From Candidatus Latescibacterota bacterium (GTDB lineage: Bacteria > Latescibacterota > UBA2968 > GCA-2709665), in the NCBI GenBank assembly GCA_965219995.1, contig CBDCOX010000002.1, positions 736,001 to 800,000 of the forward strand: a DNA stretch of 64,000 nt, in the 5' to 3' direction. Positions 1 through 64,000 of this stretch are shown here, piece by piece. The first letter of the stretch is position 1, and each line of letters starts with the position of its first letter. The notes beneath the pieces were generated by a model. That model made no database searches. It saw only the letters and a list, made by a program, of their open reading frames with translations, and was not told the origin of the DNA. A program made the position numbers and the translations under genes.

Positions 1-75
1 GTCGGTCAGAAGTGCGTGCGCGGGGCGGTTGAGCGCGGCGGTGGGAAGAAACGGGGCGGGATAACCGGGGTTACG

Positions 76-834
76 TTACTTGAGCGAAAAGCCGATGGGC
101 ATCACCATCCAGACCTTTCGCTTCTGGCCTTCGTGCTTTCCGGGGCGGAAACGGAACTGGCGCGCGGCCGCGATGGCGTTGTGTCGAAAGACCTCGGGTC
201 CGCTGAGCACCTCGGCCTTTTCCACGCGGCCTTTTTTGTCCACCAGCACCCGAACCATAACCGTTCCCTCCTGTTTCGCCTTGTGGGCGGCACGGGGATA
301 TTCGGGCGCGACGATCCGGATGGGATGCGGCTTGTATTCGATGTCGAACTCGTCCATCGGAGCATCGGTCGGCGGTCCTTTTGCTATCGGACCCTTCAGA
401 CGAAGGTCCAGAGGGAGCGCATCGAGATCCAGTTCGGTGGTTTCAATGGTGACGTCTTCAGGCACTTCCTCACCTTCAACTTCGATCGGAACGCTCGGAC
501 GGGGCGGCGGCGGCGGACGGTGGGCCTGGGATGTCTCCGGAATCTGCGCCCATTGTTCCACCTCGATCGGCGGTTCGTTCAACACCACGGTGGGAATATG
601 CTCCGGGTAGAGGAGTACGGTGACGACCATGAAAAGAAAGGACGCGCCCAGCGATTTGAGAAAGCGGGTCCGATAGTCGCGCTTCAGGTCCATCTCGGGG
701 TCTTTCGAGCGAACCGAAACGCGAACGCCCGTCGGATGATCCTTCAGCAGGCGTAGAAACCTTTCCTGGCGCTCACGAAATCGCGCCAGTTGTGCCAGGA
801 GTGAATGACTGAAGCGATGGTGAACGATATTCAT
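76..834 (-). CDS. tonB: Energy transducer TonB family protein
   Basis: Single TM segment, Pro-rich linker (RPPPPPRP), C-terminal TonB domain (PEYPRAAHKAKQEGTVMVRVLVDKKGRV...FRFRPG). True start may be downstream. Confidence 0.85.
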   Translation of the reverse strand: MNIVHHRFSHSLLAQLARFRERQERFLRLLKDHPTGVRVSVRSKDPEMDLKRDYRTRFLKSLGASFLFMVVTVLLYPEHIPTVVLNEPPIEVEQWAQIPETSQAHRPPPPPRPSVPIEVEGEEVPEDVTIETTELDLDALPLDLRLKGPIAKGPPTDAPMDEFDIEYKPHPIRIVAPEYPRAAHKAKQEGTVMVRVLVDKKGRVEKAEVLSGPEVFRHNAIAAARQFRFRPGKHEGQKRKVWMVMPIGFSLK

Positions 835-1005
835 TGTTCAGTGTAATGAGGATGTGTTGGGATTGCGAGGGTTCCGGCGCCCGGAACGGACTCGCTCTTC
901 GTTCCTGATCGCGCTTCGAATTACCCTGTAAATTCGGGTCGGGGATCGTCGAAGACGGGCGGGTTCGTCTCTTTTCCACTTATACCCGCAAACCGGGAAA
1001 AGGTT

Positions 1006-1037
1006 CCGGGCCGACGGCTGTCCTCAGCCCGGCCCGG
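1006..1037 (-). terminator. GC-rich hairpin, possible terminator/attenuator upstream of tonB
   Basis: Minus strand CCGGGCCG-GGCTG-AGGA-CAGCC-GT-CGGCCCGG followed by AACCTTTT (weak U-tract). Confidence 0.4.
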
Positions 1038-1121
1038 CAGATGCTGAGACGACCCTGATCCCACGCGTGAACAACGGATCCACGGCGCTGGCGTAGACCG
1101 TCTCAGAAGCCATAAATCACT

Positions 1122-1149
1122 AAGTTAGCCCAGACGTTTGAAATGTCAA
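1122..1149 (-). promoter_or_regulatory. Putative sigma70 promoter
   Basis: Minus strand TTGACA-N16-TAACTT. Confidence 0.5.
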
Positions 1150-1189
1150 GCCCAAACTTGAAAATGGGTTCCTGATCGGCGGTTACGGC

Positions 1190-1549
1190 ATGAACGAAGG
1201 AACAGGCACACCCGTCCGAATCAACGTGCGGCGCGGCGACGGGGAGATGGAAATCGAGTGGCGCGGCGGCCGCGTGGACCGCCTGCCGCTGTCCGGGTTG
1301 CGCCGCTGGTGCCCATGCGCGCTTTGTTCGGACCAGCGCGAGAGCCAGGCCCGCGATCAGGGTTTGCACATGTTGTCAGACCAGGAGCGCGAGGCGACGG
1401 CCGACGTGGAGGAAGTGATTCCGGTGGGCCGGTACGCGATACAGATCAGGTGGGGAGACGGTCACGATACGGGGATCTATACGTACGATTCGCTGCGGAT
1501 AATGGGCGAAGGCAACGCAGCGAAACGGGCTGAAACGTCGGGAGATTGA
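1190..1549 (+). CDS. DUF971 / GBBH-like N-terminal domain protein
   Basis: LRRWCPCALC and PVGRYAIQIRWGDGHDTGIYTY motifs. Confidence 0.85.
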   Translation: MNEGTGTPVRINVRRGDGEMEIEWRGGRVDRLPLSGLRRWCPCALCSDQRESQARDQGLHMLSDQEREATADVEEVIPVGRYAIQIRWGDGHDTGIYTYDSLRIMGEGNAAKRAETSGD

Positions 1550-1710
1550 CGCGGTGACGATTGGACAGGACGCCAGGTACGGCAGGATTGACGGCCGCGT
1601 ACGACGGCTCGCAGGCTGGAACAGTGATTGACAGGCCGGGCAAAGCGTCGCCATATTCGAGATGTACGCAAGAGGGAGTGTCTGCGAAACCTCATTTTCG
1701 GGAGAACGAC

Positions 1711-2634
1711 ATGGCACAGTCCATTGAAAGCGGTCTTTTCGCGAAGGGTACGGAACAGACGTCGATGCAGCTGCCCCGGCGCGTGCTGGGCAGAACGGGC
1801 GTGCGGGTGCCGATCCTCGGGTACGGCTCGGCCCCCGGCGGGCTCGGGATGGACGACGACGATGCCATTTCTCTCTGCCACCGGGCAATCGACCTCGGCG
1901 TCACACTCATCGACACGGCGCCCGGGTATGGCCGCGCGCATCTCCAGCTGGGGCAGGTCATGGCCAGCCGCAGGCATGAAGTCTTCCTGGTCACCAAGAC
2001 ACCGGCCGACAACGCGGACGAGGCGTTGTCGATGTTGGAGAAGGGCCTGAAAGACCTTCAGACAGACCAGGTTGATCTGGTTTACGTGCATTCGATGGGC
2101 AATCGGGACGTGGACAGGGTGCTGGCTGCGGACGGCGCGCTCGAGGGCCTGCGGGAAGCGCAGCGTCGGGGATGGACCCGGTTCATCGGCGTGACGGCGC
2201 ACAACGCGCCCTGGCGCACCGCCCGCGTATTGAAAGAAGCGGAAATCGACGTCGTGATGCTTGCCATGAACATCGCCGACCGATATACGTACAACTTTGA
2301 GAACGAGGTTCTGCCGCTCGCCATCGAAAAGAACGTCGGTGTCGCGGCGATGAAAGTGTACGGCGGGGCGTTGGACATGAATTACGACAAGCCTGCGCCT
2401 TCGGCTCTCGCCGCGCACGGACCCCACGATCATGAAACGGCCCTCCGGTATGCGCTGGGGCTGCCCGGGGTCGGCACGGCGGTTGTGGGCGTTTTTACAG
2501 AGGATGAACTCGTGCAGAACGTGGCGTGGGCGCGGGGAATCAAGCCGCTGGATGGGCCGGACAGCCTCGTCGCTGAGCGCACCGGGCGGCAGGTAGCCGC
2601 CGACTGGGGGCCGCATTACGGCGCGGTGGAATAG
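1711..2634 (+). CDS. Aldo/keto reductase
   Basis: RVLGRTG, GVTLIDTAPGYG, LQTDQVDLVYVH, RFIGVT motifs. ATG at 1711 follows a GGAGA RBS. Confidence 0.9.
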   Translation: MAQSIESGLFAKGTEQTSMQLPRRVLGRTGVRVPILGYGSAPGGLGMDDDDAISLCHRAIDLGVTLIDTAPGYGRAHLQLGQVMASRRHEVFLVTKTPADNADEALSMLEKGLKDLQTDQVDLVYVHSMGNRDVDRVLAADGALEGLREAQRRGWTRFIGVTAHNAPWRTARVLKEAEIDVVMLAMNIADRYTYNFENEVLPLAIEKNVGVAAMKVYGGALDMNYDKPAPSALAAHGPHDHETALRYALGLPGVGTAVVGVFTEDELVQNVAWARGIKPLDGPDSLVAERTGRQVAADWGPHYGAVE

Positions 2635-2650
2635 AAAGCGATCAGGTCAG

Positions 2651-3790
2651 ATGATGACACACAGCCGTGCAGGCGCGCGATCTATACAACCCGCGGCCGG
2701 AGGACGGCGGGTTCTGCCCGGCGTATGGTCCGTCCTCGCCGGAGCGGCTCTGTGCGCGTGCGGGGTGGACGAATCCGGCTCACCGCTGGGCGCCGTGACG
2801 CCCCGGTCCTTTGGCGCGGCCGGGCCGCTGGTCCAGCCCAGGAGGGACCATACGGCCACCCGGCTGTCCGACGGCACCGTGTTGATTGCCGGAGGGATAC
2901 ACGTGGTTACCGCCGGCGTTGAAGATCCGTTGACGAGCGCGGAGGTCTTCGATCCGGCCACGGGAAGGTTTCGGCAAACCGGCAGCCTGCCCGAGGGACG
3001 CACCGGGCACGTGGCCGCCATGTTGAATGACGGCAAGGTGTTGATTGCGGGAGGCGGCCGGCAATCCATGGTTCTGTACGATCCCGGTTCCGGCTCCTTC
3101 CTCGCCAGCGCGGCCGGCAGCAGAATCCAGCGCCCGAGAGCGGCGACGACGCTGCGGGATGGAAGGGTGCTGCTGGTGGGCGATCTGACCTTTGCCGCGG
3201 AAATCTACGACCCTGAAGAAGACGATATCGTAAAGACGCTCACTGTCGGTACGATACGGGTGCAGCAGACCGCGACGTTGCTCAGCAACGGGGCGGTACT
3301 CATCGCGGGAGGAGCGAGAGGGCTTGCCGAGCGGTTCGACCCGACAAATGACGCGTTTGCATCGCCCGGCAGCGGCAGCCTGCGGGTCGTCCGCTTCGGG
3401 CATACCGCGACGTTGCTGGCCGATGGACGCGTGCTGCTGGCAGGGGGCAGCGCGGAGATTGGCGGCGGCGTATTCACGCCGGTGAGCAGCACCGAGATTT
3501 TCGATCCGGATTTCCCGTCGTTCCACGCCGCGGGATCGATGCGAACGCCGAGGTTTGGGCATTCGGCCACGCGGCTGCGGGATGGAAGCGTGCTCATCGT
3601 GGGCGGCGCGTCCGCCGATGCCGAGCTGTTCGATCCCGATACCGGGTCGTTTCAGTTCGTGGGCGGTGACGCGGGCCGGGTCCGAAGCGGCGCTACCGCA
3701 ACCCTGCTGAACGACGGCCGGGTGCTGGTGGCCGGCGGTGTGGACGAGGGTTTCCTGTATCTGGAACAGGCCCTGGTCTACAATCCCTGA
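2651..3790 (+). CDS. Kelch-repeat beta-propeller protein, probable lipoprotein
   Basis: Repeated R..HTAT.L.DG.VL.AGG...E..DP units and a lipobox-like ALCAC. Confidence 0.85.
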   Translation: MMTHSRAGARSIQPAAGGRRVLPGVWSVLAGAALCACGVDESGSPLGAVTPRSFGAAGPLVQPRRDHTATRLSDGTVLIAGGIHVVTAGVEDPLTSAEVFDPATGRFRQTGSLPEGRTGHVAAMLNDGKVLIAGGGRQSMVLYDPGSGSFLASAAGSRIQRPRAATTLRDGRVLLVGDLTFAAEIYDPEEDDIVKTLTVGTIRVQQTATLLSNGAVLIAGGARGLAERFDPTNDAFASPGSGSLRVVRFGHTATLLADGRVLLAGGSAEIGGGVFTPVSSTEIFDPDFPSFHAAGSMRTPRFGHSATRLRDGSVLIVGGASADAELFDPDTGSFQFVGGDAGRVRSGATATLLNDGRVLVAGGVDEGFLYLEQALVYNP

Positions 3791-3826
3791 CGTTTCCCGT
3801 CAACGATCGGCGGATGCGGCACGACC

Positions 3827-3863
3827 GGGGGCTGAATCCCGCATGGGCGGCCTCTGTTTTTTT
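3827..3863 (+). terminator. Putative intrinsic terminator
   Basis: Imperfect GC hairpin followed by TGTTTTTTT after the Kelch gene. Confidence 0.45.
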
Positions 3864-4026
3864 GTTCGATTCTCGCCCCCGGCGTACTTTCGGTATCATG
3901 GTTGACTGTCGGCCCACTGTGTGGCTTTTGCAGTCCGGAACCTCGATCGTCCCTCGGCGCTGAATCCCTCCCGCAGGAGCGGATGTTCCCGTACGGACGA
4001 ATCTGTCAACGCAGGTTTGATATGTC

Positions 4027-6024
4027 ATGAGCCAGCCCGAAACCCTCCACACGACCGCGCGACCGGAAGATTCGTCGAACTCGGCTGCGGAAAGCCTCCG
4101 CGGAACCGTCATCGCGCTCTCGGTTGCCATGCTGGTTTTCGCGTGTATCGCGGCGACGTTTCTGGAATTCAGGTCCCGCTCGGCGCATATGGCCATGGCG
4201 AACCTGCCGCTGGCGGTTTTGTTGCCCTTTGTCGTATGGCTTCTGGCAAATGCCCTGTTGAAGCGGTTTGTTCCCTGGCTTTCCCTGACTTCGGCCGAGT
4301 TGAGGCTGGCCCTGAGCATGCTCTGGGTGGGCGGTTCATTTGCCGGGTATAACTGGATCACGCAGTGGGTGGGCGCCATGGCGGCCCCCCGGTATTACGC
4401 CTCGCCGGAAAACAGGTGGCAGGAGTTGATTTTCGACTATCTGCCGTGGTGGATGTTTCCAACGGATTTTCCGGGCGTCACCGAGGGTTTTTTCCTTGGG
4501 ATCGAGAAGGGCGCCGGGGTGCCGTGGGGGGCGTGGCTCGGCCCCGTTTTCTGGGCGATGTCCGCCGGCGCGGCGATGACCGCCATCGGGTTGGGACTGA
4601 CGGCGGTCTTCCAGAAGCAGTGGGTCCGGCACGAGCGACTCACCTATCCGCTGGCGCAGGTGCCGATCGATCTGACGGAAGGCTTCGACGGGAAACGAGG
4701 CTGGCCGCCGTTTGCGCGGCGGTGGCTTTTCTGGGTCGGCTTCGCGATATCGGCCGTCCCCCTGCTGTGGAACCTGATCGAATACTGGAGTCCCGGGTTT
4801 CCCCGCCTGGCGATTTTCGACGCCTACTACGGTCCGACCGGCCCAAGGGGCGCGGAATTATCGCGTTATCTGCAGCCTTTTTCTTACCGCATGCTGCCCA
4901 CCGTCCTGGGCTTTACGTTCCTGTGCGACCTGAACATCCTGTTCAGCATCTGGTCGTTGTGGATCTCCGGACAACTGGGCCTGTACGCCATGTCCAGGGT
5001 TGGATTTTCCGTGGGTCTGGTCGGGCAGGAAGCCAAACCGTCCACAATACTCGGTCTGTTCACCCACGGCGTCAGCATGGGCCTGGTGGTATGGACCCTG
5101 TGGGCCGCCCGGGGTCACCTGAAGAGAATATTCCGGCAGGTGATCCTGCCGCGAGCCGATGAAGAGCCGGAAACCGCGATTCTGTCTCCCCGGCTGGCTC
5201 TGTCCGCGGTATTGGCCGGCGGTATCTATATGGTCTTCTGGCTGAACAGGGCGGGCTACAGCGTACCCATCGGTCTGTGCTGGTTGCTGCTCTTCTGGGC
5301 GAGCATTCTGGTTGTGATGAAATTCCTGGCCGCAAGCGGGTTTGCCTATCTGTTCCCCAGTTTCGGCACCTCGATTCTGAACATGACCGTGGGCGCAAAC
5401 CGGATGAACGAGTCCACCCTGGTGGGGCTTCGCCTGGTGAACTGGCGACTTCTGGCGGGCTGGCGGCTGCCGGCGGCGCTGCCGCACGTGGAACGGCTGG
5501 TCGGGAGATCCGGGCGTACGGGATGGGTGGTGGCCGTCAGCCTGGTCGCGGGCATGCTGGCGGCGATCGTCTATACGGTGTCCATCTGTTACCAGGAGGG
5601 CGGCAGCACGTTCCGTACGTGGTCTCTGGTAGGCGCGCCAAGGGGAATGTACGAGGGAATCGCGAAAGCGGTTGCGGATACGGACCCGGAGGTCACCGAT
5701 CCGGGGAAAATCGGCGTGTGGGTCCTCGGAGCCCTGACTGCCGGCGCCATACAGTTGATGCAGAGCCGGTTCTCCTGGTGGCCGCTTCATCCTCTCGGGG
5801 TCATGCTGATGTCGAGCGGTTACGTTCGGCTTTACGTGCTCGATATTTTCCTGGTGTGGCTGGCCAAGTTGACGGTCCTCCGTTTCGGCGGCATTTCACT
5901 CTACCGTCGCGTCAAACCGTGTTGTTACGGTTTGATCGTGGGCTACGTTTTCGCGGTGGGCTGTTCCTTTCTGGTGGACCTGATCTGGTTTCCCGAAGGC
6001 GGGCACTATATCCATGGGTATTAG
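4027..6024 (+). CDS. DUF6785/DUF6784 family polytopic membrane protein (OPT-like putative transporter)
   Basis: Many TM helices plus QW..HERLTYPLAQVP and WWPLHPLG signatures. Confidence 0.75.
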   Translation: MSQPETLHTTARPEDSSNSAAESLRGTVIALSVAMLVFACIAATFLEFRSRSAHMAMANLPLAVLLPFVVWLLANALLKRFVPWLSLTSAELRLALSMLWVGGSFAGYNWITQWVGAMAAPRYYASPENRWQELIFDYLPWWMFPTDFPGVTEGFFLGIEKGAGVPWGAWLGPVFWAMSAGAAMTAIGLGLTAVFQKQWVRHERLTYPLAQVPIDLTEGFDGKRGWPPFARRWLFWVGFAISAVPLLWNLIEYWSPGFPRLAIFDAYYGPTGPRGAELSRYLQPFSYRMLPTVLGFTFLCDLNILFSIWSLWISGQLGLYAMSRVGFSVGLVGQEAKPSTILGLFTHGVSMGLVVWTLWAARGHLKRIFRQVILPRADEEPETAILSPRLALSAVLAGGIYMVFWLNRAGYSVPIGLCWLLLFWASILVVMKFLAASGFAYLFPSFGTSILNMTVGANRMNESTLVGLRLVNWRLLAGWRLPAALPHVERLVGRSGRTGWVVAVSLVAGMLAAIVYTVSICYQEGGSTFRTWSLVGAPRGMYEGIAKAVADTDPEVTDPGKIGVWVLGALTAGAIQLMQSRFSWWPLHPLGVMLMSSGYVRLYVLDIFLVWLAKLTVLRFGGISLYRRVKPCCYGLIVGYVFAVGCSFLVDLIWFPEGGHYIHGY

Positions 6025-6790
6025 TGAAACGGCGCGTGAAGCGGCCATCGACGTCCGCGGCGTGAACAAGGTGTTCGAAAGCGACGCCGGGCGGGTGGAG
6101 GCGCTGAGGGACGTGAACCTGCAGGTTTCGAAGGGCGCTTTCGTGAGTGTTGTCGGCCCCTCGGGTTGCGGCAAGACCAGCCTGATGCGCATCGTCGGTG
6201 ACCTGGAGGTCCCCACGTCGGGAACCGTTCGCGTGAACGGGAAGATGCCGGGGGAAGCGAGAAAAGCCAGGGAAATCGGTGTGGTTTTTCAAAGTCCCGC
6301 GTTGCTCGGCTGGCGGACGGTGGCAGAGAACGTGGGGTTGCCGGGGGAGATTTTCAACGATACCGGTGTGGCGGCCAGGGTCCATGAAATGGTGCGGACC
6401 GTGGGACTGGAAGGTTTCGAGCAATCCTATCCGAGGCAACTGTCCGGTGGGATGCAGTCGAGGGTGGCCATCGCTCGCGCGCTGACGTACAGGCCCGCGG
6501 TGCTGCTGATGGACGAACCGTTCGGCGCCCTGGACGAAATGACGCGCGAGCGAATGCAGTTGGAACTGCTCCGAATCTGGAGGGGTGCAAGTCCCGCGGT
6601 CCTGTTCATTACACACAGCATTGCCGAGGCCGTTCTGCTTTCAGACCGCGTCGTGGTGATGTCGCCGCGTCCGGGCCGGCTGGTCGAAGACCTCGCGGTG
6701 GATCTGCCAAGACCCAGAAACATGGAATTGCTCACCCGTCCGCGTTTCGTGGAAATGGTGGCGCACCTCAGGACGCTGCTGGGGAGCTGA
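6014..6790 (+). CDS. ABC transporter ATP-binding protein, NitT/TauT family
   Basis: Walker A GPSGCGKTS, YPRQLSGGM, LLMDEPFGALD, ITH switch, SPRPG. Confidence 0.95.
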   Translation: MGISETAREAAIDVRGVNKVFESDAGRVEALRDVNLQVSKGAFVSVVGPSGCGKTSLMRIVGDLEVPTSGTVRVNGKMPGEARKAREIGVVFQSPALLGWRTVAENVGLPGEIFNDTGVAARVHEMVRTVGLEGFEQSYPRQLSGGMQSRVAIARALTYRPAVLLMDEPFGALDEMTRERMQLELLRIWRGASPAVLFITHSIAEAVLLSDRVVVMSPRPGRLVEDLAVDLPRPRNMELLTRPRFVEMVAHLRTLLGS

Positions 6791-6826
6791 ATGCCCGGAA
6801 ACGCTACGGAAACCGTACCTGCGCGA

Positions 6827-7798
6827 TCAGGGCACAGGGGGCAGCAGGTCGGCAACGAAGAGCCTTGAAATTTCGATCTTTCGGTCGATGAGACCCAGAT
6901 CGTACAGAATGTCCTGCGTATGCGACCACCGTTCCGTGGTTTGCGCACCCAGCCCGAAGCGCTCCACGTCCGGGCTCATCAATATTGGGATCAGCCGTTC
7001 GAAATTGGCGCGATTGAATCCGGCATCGCTCTCCGGGCGTTCGGCCATGTACGCGGCAACGGCGTCTTCCGGGTGGTCGACGGCGTAACGCCAGCCTTTG
7101 AGGCTCGCGTGGACGAATCTGCGCACGACGTCGGGATTGTCTTCAAGGTAGTCGGCGTTGGCAATGATGTTGGTGCTGTACAGGTCGATGCCGTAATCGG
7201 CGAATGAAATGCGGGTTACGGCCCGCCCCCGGAGTTCGACGGTGACCGGCTGGTCTTCGGTATACCCCAGCATGGCGTCGACCTTTCCGGCAAGCAGGGG
7301 GGCGGGGCTGGACTCCGTCATTCCCATCACCTGCAGACTGTCTTCATCGATGCCCACCTTCTTGAGGAAAGCCTGGAATTCCCGGTGTTTGGTGCCGCCC
7401 ACGTTAACGCCGACCCGTTTGCCGATCAGATCCTCCGGTGTTCGGATGTTGTTCTCTTCCAGCGCGTACACCACAACCGGCGAGTGCTGGTTGATCACGG
7501 CGAGGGAGACCACGGGGATGTCTCTCGCGCGGGCAATGAGCGTGGCCGATCCGCTGGAAATCCCGAGCTGGTATTTGCCGCTGCCCACCAGACGCGCCGT
7601 TGTGGGTGCGCCGGTGCCTTCGAGTATCTCAACCGAGATGCCCTCGGCGTTGTAATATCCTTCTGCCTTTGCCACAAAGAAGCCGGCGTGCTCCATCTGA
7701 GCCTTCCAGTCCAGAAGCAGCTGAATCCGGTGTCGTGTCTCGGGCGGACTGCCGCACGCAGTCAGCAATGCGAAGAGAAGCCAGACAAGACGGTTCAT
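6827..7798 (-). CDS. ABC substrate-binding lipoprotein, NMT1/THI5-like
   Basis: Lipobox LTAC, LLDW...HAGFFVAKAEGYY, EDLIGKRVG, KGWRYAVDHPEDA. Confidence 0.9.
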   Translation of the reverse strand: MNRLVWLLFALLTACGSPPETRHRIQLLLDWKAQMEHAGFFVAKAEGYYNAEGISVEILEGTGAPTTARLVGSGKYQLGISSGSATLIARARDIPVVSLAVINQHSPVVVYALEENNIRTPEDLIGKRVGVNVGGTKHREFQAFLKKVGIDEDSLQVMGMTESSPAPLLAGKVDAMLGYTEDQPVTVELRGRAVTRISFADYGIDLYSTNIIANADYLEDNPDVVRRFVHASLKGWRYAVDHPEDAVAAYMAERPESDAGFNRANFERLIPILMSPDVERFGLGAQTTERWSHTQDILYDLGLIDRKIEISRLFVADLLPPVP

Positions 7799-7831
7799 CG
7801 AGACCCTCCCGGTAAGAGGTCTGCGTTGAAG

Positions 7832-8623
7832 TTAACGCCGGAGCGGCTCATGGAAATCACCCCAGCGTCTGAGCAGAAGTTTTTCCAGGCCTTCAACGAT
7901 CAGGAAGAGAAGTGTGCCCATCGCGCCCAGCACCACCAGCGCGGCGAACATGAGATCGGTTGCCAGCTCGGAGTTGGCCAGCCGCGTGAGATGTCCCAGA
8001 CCGGCGCTCGCGCCCACGAATTCTCCCACCACCGCGCCGATAACGCTCAGGGTGACGCAGATCTTCAGGGCGGCGAAGAGATATGGAATCGCATGCGGAA
8101 GGCGGACTTTGATCAGGATCTGCCGTCTTCCCGCGGAAAGCGCTCGCATCAGATCCAGGATGAGCGGATCCACGGCGAGCAGGCCGCGTGTCGTGTTGAT
8201 GATGACGGGGAAAAAGGAAATGAGCGCGGCGATGACGACCTTGGGAAACAGTCCCAGGCCGAACCAGACGATGAAGAGAGGGGCCAGCGCTTCTTTCGGG
8301 AAGGTCTGGGAAGAGACGACGATGGGATAGAGCATTCGCTCGATAATGGGCGATCGAGCCATCAAAACGGCGCCCGCGACGCCCGTACCGGCCCCAAGCA
8401 GAAAACCCCAGAGCGCCTCCTGCAGGGTCACCCATGCATGGGACAACAACGTGTAGCGCGCCGAAATCAGTTTACCGAGGATTCGGGACGGCGCGGGCAG
8501 GATATAGTCGGCGACGTTCCAGGCCGTTACCAGAAGTTCCCAGATGCCGAGCGTGACGATAACGAAACCAAGGGACAGGCCGTACTCCCGGACGAGGACG
8601 CGGACGACGTTGACCAGGATCAC
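7832..8623 (-). CDS. ABC transporter permease, NitT/TauT family
   Basis: LPAPSRI, P..ALAPLFIVWFGLG, AVVGEFVGASAGLG. Confidence 0.92.
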   Translation of the reverse strand: MILVNVVRVLVREYGLSLGFVIVTLGIWELLVTAWNVADYILPAPSRILGKLISARYTLLSHAWVTLQEALWGFLLGAGTGVAGAVLMARSPIIERMLYPIVVSSQTFPKEALAPLFIVWFGLGLFPKVVIAALISFFPVIINTTRGLLAVDPLILDLMRALSAGRRQILIKVRLPHAIPYLFAALKICVTLSVIGAVVGEFVGASAGLGHLTRLANSELATDLMFAALVVLGAMGTLLFLIVEGLEKLLLRRWGDFHEPLRR

Positions 8624-8997
8624 CGCTCGAACAGGATGATCTGGGCCTGGATCGCGCCGGCCTGGTTCTGGTACTGGGGGTTTTCGTTCATCGCCATAAA
8701 GAGGGGTCCCTCGTAGGGTGAGAAAAGGTCGAAATAGACCCCCGCCGCCAGGGGCGGGTTCTCCGTTCCGATTCTGCAGATCAGGGCGCCCGCGTTTGTG
8801 CCCGGGAGAAGGTATTCGTCACCGGCCAGGAGGCCTTCAATGCCGTTCGCGCCGCACCACGTGATCGTGGCGGGGCGCATCTCCGGCGACCAGATGCCCT
8901 CGGCCGAAATGACGAGCCGCTGATCCTTCTGTACCCGCAGGTACATTTCCTGCCAGATCGCATTTGGCCGGACGGTCTTGCTGATGGTCAGCGGCAT
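8620..8997 (-). CDS. LecA/PA-IL-like lectin domain protein
   Basis: Pattern W...ISAEGIW...GANG...GALICRIG...GPLFMAMNE...NQAG resembles the PA-IL fold. Overlaps the permease start by 4 nt. Confidence 0.55.
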   Translation of the reverse strand: MPLTISKTVRPNAIWQEMYLRVQKDQRLVISAEGIWSPEMRPATITWCGANGIEGLLAGDEYLLPGTNAGALICRIGTENPPLAAGVYFDLFSPYEGPLFMAMNENPQYQNQAGAIQAQIILFER

Positions 8998-9049
8998 GGG
9001 GCGGAACGCTCGATTGCGGGTCTGATAAGAGGATTCGGGAGCCTGCTAC

Positions 9050-9078
9050 AAGATAGGACCACGTACCGCCAATGTCAA
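9050..9078 (-). promoter_or_regulatory. Putative sigma70 promoter of the lectin-permease-SBP operon
   Basis: Minus strand TTGACA-N17-TATCTT. Confidence 0.6.
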
Positions 9079-9148
9079 GGGGGAGGTCCGAGGGCGACCT
9101 GCTGCCGGTCGAGCCGCGGAACTGATCGCAACGCCGAAGGGGTCCGCG

Positions 9149-10912
9149 ATGGATTTCCATATGACCCTGGACTTCAGGGATGACTTCACCGCCGCAGAGG
9201 CGCCATGGACCGCCGAACGGTTCCGTGAATATATCCGGCTCGTGGCCGACCTGGGAATGCAGGGCATCCATTGGATCGAGATGGGCGATAGGGAGATGGG
9301 CAAGTGGGATCGGGGTTCCTCGACCGACCTCAGGGGTGGCGCCCGCGCGTTCGTGGAGGCCGTTCCCGATCCCCTCGCGTTCCTGTGCGAAGAGGCGCAT
9401 CGCGCCGGTATGAAAGTATACGCGGTACACAAGATCAACGATATGGCCAGCTTCGGGCCGGGCCGGTTTTATCCGCTGGGTGCGGCGCCCGACGTATTGC
9501 CGGGCATTCCCCAGATCGGCGGCTCGGGCCAGATGGCGTTCCGGTGGCTTCGCGAGCATCCGGACCGGCGCGTGGAGATTCATCCGTCTCTGTTGGAACC
9601 GCCCCGCGTCCGGAAACCGGTGCGGACCATCCGCTTCTGGCACGAAACCGACCGCCTTGAACGGGTTCCGGACGTTCAGTTGTTTGTCAGCGAGACGAAT
9701 GCGCAATACGTGCCCTACCGGGGCGGCATCAGAACCGACGTTTCCGTACGGAGGAGGAACCCGCCGGTTTATACGCCCGCGCCGGGGAAGCGTCTGGCGG
9801 CGGCAGGGGAATTCGCCTGCATCGAGATTTCCGGGCTTGAGTTATCGCAATCGTTTTTCTGCATCCGTTTTTCTGGCGAAACCGGCCTTACCAATACACT
9901 GGCGGCCCTCATGGAGGTTGAGGACACCTCCGGAGAGCCCGTCGCTTTCACCTGGGGATTCTTCCCGAGGTCCGACTATTCGAGGTCTCTCGGGTCGTTC
10001 GAGGAAGCCGGCATCGGGTTTGACGCCAACTGGCACATTCCGTTTGAAGACCGTCCGGGAGAACACGACTGGCAGAATTCCGCGGGAAGGTACCGGCTGA
10101 ACCTGGATAAGGTGCCCTTTGTCGGAATCGCCCGCGGGAGAAACCGGTACCTGACGTCTGCGGTCGAACTCGGGTATCCCGACGTCAGACGCTGGCTGCT
10201 CGATATCGTTCAGTATGAGCTGGACGCCGGCTGCGACGGAGTGGACATTCGGGTCGAAAGCCATACCCAGAATATGGATCTCGAAAATTACGGATTCGGA
10301 CAGCCCGTTGTTGACGCGTTTCGGGAACGATACGGCGTGGACATCACGCGCGAACCCTTCGACCGCGGCGCATGGCGGGAACTGCGTGGAGAACACTTCG
10401 ATGTTTTTCTCAAGGACGCATCCGACCTGGTCCGATCGCATGGGAAAGAGCAATGGATACACCTGACCGGATATCCCGGCATGGACCGTCAGCCCCGGCA
10501 GCCGAGTCTGCATCAGATGTACTGGAACTGGCGGAAATGGCTGGCGGAAGGCTGGGTGGACGTTGTGAATTTCAAGCGATTCCAGCTGAGAGGTCTTTCA
10601 CCCGGTCAGCAGAAGGAAATCGACCGGTTCTATAGTACGGCGCTGAACGTCTGCCGGGAGCTCGGATTGCGAATGGCCTGCACCCCCAATCCGAGATACG
10701 AGGGCATGAACGAGCGGGATTTCGTGGAAATGGAGCTGCGGAACATCCATCGTATCGCACGGGACGGGTTCGAGGTCTACAACTTCTATGAGGGGTGTAC
10801 GTACATTCGCCTGACCGAGCACGGATTCCGTGTTGGCGCCGAGGACTTGTGGCGGAGAATCCGCGATTGGCGTCGGGAAGACAATCGCGCACCTGGGCGA
10901 GTCGGCTCTTGA
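9149..10912 (+). CDS. Putative glycoside hydrolase (GHL10-like TIM barrel with insertion)
   Basis: EAHRAGMKVYA, GCDGVDIR, FRERYGVD, W.KWLAEGWVD. No signal peptide. Confidence 0.5.
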   Translation: MDFHMTLDFRDDFTAAEAPWTAERFREYIRLVADLGMQGIHWIEMGDREMGKWDRGSSTDLRGGARAFVEAVPDPLAFLCEEAHRAGMKVYAVHKINDMASFGPGRFYPLGAAPDVLPGIPQIGGSGQMAFRWLREHPDRRVEIHPSLLEPPRVRKPVRTIRFWHETDRLERVPDVQLFVSETNAQYVPYRGGIRTDVSVRRRNPPVYTPAPGKRLAAAGEFACIEISGLELSQSFFCIRFSGETGLTNTLAALMEVEDTSGEPVAFTWGFFPRSDYSRSLGSFEEAGIGFDANWHIPFEDRPGEHDWQNSAGRYRLNLDKVPFVGIARGRNRYLTSAVELGYPDVRRWLLDIVQYELDAGCDGVDIRVESHTQNMDLENYGFGQPVVDAFRERYGVDITREPFDRGAWRELRGEHFDVFLKDASDLVRSHGKEQWIHLTGYPGMDRQPRQPSLHQMYWNWRKWLAEGWVDVVNFKRFQLRGLSPGQQKEIDRFYSTALNVCRELGLRMACTPNPRYEGMNERDFVEMELRNIHRIARDGFEVYNFYEGCTYIRLTEHGFRVGAEDLWRRIRDWRREDNRAPGRVGS

Positions 10913-10956
10913 TCACTCGGCCGTTGTCCGGGTGCGGGAAAGGGGAACCTTGAGCG

Positions 10957-12504
10957 ATGCGGAATGACGTAATCGACGTGGGTACCGGAAAACAGTTGTT
11001 TGTGGATTCGAAGTTTGTCGAAACGAGCGCGGGCGTGTCGTTTATCATGAACCCGCCGTATCAGGTGGACGAACCGGTATTGTTGCCTGATACGCCCTGG
11101 GAACGGCTCGCCGGAGCGTGTTTCGGCATCTATAGCAGCATCCTCAAAGGAGACGACGGCAAGATCCGCGTCTGGGTTCACGTTCGCACCGGAGTCTACC
11201 AGTCCGGCCGGGACGAAGCCCACGTTGCCTACGCCGAGTCCGCCGACGGCATCCATTTTACCCGGCCGGTGCTGGATCTGGTCGAATCGAATGGAACAAA
11301 AGAAAACAACGTCGTAATCCCGGCCAACATCGGCGGAAGTTCCGCATGGATCGATCCGCACGCGCCGCCCGAATCTCGCTACAAGACCCAGGCGAAAGTC
11401 TATTCGCCACCCGAGGTATGGGGGCATCTGCACATGCACGGATCTCCCGACGGGATTCACTGGAAGCTCTTGTACGACGTGGAGTTGAGTCGCGGCGGGT
11501 GGGATACGCAGACCATCGTGTTCTGGGATCCGGCGGTCGGGCGTTACGCGATGTATACCCGGCACTGGTTTGCGAAACGGCATGGGACGGCAGAGGGCAA
11601 CCTGAACTACCGGACGGTGCGCAGGCTGGAATCCGAGGATTTGCAGGAATGGGGAAATCAGCAAATCGTCATGCGGCCCGACGACACCGATATGGACACT
11701 TACGATACGCCCTATCCCCTTCGCCCGGAAGGACCGGAACGTCCCTACGGGCGGACGCCGATGGACTACTACGGGGCATCGGTGTTCAAATATCCGGACC
11801 CCGGCGGCGTGTACGTCATGCTGGCGAACGCAAACTGGTACTGGTTCGACCGCGAACCCGTGGTCACCGTGGTCCGCGACGACACGGGCGTTGCGCGGGA
11901 AGAGACGCAGAATATCTACGGCCCCAGCCGTTTCGACGCCCGGCTGTCCGTCAGTCGGGACGGCGTCGAATTTCAGCGATGCGGCGGGCGCAAGCCCTTT
12001 CTGAAGCCCGGCAGGGAGGGAAGTTTCTCGTCCCGCATGGTGTGGGCGATGCCGAATCCCATTCAGATGGAGGACGAGCTGTGGATCTATTATAGCGGCA
12101 TGAACAGGGACCATGACGGCATCGTCGATCCAGCGGCGGGGAAGCTTCTCAGCGGCATCGGGCGCGCCGTGATGCGCCTGGATGGATTTGTGTCTGCGGA
12201 TGCCGGTTACGGAGGCGGTGAACTGGTCACGCCTCCGGTTCGATTTGGCGGGACGCAACTGGAATTGAACCTGGATACCGGCGGGGGAGGCACGGTGAAG
12301 GTGGAACTGCAGGATCGCCTGGGCAGGCCGATCACAAACTACGCCGAAACTGACGCGTCCTATCTCTGCGGCAATTCGGTTCGGATGCCCGTTCGTTGGG
12401 GCGAGAGAACCCGTGTGGGCGAACTGTCGGGCCAACCGGTCAGGATACGCTTCGTCATGCGCGATTGCAAACTGTATGCGTTTCAGTTCACGTCACCGGA
12501 GTGA
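10957..12504 (+). CDS. Five-bladed beta-propeller glycoside hydrolase-like protein
   Basis: KQLFVD, AYAESADGIHFTRP, SPDGIHW, SRDG, RLDGFVS, C-terminal LYAFQF. Confidence 0.65.
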   Translation: MRNDVIDVGTGKQLFVDSKFVETSAGVSFIMNPPYQVDEPVLLPDTPWERLAGACFGIYSSILKGDDGKIRVWVHVRTGVYQSGRDEAHVAYAESADGIHFTRPVLDLVESNGTKENNVVIPANIGGSSAWIDPHAPPESRYKTQAKVYSPPEVWGHLHMHGSPDGIHWKLLYDVELSRGGWDTQTIVFWDPAVGRYAMYTRHWFAKRHGTAEGNLNYRTVRRLESEDLQEWGNQQIVMRPDDTDMDTYDTPYPLRPEGPERPYGRTPMDYYGASVFKYPDPGGVYVMLANANWYWFDREPVVTVVRDDTGVAREETQNIYGPSRFDARLSVSRDGVEFQRCGGRKPFLKPGREGSFSSRMVWAMPNPIQMEDELWIYYSGMNRDHDGIVDPAAGKLLSGIGRAVMRLDGFVSADAGYGGGELVTPPVRFGGTQLELNLDTGGGGTVKVELQDRLGRPITNYAETDASYLCGNSVRMPVRWGERTRVGELSGQPVRIRFVMRDCKLYAFQFTSPE

Positions 12505-12626
12505 TGGTGGCAGCGCAGATGAATGTCCCGGTTTTACGGTTCCGAATTTCCGGATGTCAGGAATGATGCTCTTGAGTAAACTCCCCCTTTGGAATCCCGA
12601 CGCCGCGCATCGAAATGGAGAAGCTG

Positions 12627-13085
12627 ATGTCCGAATATAAAGTCGTTGTCAAGTCCGTAAAACCGATCCGGGTTGCTTCCCGGCGCGAATCCATTCCGGA
12701 CTTCAGCGCGATCGGTTCGGCCATGGACCGCATGTACAAACATGTCGTCGCGCATATCGGCGAAAACAACGGAAAGATCGCAGGACCGGGAATCACCATC
12801 TGGCACGGCTCACTGGACGCGGAGGCGGCGCTGCCCGTCGATAGGCCGCTGCCGGACGGCGGTCGCGTCAGGGTTCGGGAGTTGCCGGGAGACGAAATGG
12901 CCTGCGTGGTCCACCGCGGCGCTTTCGACGGTTTCCGCAAGGCATACGAGTCCGTTCGCCGGTGGATCGGGAACAACGGTTACCGGATCACGGGACCGAG
13001 CCGTGAAGTCTACCTGCACTTCGTACCCGGAGGAGACCCGAAAGCCAACGTGACCGAAATCCAGTTTCCCGTGGCCAAAGCGTAG
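12627..13085 (+). CDS. GyrI-like small-molecule-binding protein
   Basis: MACVVHRG, WI..NGYRITGPSREVY, TEIQFPV. GGAG RBS precedes the ATG at 12627. Confidence 0.85.
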   Translation: MSEYKVVVKSVKPIRVASRRESIPDFSAIGSAMDRMYKHVVAHIGENNGKIAGPGITIWHGSLDAEAALPVDRPLPDGGRVRVRELPGDEMACVVHRGAFDGFRKAYESVRRWIGNNGYRITGPSREVYLHFVPGGDPKANVTEIQFPVAKA

Positions 13086-13095
13086 CGCACCACGA

Positions 13096-13914
13096 CTATG
13101 CATGTTTTTCGAGAAGCGCCTTGCTTTTCAGAACACCCTCGAAATCGTCGGTTCTTCCTTCGAATTCGATTCCGTAGGGATTTCCGTATCCCGCGCCCCT
13201 GAGGATGCCGATGGCGGCGGCGCAGTCGATTTCCCGCGACTCGCCGTCCGCGTCAAAGCTCAGGAATTTTGCGTGGGTCGCCCAGGCGTACGGAGCGATC
13301 CTTCTGAGGTTTTCAAGCTTGTCGTCTTCGGGCGGCCAGTTGAGAAAATCGGCGAGGACGCGGCAGTGGTCGCTTCCCACCGCCTCCATAATCCGCAGGA
13401 TGTTGTCCGGCGAGACCGATACGCCCCCGTGATTCTCCATCAGCAGTCGAATGTCCGCCTGCGCGCAAACTTCGGTGAGTTCGCCGAAGCTGTTGATGCA
13501 CTGTTCAATATGCGTTTCCGTGACCGGCCCGCCGCGGGTTGGGCCGGTGTTGGCGCGAAATGCGTCACAACCCAGCGCCAGGCAGGCGTCGATCCATTTC
13601 CTGTGATTCTCAACGCCCTGTTTTCGTTCGTTTTCGTCCGGAGAGGAAAGGTCTCCGTGCCCGTCCACCGCGATGTTGAGCAGCCGTACGCCGGCGTCGT
13701 CCGCCCGCTGACGAAGTTCGTCAAGATATCCGTCGGCCAGTCGACTTCCGGCCGGGTTATGAGGATCGTCGTACACAAAGAAGGGGCTGTTGAGTTCCAG
13801 CAGGCGAGTATCGAATGCTTCAACGGCCAGAGCGGGGAAGTCCAGCAGACGCAGTGGGTTCTCGGCATTCCTGAACCGCCGGTGAATGCTCCAGCCCGTG
13901 AGCGAGATTTCCAT
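13096..13914 (-). CDS. Sugar phosphate isomerase/epimerase (xylose isomerase-like TIM barrel)
   Basis: LLMENHGG, HAK, GIEFEG. Start MEISLTG follows a GGAGG RBS. Confidence 0.85.
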   Translation of the reverse strand: MEISLTGWSIHRRFRNAENPLRLLDFPALAVEAFDTRLLELNSPFFVYDDPHNPAGSRLADGYLDELRQRADDAGVRLLNIAVDGHGDLSSPDENERKQGVENHRKWIDACLALGCDAFRANTGPTRGGPVTETHIEQCINSFGELTEVCAQADIRLLMENHGGVSVSPDNILRIMEAVGSDHCRVLADFLNWPPEDDKLENLRRIAPYAWATHAKFLSFDADGESREIDCAAAIGILRGAGYGNPYGIEFEGRTDDFEGVLKSKALLEKHA

Positions 13915-13947
13915 GGGATTGCCTCCGTGGTTGGTTCGGGTTTGCGC

Positions 13948-13976
13948 TTGCTTTTGCGGTGACGCGGAAATATAAT
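13948..13976 (+). promoter_or_regulatory. Putative sigma70 promoter upstream of ggt
   Basis: TTGCTT-N17-TATAAT. Confidence 0.55.
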
Positions 13977-14136
13977 ATCCCGCCGTACGGTGTGCCAGCG
14001 CAACCGGTACTTCCCACGTGCGGCGCAGCACAACGTGTGGAAGCGACGGACGCCGGATCGTGCTGACATGTCGACGGCCGCGCGTGAACGAGTCTCTCAC
14101 GGCCGGGGTGCCGCCCCGCAATGGAAAGGAAACCGA

Positions 14137-15705
14137 GTGAAAGGCATGGTGACCGCCCCGCAGCCGCTGGCGGTGGACGCGGGCGTAAAGGTACTTGCCG
14201 ATGGCGGAAATGCCGTCGACGCGGCCGTAGCGGCGGCGTTCGTTCAGATGGTGGCAACGCCGCGCAGCTGTGGTGTGGGCGGCTTTGGCATGATGTATAT
14301 CCATACGCCCCAATCGGATACGATTCTGGATTTTCACGGCAAGGCCGGCGCTCGCGTGCGACCCGACATGTGGGAAGCTGAGATCGTCCGGGAGAACGCC
14401 ACCGGGTACGGATACACGCTCAGGGGGCGCGTCAATGAAGTCGGTTACGGCGCGGTTACAACGCCCGGTACAGTAGCCGGTTTATACATGGCCCAGACGG
14501 ATTTCGGGAGCATGCCGTGGCGGGACGCGCTCCAGCCCGGCATCGCGGTTGCAACCGAAGGTTACGAGGTGACCCGGGCGGAGGCGGCGTCCTGGAAACG
14601 GATCCCGACTCCGGAGACGACACCGTGGATCACCGTGGCGACGTCGCCCCACGAGGGTGGGGGTGAGTTTATCGCCAACCCGGATATGGCCCGGACATTC
14701 TCAATCCTGGCCGAAGGCGGGGAAGAGGCCTTCTATCGCGGGGAGATGGCCAGGATAATCGCCGGCGATATGGAGCGGGGCGGCGGATTCGTGACGCTGG
14801 ATGATCTCAACCGTTACGAGGTCACGGTTACCCGGCCGCTCCAGGCCCCGTATCGTGAATATACCGTCGGCACCAACCGGCCTCCCGGCGGGGGCCTGAC
14901 CATCCTGCAGATGCTCAAGATCCTGGAGGGTTACAACCTTGCGGACCTGACGTATCTTTCGTCGGAATACGTATATATCGTATCGATGGCAATGAAGGCC
15001 GCCTGGGCGGACCGGGCGAATCTCATCGGCGATCCCGCCTTTGTGGACGTGCCGGTGGGAGAATTGCTGTGCGAAGAACGGGCGGCGGCCTGGCGCCGGC
15101 GCATCGACGCCCGGGAGAAGATCGCGATCCCGCGTTGGCAGCCGCAGGAGCCACCCTGTACCACGCACATCTCCGTTGTGGACCAGTGGCGTAACGTCGT
15201 GGGTCTCACCCACTCGCTGGGATCGGGTTCGGATGTGGTTACCCCCGGGTTGGGCTTCATGTACAATAACTGTATGAACTGTTTCAATCCGGTGCCAGAG
15301 CAGGTGAATTCGATCGATCCGGGCAAGTCAAGAACGACGGGAATGGCGCCGACGCTCGTAAAACTGGGCGACGACCCCTTCTTCAGCGTGGGCGCACCCG
15401 GGGGAACGCGGATCGTAACCGGGATTCTTCACGCGATTCTGAACGTCATCGACAAGGGCATGTCGGCCACCGAGGCGATTGCGGCCCCCAGGTTCGATTG
15501 CCAGAGCGATGTGATCGTCGCCCATTCCAGAATCGCGCCGTCCGCGTGTGATGGCGTCAGGGCAATGGGTCACGAGGTCCAATCCCTGCTGAACGGTTAT
15601 GGCGGAATTGCGTCGGTTCACGGCATCATTCTCGATCCGGAAACGGGGACCCTGGACGGGGGAGCCGATCCCGGTTCGCCCGGAATGGCAATGGCCGTGC
15701 AATAG
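14137..15705 (+). CDS. ggt: Gamma-glutamyltransferase family protein (cytoplasmic)
   Basis: GGNAVDAAVA, catalytic TTHISVVD, GAPGG.RI, GGADP. GTG start at 14137. Confidence 0.9.
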   Translation: MKGMVTAPQPLAVDAGVKVLADGGNAVDAAVAAAFVQMVATPRSCGVGGFGMMYIHTPQSDTILDFHGKAGARVRPDMWEAEIVRENATGYGYTLRGRVNEVGYGAVTTPGTVAGLYMAQTDFGSMPWRDALQPGIAVATEGYEVTRAEAASWKRIPTPETTPWITVATSPHEGGGEFIANPDMARTFSILAEGGEEAFYRGEMARIIAGDMERGGGFVTLDDLNRYEVTVTRPLQAPYREYTVGTNRPPGGGLTILQMLKILEGYNLADLTYLSSEYVYIVSMAMKAAWADRANLIGDPAFVDVPVGELLCEERAAAWRRRIDAREKIAIPRWQPQEPPCTTHISVVDQWRNVVGLTHSLGSGSDVVTPGLGFMYNNCMNCFNPVPEQVNSIDPGKSRTTGMAPTLVKLGDDPFFSVGAPGGTRIVTGILHAILNVIDKGMSATEAIAAPRFDCQSDVIVAHSRIAPSACDGVRAMGHEVQSLLNGYGGIASVHGIILDPETGTLDGGADPGSPGMAMAVQ

Positions 15706-15841
15706 GTATCGGAACTGGCTCAAGCCGTGTCCCGGCCGGCTTTCATCCGCGGCGCGACGCGATGGAATTCACAATGATTCAGAAAGATCATGTCGTTTGT
15801 CCCCGTTAATAAGGTCAGGTAGAACCTGGAAAGGAAACGAG

Positions 15842-17053
15842 ATGTTCGAAACGCTTGAGATGGCACCCGCGGACCCCATTCTGGGATTGACCGCGGCATA
15901 CAACGAAGATACCCACCCCCATCGAATCAATCTCGGCGTCGGCGTCTATAAAGACGGAGACGGCAGTACCCCGGTTTTTGACTCAGTGCAGCAGGCGGAA
16001 GCCCGGATCCTGGATCGACAGACCACGAAGGATTACCTGGAAATTTCGGGCGGACCCGAATATGCGGCGGCGGTACAGGCCCTCTTGTTCGGTCCGGATC
16101 ACGAGATCGTTTCCGACAAGCGGGCGGCGACTGTACAGGCCCCGGGCGGGACCGGGGGACTTCGCATTGCCGGTGATTTCGTCCACAAGCTGTATCCGGA
16201 TGCAAGGATCTGGCTGAGCGATCCGACGTGGGCGAATCATGCCAACGTCTACCGGCACGCGGGTGTGGCGGTGGAGACGTATCCCTATTTCGACGAGGCG
16301 GCGAACGGTCTGGATTTCGCCGCCATGCTGGAGGCCCTGAACGGGATTCCCGCGGGAGACGTCGTACTGTTGCACGGATGTTGTCACAACCCGACGGGTA
16401 TCGATCCCACCCCGGAACAATGGGCGCAGATCGCCGACGCGGCCGGCGCGCGCGGCTGGATCCCGCTTGTGGATCTCGCCTATCAGGGCCTCGGGGACGG
16501 GATCGAGCGTGACAGCGCGGGATTGAGGTCGCTGTGCCGGCCGGGCGCCGAGTTGATGGTCTCCAGCTCGTATTCGAAGAACTTCGGCCTTTACAACGAG
16601 CGCGTCGGCGCGCTGACGCTTGTCGCGTCGTCTTCCAGGGCGGCGCGTGCGTTGATGAGCCAGGTGATGATCTGTATCCGGGCCAACTATTCGAATCCGC
16701 CGGCGCACGGCGCGGCCATTGTGACCGAGGTACTCAACGATTCGGGCCTTCGCAGCCGGTGGGAAGGCGAGGTGAAGCAGATGCGGAACCGGATCAACCG
16801 GATGCGGGCGTTATTTGTGGATACCCTCGAGCGGAAGGGGGTGCGGCGCGATTTTTCATTCATCGCCAGGCAGCGGGGGATGTTTTCGTTTTCGGGGCTG
16901 AATGCCGAACAGGTGGACGCCCTCCGGGAAAACTATTCAATTTACATGGTGGGTTCAGGGCGGATAAACGTGGCGGGCATTACCGAGGCGAACGTCGACT
17001 ATCTTTGCGAGTCGATTGCCGCGGTACTGGAGGCGGCGTCACACCGCGGGTGA
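15842..17053 (+). CDS. aspC: Aspartate/aromatic amino acid aminotransferase
   Basis: APADPILGL, INLGVGVY, LHGCCHNPTG, SYSKNFGLYNERVG, GRIN. Confidence 0.93.
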   Translation: MFETLEMAPADPILGLTAAYNEDTHPHRINLGVGVYKDGDGSTPVFDSVQQAEARILDRQTTKDYLEISGGPEYAAAVQALLFGPDHEIVSDKRAATVQAPGGTGGLRIAGDFVHKLYPDARIWLSDPTWANHANVYRHAGVAVETYPYFDEAANGLDFAAMLEALNGIPAGDVVLLHGCCHNPTGIDPTPEQWAQIADAAGARGWIPLVDLAYQGLGDGIERDSAGLRSLCRPGAELMVSSSYSKNFGLYNERVGALTLVASSSRAARALMSQVMICIRANYSNPPAHGAAIVTEVLNDSGLRSRWEGEVKQMRNRINRMRALFVDTLERKGVRRDFSFIARQRGMFSFSGLNAEQVDALRENYSIYMVGSGRINVAGITEANVDYLCESIAAVLEAASHRG

Positions 17054-17060
17054 GTAAACG

Positions 17061-18563
17061 ATGGGCCATTCGCTGTTCTGGGGAGACCTGCACGCGCACT
17101 GTGCGGTCAGCTATGGATACGGCAGTCTGGAGCGGGCCTTCAGACTGGCGAGCGAGCATCTGGATTTCTGTTCGGTGGTGGGGCATGCGACGTGGCACGA
17201 CATGCCGGTCGATCGGAAGCGGCACGGCTTCATCATCGACTACCATACGGAAGGGTTCGCCAGGCTGAAGCGAAACTGGAAGCATGTGCAGGAAACGGTC
17301 AGACGCTACAATCAGCCGGGGCGGTTTGTTTCTATTCTCGGTTACGAGTGGCACTCGTGCGCCTACGGCGACCATAACGTCTATTATCCGGGCGATGACG
17401 GCGAAATTGTCGAGCGCGACAGCCTGGAGGAACTGGACGAGGCGTTCGACGGACGGGACGTCATGGTCCACCCCCACCACATAGGCTACGGTGAAGGCTT
17501 CAGGGGGATAAACTGGTCTCACTTCGACGCACGCCGGTCTCCGGCGGTCGAAATACTGTCCGGCCACGGGGGGTCGGAGCGGGACGGCGGCCCCTACCCC
17601 ATGTATCATACCATGGGTCCCAGACAGTACCGGGGCACGGTCGCGTACGGACTCGCGCTCGGGCACAGATTCGGATTCCTGGGAGGCACGGACCATCACG
17701 GGGGGTATCCCGGACATTACGGCGAGGGAAGAACCGGCGTGTACGCGAGGGCACTCACTCGCGAAGCCATCTGGGACGCGATTCGCGCCAGACGATGTTA
17801 TGCGGTAACGGGGGATCGCATCGTGCTGTGCTTTGCCATAAACGATGTGAATATGGGGGAGGAAACGACCGGTACCGGCGCCCGGGAAATCAGGGTGTCC
17901 GCGAGCGGCGCCGACGCACTGGACCGGATCGAGGTGGTGAAGAACAACCGGCCGCTGAAGCGGGTGTTCGGACCCGCGCCTTCGGTGGCGCCGCCCGATC
18001 CCGTCCGGGCGAAGGTGCGGGTGGAATGGGGTTGGGGCGACAAAGACGAATGGGTGCGATGGGACGCGGCCGTGCGGCTTTCCGATGGACGGCTGGTTTC
18101 GGTCGAACCCTGCTTCACGGGCGACCCCGTGCTGGCGCCTTCGGCGGACGGCGCGGTATCGACGACTGGCGAGGAACCCGTTCACGGTATCGTGGCGCAG
18201 GATGAACGGCACGTGGCGTGGTTCTCCCATACCCGCGGCAATGCCCATCCGTACCTGCGCGGGACGAACGCACTGATTCTGGAACTGGACGCCCCGCACG
18301 CCGCGGCTTTGAAATTCAGCATCAACGGCACGACCTGTCGATATCTGCTTTCGGACCTCCTGGTGGGTTCCAGGAGCGAGTTCATCCGGGGATGGCGGTC
18401 GGAGGCAATGCTCGTGCACCGCGCGGTACCCGCAGGGCAATTGCAGACGGAGGTTGCGTTTGAAGACGCCGGGCCGGAGCGCGAGACCGATTTCTACTAT
18501 GTCCGCGTGGCGCAGGAGAATGGCCAGTGGGCCTGGTCCAGCCCCATCTGGGTGTCGGGCTGA
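17061..18563 (+). CDS. DUF3604 / PHP-like metallohydrolase
   Basis: WGDLHAH, GYEW, GDHNV, GGTDHH, YYVRVAQENGQWAWSSPIW. Confidence 0.8.
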   Translation: MGHSLFWGDLHAHCAVSYGYGSLERAFRLASEHLDFCSVVGHATWHDMPVDRKRHGFIIDYHTEGFARLKRNWKHVQETVRRYNQPGRFVSILGYEWHSCAYGDHNVYYPGDDGEIVERDSLEELDEAFDGRDVMVHPHHIGYGEGFRGINWSHFDARRSPAVEILSGHGGSERDGGPYPMYHTMGPRQYRGTVAYGLALGHRFGFLGGTDHHGGYPGHYGEGRTGVYARALTREAIWDAIRARRCYAVTGDRIVLCFAINDVNMGEETTGTGAREIRVSASGADALDRIEVVKNNRPLKRVFGPAPSVAPPDPVRAKVRVEWGWGDKDEWVRWDAAVRLSDGRLVSVEPCFTGDPVLAPSADGAVSTTGEEPVHGIVAQDERHVAWFSHTRGNAHPYLRGTNALILELDAPHAAALKFSINGTTCRYLLSDLLVGSRSEFIRGWRSEAMLVHRAVPAGQLQTEVAFEDAGPERETDFYYVRVAQENGQWAWSSPIWVSG

Positions 18564-18679
18564 TTGCGGAAGAATCGGAAGGCGAACGCGGCGTGTCGGC
18601 GGAAACAGTCGAGGCGGAGTCAACCCGCAGGTGTTTCGGTCGAACGCTGCCGATGCATTGCCAGGAATGGAGGACCATC

Positions 18680-19453
18680 ATGGTGCTGAAAGACCGCGTG
18701 GCCATCGTGACGGGCGGGAGTTCGGGAATCGGCCGAGGGGTGGCCCTCGAATTCGCAAAAGAAGGCGCGGCGGTCGTGGTGGCAGACGTCCGGGAAGCGC
18801 CGAAGCAGGGCAAATATCACGAGCAGGAGGTCCGGACGTCCACCATCGAAGAGATACGGGAACTGGGAGGTGAAGGGATTTTCGTTGAAACCGACGTGGG
18901 CGACGCAGCCTCGGTCCGGGCTCTGGTGGACGAGACGGTCGGCGCCTATGGCGGGCTGGACATTCTGGTGAACAACGCCGGCATCCATATTCCCGGGGAC
19001 AGCCAGACACTGACGCTGGAGGCGTGGGACCGGGTGATGGGCGTCAATATCCGCGGCGTCTTCGTTGCGTCGAGCGCAGCGATCCCGCACCTGAAGCGGT
19101 CTCCGGCCGGGAGGATCATCAACATCGCGTCGGTGCATTCGTTTGGTGGGGGCGGGGGTCCCGCGTACGCGCCGGCCAAGGCCGGTGTGGTCAACCTGAC
19201 GCGCGACCTGGCGATGGAAGTGGCTCCCGAGGGCGTTACGGTGAACGCAGTCTGTCCGGGCTACATCGAGACCGCCATCCAGGACTATCTGACGGAGGAA
19301 CAGATCCGGGATGCGCTGGAAAAGACGCCGCTTCCCCGATTCGGACTGCCCAGGGATATCGGCCGGGCGTGCGTCTTCCTTGCGTCCTCTGACGCGGAGT
19401 GGATCACGGGAGTGGCGTTGCCGGTGGACGGCGGCTGGCTGGCGCCCGTTTGA
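18680..19453 (+). CDS. SDR family oxidoreductase
   Basis: TGGSSGIG, NNAG, YAPAK, VDGG. Confidence 0.93.
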   Translation: MVLKDRVAIVTGGSSGIGRGVALEFAKEGAAVVVADVREAPKQGKYHEQEVRTSTIEEIRELGGEGIFVETDVGDAASVRALVDETVGAYGGLDILVNNAGIHIPGDSQTLTLEAWDRVMGVNIRGVFVASSAAIPHLKRSPAGRIINIASVHSFGGGGGPAYAPAKAGVVNLTRDLAMEVAPEGVTVNAVCPGYIETAIQDYLTEEQIRDALEKTPLPRFGLPRDIGRACVFLASSDAEWITGVALPVDGGWLAPV

Positions 19454-19521
19454 AACGAGTTGTCAATGGTTCGCCCTGCGGAAAGGCTGCACGCCCACAG
19501 GGCCCGTAATTTGGGGCGACG

Positions 19522-20589
19522 ATGGAAATCCGGGCTGTCCGCGAGGACGAAATCGAGGAGACGCTTGAACTGCAGCGGCTGGTATTCCGGCCGGACGAGG
19601 GGGAAGGAGCGCTCGATCGGTACCGTTCGTACGTACGGGACGACCCGAGCTACCGTCCGGAACAGTCGCGGGTTCTCGTCGAAGACGGGCGAATCGTTGC
19701 GCATCTGCGGGTCTGGGATCGGGAAATCCGCGTACGGGGCGCCTTGTTTCGAGCCGGCGGAATCGGCAGCGTGCTGACCCACCCCGATTTCCGGGGCAGG
19801 GGATACGCGCGCGCCCTGATGCGGAATACCGAGAAGGTTCTGCTTGGCGCCGGGTACGACGTGGGGCTCCTGTTTTCGATTATCGGCACACCGTTTTACG
19901 AAGCGCTTGGCTGGACGCCCGTCCCGCTGCCGACGTTTACCGTGGACATGAAGTCGGAGCCCGGCGACCGTCTGCCAACCGGTGTGCGCGCCCTGCATAT
20001 GGACCGGGACCTGGATGCCGTGATGGCAATTTACGCACAATGTTCCGGTTGCCTGACCGGTCCGGAGTCCCGGCCGAGAGAGTACTGGAGCGCCGGCCCC
20101 TCGAGGCTGCGGGGCGTTTTCCCGGCGTGGGGCGTGGGGCGGGGTTCGGACTTGCGGGGCTACGCGACCTTCGACGCGTCCGCCGATCGGATCTGGGTAA
20201 AAGAGGGATGCGTTGAGCCGGCGCACGAGGATGCATTCGACGACCTGGCAACGTGGATCTGCCGGTGCGCCCGCCGGCGCGGAGCGACGCGGGTAGAGGG
20301 CAGTCTCCCCGCGGGCAACGGATTGGTGAGCGCGTTCGAACGGGTCTGTGGTTCCGCCGCAAGGTGGAACAGCCACGATGAAATGATGTTGAAGGGGATC
20401 AACTGGCGCACGATCGGCGACAGGTTGAACGCGGATCCGCCACGAGGTTTCCCGCCTGCGGACGAGGGCGCATTCTGGCGCGCGTTGTACGGTCAGGACG
20501 TGGAAGGCCTGGATGAGTCGCTGGCGGGATGGATGGCCTCGCTGCCGAAGTGCGAAGGACCCTTCTACTGGTGGAGCGATATATTTTAG
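19522..20589 (+). CDS. GNAT family N-acetyltransferase (Eis-like)
   Basis: GIGSVLTHPDFRGRGYA, FYEALGW. Confidence 0.85.
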   Translation: MEIRAVREDEIEETLELQRLVFRPDEGEGALDRYRSYVRDDPSYRPEQSRVLVEDGRIVAHLRVWDREIRVRGALFRAGGIGSVLTHPDFRGRGYARALMRNTEKVLLGAGYDVGLLFSIIGTPFYEALGWTPVPLPTFTVDMKSEPGDRLPTGVRALHMDRDLDAVMAIYAQCSGCLTGPESRPREYWSAGPSRLRGVFPAWGVGRGSDLRGYATFDASADRIWVKEGCVEPAHEDAFDDLATWICRCARRRGATRVEGSLPAGNGLVSAFERVCGSAARWNSHDEMMLKGINWRTIGDRLNADPPRGFPPADEGAFWRALYGQDVEGLDESLAGWMASLPKCEGPFYWWSDIF

Positions 20590-22421
20590 GCGATGCGCGA
20601 TTCGGCCTCGTCCACCATACCTTCCAGAATCTGCGACGCAAGCCGGTCGATTGCGGTTTTCGTGGCCTGCAGGTTGGTTCCGCACAGGCGGGGATGGTCC
20701 ACCGATCCGGCGGAGACGTAGTATTTGATCTTGGGTTCTGTTCCCGACGGTCTTGCGGTAACGCGAGTATGGCCGGCGGAGGTGAACGTGAAGGCGATGA
20801 CGTCGCCCTTTGCACCCCCGATCGTCCGGGTGGTCCCCGTGTGCGGATTCAGCGCACTTCCTTCCCTTCTGTCGATGATCTCCACGACTTCGCGGCCGCC
20901 TATCTTTCGCGGTGGACGATTCCGCAGGGATTCCATAATGCGAACGATGTCCCGGCTCCCCCGTGCACCGGCCCTGGACACGGACCGCTGGATCTCCCTG
21001 AAGTAGCCGTATTCCTCATAGATATCATCCAGGTATTCCCGCAATGTGCGCCCACGGGTTTTGAGGTGGGCGGCGCATTCGCACAGAAGGACGGCGGCAG
21101 CGGCCGCGTCCTTGTCTCTGGTGAACGAACCGGCCAGATAGCCGTGGCTTTCTTCGGCGCCGAACAGGAATTCGGACCCGGGCGGAAGATCGGCGATGAC
21201 CCTGCCGATGTATTTGAAGCCGACCAGCAGGTCGTCCGCCACCCTGGCGCCAAAGGCGCGTGCAATGATGGACGTCAGGTCCGTTGTGACGATTGTTTTC
21301 GCGACAATCCCGTCCGCCGGCAGTTTCCGGCGGTTCTTTTTTGCCTGCAAGAGGTAGTGGCAGAGAACAACGGCGATCTGATTGCCATTGAGCGCAAGCT
21401 CTTCGAGGGGCGCGTCCCACCCGGCGCGGGAGTCCGGAACGGCGCAACCGAGCCGGTCGGCATCCGGGTCGCTGGCGATGACTATATCGGCGTCGGTCCG
21501 GGCGGCTTTTTGTACGGCCAGAGCCAGGGAGCGGGGATCTTCCGGGTTGGCGACGCCTTCGGGTACCGTGGGGAAGTTGCCGTCGGGTTGCGCCTGCGAA
21601 GGCACCATATGGAGGTCTGCGTAGCCGAGGACTTCGAGCACCGGCAATATCGACGTCGCCCCAACGCCGTGGAGAGGCGTGTAGACCACCCGGACGTTTC
21701 GTTCCGTTCCCAGGGAAAGGTTGGCCAGCTCACGTTGGTAGCGGGTGTCGACGGCACGGTCGAGTGTTTCGATGAGACCCTGTTCGACCGCCCGGTTGAA
21801 GTCGAGTCTTTCTATCGTGCGTACCGAGTTGACTTCCGCGGTAATATTTCTGTCGTGAGGGGGTACGATCTGGCCGCCGTCGGACCAGTACACCTTGATT
21901 CCGTTGTCGCCAGGCGGGTTGTGGCTTGCGCTGATCACCACGCCGGCGACCGCGTTGGTCAGCCGGACCGCGAAGGAAAGTTGGGGGGAAGACCGGCAGG
22001 ACTCGAAGATTCTGGCGCGGATCCCGTTTCCGGCGAGAATGGCCGCCACCTCGCCGGCGAAACCCTTTGAATTGTTGCGAGTGTCATATGCGATGACTGC
22101 GCCGCGCCGCGGAGCATCGGTACCGGATTCGAGGAGGTATTGTGCGATGCCCTGTGCGGCTTCGCCGACGGTCCGCAGGTTGATGCGGTTCGGGCCCGGC
22201 CCCATGGCGCCGCGCATGCCGCCGGTGCCGAATGCGATCCGGGCGCGAAATGCGTCTTCCAGTTCGTCCAGGTCTCCAGCCTGCATCAGGGTTCGGATTT
22301 CCTCGACGAACGCGGCGTAACCCGGATCGGTAAGCCAGAGTGCGGCGTTCTCTCCGGCGGCTTTGGAAAGTCCGCCCTCGTCGACCCAGACCTGGATTTG
22401 TCTGATCGGGTCCATTGCCAT
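20586..22421 (-). CDS. Phosphoglucomutase/phosphomannomutase
   Basis: FGTGGMRG, SASHNP, DPDADR, EESHG, RPSGTEPKIK. Confidence 0.93.
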   Translation of the reverse strand: MAMDPIRQIQVWVDEGGLSKAAGENAALWLTDPGYAAFVEEIRTLMQAGDLDELEDAFRARIAFGTGGMRGAMGPGPNRINLRTVGEAAQGIAQYLLESGTDAPRRGAVIAYDTRNNSKGFAGEVAAILAGNGIRARIFESCRSSPQLSFAVRLTNAVAGVVISASHNPPGDNGIKVYWSDGGQIVPPHDRNITAEVNSVRTIERLDFNRAVEQGLIETLDRAVDTRYQRELANLSLGTERNVRVVYTPLHGVGATSILPVLEVLGYADLHMVPSQAQPDGNFPTVPEGVANPEDPRSLALAVQKAARTDADIVIASDPDADRLGCAVPDSRAGWDAPLEELALNGNQIAVVLCHYLLQAKKNRRKLPADGIVAKTIVTTDLTSIIARAFGARVADDLLVGFKYIGRVIADLPPGSEFLFGAEESHGYLAGSFTRDKDAAAAAVLLCECAAHLKTRGRTLREYLDDIYEEYGYFREIQRSVSRAGARGSRDIVRIMESLRNRPPRKIGGREVVEIIDRREGSALNPHTGTTRTIGGAKGDVIAFTFTSAGHTRVTARPSGTEPKIKYYVSAGSVDHPRLCGTNLQATKTAIDRLASQILEGMVDEAESRIA

Positions 22422-22619
22422 TCTTTGCTCAGTTGCGCTCCTGCTGAATACACGCCGGCAACGTCGAGTACGGTAAGGAAGAGCCCCCGTGCGAAGATGC
22501 CGATACCGCGTTTTCTAATATATCCTTTGTGAAGCTGCGATCAACAGATAAATCGCTTGACTTTCGGAAGGCATTGTGCATATTGTTCGTAAGTGAAACA
22601 GTTATAAGGAGTTGGTCAC

Positions 22620-23321
22620 ATGACTATACTCTGTTTATTGCTGCTTGCGCTCGCCATGATCGTTCTTCCGCCGTTCCGTCTCCGGGCGCGCGGCCACAAT
22701 GGCGGCGGGCGGGAGCCGGCGCTGGAGATACGTTTGAGACCGTGGATCGGCGTCGCCGGTTTCCGGCTTTTCTACGCTGACGGCGGCTGGCGCGCCGGCG
22801 CGCTTCTGGGCTGGTGGGCCGTGGGGGCATCGCCGTTGACGAAGGAAGAGGGTCGAAAGAAGAAACGAAGCGGCGGGGAACGCATCGGAAAGGAGCCGGC
22901 CGATCCGGACGGCTTCCCGGCAATGGTCGAACGGCTGGCGAGGGCCGGCGTCCATATCAAGAGACAGTGGGCGCCCCTGCGGCGTTCCGCGTTCCGTTTC
23001 CTGAACGGCTTTCGTCTTCGCAGCATCAAATGCAAGGTGACGTTCGGAGCATCCGATCCGGCCATCACGGGGCAGGTTTTCGGATATAGCATGGCTGCCA
23101 CGTCCCTGATCGGGATCAGGGCATTCGTAGACGTAACGCCCGATTTCACGAGACAGCGTCTGGATGGGGATGCTGAACTGGAAATCTGGATATATCCCCA
23201 CCGGTTATTATGGGCGTTCGCCTGGTTCGGGTGGCGCGTGGGGCTTACATGGATATCGGAACGACGAAGACGGGAACGCCATGTCCAGGGCGTCGTAAGT
23301 GGTGGCGCGACGAGTTGTTAA
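22620..23321 (+). CDS. DUF2953 (YtfI-like) membrane-anchored protein
   Basis: N-terminal TM, FGASDPAITG...G, VTPDF. Directly upstream of a YtfJ homologue. Confidence 0.7.
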   Translation: MTILCLLLLALAMIVLPPFRLRARGHNGGGREPALEIRLRPWIGVAGFRLFYADGGWRAGALLGWWAVGASPLTKEEGRKKKRSGGERIGKEPADPDGFPAMVERLARAGVHIKRQWAPLRRSAFRFLNGFRLRSIKCKVTFGASDPAITGQVFGYSMAATSLIGIRAFVDVTPDFTRQRLDGDAELEIWIYPHRLLWAFAWFGWRVGLTWISERRRRERHVQGVVSGGATSC

Positions 23322-23330
23322 GGAGGAATC

Positions 23331-23729
23331 ATGTCTGTCGAGGATCTCATCAAAACGGTAATGACGGAATTCCGGCAAATCGTGAAAGCGGAGACGGTCG
23401 TGGGTGAGCCGATCGACGTGGAAGGCACGGTTGTGGTACCTGTCTCCAGGATTTCGTTCGGCTTCGGCGCGGGCGGGGGTTCGGACAAGTCGGACGGTGG
23501 CGGGAGCGGCACCGGAGGCGGGGCATCCGTCGAACCCCTGGCATTTGTCGTCATTCGAGACGGAAAAGCCCAGATCCTGCCCGTTCAGGAGAAAGAGGGC
23601 TCCATAAAGGGGCTACTGGATCTGGCGCCGGACATTCTGTCGAAGGTAAGAGGGTTCAAGGAGAAGAGAGAACGCAGGAAAGCCGAAACCGACGCCGAGA
23701 CGGATTCCAACGACGATGTGAGCGCATAG
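23331..23729 (+). CDS. ytfJ: GerW/YtfJ family protein
   Basis: TVVGEPI, VVPVSRISFGFGAGGG, GGGASVEPLAFVV. Confidence 0.88.
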   Translation: MSVEDLIKTVMTEFRQIVKAETVVGEPIDVEGTVVVPVSRISFGFGAGGGSDKSDGGGSGTGGGASVEPLAFVVIRDGKAQILPVQEKEGSIKGLLDLAPDILSKVRGFKEKRERRKAETDAETDSNDDVSA

Positions 23730-23741
23730 TCCGGGGCAGCC

Positions 23742-24971
23742 ATGGTCCGGCTTCTGCTCCTCCTTCCGACAACGACCTATCGCACGCACGACTTCATGGC
23801 GGCGGCTGATGCGCTCGAGGTCGCCGTGGTCGTGGGCTCAGAACGCCGGCAGGCGCTTGCCGCTGAGACACCCGGGAGCACGCTGGTACTGGATTTCGCA
23901 AGGCCGGCCGCGTCGGTCGACAGGATTGTCGCCTTTGACAGGGAATACCCGGTCCGGACGGTGGTCGGGGTAGACGACGAGACCGTCGTGCTCGCCGCGA
24001 TGGCCTGCAGGGCGCTCGGACTTCCGCACAACTCGGTGGCGTCCGTCCGTGCATCCCGATACAAACACATCATGCGCCGCATGCTTGCGGAAAAAGGCCT
24101 GCCCTCGCCCGGGTTCAGGCTTTTTTCGTGTTCGGAAAGTCCGGAAGCCGCCGCCGCGACGGCCGACTACCCGTGCGTACTGAAACCCGTGTTTCTTTCT
24201 GCCAGCCGGGGTGTGGTCCGCGCGGATGACGAGGCGGAATTCGTGGCGGCGTTCCGCCGTATTGCAAAAATGATTTCGGGGTCTGCGCACGACACGGCGG
24301 AAGGCGGAGATTGTATTCTCGCGGAAGACTACATTCCCGGCCGGGAGGTGGCGCTGGAAGGATTGCTGGTCGAGGGAGAGTTGCAGACCCTGGCGCTGTT
24401 CGACAAGCCGGATCCCCTGCGCGGTCCGTATTTCGCCGAGACGCTGTATATCACGCCCTCGCGGCTGGCCGAATGTATCCAGGCGCAGATACGTGAAACC
24501 ACGCAGCAGGCCGCACGGGCTCTAGGGCTGAGCGTAGGGCCCGTGCACGCGGAACTTCGCCTGAACCGACGCGGTATCTACGTGGTGGAAATCGCCGCGC
24601 GGTCCATCGGCGGGCTGTGTTCGCGCGTCTTGTGCTTTGACGCCGGCGCCTCGCTCGAGGAGCTGATTCTGCGCCAGGCGAGCGGGTTGCCTCCCGGCGA
24701 CTTGCGGATGGAAGACGGCGCGGGCGGCGTAATGATGCTGCCGGTGCCGAAACGGGGCGTTCTGAGGTACGTGCGGGGCACGGCAGCGTCACGGCGCGTG
24801 CCCGGTATCAGCGACGTCGCGGTCACGGTTCCTTTGGGTCGGCGTGTACTGCCGCTGCCCGAGGGAGACCGTTACCTGGGGTTCATCTTCGCACGCGCGA
24901 AGACGCCCGCGGCCGTGGAAGCGGCGCTCAGGGAGGCCGGGGGTCTGCTCGATATCGGGATTGAGGCGTAG
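23742..24971 (+). CDS. ATP-grasp domain protein
   Basis: YPCVLKP..SASRGV, EDYIPGRE, HAELR, EIAARSIGG. Confidence 0.9.
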   Translation: MVRLLLLLPTTTYRTHDFMAAADALEVAVVVGSERRQALAAETPGSTLVLDFARPAASVDRIVAFDREYPVRTVVGVDDETVVLAAMACRALGLPHNSVASVRASRYKHIMRRMLAEKGLPSPGFRLFSCSESPEAAAATADYPCVLKPVFLSASRGVVRADDEAEFVAAFRRIAKMISGSAHDTAEGGDCILAEDYIPGREVALEGLLVEGELQTLALFDKPDPLRGPYFAETLYITPSRLAECIQAQIRETTQQAARALGLSVGPVHAELRLNRRGIYVVEIAARSIGGLCSRVLCFDAGASLEELILRQASGLPPGDLRMEDGAGGVMMLPVPKRGVLRYVRGTAASRRVPGISDVAVTVPLGRRVLPLPEGDRYLGFIFARAKTPAAVEAALREAGGLLDIGIEA

Positions 24972-25021
24972 AAAGTCCGCAAACCGGCTGTCGCTCGGGT
25001 TTTCCTCTGCGGTGCCTCGGA

Positions 25022-26449
25022 TTACACAAGAGCAAACTGCTCTTCGGTGGGCTCCGCTCAGCAGTACCAGGGTTCGGTGAGGCGGGGAACGGGCCGGAGG
25101 GGCGGGTCGAGATCCGGAATTCGAACGGAAGTCGGTCGATCCAGCCGCGTGTCGACAGTCGAGCGGATCCGGTGAAAGATCCGGCGCCGGGTGGCGTCCC
25201 GATTCTGGAGCCGCGTGACCAACAGGGTGAGTTCGCGCTGAAGCCGGTCCAGACGGGCATCGGGATGGGTCCACGGGTACGTCAGGTCTTCGTCTGAAAA
25301 CGGCCCGACCAGGCCCCGGACGCGGGCGAGTTCCAGCAGTCTCGATCCTCGGGGAATGAGAAGCCGGATGGTCAGCTGCACCGGGGATACGTTTTCAATC
25401 AGGTCCAGTTCGGCGAGGGTATCAAGGAAACCGGCGTACTGATCCGCGGTGGTCCAGGGTGTGAAGGGGATGAACGTGGGGTTCAAGATCAGGCCGTACC
25501 GGCGGAAGAGTCGTACGACCCGGATGAAGTCGTCGGCCGTATGGCCCTTGTCCATCAGCGTGAGGACGCCGTCGTCGAGTGACTCCACGGCGGTCGTAAC
25601 AATGGCGCACCCGGTATCCCGCAGTACTGGAAGAAAACGGCGGTATTTCAGGAGGTGTTCGATCTTGACGGTAATATCGTACGTCAACTCGGGAAATCTC
25701 GCGTGGAGTTTCTGAATCAGGGGTACCGCGTGTCCGATTCCGTTGAAAAAGTCGGGATCGCCGAACGTGATGTGTGTAGCCCCGGCGTCAACCTGTTTCG
25801 CGACGTCGTCCAGTACGACGTCCGCCTGCACGATGCGGAATCTGCCGTTGTATACGGGAACCACCGGGCAATGGCGGCAAAGGTGCTTGCAGCCCCGGCT
25901 GGCCTCCGTATATCCCACGGTCTTTTCCTGTCCGGCGCCCGTGGAGAGCCGTGCGTATTTTGAAAGGTCCGGCAGACCCTTTCGGTCGGGCGGAAGAAAC
26001 TGCTGTCTGCCCAGGAAAACAACGGGTTCGGACCGGCGGTGCGGGTTCTCCGGGTTCCCCCTCAGCCTGTTGCAGAGACGGAGCAGGCCCGTTTCGAATT
26101 CCCCGCCGAGGACCGTCTGCGCGCCCAGACCGCGCAGGTATGATTCATTGACCGGCGCGTACAGACCGTAGAAGCACAGGTGGGCGCTGGCGTTCAGGCC
26201 ACGTACCTTCCCCACCAGGGGTACGGCCAGCCGCGTGGCGGTATGCATCGGGACGTAGAACGCCACCAGGTCGGCGGAACGCACGGCCTCGTGCGGAAAA
26301 CCGTCGATCGAGACGTCCGCGAGAACGACGTCCATTCCATGTGCCCGCAACCATGCGGCCGGCGATGCCAGACCGAATGGCTGACGCCCGAGTTCGTATG
26401 TCGAAACGAGTACGATCCGAAACGGAGATGTCCGGACTGTTGTTTGCAT
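25022..26449 (-). CDS. B12-binding radical SAM selenoprotein, CUAEP-tail family (Sec at TGA 25058-25060)
   Basis: CKHLCRHC motif and N-terminal B12-binding-like domain. C-terminus reads EPWYC-TGA-AEPTEEQFALV-TAA. Confidence 0.88.
25025..25049 (-). promoter_or_regulatory. Putative bacterial SECIS hairpin
   Basis: CAC-CG-AAGAGCA-GUU-UGCUCUU-GUG, with the loop G 21 nt after the UGA. Confidence 0.7.
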
Positions 26450-26473
26450 GACCTTTTCGAATGCCCGAAAACG

Positions 26474-26515
26474 CAACGGCAGACGCGAGGGGAGACCCCC
26501 GGTCGTCTGCCGTTG
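26474..26515. repeat. Strong intergenic hairpin between nfuA and the radical SAM gene
   Basis: CAACGGCAGACG...CGTCTGCCGTTG 12-bp perfect arms with an inner GGGG-AGA-CCCC stem. Confidence 0.75.
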
Positions 26516-26529
26516 TATTTCCTCCGGTG

Positions 26530-27114
26530 TTATTTTGAGGACTGGTAGTACGGGTTTTCGCCGTCCGCGTGCTCGGTAATGTCGAGAATCTCGTCAATTT
26601 CGGGCACGGCCTCCTTAATCAGCACCTCGACACCCTGCTTGAGTGTCACATCGACCATGCCGCAGCCCTGGCATCCGCCCCCGAACTGAATGTATGCTTT
26701 GTTGTCCTTCACGTCCACCAGAGAGATGTTGCCGCCGTGCATCGCGACGCTGGGATTGATTTTCTCGTCGATGATGTTCTGGATCTTCTCCGCGGCGGTT
26801 CCCTTAAGGTGCGGCGGCACCTTGTTGGGATTCTCGATTTTGAAGCCGCGTCCCATCAGGCTGTCCACAAAGTCCAGCGTGATGTCCTGTGCGTACGGGG
26901 CGCTTTCCGGGTCGACGTAGATATTGAATCCGTCGAATGGCGTGACCTCGTCCGCCTCCTCTTCCTGTCCGTGGGCAACAAACGCGAGGCGGTAGTTGGC
27001 CTGCAGCGGCGACACCGCTTCCGCCTTGACACGAACGCCAACGATGGCCGATTCCTGGTTCCGAATCAGGTTGACGACCTCCTTCTGCGCGGCTTCTGTA
27101 ACCGTGATGTTCAT
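26530..27114 (-). CDS. nfuA: Fe/S biogenesis protein NfuA
   Basis: Degenerate A-type carrier N-domain (GFKIENPN) plus NifU C-domain GGCQGC and DITEH. Confidence 0.9.
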   Translation of the reverse strand: MNITVTEAAQKEVVNLIRNQESAIVGVRVKAEAVSPLQANYRLAFVAHGQEEEADEVTPFDGFNIYVDPESAPYAQDITLDFVDSLMGRGFKIENPNKVPPHLKGTAAEKIQNIIDEKINPSVAMHGGNISLVDVKDNKAYIQFGGGCQGCGMVDVTLKQGVEVLIKEAVPEIDEILDITEHADGENPYYQSSK

Positions 27115-27154
27115 ATCGGCCCTCCCCTCAGAGAGATGTGCGTTGCCAGGGTGG

Positions 27155-27649
27155 TCAGGATTCCAATGCCACTGTTGGCTTCGCAGGATGTTCCCGGTCG
27201 ATTTTTTCCTGGATCTTCATCAGCGCGGACAGCAGATCCTCGGGGCGGGGCGGACAGCCGGGCACATAGATATCCACCGGCAGGAACTGATCGACGCCCT
27301 GCACCAGGGTATACGTATTGAATACGCCCCCTGACGATGCACATGCGCCCATCGAAATCACCCATTTCGGATCCGGCATCTGATCGTAGATTTTCTTGAG
27401 TACCGGCATCATCTTGATCGAAATCCGTCCGGATACAATGAGCAGATCGGACTGACGGGGCGAAAACCGAACCGCTTCGGCGCCGAACCGGGCCATGTCG
27501 AAGCGCCCCGAGAGCGTGGCCATCATTTCGATGGCGCAGCAGGCCGTGCCGAACGGCATCGGCCAGAGGGATGACTTGCGCGCCCAGTTTATCATCTTGG
27601 ACAGTGTGGTCGTGATAACATTGTCCCCGAGTCCCGTCTCAAGTCCCAT
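27155..27649 (-). CDS. nuoB: NADH-quinone oxidoreductase subunit B, orphan paralogue
   Basis: [31 protein letters not shown]. Confidence 0.93.
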
Positions 27650-27753
27650 CGATCACCTCTGGCAGAATGGATGGATTCGTTACTTTTGGTTACCTTCGGC
27701 GGCATTTCGCCGCCGGCAATCCGTCCGCCTGGCCCAAAAAACCGGGCAGGCTG

Positions 27754-28233
27754 TCAGTCCGTTACCTGAATCAGTTCCTTTGTCACGTGCTGCAGACACG
27801 CATCCGTGGCCTGCTCGTCTCCCAGCAGGTCATTCAGGGTAACGCGGCTCAGCAGCTGATCGATCACGGACTGTACGGAGGTCCAGAGCGACCGGATCGA
27901 ACAGTCGACGGAGTGCGTGCACAATGCTTCTTGGCCGGCGTGTTCGTCGCAGAATTCCGGACTGAAGAGGCGACCGCCGAGCGCCGCCAGTACATCGCCA
28001 ACCACAACCAGGTCGGCCGGCTGCGCGAGTACGTACCCTCCCGACTGACCTCGAACGCTCTCCACGAATCCCCCGAGGCGCAGGAGGCGCATCAGCTTTG
28101 CGACATTGGGGACGGAAAGTCCCTCAATCTGGCTGATCTCCGAAATGGAGAGGCCGCCGCCGGTTTCTCTCTGCCGCCGGCCGATCTGAAGCAGGCACCG
28201 AAGCCCGTATTCTTCCCCAGCGCTCAATTTCAT
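27754..28233 (-). CDS. Rrf2 family transcriptional regulator (Fe-S sensing)
   Basis: wHTH with SVRGQSGGY and a CX9CX5C Cys triad. Confidence 0.9.
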   Translation of the reverse strand: MKLSAGEEYGLRCLLQIGRRQRETGGGLSISEISQIEGLSVPNVAKLMRLLRLGGFVESVRGQSGGYVLAQPADLVVVGDVLAALGGRLFSPEFCDEHAGQEALCTHSVDCSIRSLWTSVQSVIDQLLSRVTLNDLLGDEQATDACLQHVTKELIQVTD

Positions 28234-28376
28234 GGCGCTATCGAATTCCTCTGTACGGGTTGGAGGTCTGGATCATTCCATCCGCCCGGTCAACGGTCGC
28301 ACGAATTTCCCAACGCCGCGTGTCCGGAATCCGTACTCCCGGCGGACGCCTGTTACCGCCGGACGCTGAAACACGG

Positions 28377-28880
28377 CTATAGCAGTCCCAGTTCGAGCCT
28401 TGCGGCTTCGGACATCATCTCCGGGTTCCAAGGCGGGTCGAAGGTCAGGTCCAGGTTGACGTCCCGGACGCCGTCGACCGATCGGGTGGCGCTTTCTACC
28501 TGTCCGGGAAGGATTCCCGCGGCCGGACAGGCGGGGGAGGTGAGGGTCATGCGGACGTACGTCATCCCGGAGGGTTCGACCTTGATGTCGTAAATGAGGC
28601 CGATGTCGTAGATGTTGACAGGAATCTCCGGGTCGAATACCGTACGATGGGCGGCGATGATGTTCTCCCTTACGGCCTCGGTGTCTACCGGGCCGTCGGA
28701 TTCGGCCGTATCGGCCGTTGCCTGCCGTTCTTCCGCGCGTCCGGCGGCGTGCGCTTCCAGGGCGCTTGTGTCGACGGGAGTCGCATTGTCTTTCGCGCCT
28801 GCGTCCGGTACGCCTTCTCGAGCCGCATCCTCGTCTTCCCTGTCGTTACTGTACAGACGGTTCAGCAATCGGTCGAGCAA
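28377..28880 (-). CDS. sufT: SUF system protein SufT (DUF59)
   Basis: DPEIPVNIYDIGLIY, TLTSPACP, FDPPW. Confidence 0.88.
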   Translation of the reverse strand: MLDRLLNRLYSNDREDEDAAREGVPDAGAKDNATPVDTSALEAHAAGRAEERQATADTAESDGPVDTEAVRENIIAAHRTVFDPEIPVNIYDIGLIYDIKVEPSGMTYVRMTLTSPACPAAGILPGQVESATRSVDGVRDVNLDLTFDPPWNPEMMSEAARLELGLL

Positions 28881-28903
28881 AGCGAATTCCTCCTCATCTT
28901 CGA

Positions 28904-29356
28904 CTACTCGGTGGTTACCGGCCGGCTGCTGTTTTCAAGCGCGGCCAGAAGGGTGTGCCAGGCGAGGGTTGCGCATTTGATGCGCACGGGAAATTCGCGC
29001 ACCCCGGTAAAGACGGCCAGTTTCCCGATACCGTCCGTATCGGGCGGGGACGAAACATCGCTGGTCACCAGGTCGTGGAACTTGCCGAAGAGCGACTCCG
29101 CTTCCCGCAGTGTCCGGCCCTTGACCGCGTCGGTCATCAGGGAAGCCGACGCCTTCGAAATGGCGCATCCGGCGCCCTGAAAGGCGATATCCGCGATCCG
29201 GTCGCCCTCGAATTTGACATAGACGTTCAGGTGATCGCCGCACAGCGGATTGTGACCTTCGGATTCCCTGTCCGGATCGACCATGACCCGGAAGTTCCGC
29301 GGACTCTTGTTATGGTCCAGGATGACCTGCTGGTAGAGTTCCCGTAGGTCGGACAT
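28904..29356 (-). CDS. sufU: SUF system NifU-like protein SufU
   Basis: NPLCGD, GCAISKAS, RIKCATLAW. Confidence 0.93.
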   Translation of the reverse strand: MSDLRELYQQVILDHNKSPRNFRVMVDPDRESEGHNPLCGDHLNVYVKFEGDRIADIAFQGAGCAISKASASLMTDAVKGRTLREAESLFGKFHDLVTSDVSSPPDTDGIGKLAVFTGVREFPVRIKCATLAWHTLLAALENSSRPVTTE

Positions 29357-30636
29357 CAGCGGAATACCTCACTGGCCGTATGCAGGGCACTTACAAGCGT
29401 GTCGATGTCTTCGCGCGTATTGTAGAACGCGGTGGCCGCCCGCGTCGTTGCGGGGATGTTGAAATGGCGCATGACGGGCTGGGCGCAGTGGTGTCCGGCG
29501 CGGACCGCCACGCCCTGCTGGTCTACGATGGTGCCGACGTCGTGCGGGTGGAGGCCATCCATTACAAAGGAAATGACGCTGACCTTCTCTTCCGCCGTGC
29601 CGATGATACTCAGATCGGCAATCTCGGAAAGGGCGTCCGTAGCGTAGGCGAGCAGGTCGTTCTCGTATGCGGCGGCGGCTTCCAGGTCGACACGGTTCAG
29701 GTAGTCGATGGCGGCGCCCAGGCCGATACAACCGGCAATATGGGGCGTGCCCGCCTCGAAGCGGGCTGGAGGATCGGCATAGGTGGTCTTGTCGAATGAA
29801 ACCTCGCGAATCATCCCGCCGCCGCCCCGGTAGGGCGGCATCGAGTCCAGCAGTTCGCTTCTTCCGTACAGGACTCCGATGCCGGTCGGCCCGTAGAGCT
29901 TGTGCCCCGAAAATGCGTAAAAATCGCATCCCAGCTCCTGAACGTCCACCTTGAAGTGGGGGACCGCCTGGGCTCCGTCCAGCAGAACGGGGATTCCCCG
30001 TTCTCGTGCGAGCTCTACGATGGCGGAGACGGGATTGCGGGTGCCGAGGACGTTCGACACGTGAACGACAGCGACGAGCTTCGTGCGCTCGTTCAGCCGC
30101 CGTTCGTACTCTTCAATCAGCAACTCTCCCCGCTCGTTCATGGGAATCACGCGCATTCTTGCGCCTTTTTCCTCGCAGAGCATCTGCCACGGCACGATAT
30201 TCGAGTGGTGCTCCATGGCGGACACGAGAATTTCGTCTCCCGAATCCACGTGCTTGCGTCCGAACGTCTGCGCGACCAGATTGATGCTGTCCGTCGTACC
30301 GCCGGTGAATACGATTTCCCGGTCGTGGGCCGCGTTCAGAAACTGACGGACCTTGCCTCGCGCGCCCTCGTAGGAATCCGTTGCAACCTGGCTGAGATGA
30401 TGGACCCCGCGATGCACGTTGGCATTTGCCGCTTCGTAGAAGACTTCGAGGACGTCGAGTACATCCCTGGGCTTCTGGGTTGTCGCGGCATTGTCAAGGT
30501 AGACCAGCGGTTTACCCCGTACGGATTGACCCAGAACCGGAAAATCCCGACGGATACGGTAGGGATCGAATGGCCCCGCACGCTCGACGAGCGGGCATGA
30601 GAGCCTTTCGGCGAGGGCATGTGCGGACGGGCTCAT
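29356..30636 (-). CDS. sufS: Cysteine desulfurase SufS
   Basis: YLDNAATTQKP, FSGHK, RAGHHCAQP. ATG overlaps the sufD stop. Confidence 0.95.
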   Translation of the reverse strand: MSPSAHALAERLSCPLVERAGPFDPYRIRRDFPVLGQSVRGKPLVYLDNAATTQKPRDVLDVLEVFYEAANANVHRGVHHLSQVATDSYEGARGKVRQFLNAAHDREIVFTGGTTDSINLVAQTFGRKHVDSGDEILVSAMEHHSNIVPWQMLCEEKGARMRVIPMNERGELLIEEYERRLNERTKLVAVVHVSNVLGTRNPVSAIVELARERGIPVLLDGAQAVPHFKVDVQELGCDFYAFSGHKLYGPTGIGVLYGRSELLDSMPPYRGGGGMIREVSFDKTTYADPPARFEAGTPHIAGCIGLGAAIDYLNRVDLEAAAAYENDLLAYATDALSEIADLSIIGTAEEKVSVISFVMDGLHPHDVGTIVDQQGVAVRAGHHCAQPVMRHFNIPATTRAATAFYNTREDIDTLVSALHTASEVFR

Positions 30637-31958
30637 GGCAGATTCCCGGTGTCTCGCGCCCGTTCGAATTTTTCCATGACAATCCGTTCCAGATAGCTTC
30701 GAACGGGTTCGGGCTTGACTCTGTTCAGGATGTCGATCGCGAATGCGTGCACCAGAATACGCTGTGCCGTGCCATAATTCAACCCGCGCGAGCGCAGGTA
30801 GAAGACCGCGTTCCGGTCGAGCTGTCCGATGGTCGCACCGTGTGAGCACTTGACCTGATCGGCGTAGATTTCGAGTTGAGGCTTGGTGTTGATGTCCGCA
30901 TCGTCGGAGATGAGCAGGCTCTGGTTGCTCTGGTAGGCGTCGGTCTCCTGCGCTTTCCGGTGAACGTGAATCTTGCCGCGGAACACGCCGCTGGACCGGC
31001 CGCCGAGGATTCCCTTGTATAGTTCGTGGCTGTTGCAACTCGGTTCGGCGTGTTCGATCAGGGTATGATTGTCGATATGCTGCTCGCTGTCGGTCAGATA
31101 GAATCCGTTGACCGTGGCTTCACCGGCTTCACCGGCCAGCAGCGCGTTGACTTCGTTACGCACCAGTTTGCCGCCGAGAGAAATGGCGTGCGTTGAGAGG
31201 TCGCTCCGCGCGCCCTGCCGGCATTGCATGGTGGCGATATGAAACGCCTCCGGGCTCTCAAGTTCCAGCTTGTAGTGGTCCACCACGGCACTGTCGCCTG
31301 CGATGACTTCCGAAACGGCGTTGGTGAAATAGGCGCCGCCGCCGGTATAGGTTTCGACAATCGTGGCCTGGCTGTTTTCTTCGGCCAGGACCAGCATGCG
31401 GGGGTGCGAGATGGAAGCCGCGTCTGAAACCGATGAAACGAAAATCACGTGAATGGGCGCTTCCACGGCGGTGCCCCGAGGGATGTAAATAAAGGCGCCG
31501 TCCTGAAGGAATGCGGTATTGAGGGCGACGAAAGGACGCTCTTCGAAGGCGGCGTGCCGCGCGATATGGTCTTCAACCCATTCGGGTTCGGTTGCCAATA
31601 GCTCCGCAAGGCTACCGGCGCGTACGCCGTCGGGAAGATCTCCCGTCCGTGAGTTTTCGGCGCTGAAGAAGCCGTTGATGAAAACCAGGCGCGACGTCGC
31701 CAGATCCTCGATGGCGTCTTCCGTTTTCCAGACCCGATGTGCATCGGCGCCCGTCGACGTGCGAAACGAAGTGCGGACGAGCGATGCGACATTCGTGTGA
31801 AACCAGGCTTCGTCTCTCGTGCCCGGAAACCCGAGTTCCTCGAATCGTCTGATTGCCGACCTGCGAAGTTCGTTCAGGGGTGCCGCGGATCGGCCGTTCA
31901 GGCTCTCTTCAAGTGTGGCGAATGCCGTCAGGTAGGCGTGCATGCCCGTGTTGACCAT
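30633..31958 (-). CDS. sufD: Fe-S assembly protein SufD
   Basis: KPQLEIYADQVKCSHGAT, FYLRSRG. Confidence 0.95.
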   Translation of the reverse strand: MVNTGMHAYLTAFATLEESLNGRSAAPLNELRRSAIRRFEELGFPGTRDEAWFHTNVASLVRTSFRTSTGADAHRVWKTEDAIEDLATSRLVFINGFFSAENSRTGDLPDGVRAGSLAELLATEPEWVEDHIARHAAFEERPFVALNTAFLQDGAFIYIPRGTAVEAPIHVIFVSSVSDAASISHPRMLVLAEENSQATIVETYTGGGAYFTNAVSEVIAGDSAVVDHYKLELESPEAFHIATMQCRQGARSDLSTHAISLGGKLVRNEVNALLAGEAGEATVNGFYLTDSEQHIDNHTLIEHAEPSCNSHELYKGILGGRSSGVFRGKIHVHRKAQETDAYQSNQSLLISDDADINTKPQLEIYADQVKCSHGATIGQLDRNAVFYLRSRGLNYGTAQRILVHAFAIDILNRVKPEPVRSYLERIVMEKFERARDTGNLP

Positions 31959-31974
31959 GGTGCGGCTTCCTCCC

Positions 31975-32748
31975 TTAATCATCGGCGAGTCGGACCGTCG
32001 ATTCCTCGCGAATCCAATCGTAGCCTTCGGCTTCCAGCTTCTGAGAGAGTTCCTTGCCGCCCGATTTGACGATTCGGCCGTTCAGAAGTACATGCACGAA
32101 GTCGGGTACGATGTAGTTCAGTAGCCGCTGATAGTGGGTGACCACCAGGACCGCGCCTTCAGGGGTCTTGCGGTGAAGCGTATTCACGCCGTTGGCCACG
32201 ATTTTCAGCGCGTCGATGTCAAGCCCGGAATCCGTTTCGTCCATAATGGCCAGCCTGGGTTCGAGCATTGCCATCTGAAAAATCTCGTTGCGTTTCTTCT
32301 CGCCCCCGGAGAATCCCTCGTTGACCGACCGGTTGAGAAAGGACTCGTCCATTTCCACCAGCTTGAGCTTCTCCCTGGAGAGCGCAAGGAAATCCATCGC
32401 GTCGAATTCGTCCTGGCCCCGTGCCTTGCGGAGTTCGTTGAGTGCCGTCCTGAGAAAATAGGCGCTGTTTACGCCGGGAATTTCCACAGGATATTGAAAG
32501 GCCATGAAGATGCCGGCCTGGGCGCGTTCTTCCGGATCCAGTTCCAGCAGGTCTACCCCCTCGTATTGTACCGAGCCGCGGGTCACCTCGTACTCTTCCC
32601 GTCCGGCCAGTACCTGGGCAAGGGTGCTCTTGCCGGATCCGTTGGGACCCATAATGGCGTGAATTTCGCCTGCGTTGACTCTCAGGTTGATACCGGAAAG
32701 GATGCGGGCGCCTTCGACGCTTGCGTGCAGGTCGTTGATTTCCAGCAT
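31975..32748 (-). CDS. sufC: Fe-S assembly ATPase SufC
   Basis: [31 protein letters not shown]. Confidence 0.97.
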
Positions 32749-32873
32749 TCGTGTTCCTCTTTGAAAACTGTCGATGGTACGGGGGTGAAGTCCGGATTAA
32801 CGGGTCGTTTACGCGGGCCTCCAGGGAAGCCGTCGATGCGTTTGAGGGTTCTCCGTTCGTCGCCGGATGTGCA

Positions 32874-34352
32874 CTATCCGACGCTGCCTTCCAGGCTGAT
32901 GCCAAGCAGCTTCTGCGCTTCAACGGCGAATTCCATGGGGAGTTCTGCCAGCACCTCCTTGCAGAAGCCGTTGACGATCATGGAGACGGCGTCTTCGGTG
33001 GAAATACCACGCTGGTTGCAGTAGAAAATCTGATCTTCGCCGATCTTCGAGGTGGAGGCTTCGTGCTCTACCTGCGAGGTGGTGTTCCTTACGTCGATGT
33101 AAGGGAAGGTGTGCGCCCCGCATTGGTCGCCGATGAGCATCGAGTCGCATTGCGTGAAGTTTCGGGCGTTTGCCGCGCCCTTCAGAACCTGGACCCGTCC
33201 CCTGTAGGTGTTCTGACCGTTCTTCGCGGAAATGCCCTTCGATACGATGGTGCTGCGCGTGTTCCTGCCAAGGTGAATCATCTTGGTGCCCGTATCGGCC
33301 TGCTGGCGCCCGCTGGTAACGGCCACGGAATAGAATTCTCCGATGGAGTTGTCGCCCTGGAGGATGCAACTGGGATATTTCCAGGTGATGGCCGACCCGG
33401 TTTCCACCTGTGTCCAGGAAATCTTGGCATTCGCGCCGCGGCAGGCGCCGCGTTTGGTCACGAAATTGTAGATGCCGCCGACGCCGTTTTCGTCACCGGG
33501 ATACCAGTTCTGAACGGTTGAGTATTTGATCTGCGCGTCGTCCAGGGCAACCAGTTCCACAACGGCCGCGTGGAGCTGATTCTCGTCTCTCTGCGGGGCG
33601 GTGCAACCTTCGAGATAGGATACGTAGGCTCCTTCTTCGGCAACGATGAGCGTCCGTTCGAACTGGCCCGTATTGGCGGCGTTGATGCGGAAGTACGTCG
33701 ACAGCTCCATCGGACACCGCACGCCCCGGGGGATGTAGCAGAAAGAGCCGTCGGTAAAGACGGCGGAGTTCAGCGCGGCGAAGTAATTGTCGTTGTACGG
33801 CACGACGGAACCGAGATACTTCCTCACCAGTTCGGGGTGTTCGTGCACCGCTTCCGAAAACGAACAGAAGATGACTCCCAGTTCGGAAAGCTTGTCCTTG
33901 AATGTGGTGGCCACGGAAACGCTGTCGAAAACGGCGTCGACCGCCACGCCAGCCAGTATCTTCTGCTCCTCGAGGGGGATGCCCAGTTTTTCGTAGGTCC
34001 GGAGGATTTCAGGGTCTACCTCTTCCAGGCTCTGCAGCGTTTCCGCCTTCTTCGGCGCCGAGTAATAGATGATTTTCTGGTAGTCGATATCAGGATAATC
34101 GACCATCGCCCAATGCCGGCTACGCTTGCGACGGGTCGGATCTTCCATCTTGAGCCAGTTGTGATAGGCTTTAAGCCGCCATTGCAACAACCAGTCGGGT
34201 TCGCTCTTCTTCATGGAAATGAAGGCGATGATATCCTCGCTCAGACCCGGGGGCGCCGCGTCCTGCTCGATGTCCGTTACGAAGCCGTATTTATACTCTC
34301 TGGTTGCCAGTTCTTCGAGTTCCTGCACTTCGTCACTTACGATTTCGCTCAT
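32874..34352 (-). CDS. sufB: Fe-S assembly protein SufB
   Basis: [37 protein letters not shown]. Confidence 0.97.
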
Positions 34353-34437
34353 CGTGCGCTCCTTTCATCGCCTGAAAGGGCATTAGTTATGTTGCATTTT
34401 CTGCGACGTGACAATAATGTTTCCTGAATTCAACCGT

Positions 34438-34466
34438 AACATACCCAATACGCATCCATGTGTCAA
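34438..34466 (-). promoter_or_regulatory. Putative suf promoter
   Basis: Minus strand TTGACA-N17-TATGTT. Confidence 0.6.
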
Positions 34467-34689
34467 GATTAAAAATGTACGAAAAAGTCAAGTTTGCCGG
34501 ATCCGCCTCGCGCCGGGCCGGACGCATCCGGCGGATGGGATGTCTGACGGGTGCTTTTCCCTTGACAGAAGCGTCAGGTTTTCGCTTATTTACCGCCGTC
34601 GGTCCCGAACGCGTACGGCGTTGGAATTCAGGCCCGCGCCGGCACGCCGCTCCTCCTTGCCGCGCGTCACCTCATGAGGCCCCGATACG

Positions 34690-35109
34690 ATGCTGGATCA
34701 ATATGCCAATGTCCTGATTTTTCTGGGGATCGGCGGGCTCTTCGTGGTGGTCAATCTGTTCATCGGCAGTCTGATCCGGCCCCGGAATCCCAGCGCGGAG
34801 AAACTGAGTACGTACGAATGCGGTGAAGAGCCGGTGGGTGGATCGTGGATTCAGTTCAATATCCGGTTCTACGTGATTGCCCTGGATTTCATCATCTTCG
34901 ACGTCGAAGTCGTACTGCTGTATCCGTGGGCGGTAGTGGCGAATGATTTCGGCTGGTACGGCTTCGGTGCAATGTCTGTTTTCGTGGTGGTGCTCCTGCT
35001 CGGCCTGGCGTATGCCTGGCGGAAGGGGGCCCTCGAATGGGTTCGTCCCAAGCTGCCGGAACGGCAGGCGCCGGTGGCCGCTTCGACAACCGGAAGCCGC
35101 GTGGGCTGA
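34690..35109 (+). CDS. nuoA: Complex I subunit A
   Basis: YECGEEP, FDVE, LYPW, KGALEW. Confidence 0.95.
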   Translation: MLDQYANVLIFLGIGGLFVVVNLFIGSLIRPRNPSAEKLSTYECGEEPVGGSWIQFNIRFYVIALDFIIFDVEVVLLYPWAVVANDFGWYGFGAMSVFVVVLLLGLAYAWRKGALEWVRPKLPERQAPVAASTTGSRVG

Positions 35110-35243
35110 TCCGCCGGCCCGAACTGAGCCCGTCGCGAGCGCGGGAACCGAATCGCGGCCGGCCTTTTCTGCTTGTCCACGTTCAATTCGCGGCGTTTCA
35201 CGGCAATCAGTCAGGCTGACTGCTTCAGGAGGCAGGCCCATCC

Positions 35244-35729
35244 ATGGGTAAGCTCACAGGTCGTTTCCAGGATAACGTCATCGTGACGTCGGTCGATTAT
35301 TTCGTCAACTGGGCGCGGTTGTCTTCGCTCTGGCCGATGACGTTCGGACTGGCGTGCTGCGCGATCGAAATGATGGCCACGGGCGCGTCGCGATACGACT
35401 GGTCGCGTCTGGGCATGGTCCCGCGCGCCACACCCCGGCAGTCCGATCTGATGATCGTGGCCGGTACGGTGACCCTGAAAATGGCCACTCGCGTGAAGAA
35501 GCTGTACGACCAGATGGCTGAGCCCCGGTACGTGATGTCCATGGGCTGCTGCGCCACGTCCGGTGGGCCGTACTGGCAGCACGGTTACCACGTTTTGAAG
35601 GGTGTTGACCGGGTCGTACCGGTCGACATCTATGTCCCGGGATGTCCGCCGAGGCCGGAGGCCCTGCTCGAAGGCGTCATGAAACTCCAGGACAAGATCC
35701 GCATCGATTCCATCGCGAAAGTGAGCTGA
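35244..35729 (+). CDS. nuoB: Complex I subunit B
   Basis: [23 protein letters not shown]. Confidence 0.95.
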
Positions 35730-35772
35730 GTTTCGTCCGCCGTCTTTCCCGGACGGCGGGTGGAGGCAATCT

Positions 35773-36243
35773 ATGACACCGCAGGAGATCTTCCACCGGC
35801 TGAAAGCGACGTTCGGCGACCGGGTTCTGGATCTGACCGAAAACGTGGATCCGTTCATCCGGGTAGATGCCGGCGCGATTGCCGAAATCGGTCTGTACCT
35901 GCGGGACGACGAGGCGATGCGGTTCGAGTCTCTGATGTGTCTGAGCGGGGTGGATTATCCTGAACACCTTGCGGTGGTCTATCATCTGTTTTCCACGTCT
36001 TTGGGGCACAAGGTGACTTTGAAGACGGAGGTGGGGAGAAACGATCCCCATGTGCCGTCCGTGGAAGGGGTATGGCGGGTGGCGAACTGGCACGAGCGCG
36101 AAACGTACGACATGTTCGGGATCGTTTTCGACGGCCACAGCGACCTGCGGCGCATTCTGTGTCCCGACGACTGGGAAGGCTGGCCCCTGCGCAAGGATTA
36201 CGAGGTGCAGGAATATTATCGCGGCATCAGGGTTGAGGTATAA
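35773..36243 (+). CDS. nuoC: Complex I subunit C
   Basis: ANWHERETYDMFG, GWPLRKDY. Confidence 0.95.
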   Translation: MTPQEIFHRLKATFGDRVLDLTENVDPFIRVDAGAIAEIGLYLRDDEAMRFESLMCLSGVDYPEHLAVVYHLFSTSLGHKVTLKTEVGRNDPHVPSVEGVWRVANWHERETYDMFGIVFDGHSDLRRILCPDDWEGWPLRKDYEVQEYYRGIRVEV

Positions 36244-36246
36244 ATC

Positions 36247-37446
36247 ATGGCAGGGATTCCACGGGCGGCGGCAGAGGTGACGGTGGAGCGGCCGGGTCTG
36301 CCGCCGGCAGCGGACATGGGGGGCGACAATCTCACCAGCGAACTGATGACCATTAATATGGGACCCCAGCACCCGAGTACGCACGGGGTGCTGCGTCTGG
36401 AGATTAGGACCGACGGAGAAATCGTCGAAGAGGCGAAACCCCATATTGGCTATCTGCATCGATGCTTTGAAAAGCATGCCGAGAACCTGCCGTATCCGCA
36501 GGTGATTCCGTTCACGGACCGAATGGATTATCTCGCGGCGATGAACAACAACATGGGGTATGTGCTGGCGGTGGAGAAACTCCTGGGGCTCGAGATTCCG
36601 GAGCGCGTGGAGTACATCCGGGTCATCATGTGCGAGTTGAACCGGATCGCGAGTCATCTGGTTTCGTTCGGGACCTATGGAATGGATATCGGGGCGTTTA
36701 CGCCCTTTTTGTTTGCCTTCCGGGAACGGGAGGATATTTTCGACCTGTTTGAAATGACGTGCGGAGCCCGGATGTTGTATAACTACATCTGGGTGGGCGG
36801 GGTCTCACACGATCTGCCGCCCGGATTCGTGGAGCGCTGCCGGCACTTCCTGGACGCGTTCGAAGGGAAGCTGAAAGAGTATAATGACCTGCTGACGTAC
36901 AATAAGATCTTCATTGAACGTACGGCCAACGTCGGCGTGCTTGCGCTGAAGTCGGCGTACAGCCACAACATTACCGGCCCCAATCTTCGGGGGTGCGGGG
37001 TGAAGTGGGACCTGCGCAGGGACGAACCGTACTCAATATACGACCGGTTCGAGTTCGACGTGCCTTCTGGCAGGGGAGAGATGGGGACTCTGGGAGATTG
37101 CTGGGACCGGTACATGGTGCGGATTCGCGAGATGGAGCAAAGCGCCAGGATCGTATCCCAGGCGCTCGATCAGTTGCCGGAGGGCGGCGACGTACAGGCG
37201 GCGGTACCCCGAAACGTGCGTCCGCCCAAAGACGCCGAGTGTTACGTTCGCAGCGAAAACCCCCGGGGCGAACTGGGGGTCTACGTCATCAGCGACGGTT
37301 CAAACGTGCCGTACCGGGTACGGGTGAAGTCTCCGTGCTTCACGGTGATGAGTGTATTTGACGAACTTGCCCGGGGCCATTATCTGGCGGACATTATCGC
37401 CATTATCGGAAGCATCGATATCGTACTGGGCGAGATCGATCGTTAG
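36247..37446 (+). CDS. nuoD: Complex I subunit D
   Basis: GPQHPSTHGVLR, GYLHR, GEIDR. Confidence 0.96.
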   Translation: MAGIPRAAAEVTVERPGLPPAADMGGDNLTSELMTINMGPQHPSTHGVLRLEIRTDGEIVEEAKPHIGYLHRCFEKHAENLPYPQVIPFTDRMDYLAAMNNNMGYVLAVEKLLGLEIPERVEYIRVIMCELNRIASHLVSFGTYGMDIGAFTPFLFAFREREDIFDLFEMTCGARMLYNYIWVGGVSHDLPPGFVERCRHFLDAFEGKLKEYNDLLTYNKIFIERTANVGVLALKSAYSHNITGPNLRGCGVKWDLRRDEPYSIYDRFEFDVPSGRGEMGTLGDCWDRYMVRIREMEQSARIVSQALDQLPEGGDVQAAVPRNVRPPKDAECYVRSENPRGELGVYVISDGSNVPYRVRVKSPCFTVMSVFDELARGHYLADIIAIIGSIDIVLGEIDR

Positions 37447-37455
37447 GATTGCCTT

Positions 37456-38628
37456 ATGCTCGAATTAGCGGCGGCGCTCGCAGATCAGGTGGGATTCTTG
37501 AGCGCGGTACCGATCGGTCTGCTGTCCGTTGCGCTGGGGCTGCTCGCCGGAATCGTGGTCGTAACGCTCGTCGCCGTTCTGGGCCTGATCATGGTTTATA
37601 TGGAAATGAAGATTTCCGCCCACATCCAGGACCGATTGGGGCCGATGCGAACCGGGGGTTGGCACGGCTGGGCACAGCCGATTGCCGACGGCGTCAAGCT
37701 TCTGCTGAAGGAGGACATCATTCCGGCAGCTGCGGATAAGGGCCTGTTCATACTGGCGCCTCTTCTCGTCTTTTCCGGAACCCTGGCGATCTTCGTGTGC
37801 ATTCCGTTCGGCGGCAGCCTTATCGTGAGCGATCTCAACATCGGGGTCTTTTATATTCTCGCCATCTCGTCGCTGGGCGTGCTCGGGATTCTCATGGCCG
37901 GATGGGCGTCCAACAACAAGTGGTCTCTGCTGGGCGCGATGCGCTCCGCCGCGCAGGTCGTCAGCTACGAGATTCCCGTGGCCATGGCGTTTTTGAGTGT
38001 GATCCCGCTTGTGGGCACGCTGAGCACGCAGGAACTGGTCGCGGCGCAGTCCGGATCGATATATCACTGGTTCGTTTTTCGCAATCCCTTTACGTTCCTC
38101 GCGTTCATTCTTTACTTCATCGCCTCGCTTGCAGAGGTCAACCGGACGCCGTTCGATATCCCCGAAGCCGAATCCGAACTGGTGGCGGGGTACCACACCG
38201 AATACAGCGGTATGCGATTCTCGTTCTTTTTCGTCGCGGAATACGCGGCGATGGTTGCCGTGGGCATGGTCGGGGCGGTCGTGTTTCTGGGGGGCTGGCA
38301 GGCGCCGTGGGGCGGCTCGTTCCCGGCCGGTCCCGTCTGGATGATCGGAAAGGGACTGTTGCTGGTCGCGGTGCAGATGTGGATTCGCTGGACCCTTCCG
38401 CGGTTGCGCGTCGATCAGTTGATGTTCGTGGGCTGGAAGGTGCTCACGCCGGCCGCGTTCCTCTGCATGCTGGGATCGGTCGTCTGGCACTTTGCCGCTC
38501 CGGAGTGGCTGCAGGAACTCGCCAAGGTGGGACTGATGGGCGTGATGGCTGTCGTTCTCGCTTTCCTCTTGCGTTCTGCCGCCCAGGGACTGATGCAGGG
38601 GCGGACACAGCGCGCCCACACGGCATAA
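37456..38628 (+). CDS. nuoH: Complex I subunit H
   Basis: [33 protein letters not shown]. Confidence 0.96.
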
Positions 38629-38673
38629 GGTCCCACTCAGGAATCTACGGACTCCTTCTCCATAGGTGACGCA

Positions 38674-39159
38674 ATGGCATCGTATTTCAGGAATCTCTAT
38701 CAGTCGGCTGCTTCCATCTGGACAGGCTTGAATATCACGCTGAAGCATCTGTTCACGCCTTCGATTACACTGGAGTACCCGGACGAGCGCTGGCAGATGC
38801 CGGAACGGTCGCGCAACCAGTTGTTCAACGATATCGACGACTGCATCGGGTGTGATCAGTGCGCAAGAGCATGTCCGGTGGACTGCATCTACATCGAGTG
38901 CGAAAAAGCCGGTCCCGACGAGGATCTCGGCCTGACGTCCAAGGGGACCAAGAAACGGCTCAAGGTTCTCCGTTTCGACATCGACATGGGGCTTTGCTGC
39001 TATTGCGGCCTTTGTACGTATCCGTGTCCCACCGAATGCCTGATCATGACTCCGAATTACGAGTCGTCCGTCTACGACAGGACGGACCTGATCTACCGGT
39101 ACGCCCGTCCGTGGGATTACGAAAAAAAACCCGCCGACGCGGCGTCTGCGGATCGTTAA
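38674..39159 (+). CDS. nuoI: Complex I subunit I
   Basis: Two CxxCxxCxxxCP motifs. Confidence 0.95.
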   Translation: MASYFRNLYQSAASIWTGLNITLKHLFTPSITLEYPDERWQMPERSRNQLFNDIDDCIGCDQCARACPVDCIYIECEKAGPDEDLGLTSKGTKKRLKVLRFDIDMGLCCYCGLCTYPCPTECLIMTPNYESSVYDRTDLIYRYARPWDYEKKPADAASADR

Positions 39160-39255
39160 CGGAGAGCGAAGCGTCGAAAGAAAACGCCGGAGCCGGTCCG
39201 TACGCGGGCAAGCAATCGGCTAAAGGTGAGGGACCCCCGGGGTTTGGTTGATATT

Positions 39256-39777
39256 ATGGAACTATCGACGATCGTATTCTACCTGTTTGCCGCGGTGACC
39301 GTGGGGTCGGCGGCCGCGGTCGTGTTCGTTAGCCGCCTGATCTACGCGGTGTTTGCCCTCCTGTTCACGTTTTTCGGCGTCGCCGGTCTGTACGTATTTC
39401 TCGACGCAGACTTCCTGGCGGGCGCGCAGGTGTTGATTTATGTCGGTGGAATCCTGATTCTGCTGCTCTTCGGCGTGATGTTGACCAACCGGATCTACGA
39501 TTTGAATCTGCTGTCCGAACGGGTGCAGTTTCTGCCCAGCGTGGTTGTCGTCGGCGCCGGATTTGCATTGCTGGTCATGGTGATCATGAAGACGGCGTGG
39601 CCGCTGGCGGAAGGCCCGTCACCCGCTTCCAGTACGGCGGAAATCGGCAAGTCCCTCATGACAACCTACGTCCTGCCGTTCGAAGTGGCCGGAATGCTGC
39701 TGCTGGCGGCCCTGCTCGGCGCCTCGATGCTGGCCGGAAAAGGGAAGGGGCAGGAGGAGGATGAGGGGGAGTTATGA
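39256..39777 (+). CDS. nuoJ: Complex I subunit J
   Basis: QVLIYVGG, YVLPFE. Confidence 0.93.
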   Translation: MELSTIVFYLFAAVTVGSAAAVVFVSRLIYAVFALLFTFFGVAGLYVFLDADFLAGAQVLIYVGGILILLLFGVMLTNRIYDLNLLSERVQFLPSVVVVGAGFALLVMVIMKTAWPLAEGPSPASSTAEIGKSLMTTYVLPFEVAGMLLLAALLGASMLAGKGKGQEEDEGEL

Positions 39778-40079
39778 TTGCACTGGAGCACTATCTGGTC
39801 GTGGCGGCCATTCTGTTTTGTCTGGGAATTCTGGCCGTTGCCACGCGCCGCAATGCGATCAGCATCCTGATGGGGGTCGAACTCATTCTGAATTCCGCCA
39901 ACCTGAATCTCGTCGCGTTCGCGCGGTTCACCGATTCGGGAATCGAAGGCCAGGTATTTGCCGTGTTCGTCATTGTCCTCGCCGCGGCCGAAGCGGCGGT
40001 TGCGCTGGCGATCGTTCTGAATATCTACCGCAATTATCAGATGGTTAACATAGACAGACTGGACTCACTGAGCGGTTGA
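39774..40079 (+). CDS. nuoK: Complex I subunit K
   Basis: MGVELILNSANL, AAAEAAVALA. Confidence 0.95.
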   Translation: MIALEHYLVVAAILFCLGILAVATRRNAISILMGVELILNSANLNLVAFARFTDSGIEGQVFAVFVIVLAAAEAAVALAIVLNIYRNYQMVNIDRLDSLSG

Positions 40080-40096
40080 CGTCTCCGGGAGAGTGA

Positions 40097-42184
40097 ATGG
40101 CCTTGGACCTGCTCCTCATCCTGATGATCCCCGTACTGCCCCTTGCGGCTTTTGCCATCCAGGCGTTCTGGGGGCGGCGCCTGCCCCGCGGGGGCGATTG
40201 GATACCCCTCGCTGCAATTTCCATTTCGTTTCTTCTTTCTCTCCGGTACTTCATCCTCGCGCTTTCTGCATACGATCCGGCCTGGCGCCTCGAATTCGAT
40301 TCGTGGATCTGGCTGGATCTGAGCATTGCGAAAATCGCCGTTGGCCTGCTGGTCGATAATATCACCGCCGTCATGTTGATCGTTGTCACGGTCGTAAGCG
40401 GACTGGTGCATCTCTATTCGGTCGGCTATATGCACGGAGACCCGCGCTATTCGCGGTTTTTCGGGTTCCTGGCCATTTTTTCGTTCTCGATGCTGGGCCT
40501 GGTTCTGGTCGATAATTTCCTGCTGCTTTACGTATTCTGGGAACTCGTGGGGCTCTCTTCCTATCTGCTGATCGGCTTCTGGTACGAAAAGCCTTCGGCG
40601 GCTGCGGCATGCAAGAAAGCGTTCCTGGTAAACCGAGTGGGGGACCTGGGCTTTTTCGTGGGCATCATGATCGTTTTCTGGAAGGTCGGCGCTTTCGATT
40701 ACGCGAGTGTCTACGACGGGGTTGCCAGCGGGAGGCTCGGCGGGGGACTGCTGACGGCTGCGGGTCTATGCCTGTTCTGCGGCGCGGTGGGCAAGTCGGC
40801 GCAGTTTCCACTGCACGTCTGGCTGCCCGACGCCATGGAAGGTCCCACGCCCGTCAGCGCCCTGATCCATGCGGCGACCATGGTTGCCGCGGGTGTGTAT
40901 ATGGTAACGAGGATGTTCCCGATCCTCACGCCGGACGCGCTTGTGGTGATTGCCTACATCGGAGCGATCACGGCAATTCTGGGCGCGACCATCGCCGTGG
41001 CGCAATACGATATCAAACGCGTCCTGGCATATTCGACCATCAGCCAGTTGGGATACATGATTATGGGACTGGGCGTCGGCGCGTACGTGGCCGGGTTTTT
41101 TCATCTGATGACGCACGCGGCGTTCAAAGCCTGTCTCTTCCTCGGATCCGGCAGCGTCATCCACGCGGTCGAACACGCGTTCCATAAGACACATAACGAC
41201 CTCGACCCACAGGATATGCGGAATATGGGCGGGCTCCGGGCGAAGATGCCGCTGACCTTCTGGACCTTTCTGATTGCGACCGTGGCCCTGTCGGGCGTGC
41301 CGCTGACCTCCGGATTCCTCAGCAAAGATGCAATACTGGCCGGAGCGCTGGGGTTCGGCGGTTTCTCCCGGCCGGTCCATTTCCTGCTGCCGTTGATCGG
41401 GTTTGCCGCGGCCGGATTGACGGCCTTTTACATGTTCCGGCTGATTTTCCTTACGTTCTACGGAAAGCCGCGGGAGGAGTCCCTTGTCGAAAACGCCCAC
41501 GAATCCCCTCGCGTAATGACCGTTCCGCTGATCGTGCTCGCGGCACTGAGTTTCTGGATCTTCTATGCCTGGAACCCGCTTGGGGGAGAGGGCTGGTTTC
41601 ACCACCTCGTGAGGGCGCCTGAAGTGGGGCTGCAAGCCGCTGGCAGCGAACCGCTGCCGGTTGGAGCCGGCGCCGATGTTTATGCGGCCGGATCGGGCAA
41701 CGACGCTGCCCACGCGGCGCACTACCCGGCGATGGTTCTCTCGCTGCTGGTTGCCGGGGCCGGCATCTATACGGCATATCGCAAGTACTACAACCGGCGG
41801 GAGGAGATGATCGCACTGGAGGCGTCGTCGCTTCAATCGGGTGGATTCTTCCGAACGTTGAACCGCAAGTGGTATTTCGACGAACTGTACGAAGCCAGCT
41901 TTGTCCGGGCGGTCATGGTCGGACGCACGGTATTGGACTGGTTCGACGCCCACATTGTAGACGGGCTCGTGAATCTGTCCGCGACGTTAACCCGGGGCAT
42001 TTCCTTTATCGATCGCCTGTTTGACGAATGGGTGGTCGACGGCCTCGTGAACGCCGTTGCCGCTGTGATCAGGTGGGCCGGCGGCGGGTTGAGACGCATT
42101 CAGACAGGACGCCTCCAGACGTACGTGGTTCTGGTGATGGGAGGCATTCTGGCGCTGATGGTCATCAGATTGATGGTTGCATGA
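40097..42184 (+). CDS. nuoL: Complex I subunit L
   Basis: GKSAQFPLHVWLPDAMEGPTPVSALIHAATMV. Confidence 0.96.
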   Translation: MALDLLLILMIPVLPLAAFAIQAFWGRRLPRGGDWIPLAAISISFLLSLRYFILALSAYDPAWRLEFDSWIWLDLSIAKIAVGLLVDNITAVMLIVVTVVSGLVHLYSVGYMHGDPRYSRFFGFLAIFSFSMLGLVLVDNFLLLYVFWELVGLSSYLLIGFWYEKPSAAAACKKAFLVNRVGDLGFFVGIMIVFWKVGAFDYASVYDGVASGRLGGGLLTAAGLCLFCGAVGKSAQFPLHVWLPDAMEGPTPVSALIHAATMVAAGVYMVTRMFPILTPDALVVIAYIGAITAILGATIAVAQYDIKRVLAYSTISQLGYMIMGLGVGAYVAGFFHLMTHAAFKACLFLGSGSVIHAVEHAFHKTHNDLDPQDMRNMGGLRAKMPLTFWTFLIATVALSGVPLTSGFLSKDAILAGALGFGGFSRPVHFLLPLIGFAAAGLTAFYMFRLIFLTFYGKPREESLVENAHESPRVMTVPLIVLAALSFWIFYAWNPLGGEGWFHHLVRAPEVGLQAAGSEPLPVGAGADVYAAGSGNDAAHAAHYPAMVLSLLVAGAGIYTAYRKYYNRREEMIALEASSLQSGGFFRTLNRKWYFDELYEASFVRAVMVGRTVLDWFDAHIVDGLVNLSATLTRGISFIDRLFDEWVVDGLVNAVAAVIRWAGGGLRRIQTGRLQTYVVLVMGGILALMVIRLMVA

Positions 42185-42235
42185 CCTGCAGTGCAGCGTG
42201 TGGCGTGAGATTTCGATGAGGGAGGTAGCCGACAG

Positions 42236-43813
42236 ATGGCTCAATGGATTCTGACATTGTTGACGTTTATTCCCGTACTCGGCGCCGTGGTGATTTTACT
42301 CCTGCCCGGAAAGTCGGTGGATGCGATTCGCCGGGTTGCGCTGGCTGCGACCGGGCTTTGTCTTCTGCTGGCGGTCTGGCTGTTCCAGGATTTCGATCGG
42401 TCCGTGCCCGATATGCAATACGAAGTGCAGCTGCCCTGGATCGAGTCGTTCAACATCCAGTATTACATGGGTATAGACGGCCTGAGCGTCTCGATGGTGC
42501 TGTTGACGGCGCTGCTGGGCTTCCTTTGCGTTCCCGCATCATGGAACATCCAACGGGGGGCAAAGGGATACTTCGCACTGTTTCTGCTGCTCGAGACCGG
42601 AATGCAGGGTGTGTTCGTGTCGCTCGATTTCTTTCTGTTCTACGTGTTCTGGGAAGTGATGCTGTTGCCGATGTATTTCCTGATCGGGATCTGGGGAGGC
42701 CCCCGAAAGGAATATGCGGCCATCAAATTCTTCCTTTATACATTGGCGGGCAGTGTACTGCTGTTGCTGGTGATGCTCGCGTTCTACTTCAACGTCACAG
42801 ATCCCGATACGGGGAAACACACGTTCAATATGCTGGTGATGATGGACCAGGCGAACCACTCGGAGTGGCTGCGGGCCGGAATGATCTTCGGGTATTCGGC
42901 TCCGGTTATGATCTGGTTTGCCATGTTCATCGGCTTCGCCATAAAGGTGCCGCTGTTCCCGTTCCACACCTGGCTTCCCGATGCCCACGTCGAGGCGCCT
43001 ACTGCCATCAGCGTGATTCTGGCGGGCGTGCTCCTGAAAATGGGCACGTACGGCATTCTAAGATTCAACTATCCGATGTTGCCGGACGTGACCCGCGATT
43101 TCAGCTATTTTCTGGCTGTGATCGGGGTCATCAACATCATCTACGGCGCGCTCGTCGCGATGGCGCAGTCGGACCTGAAGAAGCTGGTGGCGTATTCGAG
43201 TATCAGTCACATGGGGTTCGTAATGCTCGGAATGTCCTCGTTTACGCCCCACGGTATCAACGGCGCGGTATTCCAGATGTTCAACCACGGCACCATAACG
43301 GCGATGTTGTTTCTGCTGGTGGGCGTTATATACGACCGGGCGCACCATCGGTATATCGTGTATCCCAACGATTACGAAGATCCCGATTTGCGCGGAAAAC
43401 TGGGATTCGGCGGGCTGTGGTCGCATATGCCGGTATACGGAAGTCTGACGATGGTGGCGTACTTCGCCGCCCTGGGGTTGCCGGGCCTCTCGGGATTTAT
43501 CAGTGAGGCGCTCTGTTTCCTGGGCGCATTCCAGGTCCATCGCACCATGACCATCTTGGGCACGCTCGGGGTGCTTCTGGGCGCTGCGTATATGCTCTGG
43601 GCTTTTCAGCGACTGTTCATGGGGCCGTTTAACGAACGGTGGAAAGACCTGCCCGAGATTAACGGCCGTGAGATTTTCAGCCTGGCGCCGCTGGCGGTCA
43701 TTGTTATCGTTCTGGGCATCTACCCCGCGCCGGTTCTCGATCTTCTCGCGCAGTCTCTGGGAGAACTCGTTAAGGACCTGAACGGACCGGTGATGTCCGC
43801 GTTGCAGCGGTAG
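42236..43813 (+). CDS. nuoM: Complex I subunit M
   Basis: FWE, KVPLFPFHTWLPDAHVEAP, YSSISHMG. Confidence 0.96.
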   Translation: MAQWILTLLTFIPVLGAVVILLLPGKSVDAIRRVALAATGLCLLLAVWLFQDFDRSVPDMQYEVQLPWIESFNIQYYMGIDGLSVSMVLLTALLGFLCVPASWNIQRGAKGYFALFLLLETGMQGVFVSLDFFLFYVFWEVMLLPMYFLIGIWGGPRKEYAAIKFFLYTLAGSVLLLLVMLAFYFNVTDPDTGKHTFNMLVMMDQANHSEWLRAGMIFGYSAPVMIWFAMFIGFAIKVPLFPFHTWLPDAHVEAPTAISVILAGVLLKMGTYGILRFNYPMLPDVTRDFSYFLAVIGVINIIYGALVAMAQSDLKKLVAYSSISHMGFVMLGMSSFTPHGINGAVFQMFNHGTITAMLFLLVGVIYDRAHHRYIVYPNDYEDPDLRGKLGFGGLWSHMPVYGSLTMVAYFAALGLPGLSGFISEALCFLGAFQVHRTMTILGTLGVLLGAAYMLWAFQRLFMGPFNERWKDLPEINGREIFSLAPLAVIVIVLGIYPAPVLDLLAQSLGELVKDLNGPVMSALQR

Positions 43814-43885
43814 TCGATTAACGGAAAGTCCGCTTTTCTGAACGTCAGCGCGGTACGGGCTCGACGCAGACCGGAGGACGACTTT

Positions 43886-45415
43886 TTGGCCGATGCCATC
43901 GAAAACGCGATCGCAGTGAATCTGGACGGCCTGCAATACATCTGGCCGGAGATCATCGTCACGCTGGCTATTATCGGCATTGTGACCGTCGATCTGGTCC
44001 TGACCGGAAAGAAGAAGGCGGTGTTGACGGCGCTGACGCTTCTCGTGCTCGTGCTCTGCCTGTTTTCGATTGCGGGGTTGTACGACGAGGCGCCCGGCTC
44101 TTTGTTCATGGGAATGATCGCCCTGGATGGCTTCGCCCTGTTCTTCAAACTGCTGATTGTGGTCACGACGATCGTGGTCACGCTGTTCGGTCTGCAGTCG
44201 CGGGACATCGACGCCGATCGCATCGGTGAATTCTACGCACTCTTTCTCTCTGTTGTTCTGGGCGGCTTCCTGATGGCCGGCGCCGCGAACCTGCTGATGA
44301 TGTATCTGGCGCTCGAACTGGTCAGTCTGCCGTCGTATGTGCTGGCCGGCTATCAGAAGCAGGTCCGGCGATCCAATGAGGCAGCGCTGAAATACGTGGT
44401 GTACGGCGGGGTGTCGTCCGGCATCATGCTGTACGGGTTTTCATTGATCTACGGATTGACAGGGACGCTGGACATTTACGGTATTGCGGCTCACCTGGGA
44501 ACCACCGCGCCTTACGAACTGACGCTGTTTCTCGGCGCGACGCTCGCGATGGCGGGGTTTGGCTATAAGGTGGCCTCGGTTCCATTTCATTTCTGGTGTC
44601 CTGACGTCTACGAGGGTGCGCCCACACCCGTGACGGCGTTTTTCTCGGTTGCGCCGAAAGCGGTCGGTTTCGCTATGCTGGCGCGGTTCTTTTACGTGGG
44701 TCTGTCCGCTTACGACGGCGCTTCGGGCACCGGCGCCGCGTTGGGCGTGGCCTGGCCGCAGTTGCTCGCCGTTATTTCCGCATTTACGATGACGCTGGGC
44801 AATCTGACGGCCATCTGGCAGCGAAACCTGAAGAGGCTGCTGGCGTACTCGAGTATCGCCCATGCGGGTTACATGATGATGGGTGTGGTGATGCTGTCGG
44901 CGGCGGGTCTGAAAGCCGTGATGTTTTATGCGGGCGCGTATCTGTTTATGAATCTTGGTGCATTCCTGGTCGTTCTTCTGTTGGCCGAAAAAATCGACAG
45001 CGAAGACATTGACGATTACAGGGGTCTGGGCTGGCGGTCGCCGTGGATTGCGCTGGCGATGTCCGCGTTTCTCTTTTCGCTCACGGGATTGCCGCCTACG
45101 GCGGGATTTGTTGGAAAGGTGTATCTGTTTGCCGCGGTGGTTGATGGCGGGCTCTACTGGTTGGCGGTGGTGGGGGCGCTGAACAGCGCCGTTTCCCTGT
45201 ATTATTATGCAAGGGTCGTGCGCGCCATGTACCTGGAGAAGCCTCTTTCCGACACGCCGGTTGTGATGTCTCCGTTTGCCACGGGAACCCTGGCGGTATT
45301 GTTCGTCGGCACGCTCCTGTTTGGTGTGTACTGGGCGCCGCTGGCCGATCTGGCCGAAACGTCTACGGCGATCTTTCTGAACGGAAGTGACGCGGTGCAG
45401 GCGATGGTCCGGTAA
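43886..45415 (+). CDS. nuoN: Complex I subunit N
   Basis: EAALKY, PFHFWCPDVYEGAP, YSSIAHAGY. TTG start uncertain. Confidence 0.95.
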   Translation: MADAIENAIAVNLDGLQYIWPEIIVTLAIIGIVTVDLVLTGKKKAVLTALTLLVLVLCLFSIAGLYDEAPGSLFMGMIALDGFALFFKLLIVVTTIVVTLFGLQSRDIDADRIGEFYALFLSVVLGGFLMAGAANLLMMYLALELVSLPSYVLAGYQKQVRRSNEAALKYVVYGGVSSGIMLYGFSLIYGLTGTLDIYGIAAHLGTTAPYELTLFLGATLAMAGFGYKVASVPFHFWCPDVYEGAPTPVTAFFSVAPKAVGFAMLARFFYVGLSAYDGASGTGAALGVAWPQLLAVISAFTMTLGNLTAIWQRNLKRLLAYSSIAHAGYMMMGVVMLSAAGLKAVMFYAGAYLFMNLGAFLVVLLLAEKIDSEDIDDYRGLGWRSPWIALAMSAFLFSLTGLPPTAGFVGKVYLFAAVVDGGLYWLAVVGALNSAVSLYYYARVVRAMYLEKPLSDTPVVMSPFATGTLAVLFVGTLLFGVYWAPLADLAETSTAIFLNGSDAVQAMVR

Positions 45416-45497
45416 ACGCGCGCGACAAACCGCCCAAACTGCGCGCCGCATCTCTTGCGTCTCTGAGGGCAGACGCCTTTACAGACCTGGCATACTG

Positions 45498-45534
45498 AAG
45501 GCCCCGCGGTATTGAATCGCGGGGCCTTTTTTTT
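45498..45534 (+). terminator. Rho-independent terminator of the nuo operon
   Basis: AAGGCCCCGCG...CGCGGGGCC followed by T8. Confidence 0.9.
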
Positions 45535-45553
45535 CTGATCCGGCATGCAGCGC

Positions 45554-45979
45554 TTATCCCCACGCTTTTCCGCTGGCGCTTCTATTTCGTTTCTTCAGAT
45601 CGCCTTTCTCAACCAGAAAACCGAGCAGATTCTTGCGCCCGAGGGTTCTGAGATAGGTTAATAGAGAGATTTCGGCTTCCTTTGCGTTGAGCTTGTGGGT
45701 TTCGCACAGTTGCTTTATCATCGAAGCCACCGACGTGCGTCCGTCGCACATTTTCCAGACCTGAGAGCCAATCTCATCCAGAACCAGCGTTCGTTTCTCA
45801 GGCACCCAGAAGATTTTGGAGAGGATCTTCACTTTCGTGGTATCCGCACGCTTTAACGTAATTGCGACTTCGTCGTCTTTGTTCGTCTTCCAGTCCAGCC
45901 GGTCGTTCCGGGTGGGCTTGGAGTTGAACATCGCCTCCCGGCTGATCTTGGGCTGTTTTTTTAATGAGAACAGGGACAT
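45554..45979 (-). CDS. PqqD family (RRE-like) protein
   Basis: LDEIGSQVWKMCDGRTSV...YLRTL..KNLL winged-helix pattern. Confidence 0.8.
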   Translation of the reverse strand: MSLFSLKKQPKISREAMFNSKPTRNDRLDWKTNKDDEVAITLKRADTTKVKILSKIFWVPEKRTLVLDEIGSQVWKMCDGRTSVASMIKQLCETHKLNAKEAEISLLTYLRTLGRKNLLGFLVEKGDLKKRNRSASGKAWG

Positions 45980-46045
45980 TCCTTATCCTGTGGTCCAGAG
46001 ATGCCAAAGAAACGTTCGCCGGGCGCTTCAATCCGGTAGAACGGA

Positions 46046-46987
46046 CTATCGGTGGCAGATAACGGCGCTTCGGGCATTCTCGATGTCCGGCACATCCCTG
46101 CGCTTCTTGTAAAAGGTGTGTACCGCATAGATCTTGTTGGCGTGTTTACAGGTCCAGACGCGGGCCTCCATGTACAAGCGCGGTCGCACATTCCAGAACG
46201 GGAGGGGCATCAGCAGACCCCGCCAGCGGCTCTTGGGTCTTCCACACAGGCTCAGGCCGATATGGCCTCCCACGTTGGTTTCTCTCGCGTCCAGATTGAC
46301 CTGGCGCAGGCTCTTGCGGAAGAATTCCCGGTACCAGTCGAGAAGGGTTCGCTTCTTCAGGAGAACTTCGGCAAGGCTGAGCCGGTCGAACTGGAGGATA
46401 TTCCGGCCTTGCTGAAAACAGAGACGAAGGTGTCCGGACTTGAGGTCGTAGGTTTCCAGAGAGAACTGCGGAGGCGACGAACAGACGAAATCGTAAAGCG
46501 CCCACGTCCGGTCACCGTCGGGTGCGGTATCCCGGACGGAGTTGAAAATCCGCCTGATATTTTGCCCGGCGTCCTCATCCAGCTTCGTCCTGATCTTAAT
46601 CAGAAAAAGCCGATCTGACATACTGCTGTAGAAGGCCAGCGCATGGATTCGGTACTCGGCGTGCCAGGCGAACACGACTGGCGAACCCGCATCGGGCAGT
46701 TCCAGCCATCCCGCATCGGGAGTGCGTTCGACGTCGAGTTTCTTCTTTTCCTTGCGGGCACTCTGGGAGAGTCCGTCAACAAAGCGATCGACGACTGGCG
46801 CGACCTTCTGGTCGCCGCGGGCGTCCTTCCACTCGATCTCCAGCCTGGCAAGCGTCGGATCGTCGAGGCGGACGCTGCCCGCCTTGAAATCGCCCGTTAT
46901 CTTACCGGGATTCCACTCCTGTGGGACCTCCACTGTCAGCCCGTGCCATCCGAACAGGGACCAGTCTGAATAACGCAACGACTTCAA
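46046..46987 (-). CDS. Hypothetical protein co-oriented with the PqqD gene
   Basis: Long ORF. TTG at 46987 has a GAGG RBS, and the longer ORF-track start overlaps a promoter-like element. Confidence 0.7.
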   Translation of the reverse strand: MKSLRYSDWSLFGWHGLTVEVPQEWNPGKITGDFKAGSVRLDDPTLARLEIEWKDARGDQKVAPVVDRFVDGLSQSARKEKKKLDVERTPDAGWLELPDAGSPVVFAWHAEYRIHALAFYSSMSDRLFLIKIRTKLDEDAGQNIRRIFNSVRDTAPDGDRTWALYDFVCSSPPQFSLETYDLKSGHLRLCFQQGRNILQFDRLSLAEVLLKKRTLLDWYREFFRKSLRQVNLDARETNVGGHIGLSLCGRPKSRWRGLLMPLPFWNVRPRLYMEARVWTCKHANKIYAVHTFYKKRRDVPDIENARSAVICHR

Positions 46988-47032
46988 GGGGCGCCACCCT
47001 CGGCCAAAAGATTCCGGGATATCGGATGGATA

Positions 47033-47060
47033 AATATACGTACCCCTGCACACCTGTCAA
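47033..47060 (-). promoter_or_regulatory. Putative sigma70 promoter
   Basis: Minus strand TTGACA-N16-TATATT. Confidence 0.5.
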
Positions 47061-47217
47061 GAACTTTGTGCTTTAACTAAGTATAAGTTTTGCAATGACT
47101 TGTATCGATCCATCGCGTCAGGATCGCGTGGATTTCAGTTTTGGCGCCTGTTTCCATTCAATCGCCTATCGGTCTGTTCCGCGGTGGCGGCAATATTCCG
47201 CGCCTCAAAAACAGTGG

Positions 47218-47246
47218 TTGACGAATGAACTAATGTTCACTATATT
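47218..47246 (+). promoter_or_regulatory. lexA promoter with SOS box
   Basis: TTGACG-N17-TATATT with the palindrome TGAAC-TAAT-GTTCA (47226-47239) in the spacer. Confidence 0.8.
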
Positions 47247-47345
47247 CAAATGAGCAGTGCACACTTTGCCGGTCCTTTGCAGGTCAAGCGAAACCGGGCC
47301 GTGGCGTACCCTACCGTATGGCGTTGGTTATTCAGGAGATGCGTG

Positions 47346-47975
47346 ATGCGTCAGAAGCTGACGGACAGACAAAGAGACATTTACGGATTTATCGCCCGGA
47401 CGATACGAGACGGCGGCGCTCCTCCAACAATTCGCGAGACCATGGATGCGTTCAACATCGCTTCCACCAACGGCGTAAGGACCACGCTGGCCGCACTCGA
47501 AAAAAAGGGCTATATCTGCAGACGCCCCATGGTGTCGCGGGGTATCGAGCTGACCGACTTTGTCGAACGCGAAATCCCGGGTGAATCCACGTCGCGAGAG
47601 GTGCCCGTTATTGGGCGCGTGGCTGCAGGGGAGCCCATCCTGGCAACCGAAAACGTCGAGAGTACGGTGGCTGTGGATCGGTCCTTTCTGCCGTCTGAAG
47701 ACGTTTTCGTCCTTCGAGTCAAGGGTGAGAGCATGCGCGATGCGGGGATTCTGGATGGAGACTACGTTGTGGCGCGTCAGCAGGATACGGCGAGTCCGGG
47801 TGAAATTGTCGTGGCGGTGATCGGGGAGGAGGCGACCGTGAAGCGGTATTTCCCCGAAGCCGGTCGGGTAATGCTCATCCCGGAAAACGAGGCGTTCGAA
47901 GCCATCGAGGTTCGTCCGGGCCGGGATGACTTTCGCATCGCCGGAAAGATCGTGGGCCTGATGCGTCGTTTCTGA
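47346..47975 (+). CDS. lexA: SOS repressor LexA
   Basis: LTDRQ, PPTIRE, VAAGEP cleavage site, GESM, EATVKR. Confidence 0.95.
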   Translation: MRQKLTDRQRDIYGFIARTIRDGGAPPTIRETMDAFNIASTNGVRTTLAALEKKGYICRRPMVSRGIELTDFVEREIPGESTSREVPVIGRVAAGEPILATENVESTVAVDRSFLPSEDVFVLRVKGESMRDAGILDGDYVVARQQDTASPGEIVVAVIGEEATVKRYFPEAGRVMLIPENEAFEAIEVRPGRDDFRIAGKIVGLMRRF

Positions 47976-48057
47976 GGTAACGAAGCAGTGGTCCAATACG
48001 CACGCCCCCTTGCTATTCGAGGGGGTTAATTTTGTCTCCGCGGTCCGTGGATCCGGA

Positions 48058-49170
48058 TCAAGCCATCTTCCGAACAAACCGTTTGCCCGGAAGTTGCTCC
48101 GCAACGCCGGCCAGCTCCAGGGAGAGCAATGCCGTCAGCGCGTTTGAGGCCGGCATTTCCGTCCGGTCGGCAATGGCATCGATGTGGGCGGGCACGTCGA
48201 CCGAAAGGCAATTGAAGACCAGACGTTCCGGGTTCGAGAGATTCGCGGGCTCCGCCGCAGTGGGTTCGCGGGTGTATCGAGGCTGGAGTTGTGTCAGGTG
48301 CGGACGGAGTTCGTCCAGAATGTCCTCCACGGATTGTACGAGAACCGCGCCCTGCCTGATGAGCCGGTTTGTGCCGCGGCTTCGGCCTGAGTGAACGGGA
48401 CCGGGGATGGCGAAGACCTCCCGATTTTGTTCCAGGGCCAGCCGGGCGGTAATCAACGCGCCACTGCGTTCACCCGCTTCGATAACCACGACGCCCAGGC
48501 TGAGTCCGCTGATAATCCTGTTACGGCGCGGAAAGTTGTGGGCTTCTGCGGATGCGCCCATCGGGAATTCGGAAACTGCGGCGCCGTTCTCGCTGACGAC
48601 CTGCAACAGGTCCTTGTTTTGCGGTGGATACGGCCTGTCAAGCCCGCTGCCCAATACGGCGACGGTATATCCGCGTGCGGCAAGTGCTCCCCTGTGCGCA
48701 TGAGTATCGATGCCGGTGGCCAGTCCGCTGACCACGGTTATGCCGTGGCGAACCAGTTCTCCGGAGATCTGAAAGGCGATATCCCGACCATAAGACGTGA
48801 ATGACCGGGACCCGACGACGGCGACGGAAGGAAGCGCGCAGGCGTCGATGGCTCCAAGCACATAGAGAATGGGCGGCGGCGCATAGGTTTGACAGAGATA
48901 ACCCGGATAATCAGGGCTCTGTAGAGTCAGAAGGTAGACCCCTTTATCTTCGGCGCGTCGAAGCTGTTCTTCCGCCCAGGACGGGTCGCGTTCCGTGCGG
49001 ATTGCCCCCGCGAGTTCGGGGCCGATACCAGGCACGGAGCACAAGTGTGCGCAGGTCGCTCGCAAGACCTCTCGCGGGCTGCAAAACCGACGCAGCAACG
49101 CGGAGTACGCGACGGGCCCCAGTCCGGACACCGAATGAAGCGTCAACCAGTCTAGGATATCATTGGACAT
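48058..49170 (-). CDS. dprA: DNA-processing protein DprA
   Basis: VVGSR, SGLATGIDT.AH, FPRRNRIISGLS, SGALITA. Confidence 0.95.
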   Translation of the reverse strand: MSNDILDWLTLHSVSGLGPVAYSALLRRFCSPREVLRATCAHLCSVPGIGPELAGAIRTERDPSWAEEQLRRAEDKGVYLLTLQSPDYPGYLCQTYAPPPILYVLGAIDACALPSVAVVGSRSFTSYGRDIAFQISGELVRHGITVVSGLATGIDTHAHRGALAARGYTVAVLGSGLDRPYPPQNKDLLQVVSENGAAVSEFPMGASAEAHNFPRRNRIISGLSLGVVVIEAGERSGALITARLALEQNREVFAIPGPVHSGRSRGTNRLIRQGAVLVQSVEDILDELRPHLTQLQPRYTREPTAAEPANLSNPERLVFNCLSVDVPAHIDAIADRTEMPASNALTALLSLELAGVAEQLPGKRFVRKMA

Positions 49171-49413
49171 CTTGGCAGAGAAAACCGGTTTGTTGCAACC
49201 AGCGGTGGCCACCCGGGCGAGGTGTATGACGGGTTCGATCTACATGAAGGCAATCGGCGTGCCATGAGAAAAGCACGCTATATGGGCGGTGGACACGTGG
49301 CGGGGTGAAAATGGCTTTCAGAATGTGGCGCCGACTTCGAAAGAATCGTGCAGGCCGAATATTGCGGGGACGGGTAACTTCTGCGGGGTCCGGCGACGTT
49401 TGTAAGCGAGTGA

Positions 49414-51018
<1,605 letters not shown>

Positions 51019-51022
<4 letters not shown>

Positions 51023-51978
51023 GATTTCTCCTTTTCGAGTGCCATGTGGGCCAAACCGCCCGCAACGCTGAATGCAGATTGGCTCGTCAGAAAATGCCGC
51101 TGTGAGTCTGGGAGCGTCTCCGTCGTGCATTTCGAAAAAGGCGCGAGGGTTTCGGGTTTCGGAACCTGCGTTGCTTCAAGATGATCCGAAAGAGTCGCGA
51201 TCTGGGCCTTCTCGCCACATAACAGAACCCGACGATAGCCGCGGGACCGGTGTCGAAGCGCATGGCGGCCTCCACCGAGCCAGTGACGTATCGTGGCTTC
51301 TGTTCTTTCCGCGTACGTTTTTGCGTGCGCGTGTACCCCTGCCAACCCGTTATCCGTGTCGGGGAAGTCCAGGCAGGCAGCCTCGGCTGCAATCAGACAA
51401 TTGGATTCCGCCGCCACAAAATAGATCCAGGGTTGTACAACCATGATACCTGCGATCCTGGACCCGGCCTCGTTCTTCATCAGAAGACAGGCGTGAAAGA
51501 GGCCCATTGGCTCTGCTTCCAGCCGAAACTGCCCCACACCAAGGGACAACAGTAATTCAGACCAGAATTCGAAGACCTCCTTGCGGACGGCAAACCAGAA
51601 TGCTGTTCGTCCGGAGGCGACGTAATCCACGATGTACCGGTCGATGGGGTCGACCAGAGTCTGCGATGCCTCCCAGGTGATATATTCCAGCCTGTCGCCG
51701 GCAGAAGCCTGTTCCAGCGGTGTTTTCTGCAGATGGAAGAAGCCGCCTCCCGGAGAAATCACAACCATTCCTGGTGCGTCCCGGACCTCATCGAATCCTC
51801 GCTGTAGACGCTCACCAATGCACTGCCGGACCCGGGCCGGAACAGGCCACCCGGGGAGCAGGGGCGACGTCAGCCTCGATTCCAAAAGGGCACAGAGGCG
51901 ATATCCCGCGTGCGTCCGCTCCAGACTCGCCATCCGAAGCAGACTCCCGGCAATCTGAATTCCCGTTGCCCTGTTCAA
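51019..51978 (-). CDS. Hypothetical protein, degenerate PilM-like (actin-fold)
   Basis: GIQI..SLLRM, WEASQ....IDRYIVDY, VLLCGE, VAGGLA. Overlaps both neighbours by 4 nt. Confidence 0.55.
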
Positions 51979-52361
51979 GGGGTGCTCACAGTTATCTTCG
52001 GGCGCAGTCTCTCCACGGTTTTTCTGCCAATCCCCTTTACCCGCGTCAGATCGTCCACGTTCTGGAACGGCCCGCGCTGATTGCGATCGTCCACAATTCG
52101 GCGGGCGGTTTTGGGACCGATTCCCCGGAGCCGGGTCAGTTGTCCGGCTGAAGCCCGATTCAGATCGATCGGGCCGGTGTCCTGCTTCACAATCCCGGTC
52201 TTGTGCCGGCTTTCGGGAACGGGTACCGCACCCTTTTGAACGTGAAAGTCCGGGACGTCGCGGTCCCCAAAGCGCTCTACGAGATTGACTGCCCCGCCGA
52301 TCAGCAACGCGGCCGCCAGCCCCAGCAAGACAACCCGTTCTTTCCGATTGAAGGAAAACAT
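51975..52361 (-). CDS. comEA: ComEA family helix-hairpin-helix DNA-binding protein
   Basis: N-terminal TM, IDLNRAS, GIGPKTARRI, VKGIG. Confidence 0.88.
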   Translation of the reverse strand: MFSFNRKERVVLLGLAAALLIGGAVNLVERFGDRDVPDFHVQKGAVPVPESRHKTGIVKQDTGPIDLNRASAGQLTRLRGIGPKTARRIVDDRNQRGPFQNVDDLTRVKGIGRKTVERLRPKITVSTP

Positions 52362-52412
52362 ACGGACTCCGGTATCCATCCTGGGATGAAGTTAAACTGG
52401 TGGCGGATAACC

Positions 52413-55400
52413 TCAATTGAAACGAATCTCTCCCCAGACCCTGAATTCCCAGACCCGGTTGTTCAGGTCGCGGAGCTTGTCCTTCCGGTTCTCGTGGCGG
52501 AAGCGGGTGCCGCCGGTAAATTTGCTGCTGAACTGATATTGACCCGCCAGGCTGGCGTGCCAGCGGTCATCGCTCTGGCGCACAACGGCCTGTTCGGTCT
52601 CAGTAGCTTCCGCGTTCCGGGGGATTTCCCTCTTGAGGCTGGAGCTGGTGCCGTACTCGATCGTCAGGTCCAGGTTGCTTTGCAGTTTAGTGAAGAACTT
52701 GGAACTCAGCGAATATCTGAGGGATGCCGTGAACTGGGAGGTTTCGGTGATGGTCGTACCAATAAGGCGCTCCTCCAGCGTCGGCTGTGCCACGGTGGTG
52801 TCGGCAGCCACGTTGCGCTGGTACCGGAGGTCGTTCTGCCGGCTCCGGTTCGTACTGAAATTCGTGTGCATCTTGTTCTTCCACCGGGCCTGCCATCTGA
52901 TGAGAGGCCGGAAGTCCGTTCTCCGGGTATCGCTGGTCAGAACGTTGTCGTCGAGACCGCCGTCCCCGCGAAAGATGCGGTTTGACTTGTAATTGAAGTT
53001 CAGGTTCGAACTGGCGAATAACCACCTCAGGACCGGAAGTTCGCCGAGACCCCGCCACTGCGCGGAGAAACTGGGGAATTCGAGCTTCTGTTCTTCCGTA
53101 TTGGCATTGCCAAAGCTCCTGACATGATTAAACGTCAGATGAGTATCGCCGCGAAAGCCGGCAGGCAGGCGAACACCGCCCTTGAGCGTCGCATTGTCGG
53201 TGATGTTTCTGGTATTTACGCGTGAAACGCCCCCGGATCCGTAACGGGGCGATGACGTGGTGTCGGCCAGGCCGAGTTGAAATCTGAATTCAGGGCGACG
53301 CCTGAGACCATAGAGATTAAAGTTGCGATTTCGAGTGACATTGGCCTGCACGGCTTCCAGCGCTCCGCCGAGCCTTCCGATGAGCCGGATGACCGAAAAC
53401 CCTGTCTGGCCTTTTGAGGGACGCGCCAGCGGGCGAAAAAGCCCGGGCAGGTTCAGGCTGACCCTGCCGCCGACCCGGCCGTTGGTGTTCACGCTGAGGC
53501 CCCTTCGTTCATTTCCGATGGAAGTCCGCTGGCCTCCGGTTTCAAGCCGCTCGCGAAAGCGGGAGGAATAGACGGTGTTGACGTTGAGCCACCTGGAAAC
53601 CCGGGGTGTGAAATTGAAGCCCACCTCCTGATTTCGCGTGGTCTCGCGGCCAAACTGCAGCCTGGGTACATCGAAAGCGTTCCGGAGGTCCCGGTTCACG
53701 GCAAGGGAGTAGTTGGCGGTCAGGCTTCTGAAGGGCGTCAGTTTTATCACGAAACTCTCGTTGAGATTGAAGGTCTGGTTCAACACGGCAATGACGTCGG
53801 AGGTGTCGCCCTCAACGGCGGAAAAGGAGCGTCTGTTGATGTTCTTCCGATCAAAACGCATGTTGTATCGGAGCGTTGAGGGAAGGTAGAAGAACTGGAC
53901 TTCCTCAAACCTGGAGCCCAGAAGCGGGACCCAGTTCAGGATTCTCACCCCCTTCTGATTGGGCCAGTTGACGTCATAGCTGAAGCTGCCGTTGAAGTTC
54001 TGTTCGTTGTTGGACCGGCGACGTGTGATTGCCCCGCTGACCGCGTTGTTGGTCAGAAAGTTCAGAGACGCATTGATCCGGTCGAACAAGAGCCGGGCGA
54101 TCCAGCGAGGGTCTCTGGTAGCCCGACGTTTTCGCATGGAGACGTTGAATCGGGACGACGCGCGGACCGCGCTCTCTCTGGACTTCTGCTGGTCGGTCAG
54201 TACGATGTCGGAACCCTGTCGAATCCGTGGAACGGATCCGTTCCGGAGGTAATTGAAGCGTACAGGAATGGCGGTGTTCCACCGATCGGGAAGGAACTTG
54301 TTCAGATTGAATGAACCGTTCATGCTGACCTGTGTTGTCGTATTGCCTGTGGAGCGCCCCTGAAGATCCTGAAAGTCCCCGCTTCTGCGTTCCAGGTTGA
54401 GGCTTACGTTGCCCAGATCGGCCAACGTGGTTTGAACGTTCAACAGCATGGAGACGGCATTCTTCTTACGGATCCGATCGACGCGCAGTTCGTCCAGCCA
54501 GATCTCGTTTTCACCCTCCAGCGGAAAGACCCCGTTATTGGTAACGCCAATCACGAACGACTTGATTTTCGAAAGCGCCGGGTTTCCCCGTACGGTATAC
54601 GTGCCGCCGTGCAGGTCCGCGCGTATCTGATTGGCTTCACTGTCATAGTCCGCAAGGACTTCTACCGTTGGCAGGGAGAGACGCAGGGTGTCGGACGCCT
54701 GTCCGGTGGCCTCCAGGTCCGTGAGTTTACCCTTGATTTGAGAAAGTACATCGAGCTCGATTTTGAATGTATTGTCTTCCGGCGACCAGCCGCGATACAC
54801 TGGTTTTCTGAACTCGTAGAAATTGAGCGTATCCTCACCGATGGGTGAAAACCTCACGAAGAGCTCGATCGGACTGAAGCTGCCGGTTGTCGAATCGGGT
54901 CCGACCGGGAAATTGTCTTCATAGGTGGTGGACGTGGGATTGCCTCCGTGCACGAACATGGTCATCAGACCATATCGCGTGTAGTTCTGACCCTCCGTAA
55001 AGGTTCGTGATGCCGACACGCTTTCGCCCGGATAGAGGTCTTCAAAACGGAGAACCAGGGACCGTTCCAGGAGTTGCCTCCCGGTTTGCGGGTCGGTTTC
55101 ACGTTCAAGGCCGGGCGGCAGTTCATAGACCTGGTTGTCGGTACCGATGGTGGCCACTCTGAAGTCGCCCGATTGTTGGTGTTCGGGAGATTCATCCTCG
55201 AGCCAATCGCTGCCCACCGCTGCAATTGTGTAAATGTCCAGCGAGGTCGTATCGTCGTGCTCGATCCAGATTCGCGCAAAATCGAATACGCCGGCAAACG
55301 TGGTGTCCGGGTTGCCTTCGACGCTGCGCGGCGCATTGCTGCCCCGCAACGGGATGCGCAACAGCCTCCAGGGACGGTCTGAAGGATCCGACTTGCTGCC

Positions 55401-58400
55401 TACGACGAGTACCGAAGGCCCGTCGTAAACGCCCGTTGCCGGATTCCAGCCCCGATCGGATGCCAGGTTGACGCTATAATGCAGGTAGTTGTTGCGGGTG
55501 TCCAGGATGCCGTTCTGGTTCAGGTCTTCGGAATCCGGCCTCTGTTCCCGTTCCCGATTGTTATTCTGAGTGCCGTTTACGCCGGAAGGATACCGGAAAC
55601 GAAGGTCCCCCTGGTCGAAGTCCACGTCCTTGAAGTTGTCATCCGACGGGTCGTCCGGCACGGTGACGCCAGGGAAGATCAGCCTGAAGACCGAATCTTC
55701 CTGAGCGTCGGTCAGGCCGTCCAGGCCGATATCCTCTTCGGGAATCGCCACGTCATCGCCGGTAGGAAAGCCCGGGAGAGGTTGGTCTTCGGTACGAAAT
55801 TGACCGGGAGGCGGCGGATTGAACGTCGCATGATCGAGCAGCAGATCGGACCGTTCGGAGATTTCACCGAGGTCGATGTGCAGCCGGCCCGAATTACCCC
55901 TTATCCAGAGTTCGATAAACTTGGATCGCGAGAAGTCCATTCCAAACAGGTACGATGAAATGCCCGCCCAGGAGTTTTGAGGGAGGCCGCCGGCCGAATT
56001 CCGTGAGGTCTCAGGAAAGCCGTTGGTACGATGTGGCTCGAACCGGATGCTGAGAACATCGTCCACAATACTGCTCTCCACCGGAATATCGTCTCGCCCC
56101 GGCTGAATTTCGTAGATCGAATACCGGTCGCGGTCCACGAGATTGTACCAGGTGAGGCGTCCCTTCGGCTCGGAAAGCGGGAGTCCGTTCCGCGTTGGGC
56201 TGCTGCCCGCGGACCAGACGTATTTGAAGGTGGAAAACGCCTTTCTGCTCTCGGCGCCTTCAAAATCGTCGATGTACGCCACGTTCTTGACGTTCGGGTT
56301 GGGCAAACTCTGTGCGACTTCCATGTCCACGTTGAATGCCGAGGGCGCCTGGGTGGAAATGAATGGCAGCCTGTTCACGAAGTCCGTGAGGATCTGCGGC
56401 TTGAAACGAAACCTGCCGTTCAAGTCCCAGATCAATGTGCGGGCCGGCTCCTCGCCAACGCGAACCCGCTGAGTCCTGGCGCTTTCGCTACCGTAAAGCA
56501 GGCTCATTCCCACCATGGAGACGTTGTCCCTGAACGGGTGTTCCGCCCGGATGCCGACGAGGCTCTTCTGCCCTCCACCCAATCCAAATTGGCTCTTGGA
56601 CCCGTAATTGATCACCAGGTTGGCGGAGGGATCGGCCGCGAGGTCCGCTGCTTCGCCAACCAACTCGACCTCTCCGCGTTCGTATTCGATGAGGTAGTCC
56701 CGCCCGCGTGTCAGCCGACGATTGTTCAGCAGGACCTCCTCGCTGTCTTCGATCAGGCCAAAGCCCAGGTAGAACGTCGTGGACCTGCTCTTCGAACGGA
56801 TGCGCAGGAAGTACTGACCCTTTTGCGCTCGTGTGGTGTTATTGGTGGTGTTGTAGATTTCGGGCACCCGGGCGTCGTCCGACAGCGCCTCCGCGCCGGC
56901 TCCGCGTTCACCAAATGGCTCCAGGTCCGGAAAAACAAGGTGGCCGGTCAGCAGATTGAGTCCGGGCAGGTTCGTGCCGCCGTCGATGTCGATGAGATTG
57001 TCCGGCGGGGAGGACTCCGAGGCGCCGTTGGTGTGCCTGTCCAGGCCGAAGATCTGGAGGTAAGGCGTACCGCGCTGGTTGTCAACCGCCTCCTGACCGG
57101 CCACGTCTCTGAGGATCTCCAGCTCAAAACCCTCCGGCTCGATGTCGCGGCTTCCCAGGAAGTACACATTTCGCCACGCGAGGTCCCAGGATGGGAATTC
57201 CGGTCGCTGCTGCCGGGCGTGAATGAGCTTCAGCCTGATCTTCGCGTCCGGATTCGACGGGTCCTGGATGAAATTCAGGTCGCCGAAGACGCGTCCGTCG
57301 GACGTCCGGTACGCGACCGCAAGCGTATGACCTCGCAGGACTCTCTGCCGGGTCATGATCAGATATCCCCTGGCGTCCACCAGAAACTCGGAGCGATCCA
57401 GTTCGTGGAAAAACCCCTCTTCGACGCCCCCGCTCTGCGCGCCATTGGCGCCTGCATCGGGCTCCGGGGCAGATCCGGTGGACCAGAACGCGTAAGCGAT
57501 CCCGCGCCCGGCGCGGTGCTCGATGTCGTTGCGGTCGTTGAAGTCGTTCAGGAAAACACGTACGGACCCGATGTCCACCAGGTCCTGACGGGCGGGTTCG
57601 TCCGGAAAGCTCCGGCGATACGCAAGATCGAGAAAGAAGTAACGGTTTTCTTCGTAATCATAGTCACGTATTCTGTGCGCGACTTCCTCCGCCTGCCCCT
57701 GGAAGGATTTCCGGTTGCTTGCGCCCCGGTCGTGGCTTGTAACCACCGTCACATCCAGTCCGCCCAGGCGTCCGCGGCCTTTAAGTCCGAACAGACCGCT
57801 TCGGTTGGACGAATTGAAGCCGACCAGCCGGGTGCCGGGCAGACTGAGCGACGTCCTGCCCGCCTCGATCTCCTGGATAATGTCGTCTTCGTCTCCGTCG
57901 TAACGGAATTGGAGCGACTCACTGATATCGGATTGACCGCGGCTGTCCTGCTGGAGGTTCAGCGTAATGCGGTCCCCGATGGTGCCCTGGACGTTCAGTT
58001 GGGATTCCTGCTCGAAGTTGACGGTGAATCCTTCGGCCGCCCTTGCACGTACGGTCTGCGCCTGTCCGCCCACCGTGGTATTCACGCCGGACAGGTCGAT
58101 GCGCCGCGATCCGGTAATCTTGATATTGGTGTCGCCTTCACCGGTAATGACACTCAGCGCCTTGGGTACCTTGACGGGAATCTTGATATCAACCAGCGCG
58201 CCGCCGACGCCCCGCCGCGCCCTCACGGGCAGGCTCAGCTTTTCAGCGGCCACGCGATCGAAATCCGCGTCGAATTTGTACGCGGTCAGGCCCTTCAAGG
58301 TGATGACGGCCGGTATCCCATGGACAACGTCGCCGCTGGCACGATAGACCATCAGCGTTCCGGTCCCGGCGCCAAGCAGGCGGGTCACCGTCTGGGTGAA

Positions 58401-58637
58401 CTGCCGCCGCTGTCGAAAGAGAGGTTGAAAGGCGGTGGTACGGGAAAAGGTCAGCTTTCCGGGGGAACGATGGAAGACGTGCGCAGGTGTCTTTCCGAGG
58501 GTGAATCGGATGCCCGGTTCGGCCTGGAGCGGGTCCGAATCGGCAAGCAGACACGTGCAAAAAGCCCAGGCGAAGACCGCACGCAACGGAAGGGACGATC
58601 CCCTTTGTGAATCTTTGAAAATGTTTGGGATCTGCAT
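52413..58637 (-). CDS. sprA: SprA-family outer-membrane translocon (T9SS)
   Basis: 2074 aa. IIQEIEAG..SLSLP, GLFGLK, AYIDDFEG, LTWYN, DLGEISE, PDSEDLN, WRLLRIPL, WLDELR, and a beta-strand-rich C-terminus ending EIRFN. Confidence 0.88.
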   Translation of the reverse strand: MQIPNIFKDSQRGSSLPLRAVFAWAFCTCLLADSDPLQAEPGIRFTLGKTPAHVFHRSPGKLTFSRTTAFQPLFRQRRQFTQTVTRLLGAGTGTLMVYRASGDVVHGIPAVITLKGLTAYKFDADFDRVAAEKLSLPVRARRGVGGALVDIKIPVKVPKALSVITGEGDTNIKITGSRRIDLSGVNTTVGGQAQTVRARAAEGFTVNFEQESQLNVQGTIGDRITLNLQQDSRGQSDISESLQFRYDGDEDDIIQEIEAGRTSLSLPGTRLVGFNSSNRSGLFGLKGRGRLGGLDVTVVTSHDRGASNRKSFQGQAEEVAHRIRDYDYEENRYFFLDLAYRRSFPDEPARQDLVDIGSVRVFLNDFNDRNDIEHRAGRGIAYAFWSTGSAPEPDAGANGAQSGGVEEGFFHELDRSEFLVDARGYLIMTRQRVLRGHTLAVAYRTSDGRVFGDLNFIQDPSNPDAKIRLKLIHARQQRPEFPSWDLAWRNVYFLGSRDIEPEGFELEILRDVAGQEAVDNQRGTPYLQIFGLDRHTNGASESSPPDNLIDIDGGTNLPGLNLLTGHLVFPDLEPFGERGAGAEALSDDARVPEIYNTTNNTTRAQKGQYFLRIRSKSRSTTFYLGFGLIEDSEEVLLNNRRLTRGRDYLIEYERGEVELVGEAADLAADPSANLVINYGSKSQFGLGGGQKSLVGIRAEHPFRDNVSMVGMSLLYGSESARTQRVRVGEEPARTLIWDLNGRFRFKPQILTDFVNRLPFISTQAPSAFNVDMEVAQSLPNPNVKNVAYIDDFEGAESRKAFSTFKYVWSAGSSPTRNGLPLSEPKGRLTWYNLVDRDRYSIYEIQPGRDDIPVESSIVDDVLSIRFEPHRTNGFPETSRNSAGGLPQNSWAGISSYLFGMDFSRSKFIELWIRGNSGRLHIDLGEISERSDLLLDHATFNPPPPGQFRTEDQPLPGFPTGDDVAIPEEDIGLDGLTDAQEDSVFRLIFPGVTVPDDPSDDNFKDVDFDQGDLRFRYPSGVNGTQNNNREREQRPDSEDLNQNGILDTRNNYLHYSVNLASDRGWNPATGVYDGPSVLVVGSKSDPSDRPWRLLRIPLRGSNAPRSVEGNPDTTFAGVFDFARIWIEHDDTTSLDIYTIAAVGSDWLEDESPEHQQSGDFRVATIGTDNQVYELPPGLERETDPQTGRQLLERSLVLRFEDLYPGESVSASRTFTEGQNYTRYGLMTMFVHGGNPTSTTYEDNFPVGPDSTTGSFSPIELFVRFSPIGEDTLNFYEFRKPVYRGWSPEDNTFKIELDVLSQIKGKLTDLEATGQASDTLRLSLPTVEVLADYDSEANQIRADLHGGTYTVRGNPALSKIKSFVIGVTNNGVFPLEGENEIWLDELRVDRIRKKNAVSMLLNVQTTLADLGNVSLNLERRSGDFQDLQGRSTGNTTTQVSMNGSFNLNKFLPDRWNTAIPVRFNYLRNGSVPRIRQGSDIVLTDQQKSRESAVRASSRFNVSMRKRRATRDPRWIARLLFDRINASLNFLTNNAVSGAITRRRSNNEQNFNGSFSYDVNWPNQKGVRILNWVPLLGSRFEEVQFFYLPSTLRYNMRFDRKNINRRSFSAVEGDTSDVIAVLNQTFNLNESFVIKLTPFRSLTANYSLAVNRDLRNAFDVPRLQFGRETTRNQEVGFNFTPRVSRWLNVNTVYSSRFRERLETGGQRTSIGNERRGLSVNTNGRVGGRVSLNLPGLFRPLARPSKGQTGFSVIRLIGRLGGALEAVQANVTRNRNFNLYGLRRRPEFRFQLGLADTTSSPRYGSGGVSRVNTRNITDNATLKGGVRLPAGFRGDTHLTFNHVRSFGNANTEEQKLEFPSFSAQWRGLGELPVLRWLFASSNLNFNYKSNRIFRGDGGLDDNVLTSDTRRTDFRPLIRWQARWKNKMHTNFSTNRSRQNDLRYQRNVAADTTVAQPTLEERLIGTTITETSQFTASLRYSLSSKFFTKLQSNLDLTIEYGTSSSLKREIPRNAEATETEQAVVRQSDDRWHASLAGQYQFSSKFTGGTRFRHENRKDKLRDLNNRVWEFRVWGEIRFN

Positions 58638-58675
58638 GCGTGAATCGGACAGTCTTGAAAGGGGAAGGGCCGGAC

Positions 58676-58709
58676 GCAGCCCGGATGGACTTTATCAACG
58701 GGCTGTCAG
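58676..58709 (+). repeat. 34-bp palindromic dispersed repeat, copy 1
   Basis: GCAGCCCGGATGGACTTTATCAACGGGCTGTCAG, 32/34 identical to the reverse complement of 62390-62423. Confidence 0.85.
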
Positions 58710-58713
58710 GTTA

Positions 58714-58742
58714 AAAATACCGAACACCGCGTTAAAGATCAA
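58714..58742 (-). promoter_or_regulatory. Putative sprA promoter
   Basis: Minus strand TTGATC-N17-TATTTT. Confidence 0.45.
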
Positions 58743-58926
58743 GGGAAAACCCTGACCGGGCACATTGCAAATAAAGATAATATAAACAAATAGTTATATA
58801 GAATTATCGACATCCGTGATGCGTGAGGGGTTGAGAAAGGGCTACCGCCGGTGGAAATTTCCGGTATATTCTTGCGCCCAGTATCTTTAACTCTTTTGAA
58901 AACACACGGTTCCCTGGAGGCGCGAC

Positions 58927-60225
58927 ATGGTGCTGTCCAGATACGTCCTTAAGGAGCATGCCGCGCCGTTTGTTTTCGCATTCTCGGTTATCATGTTTCT
59001 CCTGGTCGTCGACCTGATTCTCCAGAAGATGGATCTGATGCTGGGAAAGGGCATTGCGCCGGGTGTGGTTCTGGAGTTGTTCCTGCTGAATACCGCATGG
59101 ATGATCGCCCTGGCGGTACCAATGGCGGTCCTGGTCGCCACCCTGATGGCTTTCGGCCGACTGGGCGCCGACGGTGAAATCTCCGCAATGCAAGCGCTGG
59201 GCATCGGGGTCTTCCGGGTGATCTGGCCCGTACTGATGGCAGGGGTTGCGCTTTCGCTCGGGCTGGTTGTCTTCAATGACCGGGTACTGCCCGAATTCAA
59301 CTATCGGGCGCGGCTGCTCATGGGGGATATTCAGCGCAAGCGTCCGTCAGTCGCCCTGGAGGACCGCAGCGGCGTCTTTATCCAGGATTTCGCCAACTAC
59401 AGGATTCTGATAGGCGATATCGACAGGCGGACTTCGGTACTCAAGGATGTCCTGATCTACAAGTACGAAGCCGGGGGATATCCGGTATCCATTGCCGCCG
59501 AATCCGGCCGGATTCGAATTGACGGCGAAAGCGACGAAGCGCTGGTGACACTGGAGAACGGGGAGTGGCATCGGGTGGATGCGTCGGATCCCGATGTCTA
59601 CTTCCGGGCGGGTTTCAAGAAGAAGAATCTGCGTCTTGGAGAAGCCGGCCGGCAACTCATACGCACCATGTCGCACTATCGGACGGACAGAGAGATGGGA
59701 CTGGGGGCAATGATGGACAGGGTGCATACCTATCAGCGGGAGGCGTCCGCCCTGCAGGCCGAATCCGCGGACAGCGCGGCTTCGGTTTTGAGGCGCCTGT
59801 TCTTCGCGCCGGGAGCCGAACGTCGGGCTTTCGGTATCGTGGCTGACCTGAGCACCCGTTTCCATACCGACACCGCGATTCGACATCACAAACTCCGCCA
59901 GGCGGACCGGTACCGGGTTGAGATCCACAAAAAGCTCTCGATTCCCGTTGCATGTATTGTCTTTGTCTTGATTGGCGCCCCACTCGGCATCCGGGTACGT
60001 GGGAGCAGCCCCGCTGTCGGCGCGGGAATCAGCATTGGGTTTTTTCTTCTGTGGTGGCTCTGTCTGATCAGCGGAGAAACGCTCGCCGATCGCGGGTACG
60101 TTCCGCCGTGGGTTGCCATGTGGAGTCCCAACTTCATCGTTCTCTCGTGTGGTTCCTGGCTCGTGTGGGGCACCTTGCTCGAGTGGCGTTTCGGGGTGTG
60201 GAGAGGCAGGCCATGCGCATCCTGA
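58927..60225 (+). CDS. lptF: LPS export ABC permease LptF
   Basis: LSRYVLKE, PMAVLVATLMAFGRL..DGEI.A, EIHKKLSIP. Confidence 0.88.
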   Translation: MVLSRYVLKEHAAPFVFAFSVIMFLLVVDLILQKMDLMLGKGIAPGVVLELFLLNTAWMIALAVPMAVLVATLMAFGRLGADGEISAMQALGIGVFRVIWPVLMAGVALSLGLVVFNDRVLPEFNYRARLLMGDIQRKRPSVALEDRSGVFIQDFANYRILIGDIDRRTSVLKDVLIYKYEAGGYPVSIAAESGRIRIDGESDEALVTLENGEWHRVDASDPDVYFRAGFKKKNLRLGEAGRQLIRTMSHYRTDREMGLGAMMDRVHTYQREASALQAESADSAASVLRRLFFAPGAERRAFGIVADLSTRFHTDTAIRHHKLRQADRYRVEIHKKLSIPVACIVFVLIGAPLGIRVRGSSPAVGAGISIGFFLLWWLCLISGETLADRGYVPPWVAMWSPNFIVLSCGSWLVWGTLLEWRFGVWRGRPCAS

Positions 60226-61283
60226 GTCGATACGTAAACAGACAGTTCCTCGTATACCTGGCGCTCAGCTTTTCGGGATTCCTGGCTGTATTCGTCGTTG
60301 TGGACCTGGCAGGACGGCTCAGTGGCTTCATAGACAGAGGTGTGGGCGGTGGAACGATCCTATTGTACTATATACTATCCATTCCCTATATGGGAATTCT
60401 GACGTTGCCCATGGCGATGTTGCTGGCGAGTCTCTTTTGCTTTGGCAGTCTCGCTCGCTTCGGTGAGCTTGCCGCAATGAAATCCGCCGGTATATCTCTC
60501 TACCGTGTTGCCGCGCCGGTTCTGGCGGCCGCCCTTCTGGTGTGTGCCGCATCGTTTTTCCTGACCGACCGGGTGATGCCGGGAGCAAACCGCAAACGTG
60601 CATCCATCACCCAGGTCCGGCGTCAGGCCGTCTTCAATCCAGTGGTCTCGCAGGTTATCCTGCAGGACGTGGACGGACAGATCCTCTCGGTCGGCACCTA
60701 CTTCCGCAATGAAGCGCGAGGAACGGAAGTGATGCTGGACAGGTACGACGGAACACGTCTGGTCGAAAAATTGCGTGCCGGGGAGATGGCGTGGCAGAAC
60801 GAAGCGTGGACGTTTCTCAGGGGTGAAGTGAGACGGTTTCAAGTGGACGGCGCCGAACAGGTGATCCGGTTCCGGGAGATGCCTGCAAGTCGCGTCACGC
60901 TGAGACCCGAAGACCTGGCGCGGGAGGTTCGATCCGAGGATGAGCTCAGCTTTTCCGAGCTAACCGAGTATATTCTGCGCAAGCGACGCATGGGCGACGA
61001 CCCGGTACGGGTAGAGGTCGCGCGGTATATGCGCCTGTCATTTCCGTTCACAGGGTTCGTTATGGTGTTATTCGGTATCTCCCTTTCGTCCCGGACCCAG
61101 CGTGCCGGGAAACCTCTCCTGGTGGGTATCTGTCTGCTGATTTCGTTTGTTTATTATGGGTGCATTCAGGCCGGCCGTGTAATGGGCTGGAACGGCATTC
61201 TCCCACCGCTGTGGAGCTCCTGGTCCGCCAATTTCCTGTTTTTATGTCTGGGTGCCGGCTTGCTGGCCAGGACCAGACGGTAG
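60213..61283 (+). CDS. lptG: LPS export ABC permease LptG
   Basis: MRILSRY, ELAAMKSAGISLYR, LSFPF, WSAN. Confidence 0.88.
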   Translation: MRILSRYVNRQFLVYLALSFSGFLAVFVVVDLAGRLSGFIDRGVGGGTILLYYILSIPYMGILTLPMAMLLASLFCFGSLARFGELAAMKSAGISLYRVAAPVLAAALLVCAASFFLTDRVMPGANRKRASITQVRRQAVFNPVVSQVILQDVDGQILSVGTYFRNEARGTEVMLDRYDGTRLVEKLRAGEMAWQNEAWTFLRGEVRRFQVDGAEQVIRFREMPASRVTLRPEDLAREVRSEDELSFSELTEYILRKRRMGDDPVRVEVARYMRLSFPFTGFVMVLFGISLSSRTQRAGKPLLVGICLLISFVYYGCIQAGRVMGWNGILPPLWSSWSANFLFLCLGAGLLARTRR

Positions 61284-61307
61284 CGGATTCGAGACGGTAC
61301 AAAGAAT

Positions 61308-61332
61308 GAAGGCGCATCGTCGATGCGCCTTC
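61308..61332. terminator. Hairpin between convergent genes, possible bidirectional terminator
   Basis: GAAGGCGCATC-GTC-GATGCGCCTTC. Confidence 0.6.
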
Positions 61333-61361
61333 TCTTCGTGGCTTCCTTCCCGGAAAGATCA

Positions 61362-62336
61362 TTAGAATCGGGACAGACGACTTCTACGGCCTTTCTCTTT
61401 CTGGATGTATTTGCGAGGATTTTCCACGATTTCATTCTCCCCGACCTTTCTTGTTACGCCATAGTGCAGATGAGGCGCCGTTGCACGTCCGGATCTTCCC
61501 ATTTTGCCAATCACCTGTCCGCGTGTGACGGGTTGACCCTCATCCAGCGATGGTTTTTCCAGCAGATGGGCGTACAGCGTCCTGTAAAACGGGTCGTGAT
61601 CGAGAGAAATGTACCAACCCAGATATCTGTCTTTGCCCACAGATTCCACCCGGCCATTGGCGGTAGCGAGAATGTCCGTGCCGGACCGCCCGGCGATGTC
61701 GATGCCTTTATGAAACTGCCTGGCGCCGGAAAAAGGATTCCTGCGGTAGCCAAAGCCCGACGAAATCCAGCAGCCCGACTCGGGCGGAACAGGAAGAATG
61801 GATGGAGTATGCAGCCGTGCGATTTCGTTCCGATTGAGGATGGAGGCAATATGCACGAAACTGTCTTCGAGGAAACGGGCTTCCCGCAAGAGCTGGTCGA
61901 CGTCGGTGTATGCCTCTGTAAGCCGGTTGCCGATTTCCTGAGGTACCCGGCCTTCCCACTCCGGCTCACCCGTGGAATACCCGCCCACGCCCATTTTCCG
62001 CACCTCATCACCCGGTTCCGCCAGATTGACCCAGGACCGGAACATCCGGTCCATCTCGGTGAGATCATTGACGTTTTCCCGTAGTCCTTCCACCTTCTGC
62101 TGCAACCGGCTGACCTGCTGTTTGAGGATGGAATTCTCAGACGTCAACGCCAGCAGTCTCGTCTCCTGCTGGTGGTTCACAAAATACCCAAGCGCATAGA
62201 AGACGACAGCAAGTGCGAGACACCCGAACAGCAACGCGGCCCCGATACCCCAGACCGTGGGGCGCGAGGCCCTGACTTGACGCATCTGATCTCGATTATG
62301 CGGTATGACCATCAGCGTCAGGTTTCTCTTCCACAT
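61362..62336 (-). CDS. M23 family metallopeptidase
   Basis: TM and coiled coil, then SSGFGYR..P, HKGID, YAHL, HLHY. Confidence 0.92.
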   Translation of the reverse strand: MWKRNLTLMVIPHNRDQMRQVRASRPTVWGIGAALLFGCLALAVVFYALGYFVNHQQETRLLALTSENSILKQQVSRLQQKVEGLRENVNDLTEMDRMFRSWVNLAEPGDEVRKMGVGGYSTGEPEWEGRVPQEIGNRLTEAYTDVDQLLREARFLEDSFVHIASILNRNEIARLHTPSILPVPPESGCWISSGFGYRRNPFSGARQFHKGIDIAGRSGTDILATANGRVESVGKDRYLGWYISLDHDPFYRTLYAHLLEKPSLDEGQPVTRGQVIGKMGRSGRATAPHLHYGVTRKVGENEIVENPRKYIQKEKGRRSRLSRF

Positions 62337-62389
62337 AGAAAGTGCCTTTCGTCGGCGGCTTTTGGGCCAAAGTTAGTTAACACTTGCAT

Positions 62390-62423
62390 CTGACAGCCCG
62401 TCGATAAAGTCCATCCGGGGTGC
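62390..62423 (-). repeat. 34-bp palindromic dispersed repeat, copy 2
   Basis: Minus strand GCACCCCGGATGGACTTTATCGACGGGCTGTCAG. Confidence 0.85.
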
Positions 62424-62464
62424 AAAGCGACTCTTTCAACGAACTGGCAGGACTGACAGACTGA

Positions 62465-62494
62465 AAGTTACGAACTTTTTCCGGTTTGTGTCAA
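62465..62494 (-). promoter_or_regulatory. Putative promoter of the M23 gene
   Basis: Minus strand TTGACA-N18-TAACTT. Confidence 0.45.
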
Positions 62495-62714
62495 GGCAAA
62501 ACTCGATTGATACGCATCATCCGGGTAACCGGAACAAGGCCGTGTACGGGTGAATCGGGCATGCCTGCGGAAGCGCCGGAGGGGGTAGCAACAATCTCGC
62601 ATTCAGTCTCGCCTCCACCTGCCGCAACCGAGAGTCTTCGTGGTCGGATGCAGTATTCTGCACCAGCATCGCAAACAACCGGCAGTTGGAATTCAGATGG
62701 TAACACGACGCCTG

Positions 62715-64000
62715 TTAAGCTGACCTGATGTGGTCGATCACCTCGGCCTTGAGTGCCTCTCTCAGCAACGGGTTATCGACACAGAAGATACGTACGACCT
62801 TGGCCTGCGTCTCAAAATTGCCGATCAGATACTCCTTGAGCATGGAGACTTCCGGGTCGTCGAATTGGAGGGGGTCGGCTTTGTCGACAGGGATGTGGGA
62901 CCCGAAATAGACATTCAGGTTTACTTCGGGGCTCTTTCCAAGGCGGGGAATATCGATGAGAATTTCGTCGCCGTTCAGTCGGAGCCCGGTCTTCGTGCCG
63001 AACGCCCTGCACAGCTCAATTTCGAGCATGCGCCGGTCCGGCGGATGGTAATACAACCTTGCGAGTTTGGCCGCCAGTCCCTCTTCTCGCTCGTGAGGGA
63101 AGAAGACCCGGGCGACTTTATGGAGTTTTCGGCGTTTCAGACGGCCTATCATGCTGTTTCGTCGATCGACGCCCAGTCTGTCCATTTCCAGTTCCAGGCG
63201 ATGAATCAGGTCGGCTTCCGTCGCCCGGTTGAAGTCGCCTTCGCCAAGGCTGGACGCGTGATGGTGCAACAGGTCCTGGACGCCACGTTTGAACATTGCG
63301 TTGGCAGACCGCACCGCGTGGTGCCAGTAGACGTTTCGATACATCAGATAGCTGGTGAATACGAGGGCTTCCACCGCCGAAACACCCTTGTAGGTGATTG
63401 CGGGGCGTTGTCCCTTCGGATCGTACGTTATTGAGCCCAACAGGCGGTCGCGGTTGACGGATTCTCCGAACGGCACACCGCAGTAGCGCGCGTCTCTCAG
63501 CAGGTAGTCGATTTTGTCCGGATCGAGTGTACCGCTCAGAATGTGCGCCAGGCGCAGATCCTCATCGGGGATGGACACGTTTCGGTTGCGATAGTCAATC
63601 ACGTTCGCCACGCGAAGGGGGTCCGTCTCCGTCTGTATCAGGGCGCGGTTGACCTCCGTAGAGGCGTCGAGGATGATCTGCCGGCCGCGCTCCTCGTGAT
63701 CGGAGAAAAACATCTGCATTTCTTCGAGCACATGGCAGAACGGGTAGTGCCCGATGTCGTGCAGGAGGCTGGCTGCCAGCAGGACCCGTGCATCTTCGAT
63801 CGTGACGTCCAGGGGCGGATCCGCCAGGACAAGCCGGCGCAGAAACTGCCCTGTTATGTGAAAGACTCCCAGAGAATGTTCGAACCGGGAATGGCGCGCG
63901 CCGGGATACACGAGAAGTACATGGCCAAGTTGCGAGATGTCCCGGAGGCGCTGGAATTCCTCGGCGTCAACGAGTGGAACCAGATCGTGGGGAATGTGGA
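62715..64000 (-). CDS. HD-domain phosphohydrolase (SAMHD1/dNTPase-like), 5' end beyond the window
   Basis: FQRLRDISQLG, HSRFEHSLG, LLHDIGH, DPDKIDYLLRD. The frame stays open to the window edge. Confidence 0.9.
   Translation of the reverse strand, partial: HIPHDLVPLVDAEEFQRLRDISQLGHVLLVYPGARHSRFEHSLGVFHITGQFLRRLVLADPPLDVTIEDARVLLAASLLHDIGHYPFCHVLEEMQMFFSDHEERGRQIILDASTEVNRALIQTETDPLRVANVIDYRNRNVSIPDEDLRLAHILSGTLDPDKIDYLLRDARYCGVPFGESVNRDRLLGSITYDPKGQRPAITYKGVSAVEALVFTSYLMYRNVYWHHAVRSANAMFKRGVQDLLHHHASSLGEGDFNRATEADLIHRLELEMDRLGVDRRNSMIGRLKRRKLHKVARVFFPHEREEGLAAKLARLYYHPPDRRMLEIELCRAFGTKTGLRLNGDEILIDIPRLGKSPEVNLNVYFGSHIPVDKADPLQFDDPEVSMLKEYLIGNFETQAKVVRIFCVDNPLLREALKAEVIDHIRSA

What the first reader, a model, noticed from the sequence alone, without database searches (positions are those of the whole stretch)
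25022..26449. Hidden selenoprotein: radical SAM enzyme reads through UGA into a C-U-A-E-P tail with a SECIS hairpin
Seen: the ORF track stops at ...RLTEPWYC, but after TGA (25058-25060) the frame continues AEPTEEQFALV-TAA. A hairpin CAC-CG-AAGAGCA-GUU-UGCUCUU-GUG follows, with its loop G 21 nt after the UGA. Known: bacterial SECIS elements sit just 3' of the UGA with a G early in the apical loop, and a CUAEP/CCAEP-tail radical SAM family exists, with no function known to me. Inference: this is a cobalamin-dependent radical SAM enzyme with a vicinal Cys-Sec tail, perhaps for metal(loid) or methyl handling.
Basis: partly seen in the sequence, partly recalled or inferred. Interest (0 to 1): 0.85.

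Follow-up and report, generated by a model that had tools for sequence, protein, structure and literature searches.

The report
Known selenoprotein radical SAM, ligase-partnered
This gene is a genuine selenocysteine-containing radical SAM enzyme of an already catalogued but uncharacterised family; it is related to the arsenic-carbon bond-forming enzyme ArsL and is nearly always found together with an amino-acid ligase gene.

Summary
The minus-strand gene 26449..25022 reads ...EPWYC-UGA-AEPTEEQFALV-TAA, and a hairpin follows the UGA.

This is a full-length member of NCBIfam NF040546, 'CUAEP/CCAEP-tail radical SAM (seleno)protein' (611 bits, cut-off 500). The selenoprotein itself is therefore already known.

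Evidence that the UGA is read as Sec:
- The genome has selA, selB, tRNA-Sec and a UGA-containing selD.
- 33 of 33 copies in the phylum and 68 of 80 loci from other phyla have TGA at this codon. The other 12 have TGC or TGT.
- All of them keep the (A/V)EP tail, with third-position codon variation.
- The hairpin is kept with compensatory changes in Sec forms. The 12 Cys forms show no hairpin beyond what their peptide sequence gives.

'Cobalamin-dependent' is not supported. The closest sequence relative (ArsL, 32% identity) and the closest fold (AprD4) are both reported not to bind cobalamin.

Beyond the finding:
- An L-amino-acid-ligase-type ATP-grasp gene (23742..24971) co-occurs exactly with the enzyme (33 and 33 of 168 genomes, the same genomes).
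- It lies in the flanks held in 44 of 81 loci.
- No arsenic genes recur nearby.

My inferred mechanism is ArsL-like transfer of a 3-amino-3-carboxypropyl radical to an atom held by the Cys-Sec tail, followed by ligation of the product. This part is untested.

The parts
25022..26449 (-). Full coding sequence of the CUAEP-tail radical SAM selenoprotein: 475 residues including U464, with stop TAA at 25024..25022.
   Evidence: Translation. NF040546 scores 611.1 bits (cut-off 500) over profile positions 1-467 of 468. The genome search gives 604.5 bits with 1 in-frame TGA.
25058..25060 (-). UGA codon 464, read as selenocysteine, directly after Cys463.
   Evidence: TGA at this aligned codon in 33 of 33 phylum copies and 68 of 80 loci from other phyla; TGC or TGT in the other 12. 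The Sec/Cys label needs at least 8 changes on a tree of 66 rows.
25025..25049 (-). SECIS-type hairpin inside the last 9 codons: lower stem CAC/GUG, upper stem AAGAGCA/UGCUCUU, apical loop GUU with G at 25037.
   Evidence: The helix is 85.6% paired across 82 distinct Sec-form sequences, against 42.7-57.3% for slid controls. The loop G and U columns are invariant. Synonymous-recoding control.
25022..25057 (-). Post-UGA tail AEPTEEQFALV plus stop.
   Evidence: In 82 sequences the first and second positions of the A-E-P codons are invariant and the third positions vary. The same tail follows Cys-Cys in Cys forms.
25868..25891 (-). Radical SAM cluster motif C187-x3-C191-x2-C194 (CKHLCRHC).
   Evidence: Invariant in 76 family members. 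Pfam Radical_SAM scores 48.9 bits.
25607..25609 (-). Cys281, a family-specific invariant cysteine (Leu in ArsL).
   Evidence: Invariant in alignment A3. It aligns to Leu in Pseudomonas amygdali ArsL. Its role is inferred only.
23742..24971 (+). Convergent partner gene: L-amino-acid-ligase-type ATP-grasp enzyme (409 aa).
   Evidence: Pfam ATP-grasp_4, LAL_C2 and ATPgrasp_N. Best solved relative is L-amino acid ligase BL00235, 3vot, E 2.8e-35. Co-occurs with the rSAM in exactly the same 26 of 61 and 33 of 168 genomes. Present in the flanks held (up to 8 kb a side) in 44 of 81 loci.
26530..27114 (-). NfuA-like Fe-S carrier gene directly upstream on the same strand. It is context, not a specific partner.
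   Evidence: TIGR03341 164.3 bits (below cut-off 269.35), with Pfam NifU and Fe-S_biosyn. Present in 58 of 61 relatives whether or not they have the rSAM.

Best explanation
Shown: the gene encodes a 475-residue radical SAM enzyme of the curated family NF040546. UGA464 is decoded as selenocysteine by the genome's SelA/SelB/tRNA-Sec/SelD system. Decoding is directed by a hairpin that lies within the last codons of the same reading frame, giving a C-terminal ...W-Y-Cys-Sec-A-E-P-T-E-E-Q-F-A-L-V tail.

Shown: the enzyme forms a two-gene unit with an L-amino-acid-ligase-type ATP-grasp enzyme.

Inferred: like its nearest characterised relative ArsL, the enzyme uses its CX3CX2C [4Fe-4S] cluster to cleave SAM at the C(gamma)-S bond. 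This would give methylthioadenosine and a 3-amino-3-carboxypropyl (ACP) radical. The flexible Cys-Sec tail, perhaps with the family-specific Cys281, would hold the acceptor atom, a soft chalcogen or metalloid rather than arsenic in a resistance setting. The radical would form a C-X bond to that atom.

Inferred: the resulting methionine- or glutamate-like amino acid is then taken by the ATP-grasp ligase and joined to another amino acid. No cobalamin is involved.

My odds: real selenoprotein of this family about 0.97. Functional coupling with the ligase about 0.85. ACP-radical chemistry about 0.5. The tail as acceptor-holding site plus ligation of the product about 0.35.
For: Identity:
- NF040546 611 bits against cut-off 500, full length.
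- CX3CX2C and the EPWYC motif are invariant.

Sec decoding:
- selA 558.9 bits, selB 366.8 bits, tRNA-Sec 73.4 bits with anticodon tca, and selD 359.9 bits with its own in-frame TGA.
- TGA in 26 of 26 and 33 of 33 related copies and in 68 of 80 loci from other phyla. A Cys codon is found in the remaining 12.
- 87 of 120 database homologues end at EPWYC and 33 continue with CC[A/S]EP.
- A codon-periodic conservation pattern follows the TGA.

Hairpin:
- 85.6% of cells paired against 42.7-57.3% when slid. Pairs 23:39 (AU 39, GC 25, CG 5) and 24:38 (GC 41, AU 27) change on both sides.
- Sec forms beat synonymous recodings (median fraction reaching the real stem 0.023; 45 of 79 at or below 0.05). 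The 12 Cys forms do not (median 0.39).
- The selD hairpin of the same genome has a G-U-containing loop at a similar distance from UGA.

ArsL link:
- The ArsL model is the second-best hit (299.9 bits over residues 12-405; the next family scores 35.8 bits).
- 32% identity to P. amygdali ArsL, with many shared polar invariant residues. The ArsL CC of CCLKC aligns with Cys-Sec.
- ArsL makes MTA plus an ACP radical, and its Cys tail binds As(III).

Ligase link:
- Identical presence and absence in 61 and 168 genomes.
- 44 of 81 loci hold it in their flanks. In 34 it is downstream on the same strand, often within 35 nt of the post-tail stop.
- 11 of 15 genomes without it nearby have a strong copy elsewhere.
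- The nearest solved relative, BL00235, makes Met-Gly and Met-Met.
Against: - No experiment exists for any member of this family. The only text found that names it calls it uncharacterised.
- The ArsL model score is below its cut-off (299.9 against 450), the RCCLKC tail is absent, and no ars genes recur nearby. The acceptor is therefore unknown.
- The best structural match, AprD4, is a conventional 5'-deoxyadenosyl-radical enzyme. However, identity is only 17-19%.
- I could not obtain model coordinates, so I could not test whether the tail reaches the cluster.
- Hairpin statistics are mixed. The window's fold z-score is only -1.54. Two covariation measures (pairs with a change on both sides; further pair types) do not exceed shuffles. 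A slide of -2 gives a similar covariation score (0.313 against 0.321). By my strict contiguous-stem measure, 9 of 79 Sec forms have stems of 3 bp or fewer because of an internal mismatch or a shifted register.
- 3 of 15 genomes with the rSAM showed no ligase and 1 showed only a weak one. Their completeness is unknown.
- In the window the two genes are convergent, not co-transcribed.
- Related genomes are not independent samples.
Confidence: 0.45

Rival explanations
1. The gene is the same selenoprotein, but the vicinal Cys-Sec tail is a redox or hydrogen-atom shuttle. This would resemble the C-terminal Gly-Cys-Sec-Gly of mammalian thioredoxin reductase or the C-terminal Cys pair of ribonucleotide reductases (recalled knowledge). 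In this reading the tail quenches a product radical or delivers reducing equivalents into the active site. SAM cleavage could be conventional (5'-deoxyadenosyl radical) or ACP-type. The substrate would be a free small molecule whose product the ligase then uses.
For: - The Cys-Sec pair sits on a C-terminal extension after a low-confidence linker (pLDDT 57 for residues 441-450), which fits a mobile arm.
- Repeated Sec/Cys exchange (at least 8 changes) is typical of redox-active Sec sites.
- Recurring neighbours are Fe-S and oxidative-stress genes (suf, NfuA-like, YggX, AcnA, zwf) rather than metalloid genes.
- The best fold match, AprD4, uses conventional chemistry.
Against: In the nearest characterised homologue, the equivalent vicinal Cys pair is a substrate (As) ligand. 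It is not needed for SAM cleavage. No thioredoxin-like partner recurs in the neighbourhood.
Confidence: 0.3
2. One reading: a cobalamin-dependent (class B) radical SAM enzyme, for example a methyltransferase, whose Cys-Sec tail handles a metal(loid) or methyl group.
For: - The N-terminal Rossmann-like domain (strands and helices over residues 11-129) is distantly related to B12-binding domains.
- Many homologues carry a precomputed PF02310 hit.
- Foldseek hits include the cobalamin enzymes OxsB, TsrM, MgmA, CysS and TokK.
Against: - The Pfam B12-binding score here is 16.3 bits, below the cut-off of 32.1.
- All class-B NCBIfam models score 36 bits or less, against 300 for ArsL.
- AprD4 (top fold hit) and ArsL homologues are stated not to bind cobalamin.
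- ArsL is active without cobalamin.
Confidence: 0.07
3. The UGA is a plain stop, a sequencing error or a decaying Cys codon. The tail would not be translated, and the hairpin would be a terminator or a chance structure.
For: Gene callers stop at WYC: 87 of 120 database entries end there. The window's hairpin alone is not statistically striking. No Rfam family matches it.
Against: - TGA is at the same codon in 33 of 33 and 68 of 80 independent assemblies across phyla.
- The downstream A-E-P codons vary only at third positions.
- The same tail is found in Cys-Cys forms.
- The hairpin is kept by compensatory changes only where TGA is present.
- A complete Sec machinery is present.
- The next gene often starts within 35 nt of the post-tail stop.
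Confidence: 0.02

Closest known systems
NCBIfam NF040546, CUAEP/CCAEP-tail radical SAM (seleno)protein
   Same: Full-length match above the equivalog cut-off. Same CX3CX2C motif, same EPWYC-U/C-AEP tail and same Sec/Cys alternation.
   Different: Nothing differs structurally. The family has no assigned function. The one preprint that mentions it calls its structure and function 'not well known'. The ligase partnership and the ArsL-based mechanism are additions made here.
ArsL (NF040542, RCCLKC-tail radical SAM; arsinothricin biosynthesis)
   Same: Closest characterised relative: 299.9 bits over residues 12-405, 32% identity. It has the same N-terminal Rossmann-like domain, radical SAM core and C-terminal tail with a vicinal Cys pair. 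ArsL cleaves SAM to MTA plus an ACP radical, and its tail binds the acceptor As(III).
   Different: - The score is below ArsL's cut-off of 450.
- The tail is C-U-A-E-P, not R-C-C-L-K-C. There are two chalcogen ligands rather than three Cys.
- There is an extra helical segment of about 45 residues before the tail.
- Cys281 is invariant here and is Leu in ArsL.
- ArsL sits in an ars operon with arsQ, arsM and arsN1. This family does not. It pairs with an ATP-grasp ligase instead.
AprD4 (PDB 6fd2), radical SAM 1,2-diol dehydratase
   Same: Best structural match to the AlphaFold model (E 7.6e-20, TM 0.69-0.72). The two-domain architecture is shared, and the Rossmann-like domain is reported not to bind cobalamin.
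   Different: Only 17-19% identity. AprD4 has no Cys-Sec tail and acts on an aminoglycoside with conventional 5'-deoxyadenosyl chemistry.
L-amino acid ligases BL00235 (3vot) and BacD (for the partner gene)
   Same: The partner has the ATP-grasp_4, LAL_C2 and ATPgrasp_N domains. It matches BL00235 at E 2.8e-35 and BacD at 1.5e-13. BL00235 ligates methionine at the N-terminal position, giving Met-Gly and Met-Met.
   Different: No NCBIfam model reaches its cut-off for the partner. Its substrates are unknown. As far as I recall, the known ligases of this type serve dipeptide antimetabolite pathways, whereas this one is bound to a selenoprotein radical SAM enzyme.
C-terminal Cys-Sec redox tails (mammalian thioredoxin reductase, recalled) and other CU-motif selenoproteins listed by Haft 2022
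   Same: A vicinal Cys-Sec on a C-terminal arm. Haft notes that the CU dipeptide is rare and, in HgcA and SAO proteins, suggestive of heavy-metal interaction.
   Different: There is no sequence relationship. Here the arm belongs to a radical SAM enzyme, and the SECIS lies in the last codons of the frame.

Membership tests
NF040546 CUAEP/CCAEP-tail radical SAM (seleno)protein | Whole-protein HMM score above the curated cut-off (500 bits), full length | tested here: met
   611.1 bits, profile positions 1-467 of 468. 604.5 bits in the genome search.
NF040546 CUAEP/CCAEP-tail radical SAM (seleno)protein | C-terminal Cys-(Sec/Cys)-Ala-Glu-Pro tail | tested here: met
   EPWYC-UGA-AEPTEEQFALV. The same tail is in all 26 relatives and in 80 of 80 loci, one of them with VEP.
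NF040546 CUAEP/CCAEP-tail radical SAM (seleno)protein | Radical SAM CX3CX2C cluster motif | tested here: met
   C187, C191 and C194 are invariant. Pfam PF04055 scores 48.9 bits.
Bacterial selenoprotein (SelB/SECIS-dependent) | In-frame UGA aligned with Cys in homologues | tested here: met
   68 TGA, 9 TGC and 3 TGT at the same codon in 80 loci. At least 8 Sec/Cys changes on the tree.
Bacterial selenoprotein (SelB/SECIS-dependent) | Stem-loop just 3' of UGA with conserved apical-loop G/U, kept by compensatory changes | tested here: met
   The stem starts 13 nt after UGA and the loop G lies at +21. 85.6% paired against at most 57.3% when slid. Loop G and U are invariant. It exceeds synonymous recodings in Sec forms only. 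Caveats: the single-sequence z-score is weak, there are two stem registers, and no Rfam model matches.
Bacterial selenoprotein (SelB/SECIS-dependent) | selA, selB, selC (tRNA-Sec) and selD in the genome | tested here: met
   All four score above their cut-offs. selA, selB and tRNA-Sec are clustered at C2:1802582-1806100.
Bacterial selenoprotein (SelB/SECIS-dependent) | Selenium actually incorporated in the protein | not testable with these tools
   This needs 75Se labelling or mass spectrometry of the C-terminal peptide.
ArsL (NF040542) | HMM score above cut-off (450 bits) | tested here: not met
   299.9 bits.
ArsL (NF040542) | RCCLKC tail with three As(III)-binding cysteines | tested here: not met
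   The tail is YC-U-AEP. Only the vicinal pair aligns.
ArsL (NF040542) | ars operon context (arsM, arsQ, arsN1) | tested here: not met
   None of the recurring neighbour clusters that I annotated, including all those found in at least 4 of the 81 loci, is arsenic-related. Compare the ArsL operon.
ArsL (NF040542) | SAM cleaved to MTA plus a 3-amino-3-carboxypropyl radical | not testable with these tools
   This is a biochemical assay. It is inferred here only from homology.
Cobalamin-dependent (class B) radical SAM | Recognisable B12-binding domain and cobalamin binding | tested here: inconclusive
   PF02310 scores 16.3 bits, below the cut-off of 32.1. The fold is Rossmann-like. The closest relatives, AprD4 and ArsL, are stated not to bind cobalamin. 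Binding itself cannot be tested here.
L-amino acid ligase (ATP-grasp), for the partner gene 23742..24971 | ATP-grasp_4, LAL_C2 and ATPgrasp_N domains above Pfam cut-offs | tested here: met
   111.2, 51.2 and 47.7 bits. Match to 3vot at E 2.8e-35.

The most novel reading that the evidence does not exclude
The Sec-tailed radical SAM enzyme and its obligate L-amino-acid-ligase partner form a widespread, unrecognised two-gene pathway. It is seen here in Latescibacterota/Gemmatimonadota-labelled, Acidobacteriota, Chloroflexota, Methylomirabilota and Actinomycetota genomes. In this reading an ArsL-type 3-amino-3-carboxypropyl radical is joined to a non-arsenic heteroatom presented by the Cys-Sec tail, for example selenium, sulfur or another soft element. 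The new amino acid is then built into a dipeptide. The repeated placement beside Fe-S assembly and oxidative-stress genes (suf, NfuA-like, YggX, AcnA, zwf) would point to a physiological small molecule rather than an antibiotic. [quoted passage not shown]
Probability: 0.3. Interest if true: 0.7.

Novelty: already known. Interest (0 to 1): 0.3.

Why it matters
The selenoprotein itself adds nothing new. NCBI's NF040546 already names the family as a (seleno)protein, and close relatives are annotated with that name.

The value lies in what the comparison adds to an uncharacterised and very common family. More than 8000 clusters at 90% identity reached E <= 1e-20, where the search hit its scoring limit.

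1. Its nearest characterised relative is now known to perform unusual ACP-radical chemistry, with the C-terminal Cys tail holding the substrate.
2. It is coupled tightly to one L-amino-acid-ligase-type gene.
3. It lacks any arsenic context.

Together these make the family's function directly testable with a simple assay: MTA against 5'-deoxyadenosine, the element bound to the tail, and the ligase product.

The locus is also a clear example of a SECIS hairpin that constrains the peptide it encodes. The tail switches between EEQxA(L/P) and (G/R)DQL(V/A)P so that the stem stays paired.

For annotation, ORF callers truncate this protein at Cys463 and lose the catalytic Sec.

Tried and rejected
- **Rfam scan of 24950-25150 at E <= 10.** It gave only a chance hit (D12-methyl, 13.7 bits) and no SECIS family. 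Bacterial SECIS elements are poorly modelled, so I do not count this against the hairpin.
- **Sequence search of the PDB with the enzyme.** It found only weak Elp3 matches (E 0.002). No ArsL-like structure was found by sequence.
- **A second stem register** (columns 22-28 with 33-39). It fits only part of the family (60.5% paired). The GD..VP class uses a 4-nt loop, so one fixed-column structure understates pairing.
- **NfuA-like neighbour as a specific partner.** Rejected, because it is present in 58 of 61 relatives regardless of the rSAM.
- **Neighbour cluster c9** (about 150 aa, 8 loci). It looks like a spurious opposite-strand ORF (odd low-complexity, His-rich sequence). It occupies the slot where YggX (c3) lies in other loci. 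I did not check the overlap directly.
- **Cluster c14.** In the window its ORF (26569-27321, + strand) overlaps the NfuA-like gene (26530-27114, - strand) on the opposite strand.
- **The long SufS ORF (560 aa).** It matched an encapsulin-cargo desulfurase model below its cut-off (666 against 800 bits), and only over the desulfurase part. The ORF start overlaps sufD, so I did not pursue encapsulins.
- **Arsenic context.** None was found among recurring neighbours.
- **DUF169 literature.** There were only passing mentions: a selenium co-occurrence list and a Nitrospina HgcA neighbourhood. This is not enough to build on.
The ArsL alignments and family lists (Figures S3, S7 and S9 of the two ArsL preprints) were not seen. 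They may bear on which residues are conserved in ArsL.
- **What I read of each paper.**
  - 10.1101/2024.02.01.577332: whole text.
  - 10.64898/2026.04.29.721666: passages.
  - 10.1101/2022.07.06.499078: one passage.
  - PMC12931638: two passages.
  - PMC6920838: passages.
  - PMC5322559 and 10.1101/648329: one passage each.
- **'Not in print'.** The statement that no function is in print rests on the full-text searches for 'CUAEP' and 'CCAEP' in that library only.
- **Recalled, not from any call.**
  - Thioredoxin reductase and ribonucleotide reductase tails.
  - The natural roles of the known L-amino acid ligases.
  - The E. coli SECIS rules.
  - AprD4's conventional chemistry and aminoglycoside substrate.
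Full report
**What is in the sequence.**
On the minus strand an ORF starts at ATG 26449 and runs to TGA at 25060..25058. It ends ...RLTEPWYC. The frame then continues GCG GAG CCC ACC GAA GAG CAG TTT GCT CTT GTG, which reads AEPTEEQFALV, to TAA at 25024..25022.

It consists of CAC/GUG (25049-25047 with 25027-25025) around AAGAGCA-GUU-UGCUCUU (25044-25028). The loop G at 25037 lies 21 nt after the UGA. RNAfold places this stem-loop in the minimum-energy structure.

Taken alone this is weak. An 11-codon open stretch is unremarkable. The 71-nt fold has z = -1.54, and 17 of 200 shuffles fold as well.

**What it is.**
The read-through product matches NCBIfam NF040546, 'CUAEP/CCAEP-tail radical SAM (seleno)protein'. 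The score is 611.1 bits against a cut-off of 500, over profile positions 1-467 of 468. Pfam finds Radical_SAM at 48.9 bits and only a sub-threshold B12-binding hit, 16.3 bits against 32.1.

The family is thus already curated as a selenoprotein. Full-text searches for 'CUAEP' and 'CCAEP' found one relevant text, a 2022 preprint. It lists the family among the few CU-motif selenoproteins and says its structure and function are not well known.

**Is the UGA read as selenocysteine?**
The genome holds the full machinery:
- selA at 558.9 bits
- selB at 366.8 bits
- tRNA-Sec directly beside them, at 73.4 bits in Rfam. ARAGORN calls it tRNA-SeC with anticodon tca.
- selD at 359.9 bits, itself interrupted by one TGA

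Among the 120 best database homologues, 87 end exactly at EPWYC and 33 continue with CC[A/S]EP.

Reading the DNA gives the following:
- All 26 copies found in 61 related genomes have one in-frame TGA. All 33 copies found in 168 genomes of the phylum do as well. The model matches right through it in every case.
- The 26 I inspected all read C-U-AEP(T/S/P)...
- Of 80 loci from named genomes of other phyla, 68 have TGA at this codon, 9 have TGC and 3 have TGT. These phyla include Acidobacteriota, Chloroflexota, Methylomirabilota, Actinomycetota and Calditrichia.
- In all 80 the next codons read AEP, or VEP once.

In 82 distinct Sec-form sequences, the first two positions of the A, E and P codons are invariant while the third positions vary. 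This is the signature of translation beyond the UGA.

On a FastTree of 66 of the 81 proteins, the Sec/Cys label needs at least 8 changes. Fifteen rows were dropped by my own filter. Six of the changes are forced by well-supported branches.

**The hairpin.**
Across the 82 sequences, the helix at columns 23-28 with 34-39 is 85.6% paired. When the 3' arm is slid, pairing falls to 42.7-57.3%. Two pairs switch between AU and GC on both sides: 23:39 (AU 39, GC 25, CG 5) and 24:38 (GC 41, AU 27). The loop G and U columns are invariant.

Not every measure is significant:
- The number of pairs with double changes, and the number of extra pair types, do not beat shuffles.
- A slide of -2 gives a similar covariation score (0.313 against 0.321).
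- Part of the family uses a register shifted by one base, with a 4-nt loop.

A better control keeps the peptide and redraws synonymous codons. The window's 7-bp stem was reached in 0 of 300 recodings (mean 3.7 bp). For 79 distinct Sec forms, the median fraction of recodings reaching the real stem is 0.023, and 45 of 79 are at or below 0.05. For the 12 Cys forms the median is 0.39. Nine Sec forms score 3 bp or fewer on my strict contiguous measure, which I attribute to an internal mismatch or the shifted register in those sequences.

The tail peptide co-varies with the stem: EEQxA(L/P) against (G/R)DQL(V/A)P. The RNA structure therefore shapes the peptide it encodes. The selD gene of the same genome has a hairpin with loop GGUC at a similar distance from its UGA. 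Rfam has no matching family.

**Relatives with known function.**
[quoted passage not shown] It scores 299.9 bits over residues 12-405, below its cut-off of 450. Every other model scores 36 bits or less.

A tblastn search of plasmids found 37 records. One is a Thermomicrobium roseum CUAEP-family member at 41% identity. All but one of the 29 other listed hits are annotated as RCCLKC-tail or ArsL genes, at 31-33% identity.

Aligned with Pseudomonas amygdali ArsL, the window's protein is 32% identical. Many polar residues are shared. The CC of ArsL's CCLKC falls on Cys463-Sec464. Cys281, invariant in this family, is Leu in ArsL.

ArsL has been shown to cleave SAM to methylthioadenosine and a 3-amino-3-carboxypropyl radical, despite its canonical CX3CX2C motif. 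Its C-terminal cysteines bind the acceptor As(III). They are needed for product formation but not for SAM cleavage.

The AlphaFold model is confident (pLDDT 91.7, pTM 0.91). It shows an N-terminal Rossmann-like domain, a radical SAM barrel and a helical C-terminal part. A low-confidence linker lies at residues 441-450, before the tail. Its best solved match is AprD4, followed by OxsB, TsrM, MgmA, CysS, TokK and MiaB. A 2026 review states that AprD4 and ArsL homologues do not bind cobalamin and have only a remotely Rossmann-like domain.

**Neighbourhood.**
In the window the gene is the last of a same-strand array: sufB, sufC, sufD, sufS, sufU, a SufT-like gene, a lone NuoB-like gene and an NfuA-like gene. 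It faces a convergent ATP-grasp gene at 23742..24971.

I clustered the ORFs of 81 loci, each with up to 8 kb of flank on each side (less on short contigs). The ATP-grasp gene is by far the commonest neighbour, present in 44 of 81:
- 34 times downstream on the same strand, often within 35 nt of the stop that follows the tail
- 6 times convergent
- 4 times upstream

Other recurring neighbours:

| Neighbour | Loci |
|---|---|
| Aconitase AcnA | 25, in the Acidobacteriota-type arrangement |
| YggX (Fe2+ trafficking) | 18, plus 8 more if cluster c9 is its shadow |
| Glucokinase | 13 |
| NfuA-like | about 13 |
| DUF169, with four conserved Cys | 10 |
| zwf | 10 |

None of the recurring clusters that I annotated is arsenic-related.

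The ATP-grasp protein carries the L-amino-acid-ligase domains. Its best solved relative is BL00235 (3vot, E 2.8e-35), which makes Met-Gly and Met-Met.

**Co-occurrence.**
- In 61 related genomes the rSAM is in 26 and the ligase is in the same 26. In three of these the two genes lie far apart or on different contigs.
- In 168 genomes of the phylum each is in 33, again the same genomes, spread over 12 of 49 genera.
- As a control, the NfuA-like neighbour is in 58 of 61.
- Of 15 genomes from other phyla whose rSAM locus lacks the ligase, 11 have a strong copy elsewhere (at least 484 bits). One has only a weak match (144 bits) and three have none. Their completeness is unknown.

Related genomes are not independent, so these figures show a consistent pattern. 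They are not a formal statistical test.

**How it most likely works.**

Shown:
- A Sec-containing radical SAM enzyme with a C-terminal Cys-Sec arm.
- A SECIS hairpin in its last codons.
- A dedicated ligase partner.

Inferred from ArsL:
- Reductive cleavage of SAM to an ACP radical.
- Capture of that radical by an atom held on the Cys-Sec arm, perhaps with Cys281.
- Release of a methionine- or glutamate-like amino acid that the ligase couples to a second amino acid.

The acceptor is unknown. The missing third tail cysteine, the selenium and the absence of ars genes argue against arsenite in a resistance setting.

The main rival keeps the protein but makes the arm a redox or hydrogen-atom shuttle. 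Repeated Sec/Cys exchange and the Fe-S and oxidative-stress neighbourhood fit that reading equally well.

**Verdict.**
The selenoprotein interpretation is right, but it is already known at family level. The cobalamin claim is unsupported.

The useful additions are the ArsL-based mechanistic lead and the near-obligate ligase partner. Both are computational and both can be tested directly.

Noticed in passing
window 26530-34352, minus strand: A same-strand array leads directly into the rSAM gene: sufB (32874-34352), sufC (31975-32748), sufD (30633-31982), sufS (about 29356-30600), sufU (28904-29356), SufT-like (28377-28880), a stand-alone NuoB-like gene (27155-27649) and NfuA-like (26530-27114). 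A lone NuoB homologue inside an Fe-S assembly cluster is unusual. It recurs in 5 related loci (cluster c15).
   Followed up: partly
own genome G000 C2:2652925-2653848 (locus L014): selD is itself a UGA selenoprotein (..ARTCG-U-AAKV..). Its hairpin has loop GGUC about 21-24 nt after the UGA. selA, selB and tRNA-Sec are clustered at C2:1802582-1806100.
   Followed up: partly
alignment A2 (loci L026-L131), columns 19-42: In Sec forms the tail peptide switches between EEQ(F/V/L)A(L/P) and (G/R)DQL(V/A)P in step with the stem sequence. The SECIS hairpin therefore constrains the amino acids it encodes. Acidobacteriota forms carry a longer tail ending ..(A/T/Q)F(V/I).
   Followed up: partly
L059, L062, L067, L110, L111, L114, L117 and L126 directly after the rSAM; L058 and L086 within about 3 kb: A DUF169 (PF02596) protein of about 237 aa with four conserved cysteines lies between or beside the rSAM and the ATP-grasp gene in 10 loci of several phyla. 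It may be a third member of the module in those lineages. The literature gives only passing mentions of DUF169, beside HgcA-like genes and in a selenium co-occurrence list.
   Followed up: partly
L132 (Thermomicrobium roseum DSM 5159 megaplasmid NC_011961.1, 796591-798027): A distant family member (41% identity) is annotated as ending at ..TESWFC. The frame continues AEPLEDPSGP.. after the stop, so this copy too may be a truncated selenoprotein annotation. Its neighbours are a PLP aminotransferase, an MFS transporter and a large GNAT acetyltransferase, with no ATP-grasp gene within 7 kb.
   Followed up: no
window 22620-23729, plus strand: A DUF2953 protein and a YtfJ/GerW-family 'sporulation' protein lie side by side. 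The closest named relatives of this genome are Latescibacterota and Gemmatimonadota-labelled MAGs, which are not known spore formers. The pair recurs in related loci (cluster c18).
   Followed up: no
window 27667-28593, plus strand: A 308-aa ORF has no Pfam or NCBIfam match. It partly overlaps the SufT-like gene on the opposite strand. I could not tell whether it is a real gene or a shadow ORF.
   Followed up: no
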